In this document: one piece after another, positions 1 through 56,484 of the stretch | Numbering within the stretch: position 1 is the stretch's first letter | Layout: each line of letters opens with the position of its first letter | Source of the DNA: a virus | Lineage: Duplodnaviria > Caudoviricetes | Reading direction: 5' to 3' (one strand) | Length of the DNA stretch: 56,484 nt | IMG/VR virus record: IMGVR_UViG_3300049437_000074 | Location: 1 to 56,484 of that record | Position numbers and translations under genes: made by a program | The notes under the pieces: model-generated | The model's input: the letters and a program-made list of their open reading frames with translations, nothing else | What the model was told of the DNA's origin: nothing | Databases searched by the model: none

Positions 1-1819
1 CGGCGGCACGTTTACATCAGCGGGAGGAGTAGCCAGTACATCAAAAATAGCTAAATGGAATATTTTAACCAGTGCTTGGAGTAGTGTTACTTCTGGCTTG
101 TCAGGTGCAACTTCAATTAGAGCGTTGGCCTTTGATAGTTCGGGCAATCTCTATATTGGGGGTGATTTTACAAATATTGGGGATGCTAACGGTGATTACA
201 TCCTAAAATGGAACGGCAGTACCTTGAGTTCATTGGGAACTGGATTAAATGATGTTTGTCACGGACTAGCCACAAGTGGCACAAATGTCTACTTGGTTGG
301 TTCTTTTTCATTAGCTGGAGGAGTAGCCAGTACTAGCCGGGTGGCACTTTGGAATGGTAGTGTATTTAGCCCTTTAGGAACGGGAGCAAACAATAATTCC
401 GCATTAGCTATTGCAATCTCTGGTTCAGATATTTATGTTGGCGGCAGCTTTACCTTAATGGGGGGGGTAGCTAATGCGGTACGTATTGCCCGGTGGGATG
501 GTGCCGTTTGGAATCCGTTAAGCACGGGAATTGGCGGAGGGCAGGTCAATGGTATTGCTATTTCTGGTACTGATGTTTATATAGCTGGTACATTTATAGA
601 TTTAGTAGATGCCAACGGTGATGGTATCACTAAATGGAATGGTAGTGCCTTTAGCTCTCTTTCGACTGGGATAACCTCATTAGGTAATTGCGTGGGAATT
701 ATCGGCACTGATGTTTATATCGGGGGATCATTTACTAATATCGGCACGGCTAACGGTGATTACATTATCCGTTTTGACGGAGCAGCTTTCAACGATGATG
801 CTCAAAGTTTAGCTAGTCTAACCGTCAACGCTGCTATTAACGCGCTGGTAAAAGATACAAGCGGAAATATCTACATTGGGGGGGGGTTCACTTCTCCAAC
901 TAATTACATAATCGGCTATGGCGCTGATGGCAGCGACTTTTTTAATCTGAGTATATCAGGCTTAAATGGCGTTGTTTACACGCTGGCTATTGATGGCAGT
1001 GACAATCTTTATATTGGAGGTGCGTTCACCCTGCACGGCTCAATTACCCTTAATTACGTTGCCAAGTGGACAAGCGCGGGTGGAATTGTAGCCCTGGCCT
1101 CTGGCGTCTCTGGTACTGTCCGGGCCATTGCCATCAACCCAACTAATAACAATGTCTGGGTTGCCGGTGATAGTGGTCTACTCGCTTATTACAACGGCAC
1201 AAAATGGACAGTCATTACCACGTCAACCACGGCGACTATCTATGCTCTGACTTTTGATGAGGACGGGCAGCTATTCATTGGCGGGGCATTTGCAACTATT
1301 GGGGGAGTGTCAGCAGAGGGTGTTACTAAACTCTACCCGGCCAACTCAAGCGGCCTATTCTTTCAACTTGACGTTGACCTGCCCTCTACCCCTACCGTCT
1401 ACGCCATTCTAATTGACGGTGATGAGATCACGCTAGGCTTTAGCACAGCGGGGTCGGCGGTCAGTCCTGGCACTACCACTATAACCAACAATGGCACAGC
1501 CAACGCTTATCCGGTGGTTAAGGTGACGGGGCCGGGGACGGTGCGAGAATTAACCAACGTAACCACCGGGAAAACAATCCAATTCAGTGGCTTGACTTTA
1601 GGCGGCACAGAGACGATGACTTTGGATTTGCGGCTATTCAAAAAGACGCTTAAGAGCAATCTTAGACCGGCCTTAAATAGCAAAATCCAGCAATCCGATC
1701 TTGACGAATGGTCACTTCAACCGGGGGCTAACTCGGTTAATTTACTGATAACCGATAGCAGCGCAACGGGGTCAATGACGTGGGAGCTACTCCACGAAAG
1801 CGTTGACGGTGGCGTATGA
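1..1819 (+). CDS. C-terminal part of distal tail (Dit-like) protein with multiple beta-propeller repeats (5' part at 54948-56484)
   Basis: Frame is open from base 2 (GGTFTSAGGVASTSKIAKWN...). Repeated 'lYiGGxFt...iaxWnG' blades. C-terminus TITNNGTANAYPVVKVTGP...WSLQPGANS is typical of Dit C-termini. Confidence 0.75.
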   Translation, partial: GGTFTSAGGVASTSKIAKWNILTSAWSSVTSGLSGATSIRALAFDSSGNLYIGGDFTNIGDANGDYILKWNGSTLSSLGTGLNDVCHGLATSGTNVYLVGSFSLAGGVASTSRVALWNGSVFSPLGTGANNNSALAIAISGSDIYVGGSFTLMGGVANAVRIARWDGAVWNPLSTGIGGGQVNGIAISGTDVYIAGTFIDLVDANGDGITKWNGSAFSSLSTGITSLGNCVGIIGTDVYIGGSFTNIGTANGDYIIRFDGAAFNDDAQSLASLTVNAAINALVKDTSGNIYIGGGFTSPTNYIIGYGADGSDFFNLSISGLNGVVYTLAIDGSDNLYIGGAFTLHGSITLNYVAKWTSAGGIVALASGVSGTVRAIAINPTNNNVWVAGDSGLLAYYNGTKWTVITTSTTATIYALTFDEDGQLFIGGAFATIGGVSAEGVTKLYPANSSGLFFQLDVDLPSTPTVYAILIDGDEITLGFSTAGSAVSPGTTTITNNGTANAYPVVKVTGPGTVRELTNVTTGKTIQFSGLTLGGTETMTLDLRLFKKTLKSNLRPALNSKIQQSDLDEWSLQPGANSVNLLITDSSATGSMTWELLHESVDGGV

Positions 1820-2973
1820 CAACCTCACAATCAATAATCCCCTCTTATACCGTTTGGATTGGCTCACAGACAGGTGAGCGATACCAAACCATCAAGGGCA
1901 TCTCAAAAATATCTGTGGGGCTGGCTCAAAACAATTGGGGGGTGGCTGAAGTTGTTTTTGCAGGCCGTGATAGTTTTGGTAAAGAGTTTGATTTTGGCTT
2001 GGTTCAAGAGGATGGATGGCTGGAAGTTTGGCGCGGGGTGAATGACCAGCCCAAACAGATGCAAGGGGAATCGCCATTCTTGACTGTCTTGAGTGAACAG
2101 AGCATCAGTAAAAACGGGGCCTATACTATTCGGCTGGTGGGTTACTCTGCCGCCTTTATTGCCTCTTGGCCGATTGTAGCCTATGACGCCGGCACGGCTT
2201 ACAGCGCCAAAACCGGGGCGGCTGATGACATGATTAAAGAGATAGCCGCTGAAAACGTAGGGGCCAGTGCCACCGATACAAGCCGGGATATGTCGGACTT
2301 ACTGACAATCCAGACAGACAGCAGCGAGGGCGAAACGATTACCAAATCATTCGCCCGGCGCAAGCTGAATTTGATTTACAATGAGCTTTGCGAAGCATCA
2401 GCTAATCAAGGGACGCGCCTATTTTGGGACGTGGTACTATCCTCTCCAAGCGATTTAACCACCCGATTGTTACAACTCAAAACCTACGCCGGTACACGAG
2501 GCGAGAATCGTGGGTTAGATAGCGACTCCCCTTTGATCTTCTCGCACAAGTACGGCAATCTGGAAAATGTCAGCCTGACAAGAGATTATAAAGGCGTAGT
2601 CAATCGGGCTTTTGGATTGGGGCAAGGTACCGAGGCAGCGCGTAACGTACAAACGGCTTCGGATGCTACCCGAATAGCCGCGAGTCCTTTTGGCTACATT
2701 AAAGAGGCAACTCGACAAGCAAGTATGGCGACAACCGATAATGCGGTACTGGCCGAGGCTTATACCCTACTTAGAGACAAGCGGGTTAGATTGCAACTGG
2801 CCGGCGATATAGTCAATACGCCATCTTGTCAATTTGGGACGCATTGGAATCACGGTGACTTGGTAGTAGTGGAAGAATTTAGGGAACGCCATGAGGCTAT
2901 CATAAGCCCGGTGTCACTAGATTATTCTGGGGGTAAAGAGACGATCCACGCAAAGTTGCAGGTGGAAGTATGA
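1816..2973 (+). CDS. Tail hub/baseplate protein (siphovirus Gp37-like minor tail protein)
   Basis: Lies between Dit and the fibre gene. Motifs FSHKYGNLENVSL, NRAFGLGQG and FGTHWNHGDLV resemble this family. ATGA overlaps at both ends. Confidence 0.65.
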   Translation: MTTSQSIIPSYTVWIGSQTGERYQTIKGISKISVGLAQNNWGVAEVVFAGRDSFGKEFDFGLVQEDGWLEVWRGVNDQPKQMQGESPFLTVLSEQSISKNGAYTIRLVGYSAAFIASWPIVAYDAGTAYSAKTGAADDMIKEIAAENVGASATDTSRDMSDLLTIQTDSSEGETITKSFARRKLNLIYNELCEASANQGTRLFWDVVLSSPSDLTTRLLQLKTYAGTRGENRGLDSDSPLIFSHKYGNLENVSLTRDYKGVVNRAFGLGQGTEAARNVQTASDATRIAASPFGYIKEATRQASMATTDNAVLAEAYTLLRDKRVRLQLAGDIVNTPSCQFGTHWNHGDLVVVEEFRERHEAIISPVSLDYSGGKETIHAKLQVEV

Positions 2974-5327
2974 GCGACTTAATAGCCCAAGTAGCAGAAC
3001 ATAAAAAGATCATAGAACAACTCGTTACTGCCGAATGGTCTGGCACAATCACCAGCGGTGCGCCCTGGTACAATGGCGCGGGTGCGCCTGGGGGTGGGTT
3101 AGGGTCAGACGGCGACTATTATCTCAACGTTTCTAATGATGACCTGTATTATAAATCAACCGGGGTTTGGGGGATTATAGGCAACATCGGCGGCCCCACA
3201 GGTGCAACCGGGGCGACGGGCGCAACCGGAGCCACAGGAGCGACGGGCGCAACCGGGGCGGCTGGTACAAACGGGACAAATGGAACTAATGGCACGGACG
3301 GGGCCGACGGTACAATCTGGTATTATGGCAGCGGAGCGCCAGGTGCGGGTACGGGCGTTGATGGTGATTTTTATATGGATGACCTTAACGGGCGGGTCTA
3401 CTATAAAGCCGCCGGTTCGTGGTCTATCATTTTTACTTTTGTTGCAGCTTCAGCGTGGGAGTTTGATAATGTTTTCTCGATTTCTACCACCAATTCAAAC
3501 GCCGCCTTTTCAGACATCGCTACCGCTATCGCTTCCGGTCTGGTAGGTTTACGTGATGGTCTGGTTTTGGATGCGGAGAGTTTTAGCTCTGCCTCTGCTA
3601 CCGACTTGAGTATCCAATCTATGACCATTTCCGGTGGGTTGGGGCAGGCCATTGTTACCAGTTCGATCAGTAACGATTTTACTTTTAAAATTACTAATGT
3701 CGGCGCAATCCTGAGATACTTACAAGTTGCTCACACGGCGGCAGGTGCGCTGTCGGGTTGCATCAAATCTAATCAAGATGGCTCGGTTTATGACCATCTT
3801 AGAACGATCAAAACTTCCGGTGCGGCCACTACCGCCGTAGGTATTCACATTTACGGCGGCGCTTCATCAGGCCATATTATCCAGGATTGTGATGTATCCG
3901 TAACCGTTGGCACGACAAAATACGGGGTATTGATAGATACGGCGGCCTCCAATGTATCAATCGAGGGCGGGGAATTTGACGCGGCTACAGCAGATATTCG
4001 GGTGAATCACGCCTCCGCTAATGTCGTCCTAAAGGGGCCACGTCTAAAAAGTGGCGGGTTGTCGGTAGCAGCCGGAACGGTGACAGGATACTACATCAAT
4101 TCAGCCGGGGATATTGTTGATGTGAATATCACGGCCAGTCGGGCGCTGGTATCTAGCTCAGGACAGGCTATTACTCACTCTATCGTAACAGCTACAGAAT
4201 TGAGCTATTTAAGCGGGGTGACATTTCCTGTACAGGCAATACATACACCCCCCATCCTCATCAATGGACACCCCATCATTGCCCAGCGTGGCACGTCATT
4301 CGCGGCGGCGGCTGATGGGACTTATGCAGTAGACCGGATAGGCTATTTCAAGTCCGGTTTGATGGTTCATACGCTTTCTCAAAGTACCAGTGTTCCAACG
4401 GTTGCGGAGGCCGGTAGTCAATTTGCCTACTCGGTCAAGGCCGATTGCACTACTATTGATGCCACCATCGGCGCGGGTGATTATTGCTTTTTTAGATACA
4501 TCATTGAGGGTTACGATTGGCTAAAGCTGTCTCAGCAGCAGTGGACTATTCCCTTTTGGGTTTACGGCACAAAGACAGGGACTCACTGTTTTGCGGTAGT
4601 CAATAGTGGGAGTGACCGGAGTTATGTCGCTGAATATACCATCAATACCACTAACACATGGGAGTATAAAACGGTTACAATTCCGGCCTCTCCCAGCGCC
4701 GGAACCTGGGATTATACCAACGGCATGGGGGCGCGGCTTTTCTGGACACTGGCTGGTGGTTCAACTTACCAGACTACCGCCGGCGCGTGGCAAACTGGCA
4801 ACTTCTTTAGTACGGCGAATCAGGTCAATGCCTGCGATAGTACAAGTAATGATTTCCAGATAATCATCGGTGATCCCGTTCCTGGCCCATACGCTCGCCC
4901 CTTACTACCAAATCCCTTTGGGAATTACCAGAACTTACTAGCCCGCTGCCTACGCTATGCCTATGTGCTGGACGCGACAACCAACACTGCCAATGTTGGA
5001 TGGGGGGCGAAATTTAGCACCAACGGCATCAGTGTACAAGTACCTCTGATTGTGCCAATGAGGACAGCGCCGGCACTCGTTCACAACATCACGGGCTACA
5101 CGGCGGGCGCTCCGGGTACTACTACCGTTGGAATAGTGGATATTGGGGCCAACGCCTTTTTTACGATAACCGGCGCTTTGACGGTTACGCTGGCCCAGAT
5201 CAACCGCACGTTTGCCGGGATGCAATTTACGGCTGGTACAAGTTGGAGTGGCACAGCTAATGACGCGGCCACATTACGACTTGGACCATCAGTGGTTATG
5301 ATTTTAGCCCCTACTGATTATAGTTAA
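2970..5327 (+). CDS. Tail fibre / receptor-binding protein
   Basis: 785 aa: collagen G-X-Y run flanked by duplicated WYxGxGAP..G.DGD(Y/F)Y motifs, then a beta-helix-like segment and a carbohydrate-binding-like region (INGHPIIAQRGTS...NTWEYKTVTIP). Confidence 0.8.
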   Translation: MSDLIAQVAEHKKIIEQLVTAEWSGTITSGAPWYNGAGAPGGGLGSDGDYYLNVSNDDLYYKSTGVWGIIGNIGGPTGATGATGATGATGATGATGAAGTNGTNGTNGTDGADGTIWYYGSGAPGAGTGVDGDFYMDDLNGRVYYKAAGSWSIIFTFVAASAWEFDNVFSISTTNSNAAFSDIATAIASGLVGLRDGLVLDAESFSSASATDLSIQSMTISGGLGQAIVTSSISNDFTFKITNVGAILRYLQVAHTAAGALSGCIKSNQDGSVYDHLRTIKTSGAATTAVGIHIYGGASSGHIIQDCDVSVTVGTTKYGVLIDTAASNVSIEGGEFDAATADIRVNHASANVVLKGPRLKSGGLSVAAGTVTGYYINSAGDIVDVNITASRALVSSSGQAITHSIVTATELSYLSGVTFPVQAIHTPPILINGHPIIAQRGTSFAAAADGTYAVDRIGYFKSGLMVHTLSQSTSVPTVAEAGSQFAYSVKADCTTIDATIGAGDYCFFRYIIEGYDWLKLSQQQWTIPFWVYGTKTGTHCFAVVNSGSDRSYVAEYTINTTNTWEYKTVTIPASPSAGTWDYTNGMGARLFWTLAGGSTYQTTAGAWQTGNFFSTANQVNACDSTSNDFQIIIGDPVPGPYARPLLPNPFGNYQNLLARCLRYAYVLDATTNTANVGWGAKFSTNGISVQVPLIVPMRTAPALVHNITGYTAGAPGTTTVGIVDIGANAFFTITGALTVTLAQINRTFAGMQFTAGTSWSGTANDAATLRLGPSVVMILAPTDYS
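3192..3311 (+). repeat. Collagen-like 9-bp-period repeat (GAT/GTN peptide triplets) in tail fibre
   Basis: Encodes GPTGATGATGATGATGATGATGAAGTNGTNGTNGTDGADG. Confidence 0.9.
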
Positions 5328-5339
5328 AAGGAGAATATT

Positions 5340-5768
5340 ATGAGTATTGCTATTTTAAAAATCACTATTGACAATGACCCGCAAACATTTGAGCCTGTAT
5401 CGCGGGCCGCTTATATTTACATCTCAAACAACGGCAGCGCCTTTATGCACACGGTTAGCCCGTTGCCCTTGACCGGGGATATACAAACGATCCTCAACGC
5501 CGATGAGCCTGCCCTATTCACCAGCGCACAGACCGGGGGGATTCTGCCAACGGCAAGGGAGAAGGCCGAAGCGGAGCGGCTTATCTGGCTCACTGCCAAC
5601 CCTAATGCCAAGCTGATTTTCAGCGCAACCCCGGCGGCTCTTGAGGCTAGTATTGTTGAAACGGTTGACATACTGTTTTCTGGCAAACCGGCATTGGACA
5701 GGACAAAAATGAAGCGCTTGCTAATGGGTCTATCGTTGGTTGCCAGGGAAGCGGTTTTGGAGGATTGA
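5340..5768 (+). CDS. Hypothetical protein (possible tail fibre assembly factor)
   Basis: AGGAG RBS; directly follows the fibre gene. Confidence 0.55.
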   Translation: MSIAILKITIDNDPQTFEPVSRAAYIYISNNGSAFMHTVSPLPLTGDIQTILNADEPALFTSAQTGGILPTAREKAEAERLIWLTANPNAKLIFSATPAALEASIVETVDILFSGKPALDRTKMKRLLMGLSLVAREAVLED

Positions 5769-6088
5769 TAGCCGCCCTCGCTGGCCTGCTGCTGCTGTTG
5801 CCACAGCCAACCTACAGCGGAGCTTTGAGCTATGCCCCGCTTGAGAAAGTGGTAGCAAACCGGGGTTGGGAGAATACCGAGTACTTTGATATTCTCCTGG
5901 CGGTGCCAGACTGTGCTCACTTGGGCGAGTGGGCCGATGTAAAGATTAAAGATGGGCCGGCGTTGCTTGGAATCATTGTGGACTGTGAAGCGCCGGAACA
6001 CGCCGGGCAACTGGCAGCGCGGGGGTTGGCAGCAGACGGGAATCTAAAGCAGTGGGTACACTGGGAAGTAGAGATAACAGTGAGGTGA
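5765..6088 (+). CDS. Small exported protein (signal peptide; possible double-psi beta-barrel-like fold)
   Basis: Hydrophobic N-terminus; DCAHLGEW...IIVDCE motif; last sizeable gene of the late operon. Confidence 0.4.
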   Translation: MIAALAGLLLLLPQPTYSGALSYAPLEKVVANRGWENTEYFDILLAVPDCAHLGEWADVKIKDGPALLGIIVDCEAPEHAGQLAARGLAADGNLKQWVHWEVEITVR

Positions 6089-6180
6089 CGCAATGCCGGG
6101 GGTTGTTTTTGTCGCCGTTGTTTTGATAGTGTGTATCTATTTACTGATTAGGATATTGGATGATATGGGTAAGTGGATAT

Positions 6181-6210
6181 AAAAAAGCCTCTGAGCAATC
6201 AGAGGCTTTT
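6181..6210. terminator. Bidirectional intrinsic terminator between the late operon and the leftward arm
   Basis: AAAAAAGCCTCTGA-GCAA-TCAGAGGCTTTT between convergent genes. Confidence 0.85.
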
Positions 6211-6219
6211 CGTTTGGTG

Positions 6220-6675
6220 CTACACACCGCCAATGCCCGCTTCCCAAAACCGTACCACCTTGCCCAGCTTGCGGGCGTGGGCTAGTTCCCGGCGCGTGCT
6301 TTCCCCGATGTAATTATCAACATTCAAAATCAAAACTTCATCAGCCATTTCAATTTTCCGTAAATGAAGCTGGTCAAGCATCTCCTTAATCGCGTCGTAT
6401 TCTTCCCTCGGTAAGTTGCCGAAATGCTGGTCATCTGTGCCACTAGCCGCGCCGATACTCAGCACAATCCGGCCTGCCATTGTCTCTTGTAGCCCGGCCT
6501 CCTGGAAGGTACGCCAAAAGCGGGTAGACCCGCAGAGGCAGACGACAGTTGGCATTTCCCCGGATTGCTTGACTACCGCTTCTAAATCGGTCATTAGCTC
6601 ATCAATTTCATACTCGTAACCAAACTCATTCCAGTGATTGACTACTCTTTTTGCTGTTCGGTAGAGTTGGCTCAC
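6220..6675 (-). CDS. Nucleoside 2-deoxyribosyltransferase-like / Rossmannoid phage protein
   Basis: VCLCGSTRF...LHLRKIEMADEVLILNVDNYIGESTRRE motif pattern. Confidence 0.55.
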   Translation of the reverse strand: MSQLYRTAKRVVNHWNEFGYEYEIDELMTDLEAVVKQSGEMPTVVCLCGSTRFWRTFQEAGLQETMAGRIVLSIGAASGTDDQHFGNLPREEYDAIKEMLDQLHLRKIEMADEVLILNVDNYIGESTRRELAHARKLGKVVRFWEAGIGGV

Positions 6676-6793
6676 GACGCACCGCCTGGCCGGGTGGCGT
6701 TACCGTTAATGGAAAACTCCGGCGCTAGTAAGCTTTTCAACTTATTGCCAGTGGTTCGACTTACGTCCAATTCCCGGCCCAGCATCGCCCCGC

Positions 6794-7402
6794 TCATTGG
6801 TTATACTCCCTCTGGACTTTATTGGTAAAGCTTACGATAAAATCATTTAATTCTTTTTGTGTCATCTTTCGTAACTCTTTTCTCCCAGCCTCAAAATAAG
6901 AAAATTCATTCGTCATTCTTAGGGCTAATTGCTCATAGGCAAAAGGACTAGTAACCACCCAAGAGGCAGCAATATCAAATTTTGACCTGTAATCAATCTG
7001 ATGTGACACAATTCTTTTCTTTAGATTGTTAGTTCTACCAAACTTCAAGATACCATCGGCCCGCCGTAAGACATAAATAATCTCGTGATTTCTTTTTGAT
7101 CTCACGGGGGGTATTTCTTTTTCAATTGTTACAGTTCTTTCGATAGTGACAGGTACAATTTTTTCTTTAATAACTTCAACTATCTCGGTAACGGTTGGAT
7201 AAGCTAACCGGCTTACTTTGCTAAATACTATGGCTATAGTACCCAAATAAGAATAGATCCAAAAATGAGCCTTATACCCGCTGTAACCGTATTGTGTTAA
7301 AAACTCCATTAGAGCCAGATACGTTAAAACAAGGAGTAAGCAAAGTGAGATTGTCCAGAATATTAACTTACCCAGTCTGGCTAATTCGCTGTTTAAGGTC
7401 AT
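6794..7402 (-). CDS. Two-TM membrane protein fused to a GIY-YIG (T5orf172-like) domain
   Basis: Two hydrophobic helices, then IYVLRRADGILKFGRTNNLKKRI...E; AT-rich; translationally coupled to the ParR-like gene. Confidence 0.6.
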   Translation of the reverse strand: MTLNSELARLGKLIFWTISLCLLLVLTYLALMEFLTQYGYSGYKAHFWIYSYLGTIAIVFSKVSRLAYPTVTEIVEVIKEKIVPVTIERTVTIEKEIPPVRSKRNHEIIYVLRRADGILKFGRTNNLKKRIVSHQIDYRSKFDIAASWVVTSPFAYEQLALRMTNEFSYFEAGRKELRKMTQKELNDFIVSFTNKVQREYNQ

Positions 7403-7701
7403 CCGAACTCGCCCCCCTCTAACCGGCTCAACAGATCATCAACATTCCTTGACGCCTTCTCAGGTTCATCCTTTGAAGTAGCTGACCCGTCACCATTTGA
7501 AACAACTTTGATTTGGTCTATCTGCGCTTTGATGGCCCGCAGTTCGTTTATTATTTCGGTCAACGATGGCTCTTTAGGGTTGCCCATATAGAGCCGGATT
7601 GCTGCCTTAATTTCGGAGGTCTTGAATCCGTCCTTCACCCTAGCTAACCACTCGACTATATCTTTATCAAGACTTTCGTCAAGCTTTAGTAAAAGCTTCA
7701 T
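7399..7701 (-). CDS. ParR-like centromere-binding adaptor
   Basis: Immediately downstream of the actin-like ATPase; N-terminal LKLDESLDKDIVEWL...IKAAIRLY RHH-like pattern and flexible C-terminus. Confidence 0.65.
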   Translation of the reverse strand: MKLLLKLDESLDKDIVEWLARVKDGFKTSEIKAAIRLYMGNPKEPSLTEIINELRAIKAQIDQIKVVSNGDGSATSKDEPEKASRNVDDLLSRLEGGEFG

Positions 7702-8681
7702 TATTCCACCCGCTTACCAAACTTCAAGTATCCGGCGGCGTTAGCCCATTGGGGATTGTTTATCATTTTGGCTTGGGGGTGTTGCTCTATAATCACCGGG
7801 GCGATTGCTTCAGCACCGCCCCCGCATATTAATAGCATATCCAACCTGACAGCACTTCCCCACACTTGAGATGCCTCTCCTAAAATCTTACGGGCGAAAG
7901 ACGAGACTACATCATAAATAATGCCGTTGACATCCTGGGGGATTCCCCGGCGCTTAATTGAGCCGCTTTGCAACACTCCGATAGTCTCATGGCCGTGTAG
8001 ATTTTGGCCGGGGTAGGCTGCGTTTATTCGCTTCTCTACTTCGGACAAGACTGACCACATACCGGCGTCAATCGAAAGGGTTTGAGTAGGGATAGCCCGC
8101 AGTTCTTTGAATGTGGAAACGTTGATTGTGCGGCCTCCGATGTCAATCAGTCCGATCATTCCATCGGCTATCGGGCCGGGTTTGATTTTGCCGTTATCAT
8201 CTAATGCCTCAGAAAAGACAGCGGCCAAACCTTGAGGCAAACAGATGACCTTATTGATAGTAATCTGTTGCGCTTTGCGGTTTGGCCGTGTAATTTTATG
8301 CGTCCCTTGCAGGATGGATTTGAGCTTGCCTTGTGACCCAAAGTCCCCTACCGGCAAACCCGTTACCAGATCAATGCTGGCCTGGGTTGCCTGAGTCATT
8401 TCACTGAGTAGATACAAGTGTAAGGCTAGATATTCGGGGGTAGTAATCCAGTCGGGGTCTTGTCTGCGGGTTACAAACCGGGATTGCTCCAAAGCGGCTT
8501 GTCCTAAAAACCACTCACCTTTTTCGGTGCCGATTTGAGTAGCATGGCCGTTGGTTTCAAGGTTATCCCGGCTGTAGTCAGTCCGTTGAACCTCCCCCCA
8601 AACGCTTTCGATAATAATCCGCTTGCCACTTGGGTCAACGCCCTTTGAGTGAGAATAGCCTACATCAGTTACTTTTAGCAT
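7701..8681 (-). CDS. parM: ParM/StbA-family actin-like partition ATPase
   Basis: Actin-fold motifs DVGYSHSK, VTGLP, PQG, IDIGGRT, CGGGA and ANAAG; 326 aa. Confidence 0.9.
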   Translation of the reverse strand: MLKVTDVGYSHSKGVDPSGKRIIIESVWGEVQRTDYSRDNLETNGHATQIGTEKGEWFLGQAALEQSRFVTRRQDPDWITTPEYLALHLYLLSEMTQATQASIDLVTGLPVGDFGSQGKLKSILQGTHKITRPNRKAQQITINKVICLPQGLAAVFSEALDDNGKIKPGPIADGMIGLIDIGGRTINVSTFKELRAIPTQTLSIDAGMWSVLSEVEKRINAAYPGQNLHGHETIGVLQSGSIKRRGIPQDVNGIIYDVVSSFARKILGEASQVWGSAVRLDMLLICGGGAEAIAPVIIEQHPQAKMINNPQWANAAGYLKFGKRVE

Positions 8682-8715
8682 TATTGCCTCCTGTAGTATA
8701 TACTAGATATAGACT

Positions 8716-8745
8716 ATTATATACCCACTATATACCGTTTGTCAA
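8716..8745 (-). promoter_or_regulatory. sigma70-type promoter of parMR overlapping TATATAC repeats (candidate parC/operator)
   Basis: Minus strand TTGACA-18-TATAAT; three TATATAC copies within 8697-8735. Confidence 0.7.
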
Positions 8746-9345
8746 GTGGCGATTGTGGCGAGTGTGCCCACGAGCCAGCCGGTTAGGGCGTTAATGGTTT
8801 TGGTCCAGTCTCGTTGCTTGCTCATTTTTCATCCTCACATTCATCGGTAAAATATTCGCCGCAATCCTCGCAATGATATTCCTGCTGGTTATCATCATCA
8901 CAAGGCGTCGTTTGGGTTACATTGTCGCTTTCGCAATATGGACAAGTTGTCATCTCGTTTCCTCCCCCGCGTCTGCGGGCGCTGGCTCTGCTTCGACATT
9001 TGTCAAACTCTCTAATGCCAACTCAAAAACCCGGCGCAAGTGCGCGGCTTCCTCTAGTGACAACCTGCGCTTGATTACTAGCGCTAAATGGTTTTCATCT
9101 CCAAAGGTCAAGCTAATGCGAAGTGCTTCTCCCATTGTATTTTCTCCTTTTATCCCACCACCCACCTTACCACTGCACACACGGCCCGCAGCAGGCGCAC
9201 CAACAGCGGCGCGGGCCGGCCTGGTTGCCCCAATTCGCGGGGCCGGCCATTGGCGGTTAGGGTGATGGGGCGGTCTGGTAAAGTGGTCATTTTATGCCTT
9301 CTCTATCGTCGTATTGTCACGACAACACAACGCAACTCGACTGAA

Positions 9346-10116
9346 TCATTCGTGAAACCTGAATCCTCGGTTATCTCGCAGGGAAGGGGCTACTACCTGA
9401 ATAGGCTTACCAAATTCCTTGTCTAGCATTACCCGCACGTTTGACAGGTCAGGGAAAGCCGGGGTAATCTGCCCACTTTCGGGGGAAGTAATCACTCCCT
9501 TTTTGTGGAGCCACACACTTACCTCATTGGCCCGTTCGTGTGACAATTTGATACCAATGCCGTTAGCGGTTTCCAGGGTTGAGCGCATAGACCAGGGCCG
9601 CCACTTGCCGGGGAACGTTGTTTTGCTACTTGACTCCTGCCAACCGTAAGCAGTCATCATCACGGCCAGGATGACCCGCGCAAACTCAAAATCACTTTCA
9701 TTCATCCGGCCCGGCTCAATAGTAGTCTGGATAGCCAGCAGCTTATCCCGTACTTGCTGGCTGCGCTCTCGCTCGATTTCCAAATCCCAACCACGCCAAT
9801 TGTCTATGATAGCCAGCAAAACCCACTTAAGTAGCCAGCCCCCAAGAAACAAAACGGGAATCATAACCACCCAAAACGCGGCCTCTGCCTCTGGGTCACT
9901 GGCCCCCATTTTGTCAAACAGGAAAACGAGGGCAAACCAAAAAGCTATCAAAATAATCAGTCCGGCAAACGTGCCGCCTAAAATATCTCCCAAGTGGTTA
10001 GGCGCGTGATTGTGGATCACGGTTGGGCCGGGCTGCACGACGGGCCGGGGCGCGTTGGAAATTGACATGGCGGCGGCGTTGTTCATTTCTTTTTTAGACC
10101 GGCCAAAGATGCCCAT
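9346..10116 (-). CDS. Membrane protein (2 TM plus cytoplasmic domain)
   Basis: 256 aa ORF with two hydrophobic helices; GGGAG RBS. Confidence 0.65.
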   Translation of the reverse strand: MGIFGRSKKEMNNAAAMSISNAPRPVVQPGPTVIHNHAPNHLGDILGGTFAGLIILIAFWFALVFLFDKMGASDPEAEAAFWVVMIPVLFLGGWLLKWVLLAIIDNWRGWDLEIERERSQQVRDKLLAIQTTIEPGRMNESDFEFARVILAVMMTAYGWQESSSKTTFPGKWRPWSMRSTLETANGIGIKLSHERANEVSVWLHKKGVITSPESGQITPAFPDLSNVRVMLDKEFGKPIQVVAPSLRDNRGFRFHE

Positions 10117-10393
10117 TTGTCTCTCCCATCATTTCCCGAACTGCTAACCCCATCAACCCTAAGTCCGCTTTCCAGCTATCCACCCACCGCTGCCACCGCC
10201 GCTTTGCTACCCTCCCGGCGGCGCTCCACCATTCCCGACAACCGCGCAGCCATCGCCCCAGCTTGCCCACATTCAGCCAGATCAGCCAGGCCAGTGCAAA
10301 GACCGGCCAAAACAGTAGGCCGATGTCTAGCCGGATCGTGACGGAAACGATAACGGGCGCGAGTTGGGCACGGTGGGAAAGGGTGGTGGTCAT
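10094..10393 (-). CDS. Single-TM hypothetical protein
   Basis: Hydrophobic segment followed by Trp/Arg-rich amphipathic tail; overlaps both neighbours. Confidence 0.5.
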   Translation of the reverse strand: MTTTLSHRAQLAPVIVSVTIRLDIGLLFWPVFALAWLIWLNVGKLGRWLRGCREWWSAAGRVAKRRWQRWVDSWKADLGLMGLAVREMMGETNGHLWPV

Positions 10394-10722
10394 CTCTTCA
10401 CTTCCTCAATCTCTACATCAAACCGGCCTGCCTTCCAATCCGCTGCCAATAGCCCGGCCTGCCCCGATTGCAACATCTTACGGTTTGCCTGGATGCGCTG
10501 GCGGGCGACCTGACAACTAATCTCAAACCCGGCTATTTTTTGCTGGCGCTCTATGGCGTCGATTTTGATATAGTTGATGACCTGGGCCACGTCCAGCGCC
10601 AGTACTTTGAGTGTTAGCCGGATCAAGTTGAGGATTGCCAGGGTGATAAACAGCGCGACGGCGACAAAGGACAGCCAGAACACCGGCCAAACGAATTGTG
10701 AGAGGTAGAGGACGGTTATCAT
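10390..10722 (-). CDS. Single-TM coiled-coil protein
   Basis: Start at ATG 10722 (ATGA overlap with upstream HTH gene, GGGGAG RBS); hydrophobic N-terminus. Confidence 0.55.
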   Translation of the reverse strand: MITVLYLSQFVWPVFWLSFVAVALFITLAILNLIRLTLKVLALDVAQVINYIKIDAIERQQKIAGFEISCQVARQRIQANRKMLQSGQAGLLAADWKAGRFDVEIEEVKR

Positions 10723-10922
10723 TGCTCCCCTTTTGCCCCCGGCACCCTGCGGGGATGCGCGGCGGCGTACTGCTCGACGCTGGCCCGCTCGATCTGCCAA
10801 TCACGGCCAAATTTCACGGCCTTGAGTGTACCAGCACGGGCTAATTGCCGGATGCGGCTAGTCGTGACACCTAAAATCAATCTGGCGTCCTCTGTTGTGT
10901 AGAATTGATTATCCTTCCGCAT
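10719..10922 (-). CDS. Excisionase-like (MerR-type HTH) DNA-binding protein
   Basis: YTTEDARLILGVTTSRIRQLARAGTLKAVKFGRDWQI. Confidence 0.85.
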   Translation of the reverse strand: MRKDNQFYTTEDARLILGVTTSRIRQLARAGTLKAVKFGRDWQIERASVEQYAAAHPRRVPGAKGEQ

Positions 10923-10928
10923 ACGGAA

Positions 10929-10957
10929 ATAGTATCACATCACATTAATATTGTCAA
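10929..10957 (-). promoter_or_regulatory. sigma70-type promoter, probably leaderless, for the HTH/membrane protein operon
   Basis: TTGACA-17-TACTAT ending 6 nt before the ATG at 10922. Confidence 0.65.
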
Positions 10958-10974
10958 GCCTGAATTTCGGCAAC

Positions 10975-11001
10975 AAAAAAGCCCCCGTCAATTGGGGGCT
11001 T
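10975..11001 (-). terminator. Intrinsic terminator
   Basis: AAGCCCCC hairpin with T6 tail on the minus strand; related copy at 12324-12351. Confidence 0.7.
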
Positions 11002-11457
11002 GGGGGGCTATTCGGTTTTAGATGTCAGTTTCTTTGCTGGGCAGCGAGTCCCATTCGGCGGCGATTTCTTCAGGGGTCATGTCATCGGTATCGCCGTTTT
11101 CAATCCATTCACCTAAACTGGTTTCGCCCGCTGGGTCAGGATCGGTCTGGATTAGGTCTAAAACTTTTTCAATCAGTTCTTGCTTGTCCATTTGTGAAAT
11201 CCTTTCAACTAACTTAATTTGATTATATCACGGTTGCGGCCAAAATCCCGCAACAGCCCCCGGTTAAGCCGGGGGCTTGCTTGCTCTGCCGCTGCACCCA
11301 CCGCTCGCAGCGGATACACCGTATCTTGTACTCGCCCAACTCATCGGCCACATTCCACCGCCGGGGTGACAACCGGCAGCCACAGAGGGCGCGGGGGTGT
11401 CCGGTCCAGAGCGTGGCCTCGTCGGCGTAGTGGGCCTGCTTGGTTCGGGCGGGGCCG

Positions 11458-11766
11458 TCACGAATGAGATACTTCATTCTTCCGGCGCTCCAATTCGGCC
11501 AGCACATCGGCGGCCAAATACCGCTTAGCTTTGATATTCCGGCGGCTAGGGATGTCAACGGATCGCCAGCCCAACCGCCGGGCGATAACACCGACGCGGG
11601 GCCGGTTCACCCCCAGGAGGGCCATTACCTGGGGGGTGGTAAGAAACTCGCAATCGAGATTCAAGGGAGTGGGCATTTTGCTATTCCTTTGCCCCGTCGC
11701 CAGCTTCGCGGACTTCCTGATCTTCCGCTTCCGCTTGAGCCAACTCTGCCAAGTCCTGCTCATCAC
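11458..11766 (-). CDS. Putative HTH DNA-binding protein
   Basis: FLTTPQVMALLGVNRPRVGVIARRLGW; the true start may be the internal Met. Confidence 0.5.
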   Translation of the reverse strand: MMSRTWQSWLKRKRKIRKSAKLATGQRNSKMPTPLNLDCEFLTTPQVMALLGVNRPRVGVIARRLGWRSVDIPSRRNIKAKRYLAADVLAELERRKNEVSHS

Positions 11767-12010
11767 AGGTATGGCCCTGCGAGGCTTCGTACTCGACCCC
11801 GCACTTTGAACATTCCCGATAATCAGCCATTATTTTACCTCCTTTACTAATTGATTATCATCTACCCACACCCCGCCTAATTCCTCATTCTCGGCATTGG
11901 TGGGACAAAATGGCGCGCGCCATTCTTCTACTACTTTGGTGAGAGCGATGGGGAGCTTATCGCCCTCAATTTCAAATTTCTGGCCGATTGATAAATCTTT
12001 GAATTTCATC

Positions 12011-12217
12011 TTATTTACCTTTTTCCTGTAACCAGTCACGGGCAATAATTCCGTTTTCGTCAACGATTTGATAATTTGAGAAATCGCTATCATATTGAAA
12101 TTTATTGAATTTCTCGTTTGCTTCTTCTAAGGACATTGGATTTTTTGTCCAGAGGTTTGACCATTCACCTGACATTCTATTGTGCATTTTTATTGTGTAG
12201 GTCATTTCGATCTCCAT
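12011..12217 (-). CDS. Hypothetical protein
   Basis: AT-rich ORF with GGAG RBS downstream of an extended -10 (TGCTATAAT, 12241-12249). Confidence 0.5.
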   Translation of the reverse strand: MEIEMTYTIKMHNRMSGEWSNLWTKNPMSLEEANEKFNKFQYDSDFSNYQIVDENGIIARDWLQEKGK

Positions 12218-12323
12218 TACTTACTCTTGACTATGGCCTTATTATAGCACGTATTGGTATATATGTATATAGGCCAAATGGTTAATAGAATGTCTAGGTA
12301 TCATTTACTCTAACCCTCCCAAC

Positions 12324-12351
12324 AAAAAAGCCCCCGATCTCTCAGGGGCTT
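12324..12351 (-). terminator. Intrinsic terminator
   Basis: AAAAAAGCCCCCGA...CAGGGGCTT; shares CAACAAAAAAGCCCCCG with the copy at 10971. Confidence 0.65.
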
Positions 12352-12634
12352 GGGGGCCGTGCGCTGCCTACGGGCGCTGGGTGGCTAACTATCCCCGCCG
12401 TTACTATCCCGGCGGGCGGCGCAACTGCCGCAAAGGTCGCTGGAGTCGTCGCCATCAGTAGAACCGATAATACTATTGCAATCCATGCAGCGGATTACGC
12501 CGTAAACGATGTCAAATAATTTGCGGGCCATTATTTCCCACCTCTGGCGTTTTCGGCCAGGCCCTTAGCGACTCTGTCAACGACTTCCTTGCTCACCACG
12601 ATCTTTTCAACGGGCAGTTTCTTTTCTTCAGCCA

Positions 12635-13027
12635 TTATGCCACCGCCTGACAAAAAGCGGTTACAAATCCGGCTTCCATCTTGGCTACATCCGGCCCTTG
12701 CCAGGGCGTGTTTTTCACGGCGACGGGCGCGGCTGCAAACATGGCCGGCTTGCAGACTTCGGCCAGGATGACGATACCCAGGTCGGCGGCAATTTCCCGG
12801 CGCTCAGCCAGCGGGCGCTCGTTGAGGCTGAACCACTGGCACAAGTGAATCGCGCCGTCTGGGGTGGTTACTTCGGTTCGGAAACTGTTAGCGGCGACCG
12901 GGGCGCGGCCTCGACAGCAGGGGCAAGAACCACAATGCTGGGGGGGCGACCATTGGCAGCCGATACACAAGCGGGTGGTGGATTGTGAGATATTTGATTT
13001 TGTGATAGGATTTGAAGTGGTACACAT
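12635..13027 (-). CDS. Cys-rich hypothetical protein
   Basis: AAAGGA RBS; CxxC...CxxCxC motif. Confidence 0.5.
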   Translation of the reverse strand: MCTTSNPITKSNISQSTTRLCIGCQWSPPQHCGSCPCCRGRAPVAANSFRTEVTTPDGAIHLCQWFSLNERPLAERREIAADLGIVILAEVCKPAMFAAAPVAVKNTPWQGPDVAKMEAGFVTAFCQAVA

Positions 13028-13106
13028 AGTTTAGGTTTCCTTTAAGCAGGTGAATTTGAGTTGTGTGTGCTGGCCGGGGTCGTGTTAGTGGCACGACCCC
13101 GGCGCT

Positions 13107-13313
13107 TTATTTTAGGTGGTCTAAAAAGTCTGTGAGAAGTTTGTTAATGAGGTCGCTGATATTGTTTCCTTTTTCCTTTCCCCATTCCCGCAGCCGGTCA
13201 TCGGTTGCCTGGGGGAGTGTGAAGTTTCGATGGCGGTAACGCTCCTCACCTTTGGAGGCTTTAGAGGGGCGTCCTTCCTTTGGGGAGCGAAGGACGCCGG
13301 GTGGTTTGGTCAT
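13107..13313 (-). CDS. Ribbon-helix-helix regulator
   Basis: GRP...HRNFTLPQATDDRLREWG...ISDLINKLL; AGGAG RBS. Confidence 0.7.
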   Translation of the reverse strand: MTKPPGVLRSPKEGRPSKASKGEERYRHRNFTLPQATDDRLREWGKEKGNNISDLINKLLTDFLDHLK

Positions 13314-13319
13314 TGGCTA

Positions 13320-13343
13320 CTCCTGTGGCCGGCGCGGGCCGGG
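13320..13343 (-). repeat. Intergenic spacer repeat A (hairpin + AGGAG RBS), copy 1
   Basis: CTCCTGTGGCCGGCGCGGGCCGGG, identical to 17391-17414 and similar to 17655-17680. Confidence 0.9.
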
Positions 13344-13346
13344 TGG

Positions 13347-13577
13347 TTAGGCTTGCAATTCTGTTTCAAAAATCCCCTGATGGGCCATGCTCTTGGCTAG
13401 TGAATAGCCATTCATAAAGGCTATAAACAATTCATTGATACTGCCATTTTGGTAGTACACTTGTTTGACCCAAAGTGCCTTGTCCGTTTCTCTCTCAAGT
13501 CTGCGCCCGTAACCGTGAATATGTTTAGACTTCTCAAAGGCGTTCATCAGGTCGTAAAACTCTTTTGTTTCCAGCAT
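13347..13577 (-). CDS. Hypothetical protein
   Basis: First gene after promoter 13623-13651; AGGAG RBS. Confidence 0.65.
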   Translation of the reverse strand: MLETKEFYDLMNAFEKSKHIHGYGRRLERETDKALWVKQVYYQNGSINELFIAFMNGYSLAKSMAHQGIFETELQA

Positions 13578-13585
13578 TTTCGTTA

Positions 13586-13651
13586 GCTCCTGTGAGTGAA
13601 TTTGTTATTTAATCTTAGTTTCAGTATACATCAAAACTAAGATAATAGCAA
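13586..13651 (-). promoter_or_regulatory. Promoter with inverted-repeat operator and repeated 5' UTR
   Basis: TTGCTA-17-TATACT (13651-13623); ATCTTAGTTT / AAACTAAGAT inverted repeat; UTR GCTCCTGTGAGTGAATTT identical to 18029-18046. Confidence 0.65.
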
Positions 13652-13693
13652 GGTACTAATGGGCAGATGTTGGGAGTACTTTTCGCTATGGTT

Positions 13694-14179
13694 TTACGCG
13701 GGGGCGGCGGCCTCGGATTCGGCTTGCTTAAACGTCAACACCCAAACCACTGGGCCAGTTTCAAATGGCGCTTTGGGGTGGATTTGATTCCAGAGATTTT
13801 CATACGCCTCTATGGGGCTGATGTATCCACCCTCATCGTCAAGGTTGGCGTGGTATAATCTAACTGGATTAGAGAGCGGGTGGCCTAAATTTGATGTAAA
13901 CGAGTATAGCCCCTCCGCTATCGCATCAGCCTTACTGATCTCGTTGACTGGCTCCCGCCGGATGCCCGTTAGCCGGATGCGGCCCACGCCGGCCTTGCTC
14001 CGGCCTGGCTGTACGGCTCTCGTTTGCCCAACTTTATACAACAGGCGGCCTTTACGGTATACGGCCCAAATTGAGGTAAGGTCAAAATCAAAGATGACGG
14101 TGTCGCCCTCTTGCGCCAGCCGCCGGGTTTGGGATTTTTGCCCGCTGACTACCTGCTGCCAAGTGTGCTGGAAGATCAT
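13694..14179 (-). CDS. ASCH/PUA-like domain protein
   Basis: GQKSQTRR...IRREPVNEISKADAIAEG...W..I...VWVLTF. Confidence 0.8.
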   Translation of the reverse strand: MIFQHTWQQVVSGQKSQTRRLAQEGDTVIFDFDLTSIWAVYRKGRLLYKVGQTRAVQPGRSKAGVGRIRLTGIRREPVNEISKADAIAEGLYSFTSNLGHPLSNPVRLYHANLDDEGGYISPIEAYENLWNQIHPKAPFETGPVVWVLTFKQAESEAAAPA

Positions 14180-14403
14180 AGCGAATCCCCTACACTGGCA
14201 ACGATCCTGTATCTACACGCCAGTTCGGGCAATTCCTCAATTAAGCCCAACCGCACCAATTCCTCAACCGCGTTGTCACCCGTTGGGACACCACAGCCGG
14301 ATATGGAAACGTTGGTAAGTTCTTCAATCTGCCATATCGCCAGATAGTCTATTTGTTTGAGCATATCAATGATTTTTTGTTGCAACTCGGTTAGCTCGAT
14401 CAC
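14176..14403 (-). CDS. Small winged-helix-like hypothetical protein
   Basis: ELTELQQKIIDML...VEELVRLGLIEE; overlaps both neighbours. Confidence 0.5.
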   Translation of the reverse strand: MIELTELQQKIIDMLKQIDYLAIWQIEELTNVSISGCGVPTGDNAVEELVRLGLIEELPELACRYRIVASVGDSL

Positions 14404-14714
14404 GCTTCACCCCCTGCCGCATCTACGCGGGCCAGGGCGGCGCGGGCAATCGCCTGCATTTGGTCAGCGCTTAGCCATTCGTCTACGTTGTCAGGTTCTT
14501 TGGCTATCCGGCGCAGTGCGGCTACGAGGTCGGGGGCGGCTTCCATCAGCCGCCCGTCTGCACTGTTTGGGCCGCTATTTGTGATTGGTCCTTCCCCGTT
14601 ATTGCCGACAAGGAAATAGTTACCGGCATTGCCGATGAATTTCCAGCGCCAGGGGCCAGGGGTGATTTCCTGTAATTCTCTGGCTCGTTGTTCTGCGTAA
14701 GTTTCTGTAGTCAT
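14400..14714 (-). CDS. Phage hypothetical protein (TPGPW...AAPDL family)
   Basis: TPGPW and LMEAAPDLVAAL motifs are common in phage early genes. Confidence 0.65.
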   Translation of the reverse strand: MTTETYAEQRARELQEITPGPWRWKFIGNAGNYFLVGNNGEGPITNSGPNSADGRLMEAAPDLVAALRRIAKEPDNVDEWLSADQMQAIARAALARVDAAGGEA

Positions 14715-14788
14715 CGTTTCAATCCTCTCATCACATACACCGGCCCGCGCCCGCTCAGCAGCAAGGCAACGGGCCGGCGGGGTTGGGT

Positions 14789-15679
14789 TTAGGCTGGCGG
14801 TAACACTTGAGTATCAGCTTTAACCGCTATGTAAATCTCCTGTAACCGTCGCTTCAGCTCACCATTGCCTTTGGGCAGAGAGGTAAAACCAAGCTCTTTA
14901 ATCCTGCCTTTGGCCTCATCTTCTTTCAGGTGAAAATCAATGTTGAGTTGAAATAGAAGATCATCCAAACTGGCAAACATCTTGACCGGCTCACCGTCGC
15001 TTAACCAGTTGGCAATAGCCCGGCCCATTTGACCATCGGGCTTTTTGGTGATAAACCCATCAAGCTCAAAGCAGCGGGTTTTGGTGATAACCAGATTGTG
15101 ATCGGTGTCCATCTGGCCGATGATGTCAAATTCATATTCAAAGCTGTCGCGTTGGATGATACCCATTCCCAACTTCTGGGGTACTTGCTTGCCCCGGTCA
15201 TCAGTCACCAAAGCGTATTCGATTTTCATTCTCATTGTAGCAATCAGGTGAGTGGGGTAGTTCAAAATGGTATCAACCAGCCGGTTTTGAAACGGGGTGA
15301 CTACTCCCCACCCGGCGAATTTGTTACCGCTGAATTTTGCTTTTTCCTGCTCTGCCTGCTCTAATGCTCCACCCTTACCGGCCCAGGCGTGGCTCAAACT
15401 GTCTACAATTACCACGTCATATTTTTGCAGGGCGGCGATGTGGTCCAGGGCTTCGATATAGGTTTGAATGGAGTAATCAGGCAGGGCCATAATATCATAC
15501 GGGCCATGCTGCCTAACGTACTTGGCGCTGGTTTTATTCTCAGTATCAATGACGATGATATTTTTACCGAGTTCTTTAGCCGTTACCAGAGCCGTGTAAG
15601 TCTTGCCACAGCCCGCCGGCCCGACCAGTGCCACCTTTGCTTTTGCTTGCGTATTCTCCGCTTTTTCAATGACAAACAT
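14789..15679 (-). CDS. AAA_24-family P-loop ATPase (Sak4-like recombination protein)
   Basis: GPAGCGKT, IDTE, VDSLSHAW, QRDSFEYEFD. Confidence 0.85.
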   Translation of the reverse strand: MFVIEKAENTQAKAKVALVGPAGCGKTYTALVTAKELGKNIIVIDTENKTSAKYVRQHGPYDIMALPDYSIQTYIEALDHIAALQKYDVVIVDSLSHAWAGKGGALEQAEQEKAKFSGNKFAGWGVVTPFQNRLVDTILNYPTHLIATMRMKIEYALVTDDRGKQVPQKLGMGIIQRDSFEYEFDIIGQMDTDHNLVITKTRCFELDGFITKKPDGQMGRAIANWLSDGEPVKMFASLDDLLFQLNIDFHLKEDEAKGRIKELGFTSLPKGNGELKRRLQEIYIAVKADTQVLPPA

Positions 15680-16212
15680 TTTTCAAATTCCTTTCAACTA
15701 ACTACTAATAATTTACAATAATTACTTCAACCGCCCCAACCGCCGGGCATCTGCCCAGACGGCCACGCACCAGTCCAACGGGGCTAGAATGATGTTGACG
15801 ATCTTTACCATAATCTCACCTGACACCCGCGCTTGCCCAATTCGGCGGCCAGCCTGCCAATGTCCTGAGTGTAGGTTTCCATCAAGGAAAACTCAGTACC
15901 GCATAAATTGACAGCGGCGGCCAGGTGGGTATCCATTCCAAAGTCGTCCGCAAAATCATTTTGCGCGTCTCTGGCGTCTGTATCCACCTCCGCCATTTGC
16001 CGCAGTCGCATATTCAGCGCGGCTAAAATGTGGCGGGTTTCCATTCTGGCTATGTCGAGCACTTGACCTTTTTTGGTTGTCCAGGTATTCATATTCTTCA
16101 CCATCCATAAGCCAGTTGACCGGCTGCCATATTTGCCTCGACTAAGGCCGCGTAAAACCACCGACCTTCAACGCCTACGCGGGCGGGTTTGCCAGTGAGC
16201 CAGCGAATGAGT

Positions 16213-16569
16213 CTACTCATCTTGGTAGCTCACTTCGTTGGTTTTCCGGTCAACGCTGGCTACAAACTCGCCGGTGTTGACAGTGTACCAGCTATCGCTT
16301 ACCGGCGGCTTAACCTCGCTATTCACCCGCTCGACTAGCGTCAACGTCGCCATACTCAGGGCAGCTTGCATCTTGGCGTAGCTACTGCGCTTGCTCTGCT
16401 TGGGGGTGTGCTTCGTGGTGCGCTTGGCGGACTTGGTGCGCTTCACGGGGGCGGGGTCATAGTTGGTAATCAGCCTGCGCCAATGGGCCAGAGATGCGCC
16501 AACAGGGATCAGGTTTTCCAGGGATTGACCGTTCTTGACGGCTTCATAAATCTGTGCTATGCTTTTCAT
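16213..16569 (-). CDS. Hypothetical protein
   Basis: GAAAGGA RBS before ATG 16569 (MKSIAQ). Confidence 0.55.
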   Translation of the reverse strand: MKSIAQIYEAVKNGQSLENLIPVGASLAHWRRLITNYDPAPVKRTKSAKRTTKHTPKQSKRSSYAKMQAALSMATLTLVERVNSEVKPPVSDSWYTVNTGEFVASVDRKTNEVSYQDE

Positions 16570-16640
16570 AAGAATTGTTCCTTTCAGGGGTTCTTTGTTT
16601 GGCCCGGCGAGATGCGTCAACATCTCGCCGGGTTTTTTTG
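16535..16640 (+). ncRNA. Predicted ~70-nt antisense RNA unit (promoter to terminator) covering the RBS of the 16213-16569 gene
   Basis: TTGACG-17-TATGCT at 16535-16563; perfect CCCGGCGAGATG/CATCTCGCCGGG hairpin plus T7 on the strand opposite the surrounding genes. Confidence 0.55.
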
Positions 16641-16651
16641 TTTGGCCGGGG

Positions 16652-16882
16652 TTAGCGGCTATTTTTCTCTGCCGCTATCTCTGCTCTTTCTTCCTCTATA
16701 TCGGCTCGCCTAAGACCATCAACCATGGCGGCGGCGATAACGGCCAGCAACTTGGCCTGGGCGATAGCGGCAAAAACGAGCGCGTTGTCCTCTTGTCGGC
16801 CATTGCCGATTTGTTGTTCGCTGCTGGTAATGTCAGCCAGAGCGAAGTTTACTAATTTCATCATATCGCTAACTTTCATCAT
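16652..16882 (-). CDS. Hypothetical protein
   Basis: GGAGG RBS within spacer repeat B. Confidence 0.6.
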   Translation of the reverse strand: MMKVSDMMKLVNFALADITSSEQQIGNGRQEDNALVFAAIAQAKLLAVIAAAMVDGLRRADIEEERAEIAAEKNSR

Positions 16883-16922
16883 TCCTCCGTATCTCCGTAT
16901 CCCCCGGCGCTCTGCCGGGCGG
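16881..16922 (-). repeat. Intergenic spacer repeat B (hairpin + GGAGG RBS), copy 1
   Basis: ATTCCTCCGTATCT...TATCCCCCGGCGCTCTGyCGGGCGG; second copy at 17174-17217. Confidence 0.85.
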
Positions 16923-16939
16923 TTTGCGTTTGCGGTGGG

Positions 16940-17167
16940 TTAGCTGGCCTGTTCCGGCTGCACTACCAAAATCATATCGTAGTGATCCGCTTCCTCTTGA
17001 GTTATCGGAGCCGGATAATCAACCGTGCCATACCGAAATCTGGGGTTATCCCGTTGGCTATCGCAGATGTAGCCTTCGGGGATACTAAAGCGGGCCGGCG
17101 GGCGAATGGTGCAGCCGTAGGTGAATCGCGGGCCGGTGTATTCGTCATCAAAAATGTGTATACTCAT
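16940..17167 (-). CDS. Hypothetical protein
   Basis: 75 aa, bounded by the two copies of repeat B; RPP...PEGY...RYGTVDYPAP motif. Confidence 0.65.
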   Translation of the reverse strand: MSIHIFDDEYTGPRFTYGCTIRPPARFSIPEGYICDSQRDNPRFRYGTVDYPAPITQEEADHYDMILVVQPEQAS

Positions 17168-17173
17168 CGCTCA

Positions 17174-17217
17174 ATTCCTCCGTATCTTACATATCCCCCG
17201 GCGCTCTGTCGGGCGGG
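17174..17217 (-). repeat. Intergenic spacer repeat B, copy 2
   Basis: Near-identical to 16881-16922. Confidence 0.85.
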
Positions 17218-17231
17218 TGTTGCGGGGCCGG

Positions 17232-17381
17232 TTATTTCACTTTTAACGATTTCCCTGATGGGAAAAGCCTATATTTGGTGTGACCAACCCTGACAATCAC
17301 GGGTTGGTCACATTCACGGCAATAATCAAAGGCAGCAGCAAAGTTGTCGAACTTCCTGATTTCTGGTTTGGGTTTGCTCAT
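17232..17381 (-). CDS. 49-aa hypothetical protein (not in ORF track)
   Basis: MSKPKPEIRKFDNFAAAFDYCRECDQPVIVRVGHTKYRLFPSGKSLKVK; RBS supplied by repeat A. Confidence 0.6.
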   Translation of the reverse strand: MSKPKPEIRKFDNFAAAFDYCRECDQPVIVRVGHTKYRLFPSGKSLKVK

Positions 17382-17390
17382 CTTTAGTTG

Positions 17391-17414
17391 CTCCTGTGGC
17401 CGGCGCGGGCCGGG
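17391..17414 (-). repeat. Intergenic spacer repeat A, copy 2
   Basis: 24/24 identical to 13320-13343. Confidence 0.9.
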
Positions 17415-17423
17415 GTTAGTTGA

Positions 17424-17645
17424 TTAAAGCTTTGCTTGTAGTGCGCTGTTGCGCAGATCAATATACTCATCGCCGGCGTTGCCGATACCGTATCCAAAAA
17501 CGATACCGGCCAACTTGCTCAGGCCCAAAACGGTCAAGGCGGCCTCTAACTCGGCTAACTGGTCAGCGTTCTTGAACTCGCAAGCGGTGGTTAATTGGTC
17601 TACTGCTTCGAGGGCGTCTCGGTTATCACGTTCTTGCTTGGTCAT
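17424..17645 (-). CDS. Hypothetical protein
   Basis: Start MTKQERD after the AGGAG of repeat A copy 3. Confidence 0.6.
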   Translation of the reverse strand: MTKQERDNRDALEAVDQLTTACEFKNADQLAELEAALTVLGLSKLAGIVFGYGIGNAGDEYIDLRNSALQAKL

Positions 17646-17654
17646 TATCGGTTG

Positions 17655-17680
17655 CTCCTGTAATCCGGCGCGGGGCCGGG
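17655..17680 (-). repeat. Intergenic spacer repeat A, copy 3 (variant)
   Basis: CTCCTGTAATCCGGCGCGGGGCCGGG. Confidence 0.75.
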
Positions 17681-18019
17681 CTATACTTTCCTGATTGTAA
17701 ACTCTCCAACTTGACCACCCCAGGCGGCTGCCGTTTTTTCGGCCTGGGCTTTGAGTTCGGTCATCTTCTGGCTGGCTTCGGTTTCGCTTGTCGCCATTCC
17801 GACAACCCCGCCATTTTCCAACACGTACCATTTTTCCAGCAGTCCCATCGCCTGGGCGATTTCCTGAAAGCTACCCTGATAGTGGTACATCTTGTCGGTG
17901 TCGTCAAAAGTGACGGTCAGGCCGGTCTTGACGGTTGCCCCGCCGGTGTCGGCTGACCGGGCGACGGTAGCGGTGGGGTGCTTTGCGGTTAGTAGGGCAG
18001 TGAATTGGGAGAGTGTCAT
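17681..18019 (-). CDS. Hypothetical protein, first gene of the major leftward operon
   Basis: Start MTLSQF after ACAGGAG RBS. Confidence 0.6.
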   Translation of the reverse strand: MTLSQFTALLTAKHPTATVARSADTGGATVKTGLTVTFDDTDKMYHYQGSFQEIAQAMGLLEKWYVLENGGVVGMATSETEASQKMTELKAQAEKTAAAWGGQVGEFTIRKV

Positions 18020-18059
18020 TGGTCGGTTGCTCCTGTGAGTGAATTTCAATCTTGATAGT

Positions 18060-18088
18060 ATTATAGCATATTAGGTACACGCTGTCAA
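18060..18088 (-). promoter_or_regulatory. Consensus sigma70 promoter (major leftward early promoter)
   Basis: TTGACA-17-TATAAT with extended TG; contains a TACACG operator-like half site. Confidence 0.85.
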
Positions 18089-18115
18089 GTATTTTCCCAA
18101 CGTGTATCATATATT

Positions 18116-18527
18116 TTAAGGTTGGTGGAAGGTGCAATAGTCTCCATTATAGACAACGAAATTGGCACACCTTCCGGCCCGATGCCTTGAATAGCCCTTA
18201 CATCTTTTTCGGTATTGACCAGATAGCATTACAAAATCTTCTTCCTCAAAACGGGGCGACGCAGGTGGCTCAAACTCCACAGCATTTTCTTTCATATATG
18301 CCAGCACTTCAATTGAAGGCTCAAACCATTCTCCGTATTGCCGCCACTTCGATAAATCAAAATGCGCCTTAACCTCTACCGGCTGGGGCGCATCTTTTAT
18401 AATCGCTATAATTTTTAGGGGGGGCAGGGCAGGACATTTGAAGATTGTAAAGCCTACCGGATGGGTTAATAGAAAATCCGATCTTTATTAAACCACCTTG
18501 CTCTGCCTGAATAAAGTAAACGCACAT
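18116..18527 (-). pseudogene. GIY-YIG (T5orf172-like) protein frameshifted at a C7 tract
   Basis: MCVYFIQ...IKIGFSINPSGRL..LQ in one frame and LKIIAII...E...H...RQYGEWF in the next. Deleting one G of the run at 18418-18424 restores a single ORF. Confidence 0.75.
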
Positions 18528-18549
18528 ATAAACCTCGCTATCTAAAAAT

Positions 18550-18649
18550 AGGTACACGTAGATTATAGCACACACGTCAAAGCAAGTCAACCACGTGTGC
18601 AAAATTTTAAGCCACGTGTATTGACAAGCTATTAAAACTATGGTATCTT
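18550..18649. promoter_or_regulatory. Divergent promoter pair with ACACGT operator repeats (genetic switch)
   Basis: Leftward TTGACT-17-TATAAT (18590-18562); rightward TTGACA-17-TATCTT (18621-18649); four ACACGT/ACGTGT copies. Confidence 0.75.
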
Positions 18650-18685
18650 AATTGTGAGTTTATTTTACAGAATGGAGATTATGCG

Positions 18686-18925
18686 ATGGCAATGGCAATT
18701 CAGATAAATTTCCGTCGGGCGCTCGCCCAAAAAGAGCAGCGCGAAAATAGAAAAATCACTTATACCGAGATCCAAAAAATCACGGGAACGCCCATCAAAA
18801 CCATATCAAGATGGGATAACGGGAATGTCTCACAGATTCACACCGAGGTACTTGAAAGGTTCTGTGAGTATCTAAATTGTCGAGTAGGGGATTTAGTAGA
18901 GTATATCCCTGAACAAGCAGCCTAA
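18686..18925 (+). CDS. XRE/Cro-like HTH transcriptional regulator
   Basis: ITYTEIQKITGTPIKTISRW...LERFCEYLNCRVGDLVEY. Confidence 0.9.
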   Translation: MAMAIQINFRRALAQKEQRENRKITYTEIQKITGTPIKTISRWDNGNVSQIHTEVLERFCEYLNCRVGDLVEYIPEQAA

Positions 18926-19109
18926 CTAACACCCACCCCGGCCCGCGCACCGATAGCGCCACGCCGGGGTTTTGCGTCTCTACGGGAGTCACCATGCTAC
19001 AAAAACTAATCGCCTTGATAACCCGCGCCAAGTCGGACAAGTGCCCGAACTGCGATGAGCTAACCACCGGCTGGCCGTGTGAGTCCTGTGGCTACAATGG
19101 CGGCACAGA

Positions 19110-19409
19110 ATGAGACGCCTTCAACTCATCACCCCGGCGACCCTACGCGGCATGGGTATCACCCCGGCAACCGTGGATCCAACCACGCTGGAAACGGCCA
19201 GGCTATTAGCCGGGGTCAAGCTGTCATATGCGGCTATGTTGAAAAAGGATTTGAACAAAAGCAAGCGGCGCGACATTATCAGCAACTTTAATTGCAGCCG
19301 GGCCGATGGCTCCGTTATCGTTAAAGGCTGCTCGATTCAAGTCTGGCAAAGCAACCGAGGCCGGGCGCTATCTGAGGCGCTGGCCTATCTGGAAATGGCA
19401 GGGGCTTAA
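19110..19409 (+). CDS. Hypothetical protein
   Basis: 99 aa ORF in the rightward early operon. Confidence 0.45.
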   Translation: MRRLQLITPATLRGMGITPATVDPTTLETARLLAGVKLSYAAMLKKDLNKSKRRDIISNFNCSRADGSVIVKGCSIQVWQSNRGRALSEALAYLEMAGA

Positions 19410-19911
19410 AAACAACACTCTTTAGTGTACTTTAATACCCAACCTTGACAGACTAGGAACATTGTACTATTTTTACAGATTATAAAATTGTTTAATCGGG
19501 CGTAAAATAGTAAACGCCTCAGAAATAAAAATAACCCCGGCATAACCGGGGTCAACTCCAAATCGAGCTTGCAGCCCGGTGCAACGAACTGCAAGCCCTA
19601 ACGCACAAAGTAGTGGAGCTACTATGCACGCTAAAACCTATCATACCCATTTCTTAACAATCCGGCAATACGCCGGCACTTTCCCGCTCAAAACTAAATA
19701 GGAAAAATCCCCGGCCAGTTAAGCCAGGGACTTTTGTGCATTTTGCCGTTTCTCTCAGTCGCCGCCAAGCAAAGAGAGGGAAACAGCCAGAGGAAAATAC
19801 CCACCACACCCGGTAGGTATAGACCTTTTTTTATTCTACCACACCTTCCTGGAAACATTATGTTTTTTTCAAAAACCAAAATATTCGGAAATATTCGGAG
19901 CCACAATTAAA

Positions 19912-20238
19912 ATGAACTACTCACTCGGTTACATTCTTGGCGGCATTGCAGTGGTTTTCAATATTCTGGGCTGGGCTTACGCTTTGCAGATTTACCTTCG
20001 GCCTGGCCCGCACGGGTGGACTTGGGTCAGCGTCGTTGTGGGAACTCTCATTGTTTCGGTGGGGGTGATGTTTGCCACCTTTGTTACTCTGGTACATTTT
20101 AAGCAGTTAGAGGCCCTGTGGCCTATGATATTTTTGGACCCGGCAGCGCTGATTGTTGTCGGTGGGCCGATGGTGGTTTTCCAGATAGTCAAAAAAATGC
20201 GTGAGGATAAAGAGGCTAATGGCAGTTTGGAACCCTGA
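19912..20238 (+). CDS. Multi-pass membrane protein
   Basis: Three hydrophobic helices in 108 aa. Confidence 0.65.
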   Translation: MNYSLGYILGGIAVVFNILGWAYALQIYLRPGPHGWTWVSVVVGTLIVSVGVMFATFVTLVHFKQLEALWPMIFLDPAALIVVGGPMVVFQIVKKMREDKEANGSLEP

Positions 20239-20743
20239 AATCCTGGCCGTGGCTTGGATGTGTATCCACACTCAAGACCGGCTAACTGCCGCGCTGGGCC
20301 TGGCTATCCATAAGGGAATCGAGCAGGAAAAGTACGCCATTCTTATCAAGCTCCTACCGGTTATCCGTCATGACGCCAAGTTACTGGAGCTAAAGGCCAA
20401 AGAACTTTTAGCCCTGAAGCCCCAACGCAGGATCGGGGGCCGGCCTCCGAAGTGGTCTGAGTGTACTGAGAATATCTTGTTATTCAGCCTGGAAACACAG
20501 CGTATGCTTGATAAGATCGAAGCCGATGCGCTGCCATCCAATAAATTTCGGGTGATACGGGCGCGGCTGGAAAGCTGTGAAATAGCCTGCAATCTCAAAC
20601 AGTTGGATTTACTCAACTGTCTGCCCAGAGAAACCAACACCGGCGAGTCGTCGGTTGTCGAGCAGGTAACAGCGCTGCTTGATACTCTTGAAATGGGAGA
20701 ACAAACCGAGACCCAACTTGGGAGTCGTTGGCAGCGAAAGTAA
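20219..20743 (+). CDS. Helical hypothetical protein
   Basis: GAGG RBS before ATG 20219; overlaps the membrane protein gene. Confidence 0.55.
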   Translation: MAVWNPEILAVAWMCIHTQDRLTAALGLAIHKGIEQEKYAILIKLLPVIRHDAKLLELKAKELLALKPQRRIGGRPPKWSECTENILLFSLETQRMLDKIEADALPSNKFRVIRARLESCEIACNLKQLDLLNCLPRETNTGESSVVEQVTALLDTLEMGEQTETQLGSRWQRK

Positions 20744-21536
20744 CAGGGGGTCTCAACTATGACAGCAGCAGTAACGATCAAAAATAAGCACGGCAAAACA
20801 AAGTACAAAAACGGTGGAGATACTGCCAAACGGAAAAAGAGCAAACGATTGGGGAAAGTGGGCCGGCTGGTGAAGAAGAGTAAGGGCTAGTGGCGGGCCG
20901 GTGCGTGTAGTACGTGGAGGTAGAGAGATGACCATAAAAATGTGTGAACTATGCCAGAGTATCAAAAAGGTTGAAAACCTTGATCTTGAGTGGCCTACTC
21001 AAAATAGATGCTATGAAACCCGCAGATACTTCGAAGAATACCAGCCGTTTAAGAAGGACAAGAAAACCACCGTTCGGCTGACCTGTGCTAATTTCTCGCA
21101 CATCAAAACCGCCGTACTGTCCTTTCGGGGCGGTGGGCAGACGACCATCAGGGCCACGCCGGAAAACCCAAAGGTGGAATTAGAGAAGATGGGCCGGTTG
21201 TTTGAGTGATGCGCGTAGTAGTGAGGGGACAAAAATGACACCTGAGAGACTGGTAGAGATTTACAAATTAATAACCGCCTGGGCAGCTTTTACCCGACAT
21301 CACGAAGTCAGGGACGCCACCCTGGAACTCCTGACCGAAGTCAAGTACCTGCGGGTTGAGCTAGAGCGGGTGCGCGGGCAGGCGGTGGCGAGTGGGGGCT
21401 ATGCGCAGGAAAAGGGCGGGTTAGGAGAGTAAGTAATATTATGGTTCATTTTTGTGGACATATGCGAACCATAATAAATAAAGGGGTATACCTGCCCCAC
21501 CCGACTGACAAGGGTCAAGATTGATGAAATTGGGTA

Positions 21537-21741
21537 TTGTAATTCAAAGCGAACTGTGTTATACTTTAGGCGAGCGACCTACTCAAACAGGCGGCGTTTT
21601 ATTTTCTAACGCAGTCACGCAAACACCCAATACTTTAGTTGTAACAGGCCCCTATGTTGGGCCTTACCCTAAATGCCGTCTTTTGAGTTTGGTCGCTCCA
21701 ATGATTGCAAGGGTAAGGTTCAGCACAGGGGCTTTTTGTTT
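21537..21741 (+). promoter_or_regulatory. Promoter plus structured attenuator-like leader
   Basis: TTGTAA-17-TATACT; 21572-21599 is complementary to 21671-21698, which forms the loop of the hairpin 21647-21671/21710-21733 followed by a T-run. Confidence 0.65.
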
Positions 21742-21754
21742 GCCCCGGAAAGAT

Positions 21755-22105
21755 ATGGGACAAGTGAATAAGAAAGAACAAGACCACGCAATGACTCTAG
21801 TTAGGGTCGCTGTAAATTCTGGTCAGTTAGTCAGGCCGGATTACTGCGAAACTTGCGGCCAAAAACCAAAAGACAATAAGACCCGCGCTATCGTTGCTCA
21901 TCACTGGATGGGTTATGGTCAACCTCTTAATGTGATTTGGGTTTGCCGGAGTTGTAACGGGTATCTTGATAAACACGATGGCAGCCAGACTAAAGAGGAT
22001 GCCAGAATCGAAGTAACAATTAAGCATTGGGGCAAGTTAGGTTATGTGATTACAGAGGAAGAAGCAAGGGCGAAGGTGGCACTAAGGACTTATCCCCTTG
22101 ATTAA
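21755..22105 (+). CDS. HNH-like zinc-binding protein
   Basis: RPDYCETCG...AHHWMGYGQPLNVIWVCRSCN; ATG follows the structured leader. Confidence 0.7.
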   Translation: MGQVNKKEQDHAMTLVRVAVNSGQLVRPDYCETCGQKPKDNKTRAIVAHHWMGYGQPLNVIWVCRSCNGYLDKHDGSQTKEDARIEVTIKHWGKLGYVITEEEARAKVALRTYPLD

Positions 22106-22195
22106 TATAGCGTTCAAGCTGTCTACCGCTGACTTATCCAAGCTAACCAATCTCAAAAAGTATGTTGCAGGTCATTGGTTTACAGGAGCGATGCA

Positions 22196-22615
22196 ATGAC
22201 AAATCAAGAGACAGATGCTTTGGTGGCTGAAAAGGTTATGGGCTGGCAACGGAAGACAGTCCCAACTTCCAACCATTCCAATGCCGATGTTTGGGTTGAT
22301 GTAGCCGTAGAAATCCAAGCTTATTGTAGAGACTGGAAACCAACTGAGAACGTAGCCGCAGCCTGGCGGGTAGCAGAGAAGTTAGAGGCGCTATTTCAAT
22401 GCCGAATTACTGTGGAAATCCGTCCACACTGGGCTGGGCTAGATCAATTTTGGACGGGTGAAAAGTGGGAAGATAAAAGATATGAAGCCACTATTAGCGG
22501 TGGAAATCTCGCTTACGATAGCCCTAATTGCTCATTTGCTGTTTATGAGGATTCACCCGGCCTGGCTATCTGCCAAGCAGCCCTAAAGGCCGTTACGGAA
22601 ATGTCACTCGACTAA
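22196..22615 (+). CDS. Phage ABA-sandwich (BC1872-like) domain protein
   Basis: DALVAEKVMGW...PTENVAAAWRVAEKL...LAICQAALKA; AGGAG RBS. Confidence 0.7.
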   Translation: MTNQETDALVAEKVMGWQRKTVPTSNHSNADVWVDVAVEIQAYCRDWKPTENVAAAWRVAEKLEALFQCRITVEIRPHWAGLDQFWTGEKWEDKRYEATISGGNLAYDSPNCSFAVYEDSPGLAICQAALKAVTEMSLD

Positions 22616-22620
22616 CCACT

Positions 22621-22739
22621 AAAAAACAAGCCCGGCCACCCCACAGGGGAGCAGCCGAGCCAGCCAGAGGCTACTAGCGTAGGTCGCCAAACTCAGCGCC
22701 AGTAGCCTCCATATTACTAAATTGGAGGCAGAATGTCAA
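22621..22739 (-). ncRNA. Predicted ~85-nt antisense small RNA unit
   Basis: Minus-strand TTGACA-17-TAATAT (22739-22711), hairpin 22667-22709, GC hairpin plus T6 terminator 22661-22621. Confidence 0.5.
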
Positions 22740-23152
22740 TAAATCCCAACCCCTCAGAGATTAAAAATCCCCTCGATTCGCTGCCCAGTTCGGCGGCGAT
22801 TCAACCCCCTGACGGTGTACTACTATCCGAAGTAAATCTGAGAGAGCTAACTGATAAACTCAAGGTAACACGCGGCAAAGGTTATTACACCATCTTGAAG
22901 CAAATTCTAGCTATTTGTGGTCAACAGATGGCCGACGAAGCGCGGGCCACAAAAGAGGCTAATGAAGCCCTTACGCTTTACGACCTGGGGGCGCTGGCTC
23001 TAAAGTATGACCTCAACTTCAAGGCCACCGTCGAGTGGTTAGAGGAAAGTCGGGTACTTAAGTCTGGCGCGTATCAGCGGTTAATTGACCGGGGCGTTAA
23101 GGCGCAAGAGCTTTTTGCGAAGGTCAAAGAGCGCCAGGCGGTGCAGCGATGA
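22733..23152 (+). CDS. Hypothetical protein
   Basis: GGAGG RBS; 139 aa. Confidence 0.6.
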   Translation: MSINPNPSEIKNPLDSLPSSAAIQPPDGVLLSEVNLRELTDKLKVTRGKGYYTILKQILAICGQQMADEARATKEANEALTLYDLGALALKYDLNFKATVEWLEESRVLKSGAYQRLIDRGVKAQELFAKVKERQAVQR

Positions 23153-23345
23153 CCTCGCAACCGGCCTTAACTCCACCGACCAAGCCCACAGAAGCCCCCC
23201 GGCCCATAACCATCTTTGTCTACGATAGCACCATCCTGGCCCGCGCTATCCGGCGAGCCTTCGTTGACGATCCGACCGTGACCAGGGTCTACTCGGAAAT
23301 GCAAGCCGGCGGCGTAGAGAAAATCACCGTCTGGAAGGGGGCGAG

Positions 23346-23615
23346 ATGACCACCAAAACCGAACTCCTAAGCACAATCAATGCCCTGCACGACCTTCGCG
23401 CTGAGGACAAGGCGCTGATAGCCCAACTCCAAGCCCGGCTCGACCAGACCGCGGCCACCTGCGCTTTTTGCGGCACCGTAATCCACGACAACGACCCGGC
23501 CCGGCTGGATCACTGGCAAACCTGCGAAACCCACCCGGCGCGGCAGGCGTTGGCCCTGGCTGAGGCGGAGATCGGGCGGCTGCGGGCGCTGGTCAATCGG
23601 AGGGTGACGATATGA
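23346..23615 (+). CDS. Coiled-coil / zinc-finger hypothetical protein
   Basis: CAFCG...H..TCETHP; ATGA-coupled. Confidence 0.55.
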   Translation: MTTKTELLSTINALHDLRAEDKALIAQLQARLDQTAATCAFCGTVIHDNDPARLDHWQTCETHPARQALALAEAEIGRLRALVNRRVTI

Positions 23616-23935
23616 TTTGCCCAAACTGCCATTCCCCCAACATTCAAACCCAAAACACCCGCCACAAAGAACCGACCAGTATCACCCGCTGGCGTAAATG
23701 TCTGGATTGCCTCAGAGGGTTTAAGACCAAAGAGATTATTGTGAGCGAAAAAATCATTATAGCTGGCCGGGAATGTCAGCTACCGCGAGGTAAAGACGGG
23801 CCAGGTTTTGAGCAATGGCTCACCGATGACATTCCCCCTAATGCCAACTTAGGCAAGCTGCGCGAGGCTTACGACGCCGGATTAAACCGGGAAGAAGCCC
23901 TGGCCCGAGCTCGGGTCCAGAAGGTGAAAGTATGA
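23612..23935 (+). CDS. Zinc-ribbon protein (NrdR-N / Ogr-Delta-like), candidate late activator
   Basis: MICPNCHS...NTR...RWRKCLDCLRGFKTKE. Confidence 0.65.
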   Translation: MICPNCHSPNIQTQNTRHKEPTSITRWRKCLDCLRGFKTKEIIVSEKIIIAGRECQLPRGKDGPGFEQWLTDDIPPNANLGKLREAYDAGLNREEALARARVQKVKV

Positions 23936-24347
23936 CCACCATGCGGGCTGATTTAGCTTACAGTACCCAATTAGAGCGCCGGCTTTCCATGCTCCCCCAG
24001 GACGTACAGCTTAGAATCGAAGCAATGATTGTCACGCTTTGCGAGGTTCGGGGGATGGGCCGGGAGTCGGCGCTTGACGTGATATTTAAGGTGTTTCGGG
24101 CGATGCTGGATCAGAAGCGGGCAGAGGCCGGCCAGCGGGTGGCCCAATGAAGGCCGGCGACCAAATCCAAACCAAAAATTCCCGTACTGTCTGGACCGTG
24201 GAGACCTACACCCCCAACGGTGAATTAACCGCCTGGCGAGCGAGTGCCGATAAGCAGAAACGAGGCAAGGTGATTGTGAAGAAGATTAGCAGGCCGGAAT
24301 TGTATCGGGTGGTAAAGGCCGGCGGTGAAAGTCTAACCGGATTCATA

Positions 24348-24562
24348 TTGACAAATAACTCAAAATGCGTATAATTATAGATACGAGGCTACTAAACGAA
24401 TATGATGGAAAACCAGCAACCCAGCAAGGGTCCGCACTTTCCAACTTTCTAACATCACCGGGTAACACCGGTTTGGGCGATAAACAAGCCCAGCTTGATT
24501 ACGGTTTTCCGTATTTGTTTGGTGGCCTCGTAACCTCAAACAATCAAGCTGGGCTGTTTTTA
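24348..24562 (+). promoter_or_regulatory. Promoter plus structured attenuator-like leader
   Basis: TTGACA-16-TATAAT; 24382-24414 is complementary to 24503-24532, inside the loop of the perfect 14-bp hairpin 24487-24500/24542-24555 followed by GTTTTT. Confidence 0.65.
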
Positions 24563-24643
24563 TTGTTAGCCCCACAACTAATGAACCGGGCAAGTGCGCA
24601 AACACTTAACCCGGCTCCACCAAAAGAAAGGATCAGCTTTCAA

Positions 24644-25315
24644 ATGGCACAAAGTAATATACCCCAACCTGCCCAAAACGGGCAAACAAACCCCCATTAT
24701 AAATTTACCTCAATACTGGCTGAATGGATTGGCTTAAATGAAGCCATAGTAATTCAGCACTTGCAAACCCTCTTAGCCGAATCTAATCAGCTTGTAAGCG
24801 CTGGGGGCAGGCAATGGATACTCAAAACCCTGGATGACTTTCAGGTTGATTTTCCATTTTGGGATAGAGGCATAATCAAAAGGACACTCCGCAATCTAAA
24901 GCAGGATGGTCTTGTATCTTCACGTTATGATTTGAACTACGCAACGGGCAGCAGGTCATCATGGCACACGATCAACTATGAGAATCTAAGCCTGCTCGGT
25001 GGGCCGGTTGACCGACTGAAAACCAAAGCAACCAAACGGCGTCAAGCCCGCGATTCACGTGCGTTTGACCATCGCCCCGGCTTTGTTTATGTATGCAAAA
25101 CCCCCAACAAAAGCGGCTATAAAATCGGCTTATCTGCTGACACAGACGCAAGGATGAAAGGCTTAGGTAGGGCGACCCTACTTCACCTGATTCCCACAAA
25201 CGATATGATTCAAACGGAGCAAAAACTACATCATAGGTTTAATGATAAGCGACTCGATGGTGAGTATTTTGACCTTACTGACAGAGATATACAAGAAATC
25301 TTATCAATGAATTAA
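24644..25315 (+). CDS. Replication-protein-like winged helix fused to GIY-YIG (T5orf172-like) domain
   Basis: LAEWIGLNEAIVIQHL...FPFW...W.TINYE, then GFVYV...YKIGLS...R...E..LH..F..KRLDGEYF; GAAAGGA RBS before ATG 24644. Confidence 0.75.
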   Translation: MAQSNIPQPAQNGQTNPHYKFTSILAEWIGLNEAIVIQHLQTLLAESNQLVSAGGRQWILKTLDDFQVDFPFWDRGIIKRTLRNLKQDGLVSSRYDLNYATGSRSSWHTINYENLSLLGGPVDRLKTKATKRRQARDSRAFDHRPGFVYVCKTPNKSGYKIGLSADTDARMKGLGRATLLHLIPTNDMIQTEQKLHHRFNDKRLDGEYFDLTDRDIQEILSMN

Positions 25316-25983
25316 GCCTGACACAAATGTCACCCATATTCGTATAACCAGAGGTTTGCTATCCAACCCGGATAACCCTATGGATATACGAATAAGCCTG
25401 ACATATGTGTCACCCATTAGAAAGCGATTTCGATATGAGCCGTAAAATATCAGACAGAGTTTGGCAGCACTCCAACCTATCCGGGGCTAACAAGTTACTT
25501 CTCTTAGCTCTGGCAGAGCAGGCCGATGATGACGGATTCACCTGGGTGGGGTACAAAACTCTGGCTCCGATGTTAGGCGTTATCGAAAGACAGGTTTACC
25601 GGCTGGTTGACAACCTGATTGAAAAAGGCGAGTTGCTAGTGTGGGAACAGCAGGGCCAGCATGGGGGCCGGGGCTACACAAACATTTATCTTGTGACTAC
25701 TGGCTTAACTCAGGAGCAAATAGCAGAGACGATCAAAAGACGCTTTGATTTGGTCAGTGATGAGATCGAAGCGGTTATCACCAAAAAGGGTGACACTTAT
25801 ATCAAACTCTGCGATGCAAAAAGGATTTCCCCGACCACTTTAGAGCGTACCCGTAAGGTTGACACTTATGTCATACCTAACCAAAAGCCTGACACAAATG
25901 TCACTCTTAATCTTGACAAGGGTGACGAATGTGTCACTCAATTAAGTGAAGCTGAACCTGTAAAGCCTGACACAAATGTCACC
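25314..25983. repeat. Seven palindromic TGACA-N4-TGTCA iterons (putative replication origin)
   Basis: Copies start at 25319, 25399, 25791, 25860, 25890, 25923 and 25968; two have a single mismatch; several are preceded by AAGCC. Confidence 0.85.
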
Positions 25984-26424
25984 CGACTCTTAAAAGAGTC
26001 TTTAAAACAAGAATCGAATCCTAGTAAAGAATCTAAGAGAGAGGCGATTCCGCAAAAGCCGCGCTCGCCCAATTCAAGGCCGGATACGATTCCGGCGGCC
26101 CGAACCTTTGTGGAAGTGACCGGAAAGCATTGTCTGAACAAAACACAGATTAATGTTCTTTCAGACAGAATCGGCAATGACCCGGCGGCGCTCGAAAAGT
26201 GGCGCAGTGTTGTCGAGGCGTGGCTTTTGGCCGGATACAAATTAACCAATATTACGGGCATGCTGGATTGGTACAAAGATGGCATCCCCCAAAAGAAAAA
26301 TGGAGTAACCCAAAATGGACACTATAGCAAATCTGATTCCCCGCGCAATACCGACCCCGACCGCATCCCCTCGATTGACATCTTTGAGGACGGATGGCAA
26401 CCCCCTTCCAGAAGTATGTCCTGA
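25435..26424 (+). CDS. Replication initiator (N-terminal HTH; lambda O-like role)
   Basis: KLLLLALAEQADDDGFTW...TNIY; internal iterons; adjacent to the helicase loader. Confidence 0.85.
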   Translation: MSRKISDRVWQHSNLSGANKLLLLALAEQADDDGFTWVGYKTLAPMLGVIERQVYRLVDNLIEKGELLVWEQQGQHGGRGYTNIYLVTTGLTQEQIAETIKRRFDLVSDEIEAVITKKGDTYIKLCDAKRISPTTLERTRKVDTYVIPNQKPDTNVTLNLDKGDECVTQLSEAEPVKPDTNVTRLLKESLKQESNPSKESKREAIPQKPRSPNSRPDTIPAARTFVEVTGKHCLNKTQINVLSDRIGNDPAALEKWRSVVEAWLLAGYKLTNITGMLDWYKDGIPQKKNGVTQNGHYSKSDSPRNTDPDRIPSIDIFEDGWQPPSRSMS

Positions 26425-27115
26425 CTGTTCCGGCGCTGGCTTCCTGCGGGCCGATGTAGCCCCCGGCGAGCCTGGATTTGGCAAGCCGATTCCCTGCCCA
26501 AACGCCTGGCATCAGGAGGAGCGACTCCAGCGGATGGCTAAAGTCTCAAATATGTTACCGGCTGAGCTTAACCGAAGTCTGGAAGATATTAAACCCCTTG
26601 ACGGCAACCGGGCCATGCTCGCAGCGGCCCGCAAAATGGTCAGTGACCCATTCGGCTGGCTGTATATCTGGGGCGGCCCTGGCAATGCCAAAAGTGAAGT
26701 CTTGATAGCCATTGTCAACGAACTGAATCGCACCGGCAGCGGCCCGGCGGTTTACACCAAATTTACGACGCTAATTGAGTATATGCGGGATGCCTACAGT
26801 GAGCGCAAGAAAAAGGACAATGATCCCGATGTTGATATGGGCTTCATTGCCAGGTTTGAGAAAATGAAGGCGGTCAAGGTGCTGGCCATAGACGAAATGG
26901 ACAAGGCCAGGGAAACCCCCTTTATGCAGGACTTCCGCTTTGATTTCTTAGATGAGCGTTACCGGGCTGCGCTTGCCGGCCAGACCATAACCCTGTTTGC
27001 CAGCAATGAAAACCCGGCCACGTTACCGGAGGCGGTTTGGGATCGCGTAAGAGATGGTAGGTTCAAAGTAGTGGAAAACACAGCACCCAGCGCCCGGCCC
27101 AAGATGAGAAGATAA
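26315..27115 (+). CDS. DnaC/IstB-like helicase loader ATPase
   Basis: CPDCSGAG...PCP zinc motif; Walker A variant GGPGNAKS; LAIDE; LDERY; DR..DGR. Confidence 0.85.
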   Translation: MDTIANLIPRAIPTPTASPRLTSLRTDGNPLPEVCPDCSGAGFLRADVAPGEPGFGKPIPCPNAWHQEERLQRMAKVSNMLPAELNRSLEDIKPLDGNRAMLAAARKMVSDPFGWLYIWGGPGNAKSEVLIAIVNELNRTGSGPAVYTKFTTLIEYMRDAYSERKKKDNDPDVDMGFIARFEKMKAVKVLAIDEMDKARETPFMQDFRFDFLDERYRAALAGQTITLFASNENPATLPEAVWDRVRDGRFKVVENTAPSARPKMRR

Positions 27116-27157
27116 CCCCCCAGCGCCCCCGCAAATGGGGGCAGGAAGGAAACGGTT

Positions 27158-27520
27158 ATGACCAACCAACAAACTGACTACAAAATCATAAACTCTGATG
27201 CTATTCTCGACATTCCCACAGACGTAGCCGTTTGCCCATATTGTGGCCTAAAACTAACAGCCCAGTTTACCGGCTGGTTTGAGGATACAACGGGATACAT
27301 AGCCGACGAGGTTAGCTTGGACTGTGAAAGCGAGCCGGATTTTGACGATGATAATTATGATGATTGGTTAGATGGTCATAGCGAAATGCCCTACGTGTAC
27401 TGGCTGCCTGCCTGTAAAAAAGTTGAGAGTTGGGTTAAAAAGAATTATCGTTTTGATCTAAGTGACACGTCGGGCGATTTAACAAGTTGGAATGAGGGCG
27501 TTAAGGATTGGGCGAAATGA
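27158..27520 (+). CDS. Hypothetical protein
   Basis: 120 aa, CPYCG, acidic. Confidence 0.55.
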   Translation: MTNQQTDYKIINSDAILDIPTDVAVCPYCGLKLTAQFTGWFEDTTGYIADEVSLDCESEPDFDDDNYDDWLDGHSEMPYVYWLPACKKVESWVKKNYRFDLSDTSGDLTSWNEGVKDWAK

Positions 27521-28454
27521 CCCAACAAACCCACCCCCTACCCATCCTTGACGAACTCGACGCGATAGCCGCTGAAGGCCGCGAGGTCGTACCCGGCTCC
27601 CTCATTTGGCTGCCGCATCCCACGAAGCCAGGGCGAATGGTGCCGGCGGTAGAGACGCGGGTAAGGGCGAAAGCGGCGACTATAGAAACGGCAAAGGAAG
27701 GTGAACTATGAGCAAAATCAAATGTACCCTGGCCTGTGAGATAGAAATAAAGCCAGTCCCCCCGGCGGGCTACTATGCCGCTTGCCCCAAGCATCACAAT
27801 TCGGCGCGGGTGATGCCAACGCGGGCCGAAGCGCGGCAGGAGTGGCAGCGTTGGCTGGAAATTGACGGTAAGGTAAAGGAAGGTGAGCGATGATAGAATT
27901 GATTACAAAAATATTAGCCGGTCCGATAGATGCCTGGATTAGCAACGGCGCATATCGGTTGTACGAGAAAAGCGGAGAATATTACATATCTGAGCGCAAG
28001 CCAATGTCACCCACCTGGCAAACTGTCTACACTACCGGGGATTTAAGCGATGCTTTGAGCCGGTACATTGATTATTGCGAGGAAGGAAACGAGCGATGAT
28101 AGAGCTACTTGAGCAGTTGAGCAGGGAAGCGCCGGAGGTGTGCGAGCAAACCGTACCATTCAACGGTTTTAGAATTGGTCAATATAGCTTTTGGTTTGAG
28201 CCGGAATTTCAAGCGCAAACGCAGCAAAAGCTTGTCACCGGCGACCCCGCCCACGACTGGCTACGCGGGGCGCTGGAAACGGCGATAGTGGCGCGGGGGT
28301 GGTCACTAAATACCATTCAACTCACAACACACAACGGAAACAACGTCATTATTGCTAACGAGTTTAATAGCGATTGGCAGCCGACAATGGCCCAAGCCCT
28401 CCTGACCGCCCTAATCGCGGCCCTGCGGAGTGAGGTGGCCGCCGGGGATGCGCC

Positions 28455-28904
28455 GTGAGCCAGCCCGAATCCGGCGTAGTATCCGCCATCATTGACCTGC
28501 TAATTTGGCAGTACAAAGCTTTGATTATCAGAATCAATAGCGGCGCAATCCAGCCGGAAACCGGCGGCGATTCTCGCTACGTAGCCTTCAACCGCTGGCA
28601 ATGCCTGGGCGAGCCAGAGCGCGGCGCCGGGGTATCCGATGTGCTGGCCCTGCTGCCGCCTCCCCCCGGCTCCGTTGTCGCTTTTCCTGATGCGGTAGGC
28701 AAGTGGCCTCAAGGCGTGATGCTGTGGGGATTGCCGCTGTACTGTGAGGTCAAATCCCCCGACCGCCGGCGATTCGGCAAACCGGCTAAACCGTCGCCAG
28801 ACCAGGCGCGGTTTTTGGCGGCGGTGGTCGAGCGCGGCGGCGTGGGGGTGGTGGTGGATTGTTTGGATGATTTGATTAGGGTACTGACAGAAAAAGGATA
28901 TTAG
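28455..28904 (+). CDS. VRR-NUC domain nuclease (Holliday junction resolvase-like)
   Basis: GVSDVL...CEVKSP...SPDQARFL...GG. Confidence 0.85.
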   Translation: MSQPESGVVSAIIDLLIWQYKALIIRINSGAIQPETGGDSRYVAFNRWQCLGEPERGAGVSDVLALLPPPPGSVVAFPDAVGKWPQGVMLWGLPLYCEVKSPDRRRFGKPAKPSPDQARFLAAVVERGGVGVVVDCLDDLIRVLTEKGY

Positions 28905-28906
28905 AA

Positions 28907-30448
28907 ATGATAACACAAGCCAACTCGTTTAGAATACCAATGAAAGACAATAGCGTACACTGCGCGGTGAGCAGTTTTCCGTATTGGGGCTTGAGGTCTT
29001 ACGACCTTCCACCGATCATCTTAGGCGGGCGCGACGATTGCCGGCACGTGTGGCAAACGGTTGTCAAACATCGAGAATCGGGCGGGCCTCAGATAGAGCA
29101 GACAAAATCAGGTAAAGCAACAACGTCTATAATTCAGGCGCAACGGGATACCGAAAGCCAAATCTGTTCTACCTGCGGCGCGTTCTATGGCTCCTTCGGC
29201 CTTGAGCCTACAATGTCGCTCCACGTTGCCAACGCCGTTATTGTCAGCCGGGAAATCAAGCGAGTGCTGCACCCAACGGGTACATTCTGGCTGAATTATG
29301 GTGACAGCTTCGCAACCGCCCGCAACGGGCGCAGCGCAGCCGATGGCAAGGCAACGGGGAACGATGATAGAACCTTTAGGGATAAGCCATTCAGTACGGC
29401 AGGGGAGTTGCCGGAAAAGAATTTGTGCGGGATTCCCTGGCGGGTGGCTATCGCTCTGCAAGAGGACGGGTGGATACTTCGGGCCGCGCCACCCTGGATA
29501 AAACGCAACGCCATGCCGGAATCGGTACAGGACAGGCCGGGCAATGCGCATGAGTATGTGTTTATGCTGACAAAGGGAAAGAAATATTACTACGATGTTG
29601 AATCTGTGAGACGTGCATCTGTTGTAAAATCTCAAGATGAGGCATTAAAAAGAGCGGGTAATTATGGGGCTGGATATGATAAGTGGGTGGATAGTGGCGG
29701 GTATAGAGGCAACGGTGGATTAGGAGAAAATATAAAATTCAACCCCGCAGGCCGCGCCCTCCGAACCTCCGACTTCTTCTTTGATTGCCTTGACTCCTAC
29801 ATTGCCCACCTGCAATCCATCAGAGACAACGGCGGCATGCTGCTGGACAGCACCGGCATGCCGGAGGCGCTGATTGTCAACCCAACCCCATATAGATTCG
29901 CACACTTCGCAACATTTCCACCGGCCCTTGTTTCTCCGATGATCCAGGCCAGCACCAGTCAGGCCGGGGTTTGCCCAAAGTGTGGCAATCCCTGGCAGCG
30001 GGTCAAAGAACCCACGCCGGAATATGCCGCGCTGCTGGGTAAGGATTGGGCCGATTATGAGCAGGATGCAATAGAGGGCCGGGGTCATTCCGTATCACCC
30101 CAGCGCCCAACCAAGCGCAACGGGGCGAGCGTTACGGCGGCTTATCAAACCACCGGCTGGAAACCGTCTTGCGATTGCATCAAAAAAGCTACGCCAAACT
30201 ACGGGATGCAAGGCGGGGAACTTCTGGAAATAGTCGAGCAAGTAGCTCAGGAATTTGCGCCGATTCCCGCCGTGATTTTGGATCCATTTTGTGGAAGTGG
30301 CACCGTCGGGCAGGTTTGCAATGAGTTGGGCCGCCGATTCATCGGCCTTGACCTAAATCCTGTCTATCTCTCCGAAAATGCTTTACCCAGGAGCGAAGGA
30401 AAAACAAGCCAAAAGTCCCTTGAAACTTTACCAATGTTTGCAGCATAA
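28907..30448 (+). CDS. DNA amino-methyltransferase (N4C/N6A, beta class) with insertions
   Basis: SSFPYWGLRSY, GTFWLNYGDS, HEYVFML, HFATFP, LDPFCGSGT. Confidence 0.9.
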   Translation: MITQANSFRIPMKDNSVHCAVSSFPYWGLRSYDLPPIILGGRDDCRHVWQTVVKHRESGGPQIEQTKSGKATTSIIQAQRDTESQICSTCGAFYGSFGLEPTMSLHVANAVIVSREIKRVLHPTGTFWLNYGDSFATARNGRSAADGKATGNDDRTFRDKPFSTAGELPEKNLCGIPWRVAIALQEDGWILRAAPPWIKRNAMPESVQDRPGNAHEYVFMLTKGKKYYYDVESVRRASVVKSQDEALKRAGNYGAGYDKWVDSGGYRGNGGLGENIKFNPAGRALRTSDFFFDCLDSYIAHLQSIRDNGGMLLDSTGMPEALIVNPTPYRFAHFATFPPALVSPMIQASTSQAGVCPKCGNPWQRVKEPTPEYAALLGKDWADYEQDAIEGRGHSVSPQRPTKRNGASVTAAYQTTGWKPSCDCIKKATPNYGMQGGELLEIVEQVAQEFAPIPAVILDPFCGSGTVGQVCNELGRRFIGLDLNPVYLSENALPRSEGKTSQKSLETLPMFAA

Positions 30449-31396
30449 ACGAAAGGAGTCCCCAATGTCCAAACCCCGCATCCCCTACGGCGGCGGCCTG
30501 CCCCCAGCGCCCGCAGGTATAACCCCCGCCGAGCGCGTAGAGGCTGCCCGGCATCGGTATTACACCGAAAGTAAAGCGGCCCGCGAATTGAATCGGCAGC
30601 CGGTTGCTAACCAGGTGGAACCAACTCGCCCGCTAGACTGCAACCACCAAAATCTACTTGTGATGTCATCCAGGGCAATGGGAACTGATGATAACAGCCA
30701 CCGCTATGAGGTTCGACTTTGCCGGGTCTGTGGTCACTTCTCTGTTTGGGGCGAGCAGAACGGAGAGCATTTTGATTTTGGATTTGAGCTTGTCAGAGAC
30801 GAATACATAGAGGCGGCGGGTCGGTATATTGAATATTTGAATTTAGCAGAGGCGCGGCGGGTGGTGGGAAGATGACCAACCAAATTAACCGATGGATGCT
30901 AATCCCGCCAGGTGGCCCGTCTGGTCCATTTTGGGGCGTGATGGCTCAAAACGGCAATATGAAGGCGTTACGAATGGTAGACCAGACAACCGCTGAATTT
31001 CTGGTACTGGCCGGCAACGTGGCGCAATGTGATTTTGATCTGGTTCACAATGCGGGTATACGACTGAGAGAGATACTGGAGCGCGACTTTCCAGACAACA
31101 GCCCTGATGAAATGCCAATAACACCGGGTGATGAGGACTATGTTATCAGGTCGGTTTTAGAGGCTATTTTTGGGGTGCGCAATGGTTGAAAAATGTCATT
31201 ACTGCGGCCTTGAATATCACCCGATGTTGCCCGCCACCAAAGACGGCGAATGGATTTTTGTCTGCGATGTGCGCTTTACTTTTGACGAAAAAGGCGACCT
31301 TGTTTCAATACTCCCCACCCAGGAGTGTACAGACAAGGCGGTAAAGGACGGGTACATATTGCGGTGGGATAAGAAGCGGAGCCGGTAAAGTGACCC

Positions 31397-31440
31397 TGAT
31401 ATATCACCCCCTTGCAATCACCGGCAAAATGCGCTATACT
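31397..31440 (+). promoter_or_regulatory. Late promoter 1 with upstream TGATATATCA palindrome
   Basis: TGATATATCA-5-TTGCAA-17-TATACT; same layout as 43975-44018. Confidence 0.7.
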
Positions 31441-31570
31441 ACTCACAACGGGGCTTAGCATCCAAACGGATAGCCGCCAAGCGCCCCAGCACGCTAACCA
31501 CCGGTACACCCACCGGAGGCACAATTGACGAAAATATCACGGCCCAACGCGGGCCATAATTTGAGTTACA

Positions 31571-31616
31571 AAGGTCACTGGACCGGGCAGAGCGCCCGGC
31601 TTTGTGGCCTTTTTTG
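31571..31616 (+). terminator. Leader terminator downstream of late promoter 1
   Basis: AAGGTCAC..CCGGGC-AGAGC-GCCCGG..GTGGCCTT plus T-run. Confidence 0.6.
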
Positions 31617-31822
31617 TTTGGTGGAGATATGGGCTACATCGCAGAAGTAATCAAGGAAGGTGATCGTACTGGGCATCACCATTGCTATAGTAACACGGTT
31701 ACAGGAGTTGTTTCTAAGCCCTGGTACTGGTGTGAGAAATGCCAATGTATGGTCAGTTCAAAATGTGACCACCGCCGGTCAATGTGCAAGAGGCGGGTTA
31801 AGGCCGTAAAGGTAAGTGAGAA

Positions 31823-31996
31823 ATGACCTTTTACTTCGTCCCCCCGCTTGTAATCGCCATCGTTTGTGCGCTGGTATCCCTGTGGGCCTGGAGTAGATAC
31901 CGCCCCCTGGCAATCCTGGCTATTGTGGCTTTTGGCGGCGCGTGGTTTATAGCTGTGTTTTTTTTAGTTGAGCCGCTGACAAAGCAACTATTTTAG
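31823..31996 (+). CDS. 57-aa two-TM membrane protein (holin candidate; not in ORF track)
   Basis: MTFYFVPPLVIAIVCALVSLWAWSRYRPLAILAIVAFGGAWFIAVFFLVEPLTKQLF. Confidence 0.5.
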   Translation: MTFYFVPPLVIAIVCALVSLWAWSRYRPLAILAIVAFGGAWFIAVFFLVEPLTKQLF

Positions 31997-32120
31997 CGGC
32001 TTATTCGTTGACCAAGCGCCGGAGTGAAATGTTGTCGCACTTCACCCCGGCAGACGCGGGAATGGAGCTTCCCGGCCTTAAGGTATTATAGCATACTTTA
32101 AGGCTAAATGTTAAGATGCT

Positions 32121-32393
32121 GTGGAGATTCCTGTAAGTGAGTTTTTGGTTTTCGGCGCTATCATTCTGGCTATCGGCGTAGTTCTTATAGTTGTTCTGGC
32201 CGGTGGGATTATCTCCCTTATTGACCGGGCCGACCTACGCAAAGAACGCCGCCGGTTAGCCGACGAAAACAAATCCTTAACAACCGAAGTTTTCGAGCTA
32301 CGGGGTCGGGTAATGATCCTCGAAGCCAAGTTACTGGCCGCACTTGAGCAGATTCAAACCCTGAGCGCCAGCCTGAGCGGGCCGCCCGAATGA
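32121..32393 (+). CDS. TM plus coiled-coil protein
   Basis: Long hydrophobic N-terminus, then heptad repeat; ATGA-coupled to receiver gene 1. Confidence 0.65.
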   Translation: MEIPVSEFLVFGAIILAIGVVLIVVLAGGIISLIDRADLRKERRRLADENKSLTTEVFELRGRVMILEAKLLAALEQIQTLSASLSGPPE

Positions 32394-32935
32394 AGTCCGT
32401 ACTCTTGGTAGAGGACCAAAACGGCTTTATTGCCCAGGCCATTTTGGAGAGTTACGGCGGCATGCGTGTGACGCTGACCGCCAGGGGTGATGAGGCGATT
32501 GAAAAGCTGGCCGGTGAAACATTTGACGGGGTAATCTTGGATCTCCGTTTACCAGTAGTCAGCGGTTTTGTGGTCCTGGAAGCTATCAAGCGAATTGACC
32601 CAAACACGCCGGTGGTAGTGTTATCGGCTTTTGGTGACAAGGTTAGCCGCGAACACGCCGCCCGCCTGGGAGCCGATGGCTACATTGTCAAGCCGCCGGA
32701 TTACCGTAAGCTTCACGACAAAATATCTGGCCTGATGGCACAGCGCCAGGCGACGGAAGCGGCAAACCACCGCTTTGATACCTTGACCCTAACCGGCGAT
32801 AACGGCCAAAAAATAGCCAAGATGCGCCGGCTGCAAAAGCTCAAAGAGCAGGCGGCGAAAATGGGAATGAACACCCCGCCGGATATAACGATTGAGATAG
32901 AGGATTTAGAGGGAGAAATAGCGGAATGGCGCTGA
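32390..32935 (+). CDS. Response regulator receiver (CheY-like) with short helical C-terminal module
   Basis: VLLVED, ILDLRLP (phospho-Asp), LSA and YIVKP are all intact. Confidence 0.92.
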   Translation: MKSVLLVEDQNGFIAQAILESYGGMRVTLTARGDEAIEKLAGETFDGVILDLRLPVVSGFVVLEAIKRIDPNTPVVVLSAFGDKVSREHAARLGADGYIVKPPDYRKLHDKISGLMAQRQATEAANHRFDTLTLTGDNGQKIAKMRRLQKLKEQAAKMGMNTPPDITIEIEDLEGEIAEWR

Positions 32936-33456
32936 TACTTTTGATAGATGATGAGGAAATGGTGCGAGATGTAATCCGGCACACGTTGGCCGATGAGCAT
33001 ATGATAGTTGAGGCGTCAACCGGCCTGGATGCGCTGCGGCTGGTAAAGCTGGCAAAACCGAGTTTGGTCATTCTGGACATTCACCTCGGCACCGAACCAG
33101 AGGGGCCGGAAGTCTGCAAAATCCTACACGATAATCCTACGCTGGCTGGTATGCCGATTTTGGCTATATCCGGCTGGGCGGACCGCGATGAAATCAGCAA
33201 TATTTTAATCAGAGACGGGGCGGTCACGTTTCTGGACAAGCCATTCACGCCGACCGAATTAGTAACCGTAGTCACCTATTTACTGGCTCAAAACAAAGGA
33301 CAATTAGCCCGGCTGATAAACGCGCTGGGCGAGAATGCTTTAACCAACGAAATCCACGCCGCTATCACAAACGGCAATTCCTACAAGATTGTGCGTTCAC
33401 TTGAGGCCGGAATCGCACTGGCTAAAGCTGAGTTTGTAGATGAGGAAAAAGAGTAG
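32926..33456 (+). CDS. Response regulator receiver (CheY-like) with uncharacterised C-terminal extension
   Basis: ILLIDDE, ILDIHL, ISG, FLDKPF. Confidence 0.92.
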   Translation: MALILLIDDEEMVRDVIRHTLADEHMIVEASTGLDALRLVKLAKPSLVILDIHLGTEPEGPEVCKILHDNPTLAGMPILAISGWADRDEISNILIRDGAVTFLDKPFTPTELVTVVTYLLAQNKGQLARLINALGENALTNEIHAAITNGNSYKIVRSLEAGIALAKAEFVDEEKE

Positions 33457-33968
33457 TGGCCGCAAATGACGAGTCCATTCTAAAGCGATTGGAGGAACTT
33501 GTTCCCTCAGTTGATGCCATCGCCCGCGCCCTACAGGTTGACCACGAAACGGCCAAACGACTATATCAACATAACCTATTGCGCCATGCCGCGCTGGTTG
33601 AATATCGAGCGGAGGGCGGTGAAGAGGTAGCGGAATCTCCTGAAGCTTACGCCGAGCAAATGGACCGGTCCGAAGACCTAGACCAGATCGTTGCCGATTC
33701 CAGCGATGCGCTTTCCGCCGAATCCGATCTGGTTTCCAGCCAGCGGGTTAATATGAGTAAGGTAGAAGATTTTGCCGAGCAACAGGCCGGAGCCGCTACA
33801 GTTACCAGAAACGCCCGCAGGGTGCATATGGTTTTTGACGACGTGAGTATTCAGCAGGTTTTAGAAGATTTCCATTTGCCCGCTGTTACTAAGGCTGCAA
33901 GAAGAATGAAATTACTCAGAATCAGGCAACTCATTGACGCCCTGATGGATGCGACTGAGGGCCGATGA
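33456..33968 (+). CDS. Acidic helical hypothetical protein
   Basis: 170 aa; coupled to receiver gene 2. Confidence 0.6.
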   Translation: MAANDESILKRLEELVPSVDAIARALQVDHETAKRLYQHNLLRHAALVEYRAEGGEEVAESPEAYAEQMDRSEDLDQIVADSSDALSAESDLVSSQRVNMSKVEDFAEQQAGAATVTRNARRVHMVFDDVSIQQVLEDFHLPAVTKAARRMKLLRIRQLIDALMDATEGR

Positions 33969-34084
33969 TAGCCCTACTCTCCCAAATTGACGCCGCCGGC
34001 CTCATTGTCGGCTTGATCGTTGCCCTGATTGCGGCTGCGCTGGCCGGGATGCTGACTTGGTGGTTTGGGAGGAAAGATACCTGA
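33965..34084 (+). CDS. 39-aa single-TM peptide (not in ORF track)
   Basis: MIALLSQIDAAGLIVGLIVALIAAALAGMLTWWFGRKDT; ATGA overlap. Confidence 0.5.
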   Translation: MIALLSQIDAAGLIVGLIVALIAAALAGMLTWWFGRKDT

Positions 34085-34527
34085 AACAGGTAGAAATCAG
34101 AGCGAAATAGGAGACAACGTTATGGACGAAGCACTAAAGAAAATCGTTGACCTCATTAATAACTATGTTGGCGGCCTTATCAACGTGGCCGAAATGCCGG
34201 ACGCCGATAAAGCCGAACTCAAAGCGCACCTGTTGGCGGCTGAAAATATCCTGCTCAAAAATGGTAACGTCAAGTTGCAGCAGGTCGTTAGCTCTATTGC
34301 CGGTGCGGTATTGAGCCGGTTTTAGGGCGACAAATGACACACGTTACACCCACCACAAGCCCCACCACGCCCCTACACGGCGCACCACCTAAAAAACTAT
34401 GCGGCACCCGGCCCCGCGCCGGAAATCGGCGGCATAGCGGCGGGCTGTGAGGTGATACGGTGGGGGTTTGGAGTGAGGGAAAGCGGGGCGATTGCGGCAG
34501 GATGGGCGCTACGGAAAAAGAGATTTG

Positions 34528-35478
34528 ATGACTAAGGAAACTATTGACATTTGGCCTGATAAGTTCCTAAAACGAGAGCTATTGACCGCTGGTGAGCTTG
34601 CCCAGCGTTTCAATATCCTTAACCCCCGTAGCCACCCCGAATCCCAACGCTCCGCTACTGAGTCCAGCCTTGATACTGTAGGCTGGTTTGATGAGATAAG
34701 TTTATCTATCAACGGCGATGGGCCGGCGTCTCTGCTTGACAACCCCGACGCCGTTATGTTTGATGGTCACGAGCGCGTAGTCCTGGCTTTGGCGCGGGCA
34801 GGTGAAGGTGGGCTTGTGCCGGTCAAGTGGTACGGCTTAACCCCGGCTGAAACGGACTTCGCTCTTTTGGTCAAAGACCAGATAACAGAGATGGCAGAGA
34901 CAAAGTCGACTGAGTTAGCCGCTTTGTTAGAGCGCACTAAAACAATGACGGTTGACCCGCGTCTGGCCGGGATGTTAGAGACACTAAAGCAGCGGGCGGC
35001 TGATGGGTTGTTAAACCAACAAGGGAACGGCGCAAGCGGACAAGGGCAAGCAGATTTTGTTAGCTTATCAGACCGTTTCATAGTTCCCCCTTTTAGCGTA
35101 CTTGATGCCAGACAAGGCTATTGGCAGGAACGCAAGCGGGCGTGGTTGGTGCTGGGGATTCAAAGCGAATTAGGGCGGGGTGAAAACCTGCAAGGGTTAT
35201 CAGAGAGTAACGATACTGATCGTTACTCTAAACAGGAGTATTTATCCCGCAAGCCCAACGCCACGCCCGGCGGGTCGCCGCTGGAAGCGGCGACCCTAAA
35301 GAACGGCAAAACCGTTAGAGGCGACGGACGCGGCAGACCCCTAGACGAAAACCCCGGGGGGGGTAACACGGATGGCAATGCACAACGACCCGATGCAGCG
35401 CAAGCGAAAATACGACGCGGCTACGCCAGAACCTTCGGACAAGATTTGATGAGAGGGGAGCATAAGATTGAAAGATAA
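34528..35478 (+). CDS. ParB-like N-terminal domain fused to the N-terminal part of a DNA methyltransferase
   Basis: NPRSH...GW...DGHER ParB motifs, then SLSDRFIVPPFSVLDARQGYWQERKRAW..LGIQSELGR, followed by low-conservation modules. Confidence 0.75.
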   Translation: MTKETIDIWPDKFLKRELLTAGELAQRFNILNPRSHPESQRSATESSLDTVGWFDEISLSINGDGPASLLDNPDAVMFDGHERVVLALARAGEGGLVPVKWYGLTPAETDFALLVKDQITEMAETKSTELAALLERTKTMTVDPRLAGMLETLKQRAADGLLNQQGNGASGQGQADFVSLSDRFIVPPFSVLDARQGYWQERKRAWLVLGIQSELGRGENLQGLSESNDTDRYSKQEYLSRKPNATPGGSPLEAATLKNGKTVRGDGRGRPLDENPGGGNTDGNAQRPDAAQAKIRRGYARTFGQDLMRGEHKIER

Positions 35479-35572
35479 AGCTGTGCCAGGTGGCAGCAGA
35501 TGGCCCGCTTCCAAAATAGGCCAGGATGGCAAATTTGGCCGGGCTGATTTACATATGCGGGGGGGCAAGTGA
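35468..35572 (+). CDS. 34-aa peptide module between the two methyltransferase halves (not in ORF track)
   Basis: TTG start with GGGGAG RBS; KDKAVPGGSRWPASKIGQDGKFGRADLHMRGGK resembles NATPGGSPLEAATLKNGKTVRGDGRG upstream; GTGA overlap with the next ORF. Confidence 0.45.
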   Translation: MKDKAVPGGSRWPASKIGQDGKFGRADLHMRGGK

Positions 35573-36420
35573 GTAGCCCAGCATTTCGACCTAATGAGGA
35601 TTTACCAGAAGAAACCCAACGCAAGTTAGGCGGTTATATGGCAAACGGCGCGGTCATAGACCGCGCCGAGGGTGGGTCAACTGGCACGTCCATTTTTGAC
35701 CCCGTTCTATGTGAGCTTGCCTACCGCTGGTTTTGCCCTCCCGATGGCCTTATTCTTGACCCCTTTGCCGGCGGCTCAGTACGCGGTATTGTCGCCGCCA
35801 TGCTAGGTAGGCGATATATCGGTATAGATTTAAGGCCGGAACAGGTAGAGGCAAACCGGGCGCAGGCGCAGCAGATAACGCCGGATAATTTACCCGTCTG
35901 GATTGTGGGAGATAGCCGCAATTTAAGCGAGCTAATCAGCCAGCCGCTTGACTTTATCTTTTCTTGCCCGCCTTATTATGACTTTGAAGTATATAGCGAC
36001 GATCCGCAGGATTTAAGCACAGTGGCAACTTATCGGGAGTTTATAGAGCTTTACCGGGCTATCATTGCTCAGGCGGTTGGCCTGTTAAAGCCAGACCGCT
36101 TTGCCTGTTTTGTTGTCGGGGATATACGGGATAAAAAGGGCTTTTACTGTAACTTTGTCAGCGACACCACCAATGCGTTTCAAGACGCCGGGGCGATGCT
36201 TTACAATGAGGCTGTGCTGATAACGGCGGTGGGCAGTTTGCCGATTCGCGTGGGTAAACAATTTGAGGCCGGGCGTAAGCTGGGCAAGACCCATCAAAAT
36301 GTACTGGTATTCTGTAAGGGCGACCCCCGCAAAGCTACCGAGGCTATAGGGCCGGTTGAGGTATGGCTTCCTGAGACAGAGGCAGAATCGGGCGAGTATG
36401 GCGAGGAGTTGGTATTGTGA
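35569..36420 (+). CDS. DNA amino-methyltransferase catalytic part
   Basis: GTSIFDPVLCELAYRWF, LDPFAGGSVRG (SAM binding), FSCPPY (catalytic variant), KTHQNVLVF. Confidence 0.88.
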   Translation: MSSPAFRPNEDLPEETQRKLGGYMANGAVIDRAEGGSTGTSIFDPVLCELAYRWFCPPDGLILDPFAGGSVRGIVAAMLGRRYIGIDLRPEQVEANRAQAQQITPDNLPVWIVGDSRNLSELISQPLDFIFSCPPYYDFEVYSDDPQDLSTVATYREFIELYRAIIAQAVGLLKPDRFACFVVGDIRDKKGFYCNFVSDTTNAFQDAGAMLYNEAVLITAVGSLPIRVGKQFEAGRKLGKTHQNVLVFCKGDPRKATEAIGPVEVWLPETEAESGEYGEELVL

Positions 36421-37157
36421 ATTTACCCGCGCCGATTGTTGAAGATCATAATGGTATAGCCGTTGTCAGGGATGACCTTATACCCGGAGGCACAAAAGCC
36501 CGTTACTTGATAGAGTTATTTAGCCGGTATGATGAGATTGTTTATGCTACCCCCGCTTACGGCGGCGCTCAATTAGCCCTTGCCTATTGCGCCAGAGTAA
36601 CCGGCAAAAAGGCGACTCTATTTGTAGCTAAACGCAAACAGCCCCACGCCAGAACCTTAGAGGCTCACAAGGTAGGGGCGCGGGTATTTCAAGTGCCTAA
36701 CGGCTATCTATCAAATGTCCAGAGCAAAGCCAAAAAGTACTGTCAGGACAAGGGGGCTTTTTACTTGGAGTTTGGCGGGGAGAGCGAGCAGGCGTTAGAT
36801 TTAATAGCCGAGGCCGGTGCTTATGTTTGGGGTACTTACGGCCCGTTTGAGCAGGTATGGACAGCGGCAGGCAGCGGCGTATTAACGAGGGGATTACAGC
36901 GGGGTATACCGGGTGATTTTGTAGCCGTTCAAATTGGACGGGATATTGACAAGCCGGGCCGGGCTAAAGTAATAAAACACCCCTTACCTTTTGAGAAGGA
37001 ATCGGGCGCTGTGATTCCGTTTCCGTCCTGCCCTAATTATGACCGTAAGGCGTGGGATATTTGCCAGCGGTCAAGTAAAGGCCGGGTATTGTTTTGGAAT
37101 GTTTTAGGGCAATCGCCCACAATTCACACCCAACCCCCGCGCCTCGTTAGCGGGTGA
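36417..37157 (+). CDS. PLP-dependent enzyme, fold type II (ACC deaminase / D-cysteine desulfhydrase-like)
   Basis: VVRDDLIPGGTKAR (Schiff-base Lys), AAGSG phosphate loop, YDRKAW, LFWNV. Confidence 0.8.
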   Translation: MNLPAPIVEDHNGIAVVRDDLIPGGTKARYLIELFSRYDEIVYATPAYGGAQLALAYCARVTGKKATLFVAKRKQPHARTLEAHKVGARVFQVPNGYLSNVQSKAKKYCQDKGAFYLEFGGESEQALDLIAEAGAYVWGTYGPFEQVWTAAGSGVLTRGLQRGIPGDFVAVQIGRDIDKPGRAKVIKHPLPFEKESGAVIPFPSCPNYDRKAWDICQRSSKGRVLFWNVLGQSPTIHTQPPRLVSG

Positions 37158-37170
37158 GCGAAGATACCTT

Positions 37171-37842
37171 ATGACTGAATGGGAACGATTACCAGATGAG
37201 TCAATGAAGTGGTTTTGCCGGTTTGAGGTCTTTCGACTGGCCGGCCCTAACCGCTCACTACTAGGCGTTTACAATACTGAGCAAGACAGGAATAGCCAAA
37301 AAAAGACATACAATGTACCTGGCTCCTGGCGTGATGCTGCTATCAAATATCACTGGCATCAGCGGGCAGAGGCTTACGATGTAGCCGAGCAGCAGCGCAA
37401 AACAGCAGAGAGGGAGGCTTATCTAAGGGGCCTGCCAACGGAGTTTGATGAAAAGTATCGCTACATCCACGAGCAGGCCCTGGCTGCCTGGCTGCGTAGT
37501 CTTGAGGATGCGGTAACGGAAACAAGCGAGATGGTAGAAGTCCCTGAGATGACCAAAGACGCTAAAGGTAATCCAGTGGTAACGACCAGTCAGCGAATGA
37601 AGGCGCAAACCCGCAAAGAAGGGCAATCCGGCAACCCGGCGCTGCTGGCCCAGGCACAGGCGGCGCTGAAGGCCATCCGGGAAATGTTTGGGGTGGATGC
37701 GGCCAGCCGGTCAGACTCCACCACCTTTGAGCTAACCGAGGCCATGCTACGCGAGGCCACGCCTGAGCAGATAGAACAGCTACGCGCCGGAGTCAAGCCG
37801 TGGCTGATATTCGCGGGGCCGGGGGTGGGGGTGGACAAGTGA
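37171..37842 (+). CDS. terS: Terminase small subunit
   Basis: WERLPDES...F..F..GPNRSL...W..RAEAYD pattern; upstream of the large subunit. Confidence 0.7.
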   Translation: MTEWERLPDESMKWFCRFEVFRLAGPNRSLLGVYNTEQDRNSQKKTYNVPGSWRDAAIKYHWHQRAEAYDVAEQQRKTAEREAYLRGLPTEFDEKYRYIHEQALAAWLRSLEDAVTETSEMVEVPEMTKDAKGNPVVTTSQRMKAQTRKEGQSGNPALLAQAQAALKAIREMFGVDAASRSDSTTFELTEAMLREATPEQIEQLRAGVKPWLIFAGPGVGVDK

Positions 37843-38169
37843 GACTCATTCTGTGGCTCCACCTCGCCCTGCTACGGTTGCGCGGATTGCGCCGGGTTGG
37901 AATGGGGGAGTACTGTGAGGAATTGAGATGAGCCAATTTATAACAAATCCATATTACCCTTGGCAGACTTATTTTATTGACACCGGCACGACTGCGAACT
38001 TTAACACCGACAAGCCAAACGGCACAATAACAACCTTCGTTTGGCTATGCGCCTGTGGACAGTACCACCCCGTCGGCCAGGGTTGCCCGTTATCAGAGCT
38101 AAAGCCGGTCAACTGGCGCAAATTTCGACGCTACACCCGTAGAGGGCCGAGTGCAGGCCAGAGGCCGCA

Positions 38170-39609
38170 ATGACACACGCCTACGCACCCCCGCGCGGCA
38201 AATCCCTGACCACCTGGCAAATTCAGGCGATGGCAGAGATCGAGTGGCGGCGGAGGGAGGAAGAAGCGGCGGCTCCCGTTTATCAGCCTTACGGCGCGGT
38301 GGCTGATTTCTGGCAATCTGAAGCCAGGGAGGCCATTCTCAGCGGGCCAGCAGAGACCGGCAAGACACGCGGGGCATTAGAGAAGCTTCACCTGCTTTTG
38401 TCAAAGTATCCAAAATCACAGGCGGCTATGGTTCGCAAGCGGTACACCGACATGCCCGGCTCTTGTATTCAGACGTGGGAAAAAAAGGTGCTCGGTAACA
38501 AGTTGTCAGACACCGGCCCGATAACCAAGTACGGCGGCGAAAAGCCCCAATTTTACGATTATCCCAATGGCAGCCGGTTATGGGTTGGCGGGCTGGATAA
38601 TCCCGGCAAAGTCCTGTCAAGTGAGCGTGATTTCTTCTACGTAAATCAGGCAGAGGAATTAGATTTGACCGACTGGGAAACCATCACCACGCGAGCCACA
38701 GGCCGGGCCGGTAACGCGCCTTATTCGCAGATATTCGGTGATTGCAACCCTGGACCGCGCACCCACTGGATTTTAGAGCGAGCCAACGAAAACAAGCTGA
38801 AATTATTACACAGCCGCCATGAGGATAACCCCACACTGTTTGATCCTGTCACCGGCCTGATAACCCCACAGGGAATTATCACTCTGCAAATTCTTGACAA
38901 CTTAACCGGGATGCGCCATGCCCGATTGCGACTGGGTAAGTGGGTTAGCGCGGAAGGGTTGATTTACGGGGATTACTATGATCCGGCAACACATCTTGTA
39001 GACCCGTTTGACATCCCCGCCGATTGGCAGAGATTCCGCTGTATTGACTTTGGCCTTGTCCACCCGTTTGTTTGTGGATGGTGGGCAGTGGATGGTGACG
39101 GGCGGTTATACCTTTATCGGCAAATTTACATGACGGGCCGGACGGTGGCAACCCACGCCAAACAGATTAAAGAGCTATCGACAGATGAGCGCATTGTCCA
39201 GACGATTTGTGACCACGATGCGGAGGACAGGCAAACCCTGGCCGAAAATGGTATCCCCAATATTGCCGCCAAAAAGGATGTTTTACAAGGGATCGGTAAA
39301 GTTCAAGACCGGCTCAAAAAACAAGCCGATGGTAGACCGCGCCTTTACATCTTCAAAAATAGCTTAGTCGAGTTGGATTATAGCCTAAAGAATGACCATA
39401 AACCATACGCGGTAGAACAGGAATTTGACTCGTACCAGTGGGCAGATACGTTAAAAGAGCAGCCAGTCAAAAAGTATGATGACGGGATGGATATGAGCCG
39501 GTATATGATTATGTACTTTGAAGGTTATTCTCCTCCTGCCGGTCAAACTGTCAACAACATACCTGATGATACTTACAAAACCAGCCGACAGCGGCTAACG
39601 AGGCGATAA
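38170..39609 (+). CDS. terL: Terminase large subunit
   Basis: GPAETGKT, NQAEE, DCNP, CIDFG, DDGMDMSRY. Confidence 0.93.
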   Translation: MTHAYAPPRGKSLTTWQIQAMAEIEWRRREEEAAAPVYQPYGAVADFWQSEAREAILSGPAETGKTRGALEKLHLLLSKYPKSQAAMVRKRYTDMPGSCIQTWEKKVLGNKLSDTGPITKYGGEKPQFYDYPNGSRLWVGGLDNPGKVLSSERDFFYVNQAEELDLTDWETITTRATGRAGNAPYSQIFGDCNPGPRTHWILERANENKLKLLHSRHEDNPTLFDPVTGLITPQGIITLQILDNLTGMRHARLRLGKWVSAEGLIYGDYYDPATHLVDPFDIPADWQRFRCIDFGLVHPFVCGWWAVDGDGRLYLYRQIYMTGRTVATHAKQIKELSTDERIVQTICDHDAEDRQTLAENGIPNIAAKKDVLQGIGKVQDRLKKQADGRPRLYIFKNSLVELDYSLKNDHKPYAVEQEFDSYQWADTLKEQPVKKYDDGMDMSRYMIMYFEGYSPPAGQTVNNIPDDTYKTSRQRLTRR

Positions 39610-39610
39610 A

Positions 39611-41281
39611 ATGACAAACCTAATCCAGCGCACCTTTGAAGCAATCGGCCTAACTACTCAAGACCAACTTCAGGCCGAATTAACCCGCGCCGTTGAAGCG
39701 GTCACGGCCCAGACCGCCACCGAAAAGACCCGCGCTTACGAGGCCGGATTCTATGACGGTATGAACGGCAATGATGAGCCGGTTAGCGGGACGCTTGCCA
39801 GCTATGGCTATAGTCGCGTCTCTACCGGTAAGCGTGATTTTAGTAATATGTCACACGATCAGCTACTAAACATCGCCTGGATACTCTACCAATCCAACCC
39901 CCTAGCAAAGCGTTACCTTGAGATTGTGAGGGATCATATTCTAGGCCGGGGCGTCAAGCACACAACGGAAGATGAGCAGCTTAGAGAAATCTTTGACATC
40001 TTCTGGAAACGCAACAAAATGAGCGCTAACCTAAAGGACTTCGTTCCTCAAAAGCGTTCTTTTGGTGAGCAATGTTACCCGGCTTTTGTTCGTGAAAGTG
40101 ACGGACGGGTAACACTGGGCTACATAGACCCGTCCGACATAGAACACGTTGTCACTCACCCACAGAACGTATTAAAGCGGGTAGCAGTTATCCTCAAGTA
40201 TGATGCCACTAGTAGCCGGCGCAAAATGTACCGCATTATTACCGAAGATGAGGGCTATGTTCGGGGCAATCGGGTGATACTCCCTAAATTCGATGGCAAG
40301 CTCGTTACCCATACCCAGGTGGAAATTGAGCCATACGAACAACTGATGTTAGAGGCAAACGGCCTAACTGAGTACACCGGCTCCTGTTTTTACTACAGCG
40401 TTAATAATGTCAGCAATCAACCACGCGGGGTCAGTGACTTTTTGCAGGTGGCCGATTGGTTAGACGCCCACGATGAAACTCTATTCGCTATCGCAGACCG
40501 GGAACAAATGGCCGGGTATTTTAGTTGGGACGTGACCCTGGATAACATTGACGAGACAAAGGTAAAAGAGAAAGCGTCCGAAATACGTCAACGTATCCCT
40601 AAAAAAGGGCAGGTACTTGTCCATAATGATAAAGAGCATTGGGAGATGAAAGCCCCCGACCTTAAGCAGCAGGCCAGTATTGCCACGTCTGACGCCCTTA
40701 GTGACCTCGCTTGGGGTATGCTGGGGATGCCCAAAACCTGGCGCGGTATTGGAGAGGGTACAAACTACGCCAGCGGGCTAACAATGGGCGAGCCAACCCG
40801 TAAGAGTCTGGAAAGCAAACAGGATGACGCCAAAGATATGATTATAGAAATGCTCACCTTTGTGCGGGACCAGGCCGAAATAGCCGGTTACTACACCCCC
40901 CAAACCAAGCGCCAAATTACAACCCCCGATGGGGCCGAGCGCACTGAGGCCATAGAGCATCCCGGCGAATTTGATGTGACAATGCCAGAGATGAGTGCTA
41001 CCGATATGGGACAGGTGGCAACGGCACTACCTCAGATTGTCAATGCTCTGAGTGTGCTTGTCAACGATTTGCGGGTAGTTAGCCGGGATAGAGCAGCAGA
41101 GGTAACAGCTAAGATTTTAGCTGAAATCGGGATTAAATACGATGCTCATGAGGAATTGGAAGCGGTAGACAACGCCAAAGAAGATGATACCCCCGACGAT
41201 CTGGCAACCGCAGACGCGGCGAATAAATATTTGAATGGACTTTTGCAAGTCAACGGAAACGGTAAAGATGCCAACGCCTAA
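39611..41281 (+). CDS. Portal protein
   Basis: 556 aa after terL; NPLAKR...GRG, FGE, RGVSD motifs. Confidence 0.85.
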   Translation: MTNLIQRTFEAIGLTTQDQLQAELTRAVEAVTAQTATEKTRAYEAGFYDGMNGNDEPVSGTLASYGYSRVSTGKRDFSNMSHDQLLNIAWILYQSNPLAKRYLEIVRDHILGRGVKHTTEDEQLREIFDIFWKRNKMSANLKDFVPQKRSFGEQCYPAFVRESDGRVTLGYIDPSDIEHVVTHPQNVLKRVAVILKYDATSSRRKMYRIITEDEGYVRGNRVILPKFDGKLVTHTQVEIEPYEQLMLEANGLTEYTGSCFYYSVNNVSNQPRGVSDFLQVADWLDAHDETLFAIADREQMAGYFSWDVTLDNIDETKVKEKASEIRQRIPKKGQVLVHNDKEHWEMKAPDLKQQASIATSDALSDLAWGMLGMPKTWRGIGEGTNYASGLTMGEPTRKSLESKQDDAKDMIIEMLTFVRDQAEIAGYYTPQTKRQITTPDGAERTEAIEHPGEFDVTMPEMSATDMGQVATALPQIVNALSVLVNDLRVVSRDRAAEVTAKILAEIGIKYDAHEELEAVDNAKEDDTPDDLATADAANKYLNGLLQVNGNGKDANA

Positions 41282-42182
41282 ACAGCTTTACACTGCGGCC
41301 ATCAATGATACCATCAAGCGTTATCAATCCTTAGAGGTTGCCGCCGTACGGGGTATCATTGCCCAATTACAGCAGCTACGGAAGGATATTGCCGCCGATA
41401 TTCTAAACGCGCCCGACTTTACGGCCTCGCACTTGACCCGGCTAAAGCAGGAGCTTGATACCAGTATAGGCCGGTTTGAGCTTGAGATAAGTGGGGCCAT
41501 ACGGGATGACATCACCCGCGCTTATTACACCGGCATTGCCTCAGTAACCGAACCACTAGGGGCCATTGGCTATACCGTCGCTCCACTAAACCGGGCGCTG
41601 TTGAATACGTTACTCGACTTTTCATCTGTGCTTGTCCAGAATATAACCGGTGATATGCGGGCCAGGATAGATGCTCAATTGAGACTGTCAGCACTTGGAG
41701 CCAGAACACCCTTTGAGACAATGAGATATATCACCGACATTTTAGGGGTAACGGCAAAGGATGGTACGTGGGCTAAACGGCCCGATGTGGTTAGGGGGGT
41801 AGCGGTCAGAGCGGAGACAATCACTCGTACTGAACTAACCCGCATCCAAAATATAGCCAGGCATCAACAGCAATTAGAAGCGGCTGACATTGTACCCGGC
41901 CTAACCAAGCGTTGGCTGGCAACGGGTGACAGTCGTACCAGACCGGCCCATTTGCAGGCCCATATTGAGACAATGGTCGAGCCGATTCCGGTTGACCAGC
42001 CTTTTATCGTTGACGGTGAGGCGCTAATGTTCCCCGGCGATCCGGCAGGCAGCGCAGCTAATACGGCAAATTGCCGCTGCTCAGAAACGATGGTAGTAGC
42101 TGAAATCGGGGTAGTAAAAACTTCATTGGACAAAAACGTAGACGCTCAGGAGAAAGAACGGGATGCAAAGACAACGGGCTAA
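41268..42182 (+). CDS. Minor head protein (Mu gpF / SPP1 gp7-like)
   Basis: RAETITRTE, KRWLATGDSRTRPAH, FPGDP, NCRC. Confidence 0.9.
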   Translation: MPTPKQLYTAAINDTIKRYQSLEVAAVRGIIAQLQQLRKDIAADILNAPDFTASHLTRLKQELDTSIGRFELEISGAIRDDITRAYYTGIASVTEPLGAIGYTVAPLNRALLNTLLDFSSVLVQNITGDMRARIDAQLRLSALGARTPFETMRYITDILGVTAKDGTWAKRPDVVRGVAVRAETITRTELTRIQNIARHQQQLEAADIVPGLTKRWLATGDSRTRPAHLQAHIETMVEPIPVDQPFIVDGEALMFPGDPAGSAANTANCRCSETMVVAEIGVVKTSLDKNVDAQEKERDAKTTG

Positions 42183-42383
42183 CATTCGGCACAATGCGCG
42201 GCGCGGGTTACACGTCCGTACCACACCCACCGGCTTTATGTTTGTCTATTTGAATGAACAAAAGATTTGCAGGTACTACCCAGAGCGCCGGGTACTTGAA
42301 TTCAAGGATCACGGCAAGGGTGATAGCCGGATGACCGAGGCGACGGTGAGTGAATTTATAGAGGGACTGGGAAGGATAGCGGA

Positions 42384-42905
42384 ATGACCACCGTTCTAAC
42401 ATTTAATGACCTTGAAAAAATACAAGCTCTGAACCATCGCCAGAATAATGACGGTGTTGACTTTGGTTTCCATACTTGCTGTGATTATGTGGATTCCCTT
42501 GTAACCGAGGGTGACAAATCCGGCGTGGTTGTTTTTGTTGAGCCGCTTGGAAATATCACCAAATGGGGCGAGTCATTTACCTGGGTACTTGATTGGTGGA
42601 TTACGGTTTTTGAAGCTCAGCCCGCCGTTTGGGATTACATAGACGCCGGCCACTGGCTTAAAGACTTGTACGAGGATGATAACTTGAGCGACGATCCCGG
42701 CAAGGTTTGGCCGGTTGACCCGAAGCCCAGCGGAGTTAAGCCCGCATTAGAGCAAGCTATTAGCTCATTCACCGCGCCGCCTGTCTCATTTTCACCAGAG
42801 CAACGTCAGCAAATAGAGGAAATGATAAATCAGGAAAACAAAGTTGAGGCACAGCGCTTAATTCTTGATTTACTTGATAAAGAAATATCAAACAAAGGAG
42901 ATTAG
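42384..42905 (+). CDS. Hypothetical protein
   Basis: 173 aa, within a small-gene island between gpF and capsid. Confidence 0.55.
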   Translation: MTTVLTFNDLEKIQALNHRQNNDGVDFGFHTCCDYVDSLVTEGDKSGVVVFVEPLGNITKWGESFTWVLDWWITVFEAQPAVWDYIDAGHWLKDLYEDDNLSDDPGKVWPVDPKPSGVKPALEQAISSFTAPPVSFSPEQRQQIEEMINQENKVEAQRLILDLLDKEISNKGD

Positions 42906-43745
42906 CATGGCAGTTTATTTACCTTTACTCGTTGCCCTAATTGGGGTAATCCTTTGGGGCTTTTCAACAAATGGAAAGCTAATGGAAGCGGGTCGGATAA
43001 TGTTCTTTTGTGGGCTATTGGCCTTCCTGTTGACCGGACCAGGGCAGATGGTATCATTGTTAAGTTAAATGATAAATCAAGAATCGGTCAAAACAATCAT
43101 ATTTGAGATACATGCGGGCGGCGTGACTACTGATGGTAAAACACGATGGCCCAATCATCTGACCCTAAAAATGGATAGGTGGTTTGCTTTCGATTTGCTA
43201 TCCTCATTGGCTAATGGACTTAAAGATGAGGACAGACAGGAGTTTACGTTTTCTTGGACTGGTAAAGTAGAGCCTGAGTGACTACTCAAACCGCCGTCTG
43301 CCTCTGCTGTAACCGGCCTTTTTCAGTTGACGTGACACCCTACCCGATATTTGCCCAACCACTGGGTATTGTCGGCTGGTGCGTTGACTGCAATCCCGGC
43401 TTGACCCTGAGTACTAAACTAGGTATTATTACTGAGATAGTCAATAGTTGGCGGCGCAATCATCCCGGCGAATGGGACTATGATATGATTGAGAATGAGT
43501 GCTATAAGGTTGTTGAAAGAGGGGTAATGGTCAATGATATACCATCCTGACGCCAACCCGGTAGTTATAGTTGATGATGAATATGTTTTGCTCAGTGAAT
43601 TTAAGAAAGAACTTCGGATTATGGGGTTTGAGGCTGAGTATGTGAATGTTACAGGTTTGCTTGATACTAGAGATGTGTTTTTGGTATCAAAAATGACACG
43701 AATCGAGAGCGAGTGTCAGCGGGTGGTAGAGGGGGAGGTTATAAA

Positions 43746-43901
43746 ATGTTAGGCACAATCCTTATTATTGTCTTGATTCTCCTGTTACTTGGCGCGATTC
43801 CATCCTGGCCTCACAGTCAGAATTGGGGCTATGGCCCAAGCGGCGGGTTGGGGCTGGTATTGGTTGTTATTCTTATTCTGATTTTGCTAGGTAAGATTTA
43901 A
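43746..43901 (+). CDS. DUF3309-family small membrane protein
   Basis: MLGTILIIVLILLLLGAIPSWPHSQNWGYGPSGGLGLVLVVILILILLGKI; GGAGG RBS. Confidence 0.85.
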   Translation: MLGTILIIVLILLLLGAIPSWPHSQNWGYGPSGGLGLVLVVILILILLGKI

Positions 43902-43974
43902 TACTATTCTTGCCGGGCCGATTCTGGAAGGCGCAACAGGAGTTAAAGCGGCTGTATATTGGCCCGGCATACTC

Positions 43975-44018
43975 TGATATATCAGCCCCTTTACAACTTG
44001 GAAAACTTATGGTATAGT
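43975..44018 (+). promoter_or_regulatory. Late promoter 2 (capsid operon) with upstream TGATATATCA palindrome
   Basis: TGATATATCA-5-TTTACA-17-TATAGT with extended TG. Confidence 0.7.
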
Positions 44019-44095
44019 AAAGGTGTGGGACGGCAAGGTGAGCGCGGCAGTAGTAACCCACACCTAAATTAAATATCAGTTTTTGCAGAACCTTT

Positions 44096-44142
44096 AAGGT
44101 CGTTTGGCGGGGTCGCTCCCACCGAGCGGCCTTTTTTGTTTT
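44096..44142 (+). terminator. Leader terminator upstream of capsid genes
   Basis: AAGGTCGTTTGGCGGG...CCCACCGAGCGGCCTT plus T-run. Confidence 0.6.
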
Positions 44143-44153
44143 TGGGGTGAATT

Positions 44154-44630
44154 ATGAACGAAGCCGGCGCAAGAAATAACAAAACCGATCAGCAGCGCAT
44201 TAACGAGGCCCATGATACTTTGGTTTCATTGGGTGCTAACTGTCCGGGGATGAAGGAAGCGGCCAAACCAACTAAGCGCCAAAAGTTAGCAGCGCATTTC
44301 AAGCGCCAGGCCGAAGCGGTTAGTTATGATGCTATCAAGCGCAAAATCAGAGACAAACTTGAACTTATTTACCCTACTTCTCCTAATAGCGATTACCCTT
44401 ACATTTCAGAATTATTTGATGAATATGTCATCATTGAAATTCCTGGCCCTCGGTATGAGTATTGGCAAGCGGGCTATACCCTAAACGGTGAAACAATCGA
44501 ATTAGCTCCCCAAGTGGAATGGACAAAAGTCGAGCGTCAACAATCCTGGGTAGCAAAAACCGAGGCAAGACAGCGCAAGCGCGAGGCTCTAAAACGATGG
44601 GCTACAGAGAATACTCCGAAGCAAAAATAA
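44154..44630 (+). CDS. Head-module hypothetical protein
   Basis: EAGARNNKTDQQRINEAHD; ISELFDEYVI...YTL motif; overlaps the capsid gene start. Confidence 0.6.
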   Translation: MNEAGARNNKTDQQRINEAHDTLVSLGANCPGMKEAAKPTKRQKLAAHFKRQAEAVSYDAIKRKIRDKLELIYPTSPNSDYPYISELFDEYVIIEIPGPRYEYWQAGYTLNGETIELAPQVEWTKVERQQSWVAKTEARQRKREALKRWATENTPKQK

Positions 44631-46801
44631 AGCCAACTGACAACGCCACCGGCAAAGAGTGGGAAGTAACAATCATTGGCCCAAAGTCGGCGGCTGATAT
44701 TGTCACCGTTGACGGCAAAGAATATCTACTCTCCCTTAACAACCGGCTCTACGCCCTCGAAGGACTGGCTGCCTCAGTTGACCTTTGGGAAGGGGCGCAG
44801 GTTTATGACAACCACCTGACAAACCAGGAGTTTGAGGAAAAACAGGGGATGCGCAGCCCGATGCGTGAATGGCTGGGGGCTATCGTTAATCCGTTTTGGG
44901 ATGCAGCCAGTAAATCACTGAAGGGTTTCTTTCGGGTGGCCGATGAAGCGGCGGCGGCAAAGTTCAAAAACGCTTTCGATCTGGGCATCCTGAAAACCAT
45001 TGGCTTAAGTATTGATACAAAACCTATAGCAGTCGGTGAGGCAATCATACAGGGAATTGTCATGCCGCTGTTAAACGGTTTTGAGGAAATTTTTAGTTTA
45101 GATGTAGTGGGACGCCCGGCGGCGGGCGGCTCATTTGACCGTGTTATAGCCGCCGTAACCAATAACGAGAGGAAAAATACTATGGACGAAGAGCAAGTAA
45201 AGCAATTGATTGCTGACGCAGTCAGTGCGGCTCAGGCGGCTATCCCTGCAACCGTCAAGGCCGCCATTGCAGAGGCATTAGCCGAGGTCGAACCCGGCAC
45301 CCAAGAGGGAGAAACTACCCCCGCCCCAGAACTAACCCCTGCTATTGACCCCGCTACACAGCAGGCGCAGGCCGCAGCCCTGGCCGCTACCCAAGAGGCC
45401 CAACGCGCCCGCTGCGAGTTGATGTTAGAGCGCAAACTTGGCGCGGCCAAACTCAACGGGTTTGAGAAGTCAGTCCGGGAGGCGTTTGCCGGAAAAATCT
45501 TTGTTGAAGGCGAGTTGGATACGATGATTAAAAACCTCAAAGAAGCACAGGCGGCGCAAGACCCAACCGGACGTGTATCGGAGACCGGCACTACTCAGGT
45601 AACGCGGGTGATGGATGAGGCCGACAAGTACGGTCTTGAGTTAGCCCGGCTGATTATGGGTAACACCGACTTTAACCGCTTGCAGGGTGACAACCAAGAC
45701 CCGATGGTACAGGAGCGGTTACAAGAGGCTGATTTCTGGAAAGCCTGGAAGAAAGATGGTTTCTCAAAGCTCACCGGCCAATCAAGCCGAATGTCTACCC
45801 TGCTTGAACAGTGGTTCGGTGGCAATCCGCTCTTTGATCAGCGGGCAATGGAAACCGCGTCAACCTCTACTCTGGCCTCGGTAGTCAAAAATACCATTAA
45901 CATTATGGTAGCTGCTGACTATTCGCTGGCCCAACGCTGGTATGAGGCCATTGTCAGAATTGAGGAAGTGGACAACATTGACGATAGCACCCTAGTGCGT
46001 GTGTTCGGGGTCAACAATCTGTCAGTGGTTCCAGAAGGCGACGCTTACACCGAACTGGCCCTGGTTGACGAGGAAGAAACGGCCTCATTCGTGAAGAATG
46101 GCAACTATGTCGGGATCACATTAGAGGCAATGATGCGAGACAAGATCGGTTATGTTCGCACCATTCCCCGCCGGTTGTCTGATGCCTGGTACAACACGCT
46201 CTCCGCGATGGTCGCCGGCGTGTTTACCACCAACAGCGCCACCGGCCCGGTCCTGAGTGACACTGGTGCGTTATTTAATGCAACTGCCACGTCAAGCGCG
46301 GGTGGTCACGCCAACTTGTTGACAACGGCTCTTGGTTTGAGCGGTTACAGCGCGGCCCGTACCGCGATGCGAAAGCAAACCAACCAGCCGCTTGGGGCAG
46401 GGCGGCGCACTCAGCTTAACCCGCGTTATCTGTTAGTGCCGGAAGATTTGGAGACTACCGCTTTGCAAATTCGCAACAGTGAGTATACCCCAGGCAGCGC
46501 CAATAATGATGTCAACCCGTTCTATAACAAATTCGATGTCATCACCGTGCCCGACTGGACAGACGCCAACGACTGGGCTTTAGTGGCTGACCCGGCAAGC
46601 GCACCCGCCATCTTCCTTATCTTCCCTCGTGGCAACCGCACCCCTCAGTTATTCACGGCTGACAGTGAGACCGCCGGGGCGATGTTTACCAATGATGTTT
46701 TGCGCTTTAAGGTCAGAATGTTTAGTTACAGATTTAGCTCGACTTACAGTGTGGCCCCAGTTGCAGATTTTAGGCCGTTGCACAAGTCGAATATCGCCTA
46801 G
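44597..46801 (+). CDS. Fused prohead protease - scaffold - major capsid protein (Mu gpT-like)
   Basis: N-terminal NNRLY...H...GLSI...DVVGRPAAGG protease; Ala/Glu-rich scaffold; capsid C-terminus AARTAMRKQ...PRYLLVPEDLE...DWALVADP. Confidence 0.88.
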   Translation: MGYREYSEAKIKPTDNATGKEWEVTIIGPKSAADIVTVDGKEYLLSLNNRLYALEGLAASVDLWEGAQVYDNHLTNQEFEEKQGMRSPMREWLGAIVNPFWDAASKSLKGFFRVADEAAAAKFKNAFDLGILKTIGLSIDTKPIAVGEAIIQGIVMPLLNGFEEIFSLDVVGRPAAGGSFDRVIAAVTNNERKNTMDEEQVKQLIADAVSAAQAAIPATVKAAIAEALAEVEPGTQEGETTPAPELTPAIDPATQQAQAAALAATQEAQRARCELMLERKLGAAKLNGFEKSVREAFAGKIFVEGELDTMIKNLKEAQAAQDPTGRVSETGTTQVTRVMDEADKYGLELARLIMGNTDFNRLQGDNQDPMVQERLQEADFWKAWKKDGFSKLTGQSSRMSTLLEQWFGGNPLFDQRAMETASTSTLASVVKNTINIMVAADYSLAQRWYEAIVRIEEVDNIDDSTLVRVFGVNNLSVVPEGDAYTELALVDEEETASFVKNGNYVGITLEAMMRDKIGYVRTIPRRLSDAWYNTLSAMVAGVFTTNSATGPVLSDTGALFNATATSSAGGHANLLTTALGLSGYSAARTAMRKQTNQPLGAGRRTQLNPRYLLVPEDLETTALQIRNSEYTPGSANNDVNPFYNKFDVITVPDWTDANDWALVADPASAPAIFLIFPRGNRTPQLFTADSETAGAMFTNDVLRFKVRMFSYRFSSTYSVAPVADFRPLHKSNIA

Positions 46802-46806
46802 ATAAA

Positions 46807-47589
46807 CTAGGTATACATCATTTCAGTAAAGAGTTCTTGCCAGTATTTTCGGTTGTAATTGGTTTTAGGATGACAAGTATCGCAAAGGGTTATCAGGTTT
46901 AACGGATGGCACACGGCCTTATTGTAATTGATATGATGAATCGAAAAGGCTCTCTTTTGTTCAGTTTTGCCGCAAAGTCGGCAGGTGTAGTTATCTCTTT
47001 GCCTGATAACCTCTTTAATCGTTTGGGTAAACCCCTGATAGGTCGTGTTGATAAACTCGTTTTCCATAGAGAATTTGCCAGCGCACCTAGCAGAGCAAAA
47101 AGCTTTATTTCTACTTTGTACCGAAAAGTAAATCTTACCACATCCACCACATGTACGTTTAAGTTTTTTGCGACTTGCTACACCTTTGCACTTCGCGGAG
47201 CAATATTTCTTAGTACTTGGCTTAGCCCAAAAGGTGTTTTTGCAAATAGGACAAACCTTGTAAACCATCCTAGAGTGAGCAGAGCAGGTATAAGAGCAAA
47301 AGCGCTTATCCTCCAATGGCCTGCTCAAGAACGCTTTACCGCAAAACTCACAAGATTTGATCTGTTTGGTTTGCTTCCCAATGTTAGCACAGCGCCGGGA
47401 ACAAAAGCGCCCAAAGCCTCTGTCAATATCAAAACGATTTGTCTCAAACTCAATTTGGCAAATCTCGCAAGTTTTAATGATGGGTGGCTTACGCTTGGAT
47501 GCGGCAACGCACAACCGAGAGCAGAACTTCTTACGCAGGCGTGTAACTTCAAAAGATTGCCCACAACTTGGGCACATAGCGGCGGTCAT
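46807..47589 (-). CDS. Free-standing HNH endonuclease with tandem zinc-finger repeats
   Basis: Five CxxC...(F/Y)CSxxC repeats, then RDNYTCRLCG...HHINYNK...NLITLCDTCH; antisense to the structural operon. Confidence 0.9.
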   Translation of the reverse strand: MTAAMCPSCGQSFEVTRLRKKFCSRLCVAASKRKPPIIKTCEICQIEFETNRFDIDRGFGRFCSRRCANIGKQTKQIKSCEFCGKAFLSRPLEDKRFCSYTCSAHSRMVYKVCPICKNTFWAKPSTKKYCSAKCKGVASRKKLKRTCGGCGKIYFSVQSRNKAFCSARCAGKFSMENEFINTTYQGFTQTIKEVIRQRDNYTCRLCGKTEQKRAFSIHHINYNKAVCHPLNLITLCDTCHPKTNYNRKYWQELFTEMMYT

Positions 47590-47597
47590 GGTAACTC

Positions 47598-47708
47598 TCC
47601 CTATACGAGTTATTGTGTCCCTATAAGAAGTTTGGGGCAGCCAGTATAGGGAAACTGACTTTTCAGGTGAGTAGCTAATTCACCCTAGCCCTACAGTTAA
47701 TTATACCA
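47598..47708 (-). ncRNA. c4-like structured leader RNA of the HNH gene
   Basis: Extended -10 TGGTATAAT; three-way junction 47691-47634 whose loop UCCCUAUA is complementary to two downstream UAUAGGGA copies, one of which is the RBS. Confidence 0.55.
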
Positions 47709-47721
47709 TAGAAAGGGAACA

Positions 47722-48285
47722 ATGAAAACATTCAATAAACTTCTACCCTGGCTAATCGCCTTCTGTGTAATCATCCTGGGGGGTTATCTACTCGCCCCCC
47801 AGGCGTCAAGTCAAATCGAGGATGCAACCAACTTTACCGGCGTCCACATCAAGTCATCGGCGCTTGGCACAGCAACGCCTCAAAATATGATCTGGAATCA
47901 AGGCAATAGCCGGTCTTTCGAGATTAGAGACACAGGCGGCACTCCTGAAGTGGTGGTCAACTCAGCCGGGGCAATGACAATCAACAGCCTCACGCTATCA
48001 ACCGTAACCGCACCCGTTATCGGTTATCCTACCCCTGGCATCCTCTGTAACAAAAAGAGTAACACGATCACCGATACGGCGGCCTACACGTCAACCGTAA
48101 CCGCTATTACTACACCGGCCTGGGCAAGTTGCACTATGTCTACTATTACGGGGGACGCTGCTCATTGTGCGGCCTCGGTGGGTACACCGGGGGCGGTTAG
48201 TGTCATTGTGCGAAATGTAGCGACAACTCCCGTCGCTAACTCAGTTGGAGCACTGGTGTTTTGGGAAGTATGCGGAACTAATTAA
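47722..48285 (+). CDS. Signal-peptide/TM-bearing beta-rich protein in head module (decoration/fibre candidate)
   Basis: MKTFNKLLPWLIAFCVIILGGYLLAPQASS; Thr/Ala-rich. Confidence 0.55.
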   Translation: MKTFNKLLPWLIAFCVIILGGYLLAPQASSQIEDATNFTGVHIKSSALGTATPQNMIWNQGNSRSFEIRDTGGTPEVVVNSAGAMTINSLTLSTVTAPVIGYPTPGILCNKKSNTITDTAAYTSTVTAITTPAWASCTMSTITGDAAHCAASVGTPGAVSVIVRNVATTPVANSVGALVFWEVCGTN

Positions 48286-48299
48286 GGAGAATATAACCA

Positions 48300-48659
48300 A
48301 TGAATGAAAGAATGATTACTTTGACTCTGACCGCCGGGGAAACCGGCGCAACCCTTTCGACCACTTATCAGTACATGACCGTGCCGATTTCGCTTACTAT
48401 AGTGGGGGTAACAGCCTCCCCTAACGTTGACGATGCGGGCACTACTATTGATATTCTGGATGACACCGTTGAAGTTATTGCCGGGGTTGTCTGTGATACC
48501 AAAGCCACGCCGGGAACCTGGCTCTCTACCCATCTGGGCGGCACTAATGCGCCCGTGCGCGTAGCGGCTGATAGTGTGTTGAGCCTGGACGCCAACAGCG
48601 CAGCGGCCAATACAATGGTCAACGTGGTTTTGTGGTGCCTGGTTGGTGAGCTTACCTAA
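48300..48659 (+). CDS. Putative head decoration / structural protein
   Basis: AAGGAG RBS; beta-rich 119 aa; position in the head module. Confidence 0.55.
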   Translation: MNERMITLTLTAGETGATLSTTYQYMTVPISLTIVGVTASPNVDDAGTTIDILDDTVEVIAGVVCDTKATPGTWLSTHLGGTNAPVRVAADSVLSLDANSAAANTMVNVVLWCLVGELT

Positions 48660-48682
48660 AATAGATTGAAAGGATTTTCAAA

Positions 48683-49018
48683 ATGGACGATGATTTGAAA
48701 CAAAAGTGTATTGACTATATCAATGCTAACGCGGCTTCATTGCACGGCGTTGAGCCGAAAAATCTGGACATCGGCCCAGATGTGACGGTTGACAATATCG
48801 TTGACGCCTCAATTCGGGGCGATGAAGCAATGGTAATTGTTGATCGGGGCGTCAAGGGTACACCTAAGTACACCATTGCTTTGTCACTGCTGAAGGAAGC
48901 AAAAGCAGCCCCGGCCTATACCAGCCTTAATCCCCAGCTTGATCCGGTTGAAGTCGAGGCCAAAAAAGTTGACGTGCTCAAAGAGAAGTACCAGCCAGGG
49001 CGAGGTGCGGGTAAATGA
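48683..49018 (+). CDS. Hypothetical structural-module protein
   Basis: 111 aa; GAAAGGA RBS. Confidence 0.55.
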   Translation: MDDDLKQKCIDYINANAASLHGVEPKNLDIGPDVTVDNIVDASIRGDEAMVIVDRGVKGTPKYTIALSLLKEAKAAPAYTSLNPQLDPVEVEAKKVDVLKEKYQPGRGAGK

Positions 49019-49293
49019 GTGGCCCGGCTAACTATGTCGAGGTTACAGCAGATGCCCAGGTTACAACCGGAAATGGTCGGATAGCCTCAGTAGTTCTAAC
49101 CCCGGCGGCGGCAGTAGCTACGCTGATTTTGTATGATAATACCAGCGCCGCCGGGGATAAAATTGTGACCTTACAGGCAGCGGCCAATGGGGGGAGTGTC
49201 GTTTTAACTCCCCCTGATAGTATCGTTTTTGACACCGGCGTTTATGCCGACATTGGCGGGGCCGGGGCGCTGGCCTATGTGTATCTGTCCTGA
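49015..49293 (+). CDS. Small beta-sandwich virion protein
   Basis: LILYDNTSAAG...IVFDTGVYA motif seen in phage structural modules. Confidence 0.55.
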   Translation: MSGPANYVEVTADAQVTTGNGRIASVVLTPAAAVATLILYDNTSAAGDKIVTLQAAANGGSVVLTPPDSIVFDTGVYADIGGAGALAYVYLS

Positions 49294-49295
49294 CT

Positions 49296-50207
49296 ATGGC
49301 TCTTTTAATCACTACCTTTTTTACTCAGGTTGAAAATAGCATCCCTGACCGGATGACCTCAGAGGTTAGCGATGCCAACTTATACCAGCAAATCAAACAG
49401 GCAGTGATAGATTATAGCCGCATCCGCAACACGCTCTTGACGGTTGACTTAGCCGGGGACGGCTCCCGATACTACGCTATCAACTCTACCACCTTCCCTG
49501 GTTATTCCAATCAATTCAGCCGGATCATCTCAATCGAGTATCCGGCCCAGGCTATCGCATCAAACGGGACACCGACTTACTTGGATAGCGGGGATTGGGA
49601 TGAAGATTACTATGATGCCAATGAAGTGCGTTACCTTTACCTGTCAGGTCATCAACCGGCCACGGGGGAGACACTACGCATCAGGTTTCTGGGCGCTTAC
49701 CTCTGGACAGCTTCAACAACAACCACCGGCTCGGTAACGCAGGCTGCGCACGGTTTTGCACTTAGCGATTACATCTACAAAAACGCCTCAAATGTTTGGG
49801 TTAATGCTGGCACTACTGCCAATCTTCTGGCGACACATCAGGTTAGCACGGTTACAGATGCCAATACCTTTATCGCTAAAGTGTTGATGGTAGACGTGCC
49901 TGAAATGGACTTCTTTGCGGTTTGTAATCGGGCGGCCTGTATCATTTGCACCGAGATAGCCACCCGTTACAGTCGTACCAGTGACAGCACTATAAGCGCC
50001 GATAGCGTTAGCCACACCTCGCGGGCGGGTGAGTTTAGCCGCCGGGCAAAAGAGTTTTGTGAGCGATGGGCTTCTCATATGGGCATCAGTAGCGGGGGGG
50101 ATAGCGGTGAAGCTGACAAAAGTTACCTACCGGCTTCCGAGTTTATAGACTGGGGCAATAACCCAGGATGGCCCTGGCGACGGCGATACACTACATACGG
50201 ATACTAA
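49296..50207 (+). CDS. Head-tail adaptor-like protein
   Basis: IKQAVIDYSR, SIEYP, DSTISADSVSH; position before neck genes. Confidence 0.6.
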   Translation: MALLITTFFTQVENSIPDRMTSEVSDANLYQQIKQAVIDYSRIRNTLLTVDLAGDGSRYYAINSTTFPGYSNQFSRIISIEYPAQAIASNGTPTYLDSGDWDEDYYDANEVRYLYLSGHQPATGETLRIRFLGAYLWTASTTTTGSVTQAAHGFALSDYIYKNASNVWVNAGTTANLLATHQVSTVTDANTFIAKVLMVDVPEMDFFAVCNRAACIICTEIATRYSRTSDSTISADSVSHTSRAGEFSRRAKEFCERWASHMGISSGGDSGEADKSYLPASEFIDWGNNPGWPWRRRYTTYGY

Positions 50208-50704
50208 TGCAAGTACATTTTGATCTGTCAGAGATTGAAACTTTCATTAAAGATTTATCGGCTATCCCGGCCTTAACCGAGCGTGAAAACGAGGTGGCGA
50301 TGGTCAAGAGTTTAGCCGTTACTCATGGTGAAATCGCAGGACTTACGCCGGTCAATATCGGCAATCTTAGAGGATCAGAACTGACCAGTATCCAGGGGGA
50401 GCCAATTAACTTAACCGGCAATGTGTACACTGATGCTATTTATGGGTGGTCAGTGGAAGAAGGGCGCAAGCCCGGAAGTATGCCCCCGGTTGAAGTTGAC
50501 GGGCTTGAGTATTGGGTACGGCGCAAGCTGGGCATCACTGATGACAGCGCCCGACAAGTGGCTTTTGTGATTGCGCGGGCTATCGGCAGGCGCGGCACTA
50601 AAGGAGTAATGATGTTTGACCAGGGCTTGAATAGGGCCACGCCGGATATAGTGCAGATTTATACCAATATGGCAGACAGTATTGTGGTGGCGATGTCCAG
50701 ATGA
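50207..50704 (+). CDS. Neck protein (HK97 gp10-like)
   Basis: TPVNIGNLRGS, VEEGRKPGSMPP, IARAIGRRGTKG. Confidence 0.75.
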   Translation: MQVHFDLSEIETFIKDLSAIPALTERENEVAMVKSLAVTHGEIAGLTPVNIGNLRGSELTSIQGEPINLTGNVYTDAIYGWSVEEGRKPGSMPPVEVDGLEYWVRRKLGITDDSARQVAFVIARAIGRRGTKGVMMFDQGLNRATPDIVQIYTNMADSIVVAMSR

Positions 50705-51162
50705 GCAATGAGTCAACGATCCGAGCCAACATCAAGACGGCTATTCAGACGGTAACAAATGTTGGGGTGGTCTATGACTATCTGCGCTTTGCCTCAAATT
50801 GGGATGACCTTCTGGACCTGTTCAAGACAACGATAAGCGGTAGCGATGTTATTCGGGGCTGGCATTTTAGCTGTAACGGGCTTAACCCGGCGGTAGAGCG
50901 TGAAACCTTTGGTGATACAGGGTTACTCACGCGCAATTATCAATACAAGATTTTAGGATATGCCGGACTGGATGACAGCGCGGCAACTGAGAAAACGTTC
51001 TTTGCGATTACTGAGCTGGTTTTAGAGGCTCTCTCTAATCACATCGTTGGGGGAGAGGATAACATTCCAACTCTTACCACCTTTGAGCCTCGCACTTTTG
51101 GCGGGATAGTTTGTCACTTTGCTGAGATTACAATGACGGTAAAGGATGATTACATAGGCTAA
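50701..51162 (+). CDS. Tail terminator / completion protein
   Basis: Position before tube genes; GVVYDY.R...HFAEITM. Confidence 0.6.
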   Translation: MSNESTIRANIKTAIQTVTNVGVVYDYLRFASNWDDLLDLFKTTISGSDVIRGWHFSCNGLNPAVERETFGDTGLLTRNYQYKILGYAGLDDSAATEKTFFAITELVLEALSNHIVGGEDNIPTLTTFEPRTFGGIVCHFAEITMTVKDDYIG

Positions 51163-51164
51163 TT

Positions 51165-51899
51165 ATGGCAGGCAAACGAGCGGGCAAGTGGGCTAGAATT
51201 TGGGTGGACGGTTATAGCCTGGAAACAAAAATAAGCAATGTGGGGCCGCTGGCTAACACCTATGATGAGATAGAGGTATCCGGCTATAACCAGGATAAGA
51301 ACTATTTGGCCGGTCAGGGCGATGGCTCAATTATCGTTGACGGCTATCTTGACAATACCGATGATGGCACACACGAGGCGTTTTCAATGGTTGCCAGTGG
51401 CGACAATTCTCAAATCGTTACTGTCGCTCTGGGTAACAACGCTCTGCCGACTATCGGTGATGTTACCTGTTCAATGCACTGTAATCAATTCAACTATACT
51501 TCTACCACCCTACGCAGCGGGGCAATTGCCTTTAATGCAGCGATGAAGGCCGGGCCGGATTTACCCATTTTGGAGTGGGGGGTTTTATTGGCCGATACCA
51601 GCATAACCGCCGATGGGTCAAGTGCCAGTGTTGACGGGGCGGCAGCAACTACATTGGGCGGTAGTGCTTACTTGCACATCACCGGGTTGTCATCAGGCGA
51701 CACAATCATTGTTACCGTTGAGGACAGCGCCAACAATTCAACCTGGGCAACGATTGGCACGTTCACCCTTGACGGTTCGGCCATCAATGGTGAGCGCATC
51801 GCTATCGCTGGCACAATCCGCAGATACACGCGGGCGACTTATGACGTTACCGGGGCGGCGGTTAGCTTCCCTCTGGCCGTAGCTTTACACAGAAATTAG
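51165..51899 (+). CDS. Tail tube-like protein, paralogue 1 (with C-terminal beta extension)
   Basis: MAGKR...DEIEVSGYNQDKNYLAGQGD shared with the next gene. Confidence 0.7.
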   Translation: MAGKRAGKWARIWVDGYSLETKISNVGPLANTYDEIEVSGYNQDKNYLAGQGDGSIIVDGYLDNTDDGTHEAFSMVASGDNSQIVTVALGNNALPTIGDVTCSMHCNQFNYTSTTLRSGAIAFNAAMKAGPDLPILEWGVLLADTSITADGSSASVDGAAATTLGGSAYLHITGLSSGDTIIVTVEDSANNSTWATIGTFTLDGSAINGERIAIAGTIRRYTRATYDVTGAAVSFPLAVALHRN

Positions 51900-51908
51900 G
51901 AGAACAGC

Positions 51909-52340
51909 ATGGCAGGAAAACGAATTGGCAAATTCAGCAAGATATTATTTGACACTCAGGACATCAGCATTTTAGTACAGGAAATCAGCGGCCTCCCTCG
52001 TACTTTTGATGAGATAGAGGTATCCGGTTTCAATCAGGATAAAAATTACTTGAGCGGGCAAGGTGACACTGACATCACCTTGACAATGCTCTTTACTACT
52101 ACAGCAACCACCGGCAGCCATACGATTTTCGCGGCAAAGGTTGGCAATAACACCGGCTATGCCCTGAGCGTGACATTGGGAAATAACGTGGCAGCTACTA
52201 CCGGCGATCCGCAGTTTACCGGCACTGTTTTGGTGACTGACTATCAGGTGCTAATTACCCGTTCTGGTGCTCAAATGTGTACTACTAAGTTGCGCCCGAT
52301 GGCTGATAATGCGATCCCGGTCTGGGGTACTTCGGCCTGA
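51909..52340 (+). CDS. Major tail tube protein, paralogue 2
   Basis: MAGKR...DEIEVSGFNQDKNYLSGQGD; AGGAG RBS; precedes the chaperone gene. Confidence 0.75.
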   Translation: MAGKRIGKFSKILFDTQDISILVQEISGLPRTFDEIEVSGFNQDKNYLSGQGDTDITLTMLFTTTATTGSHTIFAAKVGNNTGYALSVTLGNNVAATTGDPQFTGTVLVTDYQVLITRSGAQMCTTKLRPMADNAIPVWGTSA

Positions 52341-52639
52341 TGCCAACGGTGGTTTGTCCGGTTGAAGGGTTTGAGGAAGTCTCTGTTACCTATCCCGACG
52401 AATGGCTATACAAGCATTTTGAGCAATACCATTTTGGAGTAAGCCAAGCGCCTGACAATGCAACCGAGGCGACAAAAGAGACTTACGGCTCAATTGCCTT
52501 GTGCGACAAAATCGAAGGAATAGCCACTGATGATTTGTTTAACCTCCCCCTTCATGCAATCAAGTTCTTTAACTGGCTCAAGCAGGAAGTCTATTTTAGC
52601 TATTTATTGGCAGTTAGCCCGCCAAAAAAAAAGAGCTAA
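52340..52639 (+). CDS. Tail assembly chaperone (gpG-like)
   Basis: Between tube and tape measure genes; ends in an A9G slippery run. Confidence 0.75.
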   Translation: MPTVVCPVEGFEEVSVTYPDEWLYKHFEQYHFGVSQAPDNATEATKETYGSIALCDKIEGIATDDLFNLPLHAIKFFNWLKQEVYFSYLLAVSPPKKKS

Positions 52640-52917
52640 TTCAGACCGCAGACTACGCCGAAAACCCGCACGGAAATAAACCGCCGGCCCTCCTTGAAAA
52701 AATCTTACGCTGTAGACGGTGGGGGTTAGCTCCAAAGGCCGGGGGGTTGGAAAATCAACCCCTTGAGATAATTCAAATGGAGCAATTAGAGACAGTGTAC
52801 TGGGCTTTTGTGGCAGTAAGTCAGACTAGAGATTCAGCTAAGTTTGCAGAGGCTAACCCAGAAACCCATGACTTGTACGTGCGAATAGATCAGATGAGGA
52901 ATAAGGAAGGCGGCTAA
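52624..52917 (+). CDS. -1 frameshift extension of the chaperone (gpGT-like; not in ORF track)
   Basis: A AAA AAG at 52627-52633; the -1 frame is open to TAA 52917 and contains WGLAPKAGGLENQP. Confidence 0.75.
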   Translation, partial: KKKELIQTADYAENPHGNKPPALLEKILRCRRWGLAPKAGGLENQPLEIIQMEQLETVYWAFVAVSQTRDSAKFAEANPETHDLYVRIDQMRNKEGG

Positions 52918-52934
52918 CCCCGCCTTTTTTACAA

Positions 52935-54941
52935 ATGGCAGATAGACGGTTAGAAGTTACAATCTCGGCTGATAGCTCGAAGTTTATCAGTGAATTAAAG
53001 AAGGCCGGCGTGCAGGTCAAGTCCTTTGACGATGACACTAAAGGCGCGTCCAAAGGTACGGCCTCATTTGGCGATGCTATGAATCTGCTCGGCGGCCCGT
53101 CGTTGACATTGGCAGCTGGGTTAGCGGCGGTAGCCGGGGGGATAAAGTTTACTACAGATGCGGCGCGGGAATCGAGGGAGGTGCAAGCGCAGTTAGCGGC
53201 GGTCTTGAAGTCTACCGGCGGTATTGCCGGGGTGACATCGGCAGAGGCTAATGCTTATGCCAATAGCCTGCAAAAACTAACCAACTTTGATGATGAGGCT
53301 ATTCTATCGGGTGAAACCTTACTCCTGACTTTCAAGAAAATAGGGGGTGACATCTTCCCCAGGGCAACGGCGGCGGCGCTGGATTTGTCGGTACGTTTCA
53401 AGCAGGACTTAAGCGCCAGTGTGACAATGCTAGGCAAGGCGCTTGAAAACCCTATAGCTGGGATAAGCGCCCTGACTCGCAATGGAATAACCTTTACTGA
53501 TGCCCAAAAGGATATGATTGAAAGCCTGGTGGAATCGGGGGATTTATTAGGCGCTCAGGCCATTATCCTGACCGAAGTAGAGGCCAACGCCAAAGGAGCC
53601 GCCGAAGCTGCCCGGCTAGCAGACGGTGGTTTTATCGCTGTGCAAAATTCAGCAGGCAACCTGGCCGAAGCAGTCGGTGAAGCCCTGATGCCAGCTATGA
53701 CGAGCTTAAACGAGATCGTCATAGCCGGGCTTGACGGTCTGACAATGGCCTATGAGTACATGTCCATTCTGGCCGATGCCAGTAGTATCTTAGCCGAGCG
53801 CGGGCAATCATTGGGTACGGTTTGGCTGGACACCTTGTTTAATCAGGAGTCACTAGCCGGGGCCGTGCAAGAGGTAACAGCAGCGCAGGCAGAGCAGGCG
53901 GCGGGCCTGGCAAATAACACTGATGCTATTGTTGCCAATGCGGAGGCAGTAGCGGCACAAGAGGAAATTCTACGAGCTAACCAGCAAGTAACGGCTGATT
54001 ACTATTCCAACATCTTTGAGATGCAAGATGAGCGGGTCAAGAGCGAACAGGATGCGAACTTGAAAATAGCCCAGTCCCAAAGTGATGCCGATGCGGCAAT
54101 GGCAGCGAACACCCAAACTCTTAACGAGCGCATAGCCGAATTAAACAATGAGCGTATAGATGCCAAAAACGAAGTGGCAGCACGGGGCGCTGAGATGACA
54201 GATGGCGAGTATGAAGCGGAGATGATAAAGATCAATACTCACTATGATGAGATGATAGTTAAAACCAATGAGGCTTACACGGAACAAAACGGGGAAATCC
54301 AGGCCAAACTAAAAGAGCGACAATTGGCTATTGAGGAGCAACAGCGCAAAGAACAAGAGGAATATGAAAAACACTTACTAGACATAAACCTAAAAACCAG
54401 CCTGAATATATTGGAAAGAAAAGGAAAATTAGAGGAATTAACTGGGATTGTTGGGGCAACAGCAGATGAGGTTTTTGATCTGATTAAAGGCGGTCAAATT
54501 AAGGCAGAGGGAGAATTGCTGGGGGCAATTAGCGGAGAGTTTCAAGGCTTTAATCAAAATATCGGAGACGCCCGACAAGTAGCAGAGACGAGTATAGGTA
54601 GTCTCAAAGGTGTTTTTGACGGCACATTTACCGGCATAACTGACAGCAATAACACAATGAAGGATAGACTTATAACCAACTTTAGAGACATCGAAAGCGC
54701 GGCCCGGTCTGCGGCAACTATCGGCAATGGTCTTAGCATCACAGGCAGCGCAACGGCGGCGAACTATGCTACCGGCGGCACGTTCACCGTCCCCCCTGGC
54801 TATCCCAATGACAGCTATAGAATGGGAGTATCAACGGGTGAAACCGTAACTGTGCAAAACAATTACAACTTGACTACCCAAACAGCAATGGACTCGGCGG
54901 GCGTGTCAAGAGATTTTCAATTTATGCAACTTTTTGCGTAA
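52935..54941 (+). CDS. Tape measure protein
   Basis: 668 aa; LEVTISADSS N-terminus, LGKALENPIAGISALTRNG, helical core, YATGG.F.VP C-terminus. Confidence 0.9.
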   Translation: MADRRLEVTISADSSKFISELKKAGVQVKSFDDDTKGASKGTASFGDAMNLLGGPSLTLAAGLAAVAGGIKFTTDAARESREVQAQLAAVLKSTGGIAGVTSAEANAYANSLQKLTNFDDEAILSGETLLLTFKKIGGDIFPRATAAALDLSVRFKQDLSASVTMLGKALENPIAGISALTRNGITFTDAQKDMIESLVESGDLLGAQAIILTEVEANAKGAAEAARLADGGFIAVQNSAGNLAEAVGEALMPAMTSLNEIVIAGLDGLTMAYEYMSILADASSILAERGQSLGTVWLDTLFNQESLAGAVQEVTAAQAEQAAGLANNTDAIVANAEAVAAQEEILRANQQVTADYYSNIFEMQDERVKSEQDANLKIAQSQSDADAAMAANTQTLNERIAELNNERIDAKNEVAARGAEMTDGEYEAEMIKINTHYDEMIVKTNEAYTEQNGEIQAKLKERQLAIEEQQRKEQEEYEKHLLDINLKTSLNILERKGKLEELTGIVGATADEVFDLIKGGQIKAEGELLGAISGEFQGFNQNIGDARQVAETSIGSLKGVFDGTFTGITDSNNTMKDRLITNFRDIESAARSAATIGNGLSITGSATAANYATGGTFTVPPGYPNDSYRMGVSTGETVTVQNNYNLTTQTAMDSAGVSRDFQFMQLFA

Positions 54942-54947
54942 TAGGTT

Positions 54948-56484
54948 ATGTCATACTTTAAAGTAATAGTTCCTGTCCAAGCCGTTAACTTAATCCTTAA
55001 TCCAATTTGCGGAGCCGCTGACCCTGACACGTCATTCGATATTGCCGGCGACGGGGCCGGCTCTCCTGATGTTACCCGTTCAACCGCCGATGCCCTATTC
55101 GGGGATGGTTCATTTTTGTTTGCCCTGTCCACATCGGCCTATGTCAGACTTTATCAGGCAACCGCTGTAACTGTCAGCAGCTACACCCTGAGCGCCTATG
55201 TAAAGCGCAGCGCGGGCGGGGTACTCACGGCCTCCCACGCCGTTTTATACTTCGATAGCGCAGATGTAACCCCCACCACGATCAGTCTGATTAGAGACGG
55301 CTGGTACTATCTTGAGTATACTGGCACAGCCACAAACGGCACGCGCAACTTTGGTGTCAAGGCGCTGGAAAACGGACTAAAGGCTGATGGGATTCAACTC
55401 GAAAATACAGCCTATGCCACTACCTTGATACATGGTGACATAGAAGGCTTCCGGTCAGATGGCTACAACTGGACCGGAACGGCTCACGCTTCAATCTCTA
55501 CACGCCACGCGCAAGAGCGGTCAGGCGGGCGCGTAAAGGATATGTGGACTGATTTACTCGCTAATATTCGATCATTCGTGGGCGGCGGGGAAATGGATGA
55601 TACCATTGTCACCACAGCTTTAGCAGCAGGGCCGGGGGCCATCTTCCAGAATAACATCATTCAACCGCGCACTATTGATCTGGGCATCAGCTTTAATAGC
55701 TCCACTATCGGCAATCTACACACACGGCGAAACACGCTTTTGGAGGCCATCAAATCCCGGCTTGTCACCCCGATTCAACCCTTCGTTTTTCGCTATACCG
55801 GCAACGCCGAACCACTGGAAATCAACGCCCGCTATGCCGGGGGGTTGGAGCTAACCCGGTTGCAAAAAACCATCGAGCAAACCGGAATGAGGATGTTTTG
55901 TGAAAACCCATTCTGGCGGTCTATCGGCAATGATGCCAGCCAACTTGACGTGCAAGACACACTGACCACGAACTACATAGCCCAGCGCAGCGCGTTAGGG
56001 GAGTGGTCAAATCTGGCGACAACGCTTAACGCGGTTACGCGAGCGCTCGTAAAGACAACGGATGGTAATTTATATATCGGCGGCGATTCAACCGCGCCGG
56101 GTAGCTATGTGCAATTGTGGAATGGCGCAACTCTGGCGGCATTGGGTAGTAACCCAGGCAACACAGTTAATGCGCTTTTGAGTGACGGCACAAACGTCTA
56201 CGCGGGTGGGGCTGACAACAATCTGGAAAAGTGGGATGGGGCAACGTGGGCTAATGTGGGGATCACTCAAACGACCAGCGAACCGTTATTGGATGCCCTA
56301 GTAAGGGCCGTTGCTACATCGAATGGGAATTTATTTATTGGGGGCGATTTTACTACAGTTGCCGGTGATACAAATGGCAATGGCGTTGCCAGGTACAATA
56401 CCCTAACGGGCGACTGGACAATGCTGACTACGGGGGTAGCTGGGGGGGTAATTTATGCTATTGCGATTTACGGTAATGATATTT
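54948..56484 (+). CDS. N-terminal part of distal tail (Dit-like) protein, running off the window end
   Basis: ATG 54948 after the tape measure gene; carbohydrate-binding-like N-terminus (NLILNP...YTLSAYVK...DGIQLE), Dit core (PRTIDL...RYAGGLE...NPFW), then the same propeller repeats as 1-1250. Confidence 0.75.
   Translation, partial: MSYFKVIVPVQAVNLILNPICGAADPDTSFDIAGDGAGSPDVTRSTADALFGDGSFLFALSTSAYVRLYQATAVTVSSYTLSAYVKRSAGGVLTASHAVLYFDSADVTPTTISLIRDGWYYLEYTGTATNGTRNFGVKALENGLKADGIQLENTAYATTLIHGDIEGFRSDGYNWTGTAHASISTRHAQERSGGRVKDMWTDLLANIRSFVGGGEMDDTIVTTALAAGPGAIFQNNIIQPRTIDLGISFNSSTIGNLHTRRNTLLEAIKSRLVTPIQPFVFRYTGNAEPLEINARYAGGLELTRLQKTIEQTGMRMFCENPFWRSIGNDASQLDVQDTLTTNYIAQRSALGEWSNLATTLNAVTRALVKTTDGNLYIGGDSTAPGSYVQLWNGATLAALGSNPGNTVNALLSDGTNVYAGGADNNLEKWDGATWANVGITQTTSEPLLDALVRAVATSNGNLFIGGDFTTVAGDTNGNGVARYNTLTGDWTMLTTGVAGGVIYAIAIYGNDI

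Follow-up and report, generated by a model that had tools for sequence, protein, structure and literature searches.

A probable two-subunit ParB-methyltransferase of environmental phages with a linker of peptide cassettes, poly-G tracts and palindromes

Results

Adjacent genes carry complementary parts of a predicted ParB-methyltransferase

The window analyzed here is a 56,484-nucleotide stretch of phage DNA (IMG/VR record IMGVR_UViG_3300049437_000074). The locus of interest comprises two open reading frames (ORFs) and a linked third gene:

34492-35478, plus strand: ORF1, putative N subunit, 328 aa (from the ORF listing)
35035-35181, plus strand: conserved N-part segment ending in SELGRG (invariant columns in alignments A1 and A4)
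35569-36420, plus strand: ORF2, putative catalytic subunit, 283 aa (PF01555, phrog_12517, phrog_498)
36417-37157, plus strand: linked PLP-type (PALP-like) gene, third module member (PF00291, phrog_7093)

ORF1 is laid out as a putative, divergent ParB-like N-terminal region, a pre-motif-X methyltransferase segment, and a cassette tail. No Pfam family matched it at E ≤ 0.01. Among the PHROG profiles, phrog_498, a 633-aa fused ParB-methyltransferase profile, matches ORF1 residues 44-223 (profile positions 49-206, E 2e-10), and phrog_15396 matches residues 157-241. Our family profile A1 also matches the N-domains of Noc, Spo0J, and ParB, with E values from 5e-8 to 1e-5. The segment ending in SELGRG is the last block before the linker that is conserved family-wide. 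From these matches, the N subunit is predicted to hold a ParB-like domain and a strand-and-loop block that lies ahead of methyltransferase motif X.

ORF2 scores well above the PF01555 cut-off (51.4 bits against 26.7, E 1.8e-13). It carries the SAM-binding motif I (F/P-x-G-x-G type) as DPFAGGS, with columns invariant in A1 and A5. At the position of catalytic motif IV, (D/S/N)PP(Y/F/W) in this class, stands the tetrad C-P-P-Y, invariant in 36/36 A1 sequences; its Cys corresponds to the Ser of SPPY in PDB 2zie. The motif order of ORF2, X-I and then IV, is a circular permutation relative to PDB 2zie and differs from the beta-class order IV...X-I. Because motif X-I precedes IV, we filed the locus as a permuted relative of the beta-class methyltransferases. 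The predicted C subunit comprises motifs X-I-IV-VIII of a circularly permuted beta-class N6/N4 methyltransferase.

The N-part motif, which ends near 35178, and the catalytic motif, which starts at 35683, share one frame, and two stops and two frame changes separate them, placing the two parts on different polypeptides in the window. TAA at 35476-35478 terminates ORF1, and the same frame is closed again by TGA at 35545-35547. The complementary parts of the fold thus sit on separate adjacent ORFs and are conserved as such, as in a split methyltransferase, and every invariant residue of the family is kept in both halves of the window enzyme. We found no close relative of the window itself among the related loci, and no Rfam family matched positions 34900-35900 at E ≤ 1.

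The PLP-type gene matches PF00291 slightly under that family's cut-off (E 2e-8), and has a homologue in 50 of 82 loci. In eight loci the gene order is N - PALP - C (L006, L011, L024, L030, L057, L063, L064, L068). Sequence comparison found no solved relative of the encoded protein, and its sole NCBIfam matches lie far under their cut-offs.

Peptide cassettes between the two parts recur in related loci

The hypervariable linker between the conserved parts contains the following cassettes and tracts:

35254-35340, plus strand: cassette B (PGGS...RGDGRGR type), in the ORF1 frame; found in 36/162 other loci
35356-35363, plus strand: G8 tract, first frame switch (run search, frame reading)
35372-35449, plus strand: cassette P, a 25-aa micro-ORF in the +1 frame; found in 6/162 other loci (7 with the window)
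35425-35463, plus strand: cassette C (ARTFGQDLMRGEH), here at the end of ORF1; found in 65/162 other loci
35468-35572, plus strand: 34-aa ORF in the +1 frame, a second, divergent B-type cassette (from the ORF listing)
35559-35577, plus strand: G7 tract (35559-35565) with a conserved junction element (run search, frame reading)

A first-pass annotation of this DNA had described the zone as a methyltransferase gene interrupted by short peptide modules in alternating frames, and had located its stops, frames, +1 peptides, three hairpins, and G8 and G7 runs correctly. Modules in alternating frames are likewise seen in many relatives. The annotation had also raised the prospect that modules recur in shuffled form, with random decay as the reading if homologues showed no recurrence. 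Comparison with 162 other loci by tblastn found recurrence, with mosaics visible, for cassettes B, C, and P; it did not extend to two of the six modules, the first, since the cassette around hairpin 1 was found in 0/162 other loci, and most of the last, for which matches were absent or nearly so. The second B-type cassette shows weak similarity to B cassettes, in two loci.

In most split relatives, cassette B forms the C-terminal tail of the N gene. Cassette C is more varied in its context: across 58 loci it lies at the head of the catalytic gene in 27, in a micro-ORF in 19, in the N tail in seven, and in a fused ORF in five. The 19 stand-alone micro-ORFs fit an earlier suggestion that peptides are supplied in trans. 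Cassettes B and C, the two commonest, are nearly invariant across the family.

Cassette P opens with two ATG codons and overlaps the tail of ORF1. Across the seven loci that carry it, codon differences in the P frame are 80 synonymous to 67 non-synonymous, while the same DNA gives 4/153 in the frame +1 to P and 4/149 in that of ORF1. Cassette P, which is out of the ORF1 frame, is therefore under selection in its own frame. More generally, the peptide sequence of the cassettes is kept in whatever frame they occupy, with substitutions biased toward synonymous changes, and ORFs stay open through linkers of 381 and 513 nt. The open long linkers and the codon pattern of cassette P together argue that the cassettes are translated.

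Starting from a TTG, the 34-aa ORF shares its first 11 nt with the end of ORF1; in an alignment with L015, this TTG (35468) and the purine-rich stretch upstream of it fall where the L015 catalytic ORF starts. By this homology, the catalytic gene probably includes the 34-aa ORF as its 5' part and may begin at TTG 35468 instead of at the ORF2 start. The cassettes are rich in Gly, Arg, and Ala, basic, and poor in hydrophobic residues, which make up 18.2% of linkers versus 35.3% of the catalytic core; judged by composition, the cassette zone is predicted to be disordered.

Separate genes are the norm for long linkers

We took a census of 111 non-duplicate related linkers. Every linker under 200 nt lies in one continuous ORF (42/42), 49 of the 59 linkers of 200-700 nt are split, and so are all ten of those over 700 nt; among loci with both motifs, 45/60 are split. 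The two-gene state is the norm for long linkers. The description of the gene as "interrupted" consequently does not suit this family, in which 49/59 relatives with linkers of 200-700 nt have two separate genes, and the statement that the halves are usually one polypeptide applies to short-linker relatives and fails for long-linker ones. Fused proteins are typical only of short-linker relatives, among which most cultured phages fall, and the linkers of intact single-ORF relatives are as short as 48-69 nt.

Split forms also occur in cultured-isolate genomes of Sinorhizobium, Rhodopseudomonas, Aminobacter, and Hyphomicrobium, and in an isolated phage, Microcystis phage Mae-JY30, whose annotation gives two CDS for the locus. 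On the core tree we count at least 16-17 switches of the split state, of which well-supported branches force 4-6. In 59 non-duplicate loci the breaks fall only within the linker, and the end of one ORF overlaps the start of the next, as is seen in coupled genes. The layout is common to many related phages and apparently new to the literature: the mostly open-access literature searched contained no description of a split ParB-methyltransferase or of its cassette linker, hairpins, or poly-G tracts, which does not prove absence from print.

Poly-G tracts lie at frame junctions and differ in length between close relatives

The window holds only eight G-runs of at least 7, two of them in the linker, and both of these (G8 and G7) are short by the standards of the family. 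As assembled, the G8 tract passes ORF1 into a bridging frame and then cassette C. One additional G would bring TAA 35364-35366 into frame, and one fewer would fuse cassette P to ORF1; L009 shows the stop-after-tract layout and L015 the P-fused layout. At the G7 tract as assembled, the 34-aa ORF ends at TGA 35570-35572, overlapping GTG 35569. With one extra G the 34-aa ORF would run on into the catalytic ORF, a point already made in the first-pass annotation and borne out by the frames, and the third frame ends at TAG. The element of the window G7 (tract, then CAAG(G)TGAGTA) also lies 3' of cassette C in L034, L069, L070, L072, and L163. Both G8 at 35356 and G7 at 35559 are simple sequence repeats inside a reading frame, as found in contingency loci. 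The first frame junction of the window, at 35452-35477, contains no homopolymer run.

A Logan re-assembly of the sole run with this DNA, probably its source, is identical to the window over 34510-36500, with 0 differences and 0 gaps; this comparison concerns the contig consensus of one run, a level at which minority tract lengths are invisible.

Across the family, the linkers (25.9 kb) contain runs of at least 7 as 49 G, 4 A, and 1 C on the coding strand, versus 7 G, 12 C, 23 T, and 37 A in the flanks (490 kb). Such runs are present in 27/49 split linkers versus 1/52 continuous ones. L013 and L014 are identical at 495/498 nt, and their sole indel is G9 (fused) versus G7 (stop overlapping ATG). 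Members of the clade L053/L044/L061/L026 differ in three tracts, a 51-nt cassette, the orientation of one loop, and swapped tails. Tract length thus differs between near-identical genomes in relatives of the window (L013/L014 and the L053 clade), most relatives being metagenome assemblies in which long G-runs can be mis-sized. The placement of G-runs at frame junctions, first remarked on in the window alone, is family-wide, and the lengths vary between near-identical contigs.

Two of the three frames close within 8 codons after 45% of 49 tracts, compared with 13% at 1180 random linker positions, and restart codons overlap the stops that come after tracts. Junction contexts, the window G7 element included, recur in divergent loci. 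Where cassette C is followed by a tract, eight copies are in frame with the catalytic ORF and ten are out of frame. Slippage accounts for only part of the junctions, because 22/49 split linkers have no run of at least 7 and only 17/61 frame changes have a homopolymer of at least 6 in the feasible interval.

Linker hairpins have the properties expected of DNA palindromes

Three perfect hairpins lie in or next to the cassettes:

35204-35229, no strand assigned: perfect hairpin 1, 11-bp stem and 4-nt loop (hairpin search)
35272-35296, no strand assigned: perfect hairpin 2, 11-bp stem and 3-nt loop, inside cassette B (hairpin search)
35646-35668, no strand assigned: perfect hairpin 3, 10-bp stem and 3-nt loop, at the head of ORF2 (hairpin search)

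The 56-kb window contains seven distinct perfect hairpins with stems of at least 9, three of them within one 465-nt stretch, and 20 mononucleotide shuffles of the window gave 0-4 such hairpins. The RNA fold of the linker has z = -3.48 (0/100 shuffles as good), versus z = -0.49 for the adjoining catalytic part. Perfect hairpins reach 1.62 per kb in linkers versus 0.10 per kb in flanks. In total, 101 linkers hold 42 hairpins, while 100 dinucleotide-preserving shuffles gave a mean of 0.81 and a maximum of 5, ruling out composition as the cause.

Hairpin 2 shows two compensatory double changes in L015 and an inverted loop in L046, and L015 has a G8 run where the homologous cassette of the window has hairpin 3. 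Identical or near-identical stems with reverse-complemented loops were found in five independent cases, and the first unpaired position outside the stems is G-T in just 2/43. In the D2 hairpin, 10 of 12 pairs changed on both sides, and its covariation score of 0.331 compares with 0.138 in shuffles that leave sequence relatedness in place (0/500 reach it). RNA-level selection was rejected as the main cause of the hairpins, which have hardly any G-U pairs and whose loops invert to the reverse complement. The three window hairpins are mutually unlike and unrepeated elsewhere in the window, which also ruled out a dispersed mobile palindromic element. The excess over chance, the loop inversions, and the multi-base compensatory changes are those of template-switch palindromes, and we interpret the hairpins as DNA palindromes.

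Discussion

On balance, we think that the window locus encodes a two-subunit DNA-modifying enzyme, not a broken gene, with a tract-switched cassette zone between the subunits. The N and C subunits would assemble, tracts would change length at a high rate within one phage population, and the choice of cassette would alter enzyme behavior. A cassette can extend the N subunit at its C-terminus, head the C subunit at its N-terminus, or form a free micro-ORF, and coding-strand poly-G runs join the cassettes. Slipped-strand mispairing would add or remove one G, with one frame leading into the next cassette and the remaining two mostly reaching a stop a few codons on; translation of the catalytic subunit would be maintained by start codons that overlap such stops (GTGA or ATGA). 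Poly-G reads as glycine in any frame, and therefore gain or loss of one G would alter the downstream sequence only. In the assembled window state, the G8 run gives the N subunit cassette C rather than cassette P, and the G7 run leaves the second B-type cassette in a 34-aa ORF whose translation would be coupled to that of the catalytic ORF. Replication template switching would create the palindromes and keep their stems perfect, in a linker zone that tolerates palindromes.

More tentatively, the linker might act as a phage multi-switch contingency locus, a possibility toward which we do not lean but which we take seriously. Several poly-G tracts, each with stops in two frames and a restart codon behind it, would determine which conserved cassettes are joined to one or the other subunit and which are set free as micro-proteins, palindromes would mint new cassettes, and the action of the enzyme and the PLP-type protein, or their visibility to host defence, would be varied. 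Some tracts would precede two overlapping long coding frames.

If homopolymer errors in sequencing or assembly had faked the frameshifts, the true gene would be one plain ORF: G-runs of 7-13 are error-prone on several platforms, the relatives are mostly metagenome contigs, and an extra G at 35559 lengthens the catalytic ORF upstream. We regard this as improbable, since a second assembler yields the identical sequence from the run holding this DNA, and the window would still need a frame change in the homopolymer-free interval at 35452-35477. Nor would such errors explain the split linkers that lack a run of at least 7 (22/49) or the split forms in isolate genomes and an isolated phage; the N - PALP - C order is impossible as an indel artefact, and stops with overlapping restarts are commoner after tracts than at random linker positions. 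It is very improbable that a once-fused ParB-methyltransferase gene is decaying and owes its stops and frame changes to random damage. Fused single-ORF forms do exist and predominate among cultured phages, and the ParB-like region of the window is too divergent for Pfam, but the invariant residues are intact in both halves, ORF2 is well over its Pfam cut-off, and the restriction of breaks to the linker in 59 non-duplicate loci, the synonymous-biased retention of cassette peptides in any frame, and the coupled-gene style of ORF ends overlapping the next start all run against decay.

Two further readings concern what the tracts and cassettes do. The poly-G runs might act at the level of RNA or the ribosome, by transcriptional slippage or programmed frameshifting, giving a mixture of products without heritable tract change. 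Polymerase slippage can occur at long homopolymers, all three post-tract frames have a defined outcome, and stable hairpins, as candidate stimulators, abound in the linker. Against this, heritable length differences are seen between near-identical contigs, the window hairpins lie about 80 nt or more from the tracts, and the near absence of G-U pairing marks the hairpins as acting as DNA palindromes. A programmed -1 frameshift between cassettes P and C was rejected, as the codons in between vary and share no common slippery heptamer, and we found no evidence for the ribosomal bypassing suggested earlier, there being no conserved slippery site in this interval. We consider the RNA-level account unlikely; it and heritable switching could coexist. 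It is similarly doubtful that the cassettes are alternative target-recognition segments, as the first-pass annotation had proposed, with switching changing the methylated DNA motif. Judging from our permutation mapping and from known structures, the linker takes the place of a loop that joins the conserved tryptophan block to motif X and that is near DNA in beta-class enzymes; the cassettes are basic and glycine-rich, and tract length selects alternative tails. However, linkers of 48-69 nt suffice in intact relatives (48-57 nt in the short-linker cases set against the earlier proposal), the Gly/Arg/Ala-rich composition points to disorder and not to a folded recognition domain, and cassettes B and C are nearly invariant family-wide instead of being diversified.

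The two-subunit enzyme with a tract-switched linker that we favor shares features with several known systems. Like phrog_498-type fusions, it has a putative ParB/Srx-type N-terminal region followed by a PF01555 methyltransferase, and the gene adjoins terminase genes. It differs from them in being split over two or three ORFs, in its cassette linker of ~500 nt (~50-150 nt in the fusions), and in its CPPY motif IV and linked PLP-type gene. One such ParB-methyltransferase fusion, Bacillus cereus Bce_0392, is reported to nick DNA non-specifically, and the accessible portions of the papers on these fusions make no mention of a split, cassettes, hairpins, or homopolymers (PMC3592412, PMC5512222, PMC12704722).

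With phase-variable methyltransferases and other contingency loci, the window locus has in common coding homopolymers that differ in length in close relatives and shift the frame. Here, in contrast, one linker carries several tracts, and at some of them the alternatives are two long coding frames. The stops are overlapped by restart codons, which keeps the catalytic part from being simply turned off. The setting also differs, being environmental phages and prophages. Judging from its accessible text, a 2025 preprint on T2/T4 and a coliphage collection is the first formal report of phage contingency loci, and the only methylase mentioned there is that of Bordetella phage BPP-1, with a poly-G run (bioRxiv 10.1101/2025.10.21.683753). 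This methylase, Bpm, resembles the window enzyme in having a coding-strand G8 in a beta-class phage methyltransferase, shortly 5' of motif I. Bpm differs as a 250-aa stand-alone protein with classic motif order and without a ParB part or cassette linker, and the similarity is limited to the motif I region (43% identity over 42 residues). The original paper on the Bpm poly-G run is reportedly that of Liu et al. from 2004.

Two-subunit methyltransferases such as M.AquI are C5-cytosine enzymes of restriction-modification systems. As in our locus, their catalytic fold is divided at a variable region over adjacent or overlapping ORFs; as usually described, the M.AquI type is without cassettes, tracts, or palindromes.

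Rickettsia palindromic elements are an example of coding palindromes. Nematomorpha mitochondrial genes carry coding palindromes as well (PMC6649704), and template switching is described as creating and maintaining hairpins (PMC8794818), in the parts of these papers that were accessible. The window family shares with coding palindromes perfect inverted repeats in translated sequence, with arms that co-change and loops that invert. Compared with the Nematomorpha and Rickettsia cases, the stems here are short (9-18 bp), are confined mostly to one linker of one gene family, and are combined with poly-G switches; they form no dispersed repeat family.

ParB-methyltransferases are among the commonest DNA-modifying proteins of phages and prophages. 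Our analysis suggests that a large environmental branch of them is built as a two-subunit enzyme with a linked PLP-type gene, a build that hints at more than simple methylation. Gene callers will mislabel such loci as pseudogenes or unrelated "ParB" fragments. The linker would be a natural case of frame-switching coding, combining homopolymer switches, overlapping frames, selected micro-ORFs, and translational restarts, and the family would provide dozens of natural switch states to study. It would also be a dense natural record of template switching in translated DNA, informative on the origin of new peptide sequence. If the linker does act as a multi-switch contingency locus, one phage lineage would keep yielding enzyme variants with different tails.

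Anatomy of the split locus

The window is a linear viral contig of 56,484 bp with an estimated completeness of 78%, and terminase genes (small, 37171; large, 38170) lie directly downstream of its split methyltransferase locus. The ORFs, stops, hairpins and G-runs that the first-pass annotation had named were all found in place.

Features of the split methyltransferase locus
34492-35478, plus strand: ORF1, the N subunit gene, 328 aa, stop TAA 35476
TGA 35545, plus strand: second in-frame stop after ORF1, in the ORF1 frame
GTG 35569-36420, plus strand: ORF2, the catalytic (C) subunit gene, 283 aa, reopening the ORF1 frame
From ATG 35372, plus strand: 25-aa ORF in the +1 frame
From TTG 35468, plus strand: 34-aa ORF in the +1 frame, its TGA overlapping the ORF2 GTG
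Starts 35204, 35272 and 35646, no strand: perfect hairpins (hairpin scan of the window)
G8 35356 and G7 35559, plus strand: G-runs (homopolymer scan)

Between the conserved N-part motif and the catalytic motif lies a linker, whose hairpins, G-runs and RNA fold exceed chance expectation. Three of the window's seven distinct perfect hairpins (stem at least 9) fall within 465 nt of this zone, and shuffled windows had 0-4 in total; it also holds two of the eight G-runs of at least 7, and its RNA folding z is -3.48, against -0.49 in the adjoining catalytic region. Re-assembly of the sole run with window DNA was identical to the window over 34510-36500; this is probably the source run and is stored as contigs, so the identity applies to the consensus sequence and does not bear on minority variants.

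ORF2 encodes a methyltransferase of family PF01555 (51.4 bits; cut-off 26.7). A Pfam search with ORF1, whose sequence is too divergent, gave no match, and the N-terminus of a profile built from 36 full-length relatives matches the ParB N-domains of Noc and Spo0J. That profile matches PDB 2zie in two pieces with their order swapped, so the ParB-methyltransferase family is a circular permutation of the classic beta-class arrangement, motifs X-I standing ahead of IV. Motif IV of ORF2 (35962-35973) is CPPY (Cys-Pro-Pro-Tyr), invariant in all 36 relatives; the first residue of their catalytic tetrad is Cys, where Asp or Ser is usual. On the fused 633-aa PHROG profile phrog_498, ORF1 aligns to positions 49-206 and ORF2 to 355-614. 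Judged by its description in PMC3592412 and PMC5512222, the closest characterised relative is a B. cereus ParB-methylase with nicking activity. The contig also encodes a second PF01555 methyltransferase (28907-30448; 513 aa).

The split is common and the halves are separable

We compared 163 loci: 80 viral (of 589 confirmed relatives), 80 from genomes or MAGs (of 89), the window, and the loci L001 and L002, both from named phages. Both flanking motifs were present in 120 of the 163, giving 111 non-duplicate linkers. Among these, all 42 linkers below 200 nt are continuous, 49 of the 59 at 200-700 nt are split and 10 continuous, and all 10 above 700 nt are split. Within the viral set, 45 of the 60 loci with both motifs are split and 15 form one ORF. 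Microcystis phage Mae-JY30, the nearest isolated phage, has two annotated CDS at the same place, and cultured isolates of Sinorhizobium, Rhodopseudomonas, Aminobacter and Hyphomicrobium likewise carry split forms. Split and continuous states interchange at least 16-17 times on a tree built from 105 distinct core sequences, and branches with good support force 4-6 of these changes. These comparisons indicate that the split is the normal state of long-linker loci in the family. The first-pass annotation had described the halves as usually one polypeptide in related phage proteins; most cultured phages do have short, fused linkers, which explains that description.

The short PLP-type (PALP-like) gene adjoining ORF2 (36417-37157) is tightly linked to the split methyltransferase, with a homologue in 50 of 82 loci. 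Its position varies: it follows the C gene, separates the N gene from the C gene (L006, L011, L024, L030, L057, L063, L064 and L068) or, in Pseudanabaena phage Pam4 (L002), is fused inside the methyltransferase. Because this gene intervenes between the halves or is inserted within the enzyme, gene order indicates that the N and C halves must work in trans. Sequence search found no solved relative of the PLP-type protein, and its family matches were all sub-threshold. The three genes together may produce a modification different from simple methylation. In Erythrobacter phages vB_EliS_R6L and ZS04 (H2 and H3), ORF2 matches in two pieces over ~1.4 kb, which suggests an insertion in their methyltransferase comparable to the PLP domain of Pam4.

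The linker is a mosaic of recurring cassettes

In translated linkers, short peptides recur among loci in varying order, bearing out the proposed shuffling of modules. Searching the 162 other loci by tblastn, we found cassette B (35254-35340) in 36, cassette C (35425-35463) in 65 and cassette P (35372-35449, +1 frame) in 6, so modules are indeed shared among homologues. Recurrence does not extend to every module: the second B-type cassette (in 35468-35572) matched weakly in 2 of the 162, the last module matched a single locus, and the first had no match.

In most split loci cassette B is the N-gene tail, and cassette C, with its own ATG, is the catalytic-gene head. Across its 58 carrier loci, cassette C is a catalytic head in 27, a micro-ORF in 19, an N tail in 7 (window included) and part of a fused ORF in 5. 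Linker peptides are Gly/Arg/Ala-rich, with 18.2% hydrophobic residues against 35.3% in the core. Synonymous/non-synonymous codon differences over cassette P in 7 loci number 80/67 in the P frame, 4/153 in the +1 frame relative to P and 4/149 in the ORF1 frame, a pattern that marks the P frame as the one under selection.

Poly-G tracts act as candidate frame switches

Homopolymers of at least 7 in the linkers (25.9 kb) comprise 49 of G, 4 of A and 1 of C, against 7 of G, 12 of C, 23 of T and 37 of A in the flanks (490 kb). Of the 49 split linkers, 27 contain such a run, as does 1 of the 52 continuous ones. Their contexts recur in divergent loci: directly past the N motif, past 'LIPN', within 'NAIP-GG' and past cassette C. 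The element 3' of the window's G7 is the one past cassette C in L034, L069, L070, L072 and L163; after it one frame stays open, another ends at the TGA overlapping the conserved GTG, and the third ends two codons later. Two of three frames stop within 8 codons after 45% of the 49 tracts, against 13% of 1180 random linker positions.

The slippage proposed for the G-runs agrees with differences in tract length among nearly identical contigs. In L013 and L014, 495 of 498 nt are the same and the sole indel is G9 versus G7: with G9, cassette C is fused to the catalytic ORF, and with G7 it ends at a TGA overlapping the next ATG. Four loci with nearly identical flanks (L053/L044/L061/L026) have 9/9/9/11 in tract 1 and 8/8/7/7 in tract 2. 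They also differ in the presence of a 51-nt cassette with a third tract (8 or 7), in one flipped hairpin loop and in swapped downstream cassettes. Two frames are open past tract 1, one being cassette B and the other a cassette found in frame in other loci; tract 1 length picks the frame. A tract of at least 7 follows 18 distinct copies of cassette C, of which 8 share the frame of the catalytic ORF and 10 do not. These patterns suggest that poly-G tracts are family-wide frame switches. A homopolymer of at least 6 lies in the feasible interval at only 17 of 61 frame changes, and many frame junctions are ordinary overlapping gene ends, not tracts.

At junctions occupied elsewhere by poly-G we also observed other slippage-prone repeats, either dinucleotide runs of the (AG)n or (GA)n type or tandem 12-nt units encoding repeated Gln-Ala-Gly-Arg, as in L015 (~130-150), L008 (just ahead of the N-gene stop) and the linkers of L055, L042 and L005. 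Elsewhere in the window, G8 460-467 and G9 878-886 are both in frame in ORF 2-1819, whose product is a tail protein made of beta-propeller repeats with a Dit-like domain at the C-terminus; this gene of the host-recognition apparatus may be a second one prone to slippage.

Comparison with L015, the window's nearest linker relative, gives the window's G8 three readable outcomes. The L015 N gene holds core, B and P in one frame, ending at the double stop shared with the window's 25-aa ORF; an (AG) repeat occupies the position of G8, and its catalytic ORF starts at a TTG aligned with TTG 35468. In the assembled state, ORF1 passes through cassette P in a bridging frame and has cassette C at its end. 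One more G would bring TAA 35364 into frame, as in locus L009, and one fewer would fuse cassette P, as in L015. At the G7 length the 34-aa ORF stays separate from the catalytic ORF, yet ends on the latter's start codon.

Linker hairpins behave as DNA palindromes

Excluding linkers above 700 nt (e.g. L013), we counted 42 perfect hairpins (stem at least 9) in 25.9 kb of linker versus 49 in 490 kb of flank; in dinucleotide-preserving shuffles of 101 linkers the mean was 0.81 and the highest count 5. Seven lie in a continuous 513-nt linker ORF of L040. Many cassettes coincide with a palindrome, and the B and C peptides are kept with or without one. In five independent pairs of relatives, among them window hairpin 2 and L046, the stem is the same or nearly so and the loop is reverse-complemented. 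Between the window and L015, hairpin 2 differs by two double changes; all 11 pairs remain, and the peptide is altered. Among 16 copies of one cassette, both sides changed in 10 of 12 pairs; the covariation score is 0.331 versus 0.138 in shuffles, which retain the kinship of the copies (0 of 500 reach it), and at most 0.124 in slid controls. The first unpaired position is G-T in only 2 of 43 cases. Together these features point to palindromes of the DNA. Loop inversion with change in both arms is the template-switch mutation signature described in PMC8794818, and the nearest parallel for translated palindromes is in Nematomorpha mitochondria (PMC6649704). The L013 catalytic-gene head (~2390-2480), aligned with L014, has two more long perfect palindromes, with stems of ~18 and ~13 bp.

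A proposed contingency locus in a split methyltransferase

Homopolymer phase variation is well known in bacterial methyltransferases. Among phages, a poly-G run in the BPP-1 methylase is cited in a preprint on phage contingency loci (bioRxiv 10.1101/2025.10.21.683753), and we confirmed a G8 run in the bpm sequence. Bpm differs in being a small, classic-order methyltransferase, its likeness to ORF2 limited to the surroundings of motif I. In the literature searched, whose coverage was incomplete, we found no description of the split, cassettes, multiple switches or palindromes in ParB-methyltransferases, nor of their combination.

The earlier interpretation, a library of alternative recognition segments, stands in part: recurrence, shuffling and slippage are supported by the tblastn matches and by tract-length differences between near-identical contigs, and the role in target recognition stays hypothetical. 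On our best reading the locus encodes a two-subunit enzyme, and its tails would be re-dealt through slipped-strand changes at poly-G runs, with restart codons maintaining expression of the catalytic subunit and template switching supplying new palindromic cassette sequence. The data show the anatomy with its recurrence, the polymorphism between relatives and the frame of selection; the subunits would assemble from separate chains, switching would take place within one population, and the tails would affect activity or specificity. The locus would combine the features of a contingency locus with those of a split methyltransferase, and add coding palindromes to both.

Follow-up and report, generated by a model that had tools for sequence, protein, structure and literature searches.

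A phage locus pairing a ParB-like (S/C)PPY transferase with a gp52-type PLP protein suggests an as yet undescribed DNA base modification

Does a phage that keeps a PLP enzyme gene attached to a DNA methyltransferase gene simply methylate its DNA, or does it build a base that has not yet been described? The question is raised by a locus in a 56,484-nucleotide stretch of viral DNA (IMG/VR record IMGVR_UViG_3300049437_000074), analyzed here as a whole and referred to as the window, which represents an estimated 78% of the genome. The locus points, tentatively, to the second answer.

Organization of the locus and of its split transferase

The ORF list of the whole window placed ORF1, a methyltransferase core and a PLP gene in this order, with terS and terL directly after them (Table 1). 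The initial annotation had described the PLP gene as coupled by a GTGA overlap to a methyltransferase with a CPPY motif, directly before terS, and all these features were confirmed in the sequence; in relatives, the distance between the methyltransferase and PLP genes is usually -13 to +87 nt. The terS candidate returned no Pfam match, and many other ORFs of the window matched no family in Pfam or PHROGs. Loci of this kind beside terminase had also been linked to packaging-coupled modification, but nothing establishing such a coupling was found in the literature searched, and what is conserved is only the position before the terminase genes.

Table 1. Coordinates of the features of the locus and of the genes that follow it, as positions in the window.
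Feature	Position	Strand	Description
ORF1	34492..35478	+	328 aa; alternative internal ATG at 34528
ORF1/core junction	35476..35568	+	same frame, stops TAA 35476-35478 and TGA 35545-35547; variable linker
Methyltransferase core	35569..36420	+	283 aa; PF01555 1.8e-13, phrog_12517 2.8e-101
GTGA overlap	36417..36420	+	methyltransferase stop TGA 36418-36420 / PLP start GTG 36417-36419
Compact fold-type-II PLP protein	36417..37157	+	246 aa; phrog_7093 member (M6 gp52 family)
Small terminase subunit (terS) candidate	37171..37842	+	only phrog_6299, 5.9e-07
Large terminase subunit (terL)	38170..39609	+	PHROGs; TIGR01547 7.3e-17
Portal	39611..41281		ORF list

The N-terminal domain of ORF1 appears to be a divergent ParB/Srx-like domain with the motifs NPRSH and DGHER. 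The window protein itself gave no Pfam match at E<=0.01, whereas six of the nine aligned homologues matched PF02195 (best 1.5e-08) and N44, R46, G92, H93 and R95, which make up the N..R and GH.R motifs, were invariant in the alignment; the earlier label "ParB-like" is thus indirect, coming from the homologues and the motifs and not from a Pfam match of the window's own protein. Downstream of this domain the methyltransferase fold already begins, with its first conserved segment (PPFSVLDARQGYWQERKRAW...GRGEN). The initial annotation, in which ORF1 starts at the internal ATG, had not noted this segment. The order within ORF1 is ParB/Srx-like domain, FIVPPFSVLDARQGYWQERKRAW...GRGEN segment and low-complexity linker, and the profile matches cover residues 44-223 (phrog_498) and 183-229 (phrog_12517). 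Among 148 distinct loci, ORF1 and the core were continuous in 82, separated by a frame change in 51 and in the same frame with stops in 15; the cultured phage Mae-JY30 is split at the same variable linker.

The methyltransferase core matched PF01555 with 51.4 bits (cut-off 26.7), and its profile matches included TTHA0409, CcrM, MboIIA and N4-cytosine methyltransferases. Its motif X reads TSIFDPVLCE and its motif I DPFAGGSVRG (35758-35787), in which DPFAGGS (residues 64-70) is invariant in the alignment, while the usual motif IV, (D/N/S)PP(Y/F), is replaced by SCPPY (residues 132-136, 35962-35976), followed by KTHQNVLVF. The motifs occur in the order X, I, II, III, IV, against IV ... X, I in the beta class, so that the core is, as judged from its motif order, a circular permutation of beta-class N6/N4 methyltransferases. 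Consistently, TTHA0409 (2zie) aligned to it in two swapped stretches in the profile search, and Foldseek favoured the linear I-to-IV enzymes TrmN and Trm11, along with PrmA. The motif IV cysteine was present in 76 of the 77 close loci (the regular expression missed L090) and in 38/38 aligned sequences, and a distant fused relative, P0179, carries SPPY. The CPPY variant noticed earlier is thus real, but it marks the methyltransferase family at large and is not specific to the pairing with PLP.

In the literature searched we found neither a description of CPPY methyltransferases nor a characterized member of the permuted CPPY family. The nearest precedents are fusions of a ParB-CTPase fold to N6_N4 methyltransferases, reported as enriched in phages and prophages in a survey (PMC12704722), and a B. 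cereus ParB-methylase mentioned in PMC5512222. They likewise carry a ParB-like N-domain before a PF01555-type methyltransferase, whereas the window family is permuted (I before IV), has CPPY in nearly all close loci and is often divided into two ORFs. In the text searched, neither PMC12704722 nor PMC5512222 mentions a PLP or pyridoxal partner.

The PLP protein, its kinship to M6 gp52 and its link to the transferase

The PLP protein matched PF00291 at 2.1e-08 with 34.3 bits, slightly under the cut-off of 35, and phrog_7093 at 4.5e-38 over profile positions 15-277 of 279; M6 gp52 matched the latter profile at 2.2e-159. A direct BLASTP comparison with gp52 returned 22% identity over nearly the full length (E 1e-05), and hhalign of the PLP alignment A1 with gp52 gave a probability of 96.8% (E 2.1e-10, 215 columns). 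The protein carries the motif RDD..GGTK with Lys27 (36495-36497), the glycine loop AAGSGV, the basic stretch AKRKQPHART and the C-terminal motif PFPSCPNYDRKAW...LFWNV; residues R18, D19, D20, G24, G25, T26, K27, S153 and G154 were invariant in all 44 aligned sequences. Lys27 aligns with the lysine of PSFSKIRG in gp52, which should be the K36 named in PMC8989533. This Schiff-base lysine, a basic segment after strand 3 and the motif PFP..P.YD.KAW...FWN(V/I) near the C-terminus are common to the two proteins.

The structure of the PLP protein was predicted with a pLDDT of 95.4, and its best Foldseek matches were the fold-type-II enzymes 4d9f and, in second place, 1j0a (E about 2e-10, TM 0.66-0.71), while a search of PDB sequences gave no match under E 0.005. 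These two structures belong to the D-cysteine desulfhydrase / ACC deaminase branch, which differs from the window protein in length (about 320-330 aa against 246 aa), in the substrate loop and in sequence (about 15% identity). Other close solved folds were O-acetylserine sulfhydrylases and SbnA, and the weak profile matches were cysteine synthases, whose substrate-carboxylate loop TSGNT reads AYGGA in the PLP protein.

According to PMC8989533, on thymidine hypermodification, purified gp52 of Pseudomonas phage M6 and gp226 of Salmonella phage ViI are PLP decarboxylases acting on C-alpha-GlyT and O-SerT in DNA, the gp226 model was based on pdb 1j0a, and these phage-encoded enzymes have metagenomic counterparts in which a gp52-type decarboxylase is fused to the enzymes that make its substrate. 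The initial annotation had suggested by analogy that the PLP enzyme trims an amino-acid adduct; since the protein is a detectable homologue of gp52, the idea of such trimming now has homology as its basis and not analogy alone, although at 22% identity the type of reaction could differ.

The company kept by the two enzymes is also different. The partners of gp52 and gp226 are a 5-hmdU DNA kinase and an amino-acid:DNA transferase, whereas that of the window protein is the ParB-(S/C)PPY SAM enzyme. The earlier statement that the window lacks genes of the 5-hmdU pathway held in searches with Pfam (79 ORFs of at least 75 aa) and PHROGs (56 ORFs), which detected no dUMP hydroxymethylase, 5-hmdU kinase, aGPT-Pplase or phage DNA polymerase. 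Homologues of M6 gp51, gp53, gp54 and gp58 were found at none of 75 IMG/VR loci of the PLP family, and the window itself holds none of the usual gp52-type company (5-hmdU DNA kinase, aGPT-Pplase2 transferase and dUMP hydroxymethylase) as judged by Pfam and PHROGs. The phage is one that replicates with the host machinery and, because dUMP hydroxymethylase and phage polymerase are both missing from the window, any modification must take place on a canonical base once replication is over.

The two genes also occur together in other phages, as the initial annotation had expected. The PLP gene was adjacent to a CPPY methyltransferase in 18/18 loci and in 64 of the 75 further IMG/VR loci, the methyltransferase lying upstream in 56 and downstream in 4 and containing the PLP domain in the remaining 4; it adjoined the PLP gene in 30/79 genome loci. 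The module is present in cultured phages of non-pathogenic hosts as well; cultured carriers include Microcystis phage Mae-JY30, Erythrobacter phages vB_EliS_R6L and ZS04, Pseudanabaena phage Pam4 and Mycobacterium phage AlanGrant, which grows on M. smegmatis. At least 55 of the 60 long PLP homologues are fusions listing PF01555. The PLP domain is inserted between methyltransferase motifs II and III (ZS04, P0126, P0165), with long Pro/Ala-rich linkers flanking it in ZS04 and P0126, or fused at the C-terminus (P0134, L059), or placed after an unrelated N-domain and an SPPY methyltransferase (P0179); the SAM-binding motifs stay invariant in the fused forms. With these three fusion topologies counted in, the PLP gene is near-obligately linked to this transferase. 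Other PALP lineages have been recruited to the same methyltransferase, as in mycobacteriophage AlanGrant gp2 (phrog_3650), Pam4, L059 and L076. Across phages that differ in terminase and host the pair travels together, no other conserved neighbour of the PLP gene was seen in the 18 + 75 loci, and members of the same PLP clade that lack the methyltransferase are located in replication modules, beside glycosyltransferases. No paper on the pairing of PLP with a ParB-methyltransferase was found in the literature searched.

A complex of the methyltransferase core with the PLP protein was predicted with a score of 0.55, against 0.00 for the best of three controls, at least 45% of contacts agreeing among runs and partner pLDDT of at least 84. 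Of 80 solved complexes, 58 attained the mark used for this score, as did 2 of 110 mismatched pairs, and the range between the mark and 0.60 held only 7 of the 80 solved complexes together with both passing mismatches; the prediction thus lends weak support to a physical complex.

Conversely, a PLP-like ORF was absent at 40 of the 77 loci of close methyltransferase homologues (60-73% identity), absence being scored with an HMM built from alignment A1 (E<=1) and with tblastn over the +-4 kb of sequence retrieved, with less than 750 nt of downstream sequence at 2 of the 40. In a FastTree phylogeny of 107 rows, 19 of them unlabelled, methyltransferases with and without PLP were fully intermixed (19 changes for 19 PLP-less rows, shuffled mean 17.5). 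The transferase therefore uses one and the same chemistry whether or not a PLP gene accompanies it. The methyltransferase family occurs in at least 575 IMG/VR stretches and in phages of Listeria, Enterococcus, Clostridium and haloarchaea, while the PLP partner forms 1327 protein clusters at 90% identity and occurs in at least 286 IMG/VR stretches.

Proposed chemistry and competing explanations

We suggest that the locus may encode a three-part enzyme modifying DNA after replication. The ParB-like domain would dock the enzyme on double-stranded DNA, the (S/C)PPY transferase, which is circularly permuted and binds SAM, would flip out a base and alkylate its exocyclic amine, and the PLP protein, physically coupled to the transferase, would act on the product still in DNA. 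Since enzymes of this PLP family require a DNA-tethered alpha-amino acid, and since a SAM enzyme is the sole partner, the transferase would move the 3-amino-3-carboxypropyl group of SAM, and not the methyl, to adenine N6, cytosine N4 or guanine N2, and the PLP enzyme would then remove CO2 to leave an N-(3-aminopropyl) base. The predicted mass shifts with respect to the plain nucleoside are +101.05 Da for the intermediate and +57.06 Da for the final product, and in phages that have only the transferase the reaction would end with the carboxylated adduct. The benefit would be protection from restriction, along with positive charge added to DNA destined for packaging. We infer this transfer and decarboxylation from the company of the two enzymes and put it forward tentatively.

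Both steps have precedents. In microcin C synthesis MccD, an aminocarboxypropyl transferase with a methyltransferase fold, pairs with the PLP decarboxylase domain of MccE, at its N-terminus, to yield an aminopropyl group, and TYW2 in wybutosine synthesis is a methyltransferase-fold enzyme that transfers the 3-amino-3-carboxypropyl group of SAM; the two-step logic and such a change of the methyltransferase fold therefore both exist. Their substrates are a peptidyl-nucleotide or tRNA and not DNA, and the MccE decarboxylase has another PLP fold type. No feature predicting aminocarboxypropyl transfer was identified in the window methyltransferase, whose SAM motifs look canonical, and no title of a 3-amino-3-carboxypropyl transferase appeared among its listed Foldseek matches (ranks 1-50, with gaps). 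Given the shared chemistry, the aminocarboxypropyl idea must hold for a very large methyltransferase family; it is rather doubtful that all permuted ParB-(S/C)PPY enzymes, paired with PLP or not, are DNA aminocarboxypropyl transferases and not methyltransferases.

The strongest competing explanation, itself somewhat unlikely, is an ordinary anti-restriction methyltransferase producing m6A, m4C or m2G, with the PLP protein, descended from adduct decarboxylases, now serving as a helper directed at the amino-acid moiety of the nucleoside cofactor. One such task would be to break down the product S-adenosylhomocysteine (SAH) by the active site, easing product inhibition during mass methylation before packaging. 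The canonical SAM motifs and the homology to known amino-methyltransferases agree with this, as do the 40 solitary methyltransferases, whose intermixing with the PLP-linked ones is what an optional helper predicts. SAM and SAH, as nucleoside-tethered amino acids, resemble the substrates described for the gp52 family in PMC8989533, and the Pro/Ala-rich linkers around the inserted PLP domain suggest a tether. However, we know of no PLP enzyme acting on SAH in such a product-removing manner, and a decarboxylase accepting SAH would probably destroy SAM too. The assayed gp52-type relatives act on DNA (PMC8989533), and the methyltransferase-less clade members beside glycosyltransferases fit hypermodification and not cofactor upkeep.

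It is distinctly unlikely that the two proteins do separate jobs linked only by anti-restriction, the methyltransferase methylating DNA and the PLP protein tailoring an adduct of another, unrecognized phage or host enzyme. A further transferase could be encoded among the many window ORFs lacking a family match or in the rest of the genome, and phages often string counter-defence domains in single proteins (PMC5512222), but fusions of the PLP domain involve one methyltransferase family almost exclusively, some of them placing it inside the catalytic domain, and the joint movement of the pair and the absence of another conserved neighbour in the loci surveyed also speak against it. Very unlikely is a route in which the PLP enzyme itself installs the adduct, forming aminoacrylate from serine, O-acetylserine or similar, to which the base amine adds to give an alanyl-type product, with the methyltransferase serving mainly as a base-flipping module that holds the flipped base. 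The resemblance to O-acetylserine sulfhydrylases, SbnA and cysteine synthases and the insertion of the PLP domain within the methyltransferase would suit such a route, whereas the replaced TSGNT loop and the invariant SAM-binding motifs, needless if SAM were unused, would not, and the closest assayed relatives are decarboxylases and not beta-replacement enzymes (PMC8989533). Finally, decay of the module, with the two in-frame stops within 90 nt, which leave the first conserved segment of the fold and the core in different ORFs, inactivating the transferase and leaving the locus functionless, is least probable of all, because the same split at the same variable linker recurs in 66 of the 148 distinct loci, cultured Mae-JY30 included, and every family-invariant residue is kept in both transferase halves and in the PLP gene.

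Significance for phage DNA hypermodification

To our knowledge, every phage DNA hypermodification in which a PLP step is known begins with 5-hydroxymethyl-pyrimidines incorporated during replication. The module described here ties a gp52-family PLP member, often within one polypeptide, to a SAM enzyme, and the phage lacks the 5-hmdU route. If the two enzymes attach an amino-acid-derived group to a canonical base once replication is over, DNA hypermodification would have a second, independent starting point, which would probably yield a new base, and so compact an enzyme pair for adding primary amines to DNA would be useful for labelling; if the pair only methylates, a PLP accessory of a DNA methyltransferase would still be new. 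Should aminocarboxypropyl transfer extend to the whole family, N-(3-amino-3-carboxypropyl) and N-(3-aminopropyl) purines and cytosines would be widespread unseen bases in thousands of phages, with hosts among cyanobacteria, proteobacteria, Bacteroidota, actinobacteria, Firmicutes and haloarchaea, and would parallel, in DNA, the acp modifications known from tRNA and rRNA.

Organization of the module and phage setting

The ParB-like ORF1, the methyltransferase core and the PLP protein are encoded ahead of the terminase and portal genes, as listed in the table. The initial annotation had described the PLP gene as translationally coupled to the methyltransferase through GTGA, and this overlap of the methyltransferase stop codon with the PLP start codon was confirmed. 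The completeness of the window was estimated at about 78%, and tail genes occur at either end of it. Its genes include replication loaders of host type and one for an actin-like partition protein; no DNA polymerase was found in the window by Pfam and PHROGs. The partition protein and the DnaD/DnaC-like loaders, in the absence of a phage polymerase, suggest from gene content a plasmid-prophage lifestyle.

Two adjacent CheY-like receiver-domain proteins are encoded just 5' of the module. A second DNA methyltransferase of the window displays SSFPYW at the expected SPPY site and a long insert separating motif IV from motif I.

Features of the module and of its surroundings in the window
Feature	Coordinates	Strand	Length	Matches
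ParM-type actin-like partition protein	7701-8681	-		PF17989, PF21522, phrog_691
Second DNA methyltransferase	28907-30448	+	513 aa	PF01555 (3.3e-29)
CheY-like protein, first of pair	32390-32935	+		PF00072 (6.8e-22)
CheY-like protein, second of pair	32926-33456	+		PF00072 (5.9e-19)
ORF1	34492-35478	+	328 aa	
Methyltransferase core	35569-36420	+	283 aa	PF01555 (1.8e-13)
PLP protein	36417-37157	+	246 aa	PF00291 (34.3 bits, Pfam cut-off 35)
terS candidate	37171-37842	+		
terL	38170-39609	+		
Portal	39611-41281	+		

The ParB-like part and the methyltransferase core

ORF1 and the core share one reading frame and are separated by a TAA (35476) and a TGA (35545). Neither ORF1 nor the terS candidate returned a Pfam match; the ParB N-terminal domain was matched by six of the nine ORF1 homologues in our alignment, which shows no variation in N..R or GH.R. 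The single profile phrog_498 (633 positions) covers ORF1 residues 44-223 plus core residues 36-268, and phrog_12517 covers ORF1 residues 183-229 plus core residues 37-264. Since both profiles span the two ORFs, it is ORF1 that carries the initial conserved segment of the methyltransferase fold. Among 148 distinct loci the ParB part and the core were continuous in 82, separated by a frame change in 51 and by same-frame stops in 15 (a single TAA or TGA in nine of these), and in the 66 interrupted loci the split sits precisely on the variable linker. The cultured phage Mae-JY30 shares the three-ORF arrangement of the window. With a conserved catalytic-fold segment in the first ORF, the split enzyme might either assemble as a two-subunit form or be produced by read-through. 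According to PMC13229309, a DNA-modifying enzyme of a phage is activated by ParB-like proteins on double-stranded DNA.

The motifs of the core occur in the order X (TSIFDPVLCE), I (DPFAGGSVRG), II, III (GDS) and IV (SCPPY). As the beta-class enzyme TTHA0409 aligned with the core in two stretches of swapped order, the family is, on alignment evidence, a circular permutation of the beta-class amino-methyltransferases. The AlphaFold model of the core showed a pLDDT of 81.6, exceeding 90 in the core of the fold, and its closest linear neighbours were the exocyclic-amine RNA methyltransferases TrmN and Trm11, together with PrmA; because of these neighbours, the model indicates that the target atom is probably an exocyclic amine.

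Motif IV read FSCPPY in 71 of 77 loci and FTCPPY in five, the remaining one being missed by the regular expression, and the CPPY cysteine was invariant in 38/38 aligned sequences. CPPY was ruled out as a mark of PLP-linked enzymes, the cysteine being family-wide in the 77 loci. M.EcoGIX and M.BceJIII (PMC7736820) were rejected as relatives, as they are ordinary DPPY beta-class enzymes. The family comprises at least 575 IMG/VR stretches and extends to phages of Listeria, Enterococcus, Clostridium, Mycobacterium, Fusobacterium and Haloarcula. The methyltransferase-core alignment (A2) also revealed a conserved acidic C-terminal tail (36370-36417) directly 5' of the PLP start, D.EN.DLGEEL in relatives versus ESGEYGEELVL in the window core.

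The PLP protein and its association with the methyltransferase

The PLP protein has 1327 near-length relatives (E<=0.001), and an alignment of 44 sequences showed invariant R18, D19, D20, G24, G25, T26, K27, S153 and G154, as well as the C-terminal K211, W213, F226, W227 and N228. Its model (pLDDT 95.4) displayed a compact fold-type-II PLP fold, the nearest structures, each sharing about 15% identity with it, being D-cysteine desulfhydrase, the ACC-deaminase homologue 1j0a, O-acetylserine sulfhydrylases and SbnA. A plain sequence search of the PDB gave chance-level matches only, a PDB search with the family profile gave weak cysteine-synthase matches, and the ESM Atlas returned viral PALP clusters only, none of them named.

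Homology emerged to the assayed enzymes of Pseudomonas phage M6 (gp52) and Salmonella phage ViI (gp226). PMC8989533 reports that both purified proteins are PLP decarboxylases converting the amino-acid:nucleobase conjugates C-alpha-GlyT and O-SerT in DNA into 5-NedU and 5-NeOmdU, that 1j0a was the modelling template of gp226 and that the gp52 lysine is K36. M6 gp52 (L181:11283-12119) forms the core of phrog_7093 (2.2e-159), and the window protein falls in the same PHROG (4.5e-38). BLASTP aligned the two over almost their entire length (22% identity, E 1e-05), with the lysines in register and PFP..P.YD.KAW...FWN common to both, and hhalign of the PLP family against gp52 returned a probability of 96.8%.

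When the PLP gene was taken as the starting point, 18/18 loci (three phage records and 15 IMG/VR contigs) showed the order ParB part, CPPY methyltransferase, PLP. In 75 further IMG/VR loci found by the PLP profile, the methyltransferase was present in 64 (56 upstream, four downstream and four around the PLP domain) and missing in 11, three of which (L232, L234, L243) offer hardly any sequence upstream. The gene-neighbourhood survey of the PLP family thus upheld the co-occurrence expected from the initial annotation. Among bacterial-genome loci the methyltransferase was found in 30/79, the remaining ones being mostly distant paralogues with 24-33% identity (Bdellovibrionota, Micavibrio, actinomycetes) that neighbour LysR and cytochrome c genes.

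PF01555 was listed for 55 of the 60 long PLP homologues, marking these 55 as fusions. The five others are P0123, P0159, P0169, P0179 and P0180; methyltransferase motifs were also read in P0159 and P0179, and P0180 is an unrelated dehydrogenase. Three fusion topologies were recognized, with the PLP domain inserted between motifs II and III (ZS04, R6L, P0126, P0165), placed at the methyltransferase C-terminus (P0134, L059), or located behind an SPPY methyltransferase that is itself preceded by a different N-domain (P0179). PALP proteins of further lineages have been recruited as well, namely AlanGrant gp2 (phrog_3650, KRDDL..NGGKLR), the Pam4 insert and L076.

AlanGrant gp2 (L179:1406-2275) is labelled 'nucleoside deaminase' in its record and is actually a TrpB-superfamily PLP protein; located after a ParB-methyltransferase and before terS and terL, it forms a second lineage of PLP proteins paired with this partner. 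The 1129-aa fusion P0140 carries an intein-type LAGLIDADG domain (PF14528) inside its methyltransferase, where WPPY replaces CPPY. In the Erythrobacter phages R6L and ZS04 a PAPS-reductase-family gene (L002:1392-2435 and L003:1-939) lies about 1.4 kb 5' of the fused ParB-methyltransferase-PLP gene, and none occurs in the window.

Complex prediction for the window core and PLP protein gave a score of 0.55 versus 0.00 for the best control, with contact agreement of at least 45% and partner pLDDT of at least 84. The mark applied is reached by 58/80 solved complexes and 2/110 mismatched pairs, and scores of 0.60 or less at that mark comprise seven of the 80 solved complexes and both passing mismatches. 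The models thus weakly suggest a physical complex.

Some PLP relatives occur without the methyltransferase. One subclade (L221:4558-8946, L238, L232, L234) is flanked by PolB/clamp-loader genes on one side and by a PD-(D/E)XK nuclease with a 'GT4-conflict' glycosyltransferase on the other, and at L120:1911-4421 a TAGT-like glycosyltransferase is two genes from the PLP gene. These settings are typical of DNA hypermodification, and the relatives probably serve other such pathways. Five loci of Bdellovibrionota and relatives (L138, L148, L149, L153, L158) encode cellular paralogues of 262-276 aa with 26-30% identity, adjoining a divergently oriented LysR regulator, with a cytochrome c gene next in all except L138; the LysR and cytochrome c neighbours gave no functional clue.

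Proposed reaction and its alternative

Taken together, the sequence data show a conserved pair whose members are physically coupled, namely an amino-methyltransferase-like enzyme that binds SAM and a protein homologous to decarboxylases of DNA adducts. The earlier remark that no 5-hmdU pathway is encoded held in the Pfam and PHROGs analyses of the window, leaving the phage without means to make 5-hmdU DNA. Since an enzyme of the gp52 family would require as its substrate an alpha-amino acid attached to DNA, and the only route by which a SAM enzyme could supply it is the aminocarboxypropyl group, we infer that the transferase may transfer 3-amino-3-carboxypropyl to a DNA base. Decarboxylation of this adduct by the PLP enzyme would then yield an N-(3-aminopropyl) base. 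MccD with MccE, and TYW2, are precedents for this logic. Aminocarboxypropyl transfer followed by decarboxylation is our best reading, although a tentative one that falls somewhat short of an even chance.

An ordinary methyltransferase with an optional PLP helper is rated somewhat lower, at about one chance in four; the canonical SAM motifs fit it about equally well, as do the many PLP-less methyltransferase loci. A PLP-like ORF was detected by HMM within +-4 kb in 37 of 77 close methyltransferase loci (36 by tblastn), leaving 40 without. Two of the 36 tblastn-negative loci examined, L059 and L076, contain divergent PALP domains. Substitution of the PLP gene by another tailoring gene was rejected, as in 32 of these 36 loci the methyltransferase is followed within 1.8 kb by the start of an ORF of large-terminase type; the 32 form five clusters (9, 7, 7, 5 and 4 loci), whose representatives, one per cluster, match Terminase_6N, Terminase_3 (two clusters), TerL_ATPase and GpA. 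A tree built from 107 methyltransferase sequences required 19 changes for its 19 PLP-less rows, versus a shuffled mean of 17.5. Judged from this tree, the PLP gene comes and goes freely, and its presence leaves the transferase itself unchanged.

Both enzymes belong to known families. A full-text literature search, with most subscription journals outside its range, uncovered no description of a ParB-methyltransferase with a PLP partner, nor any paper combining 'CPPY' with 'methyltransferase'. ParB has no occurrence in PMC8989533, and PMC12704722 and PMC5512222 make no mention of PLP. The pairing itself, installation by a permuted CPPY enzyme and the action on canonical bases would thus apparently be new in the searchable literature.
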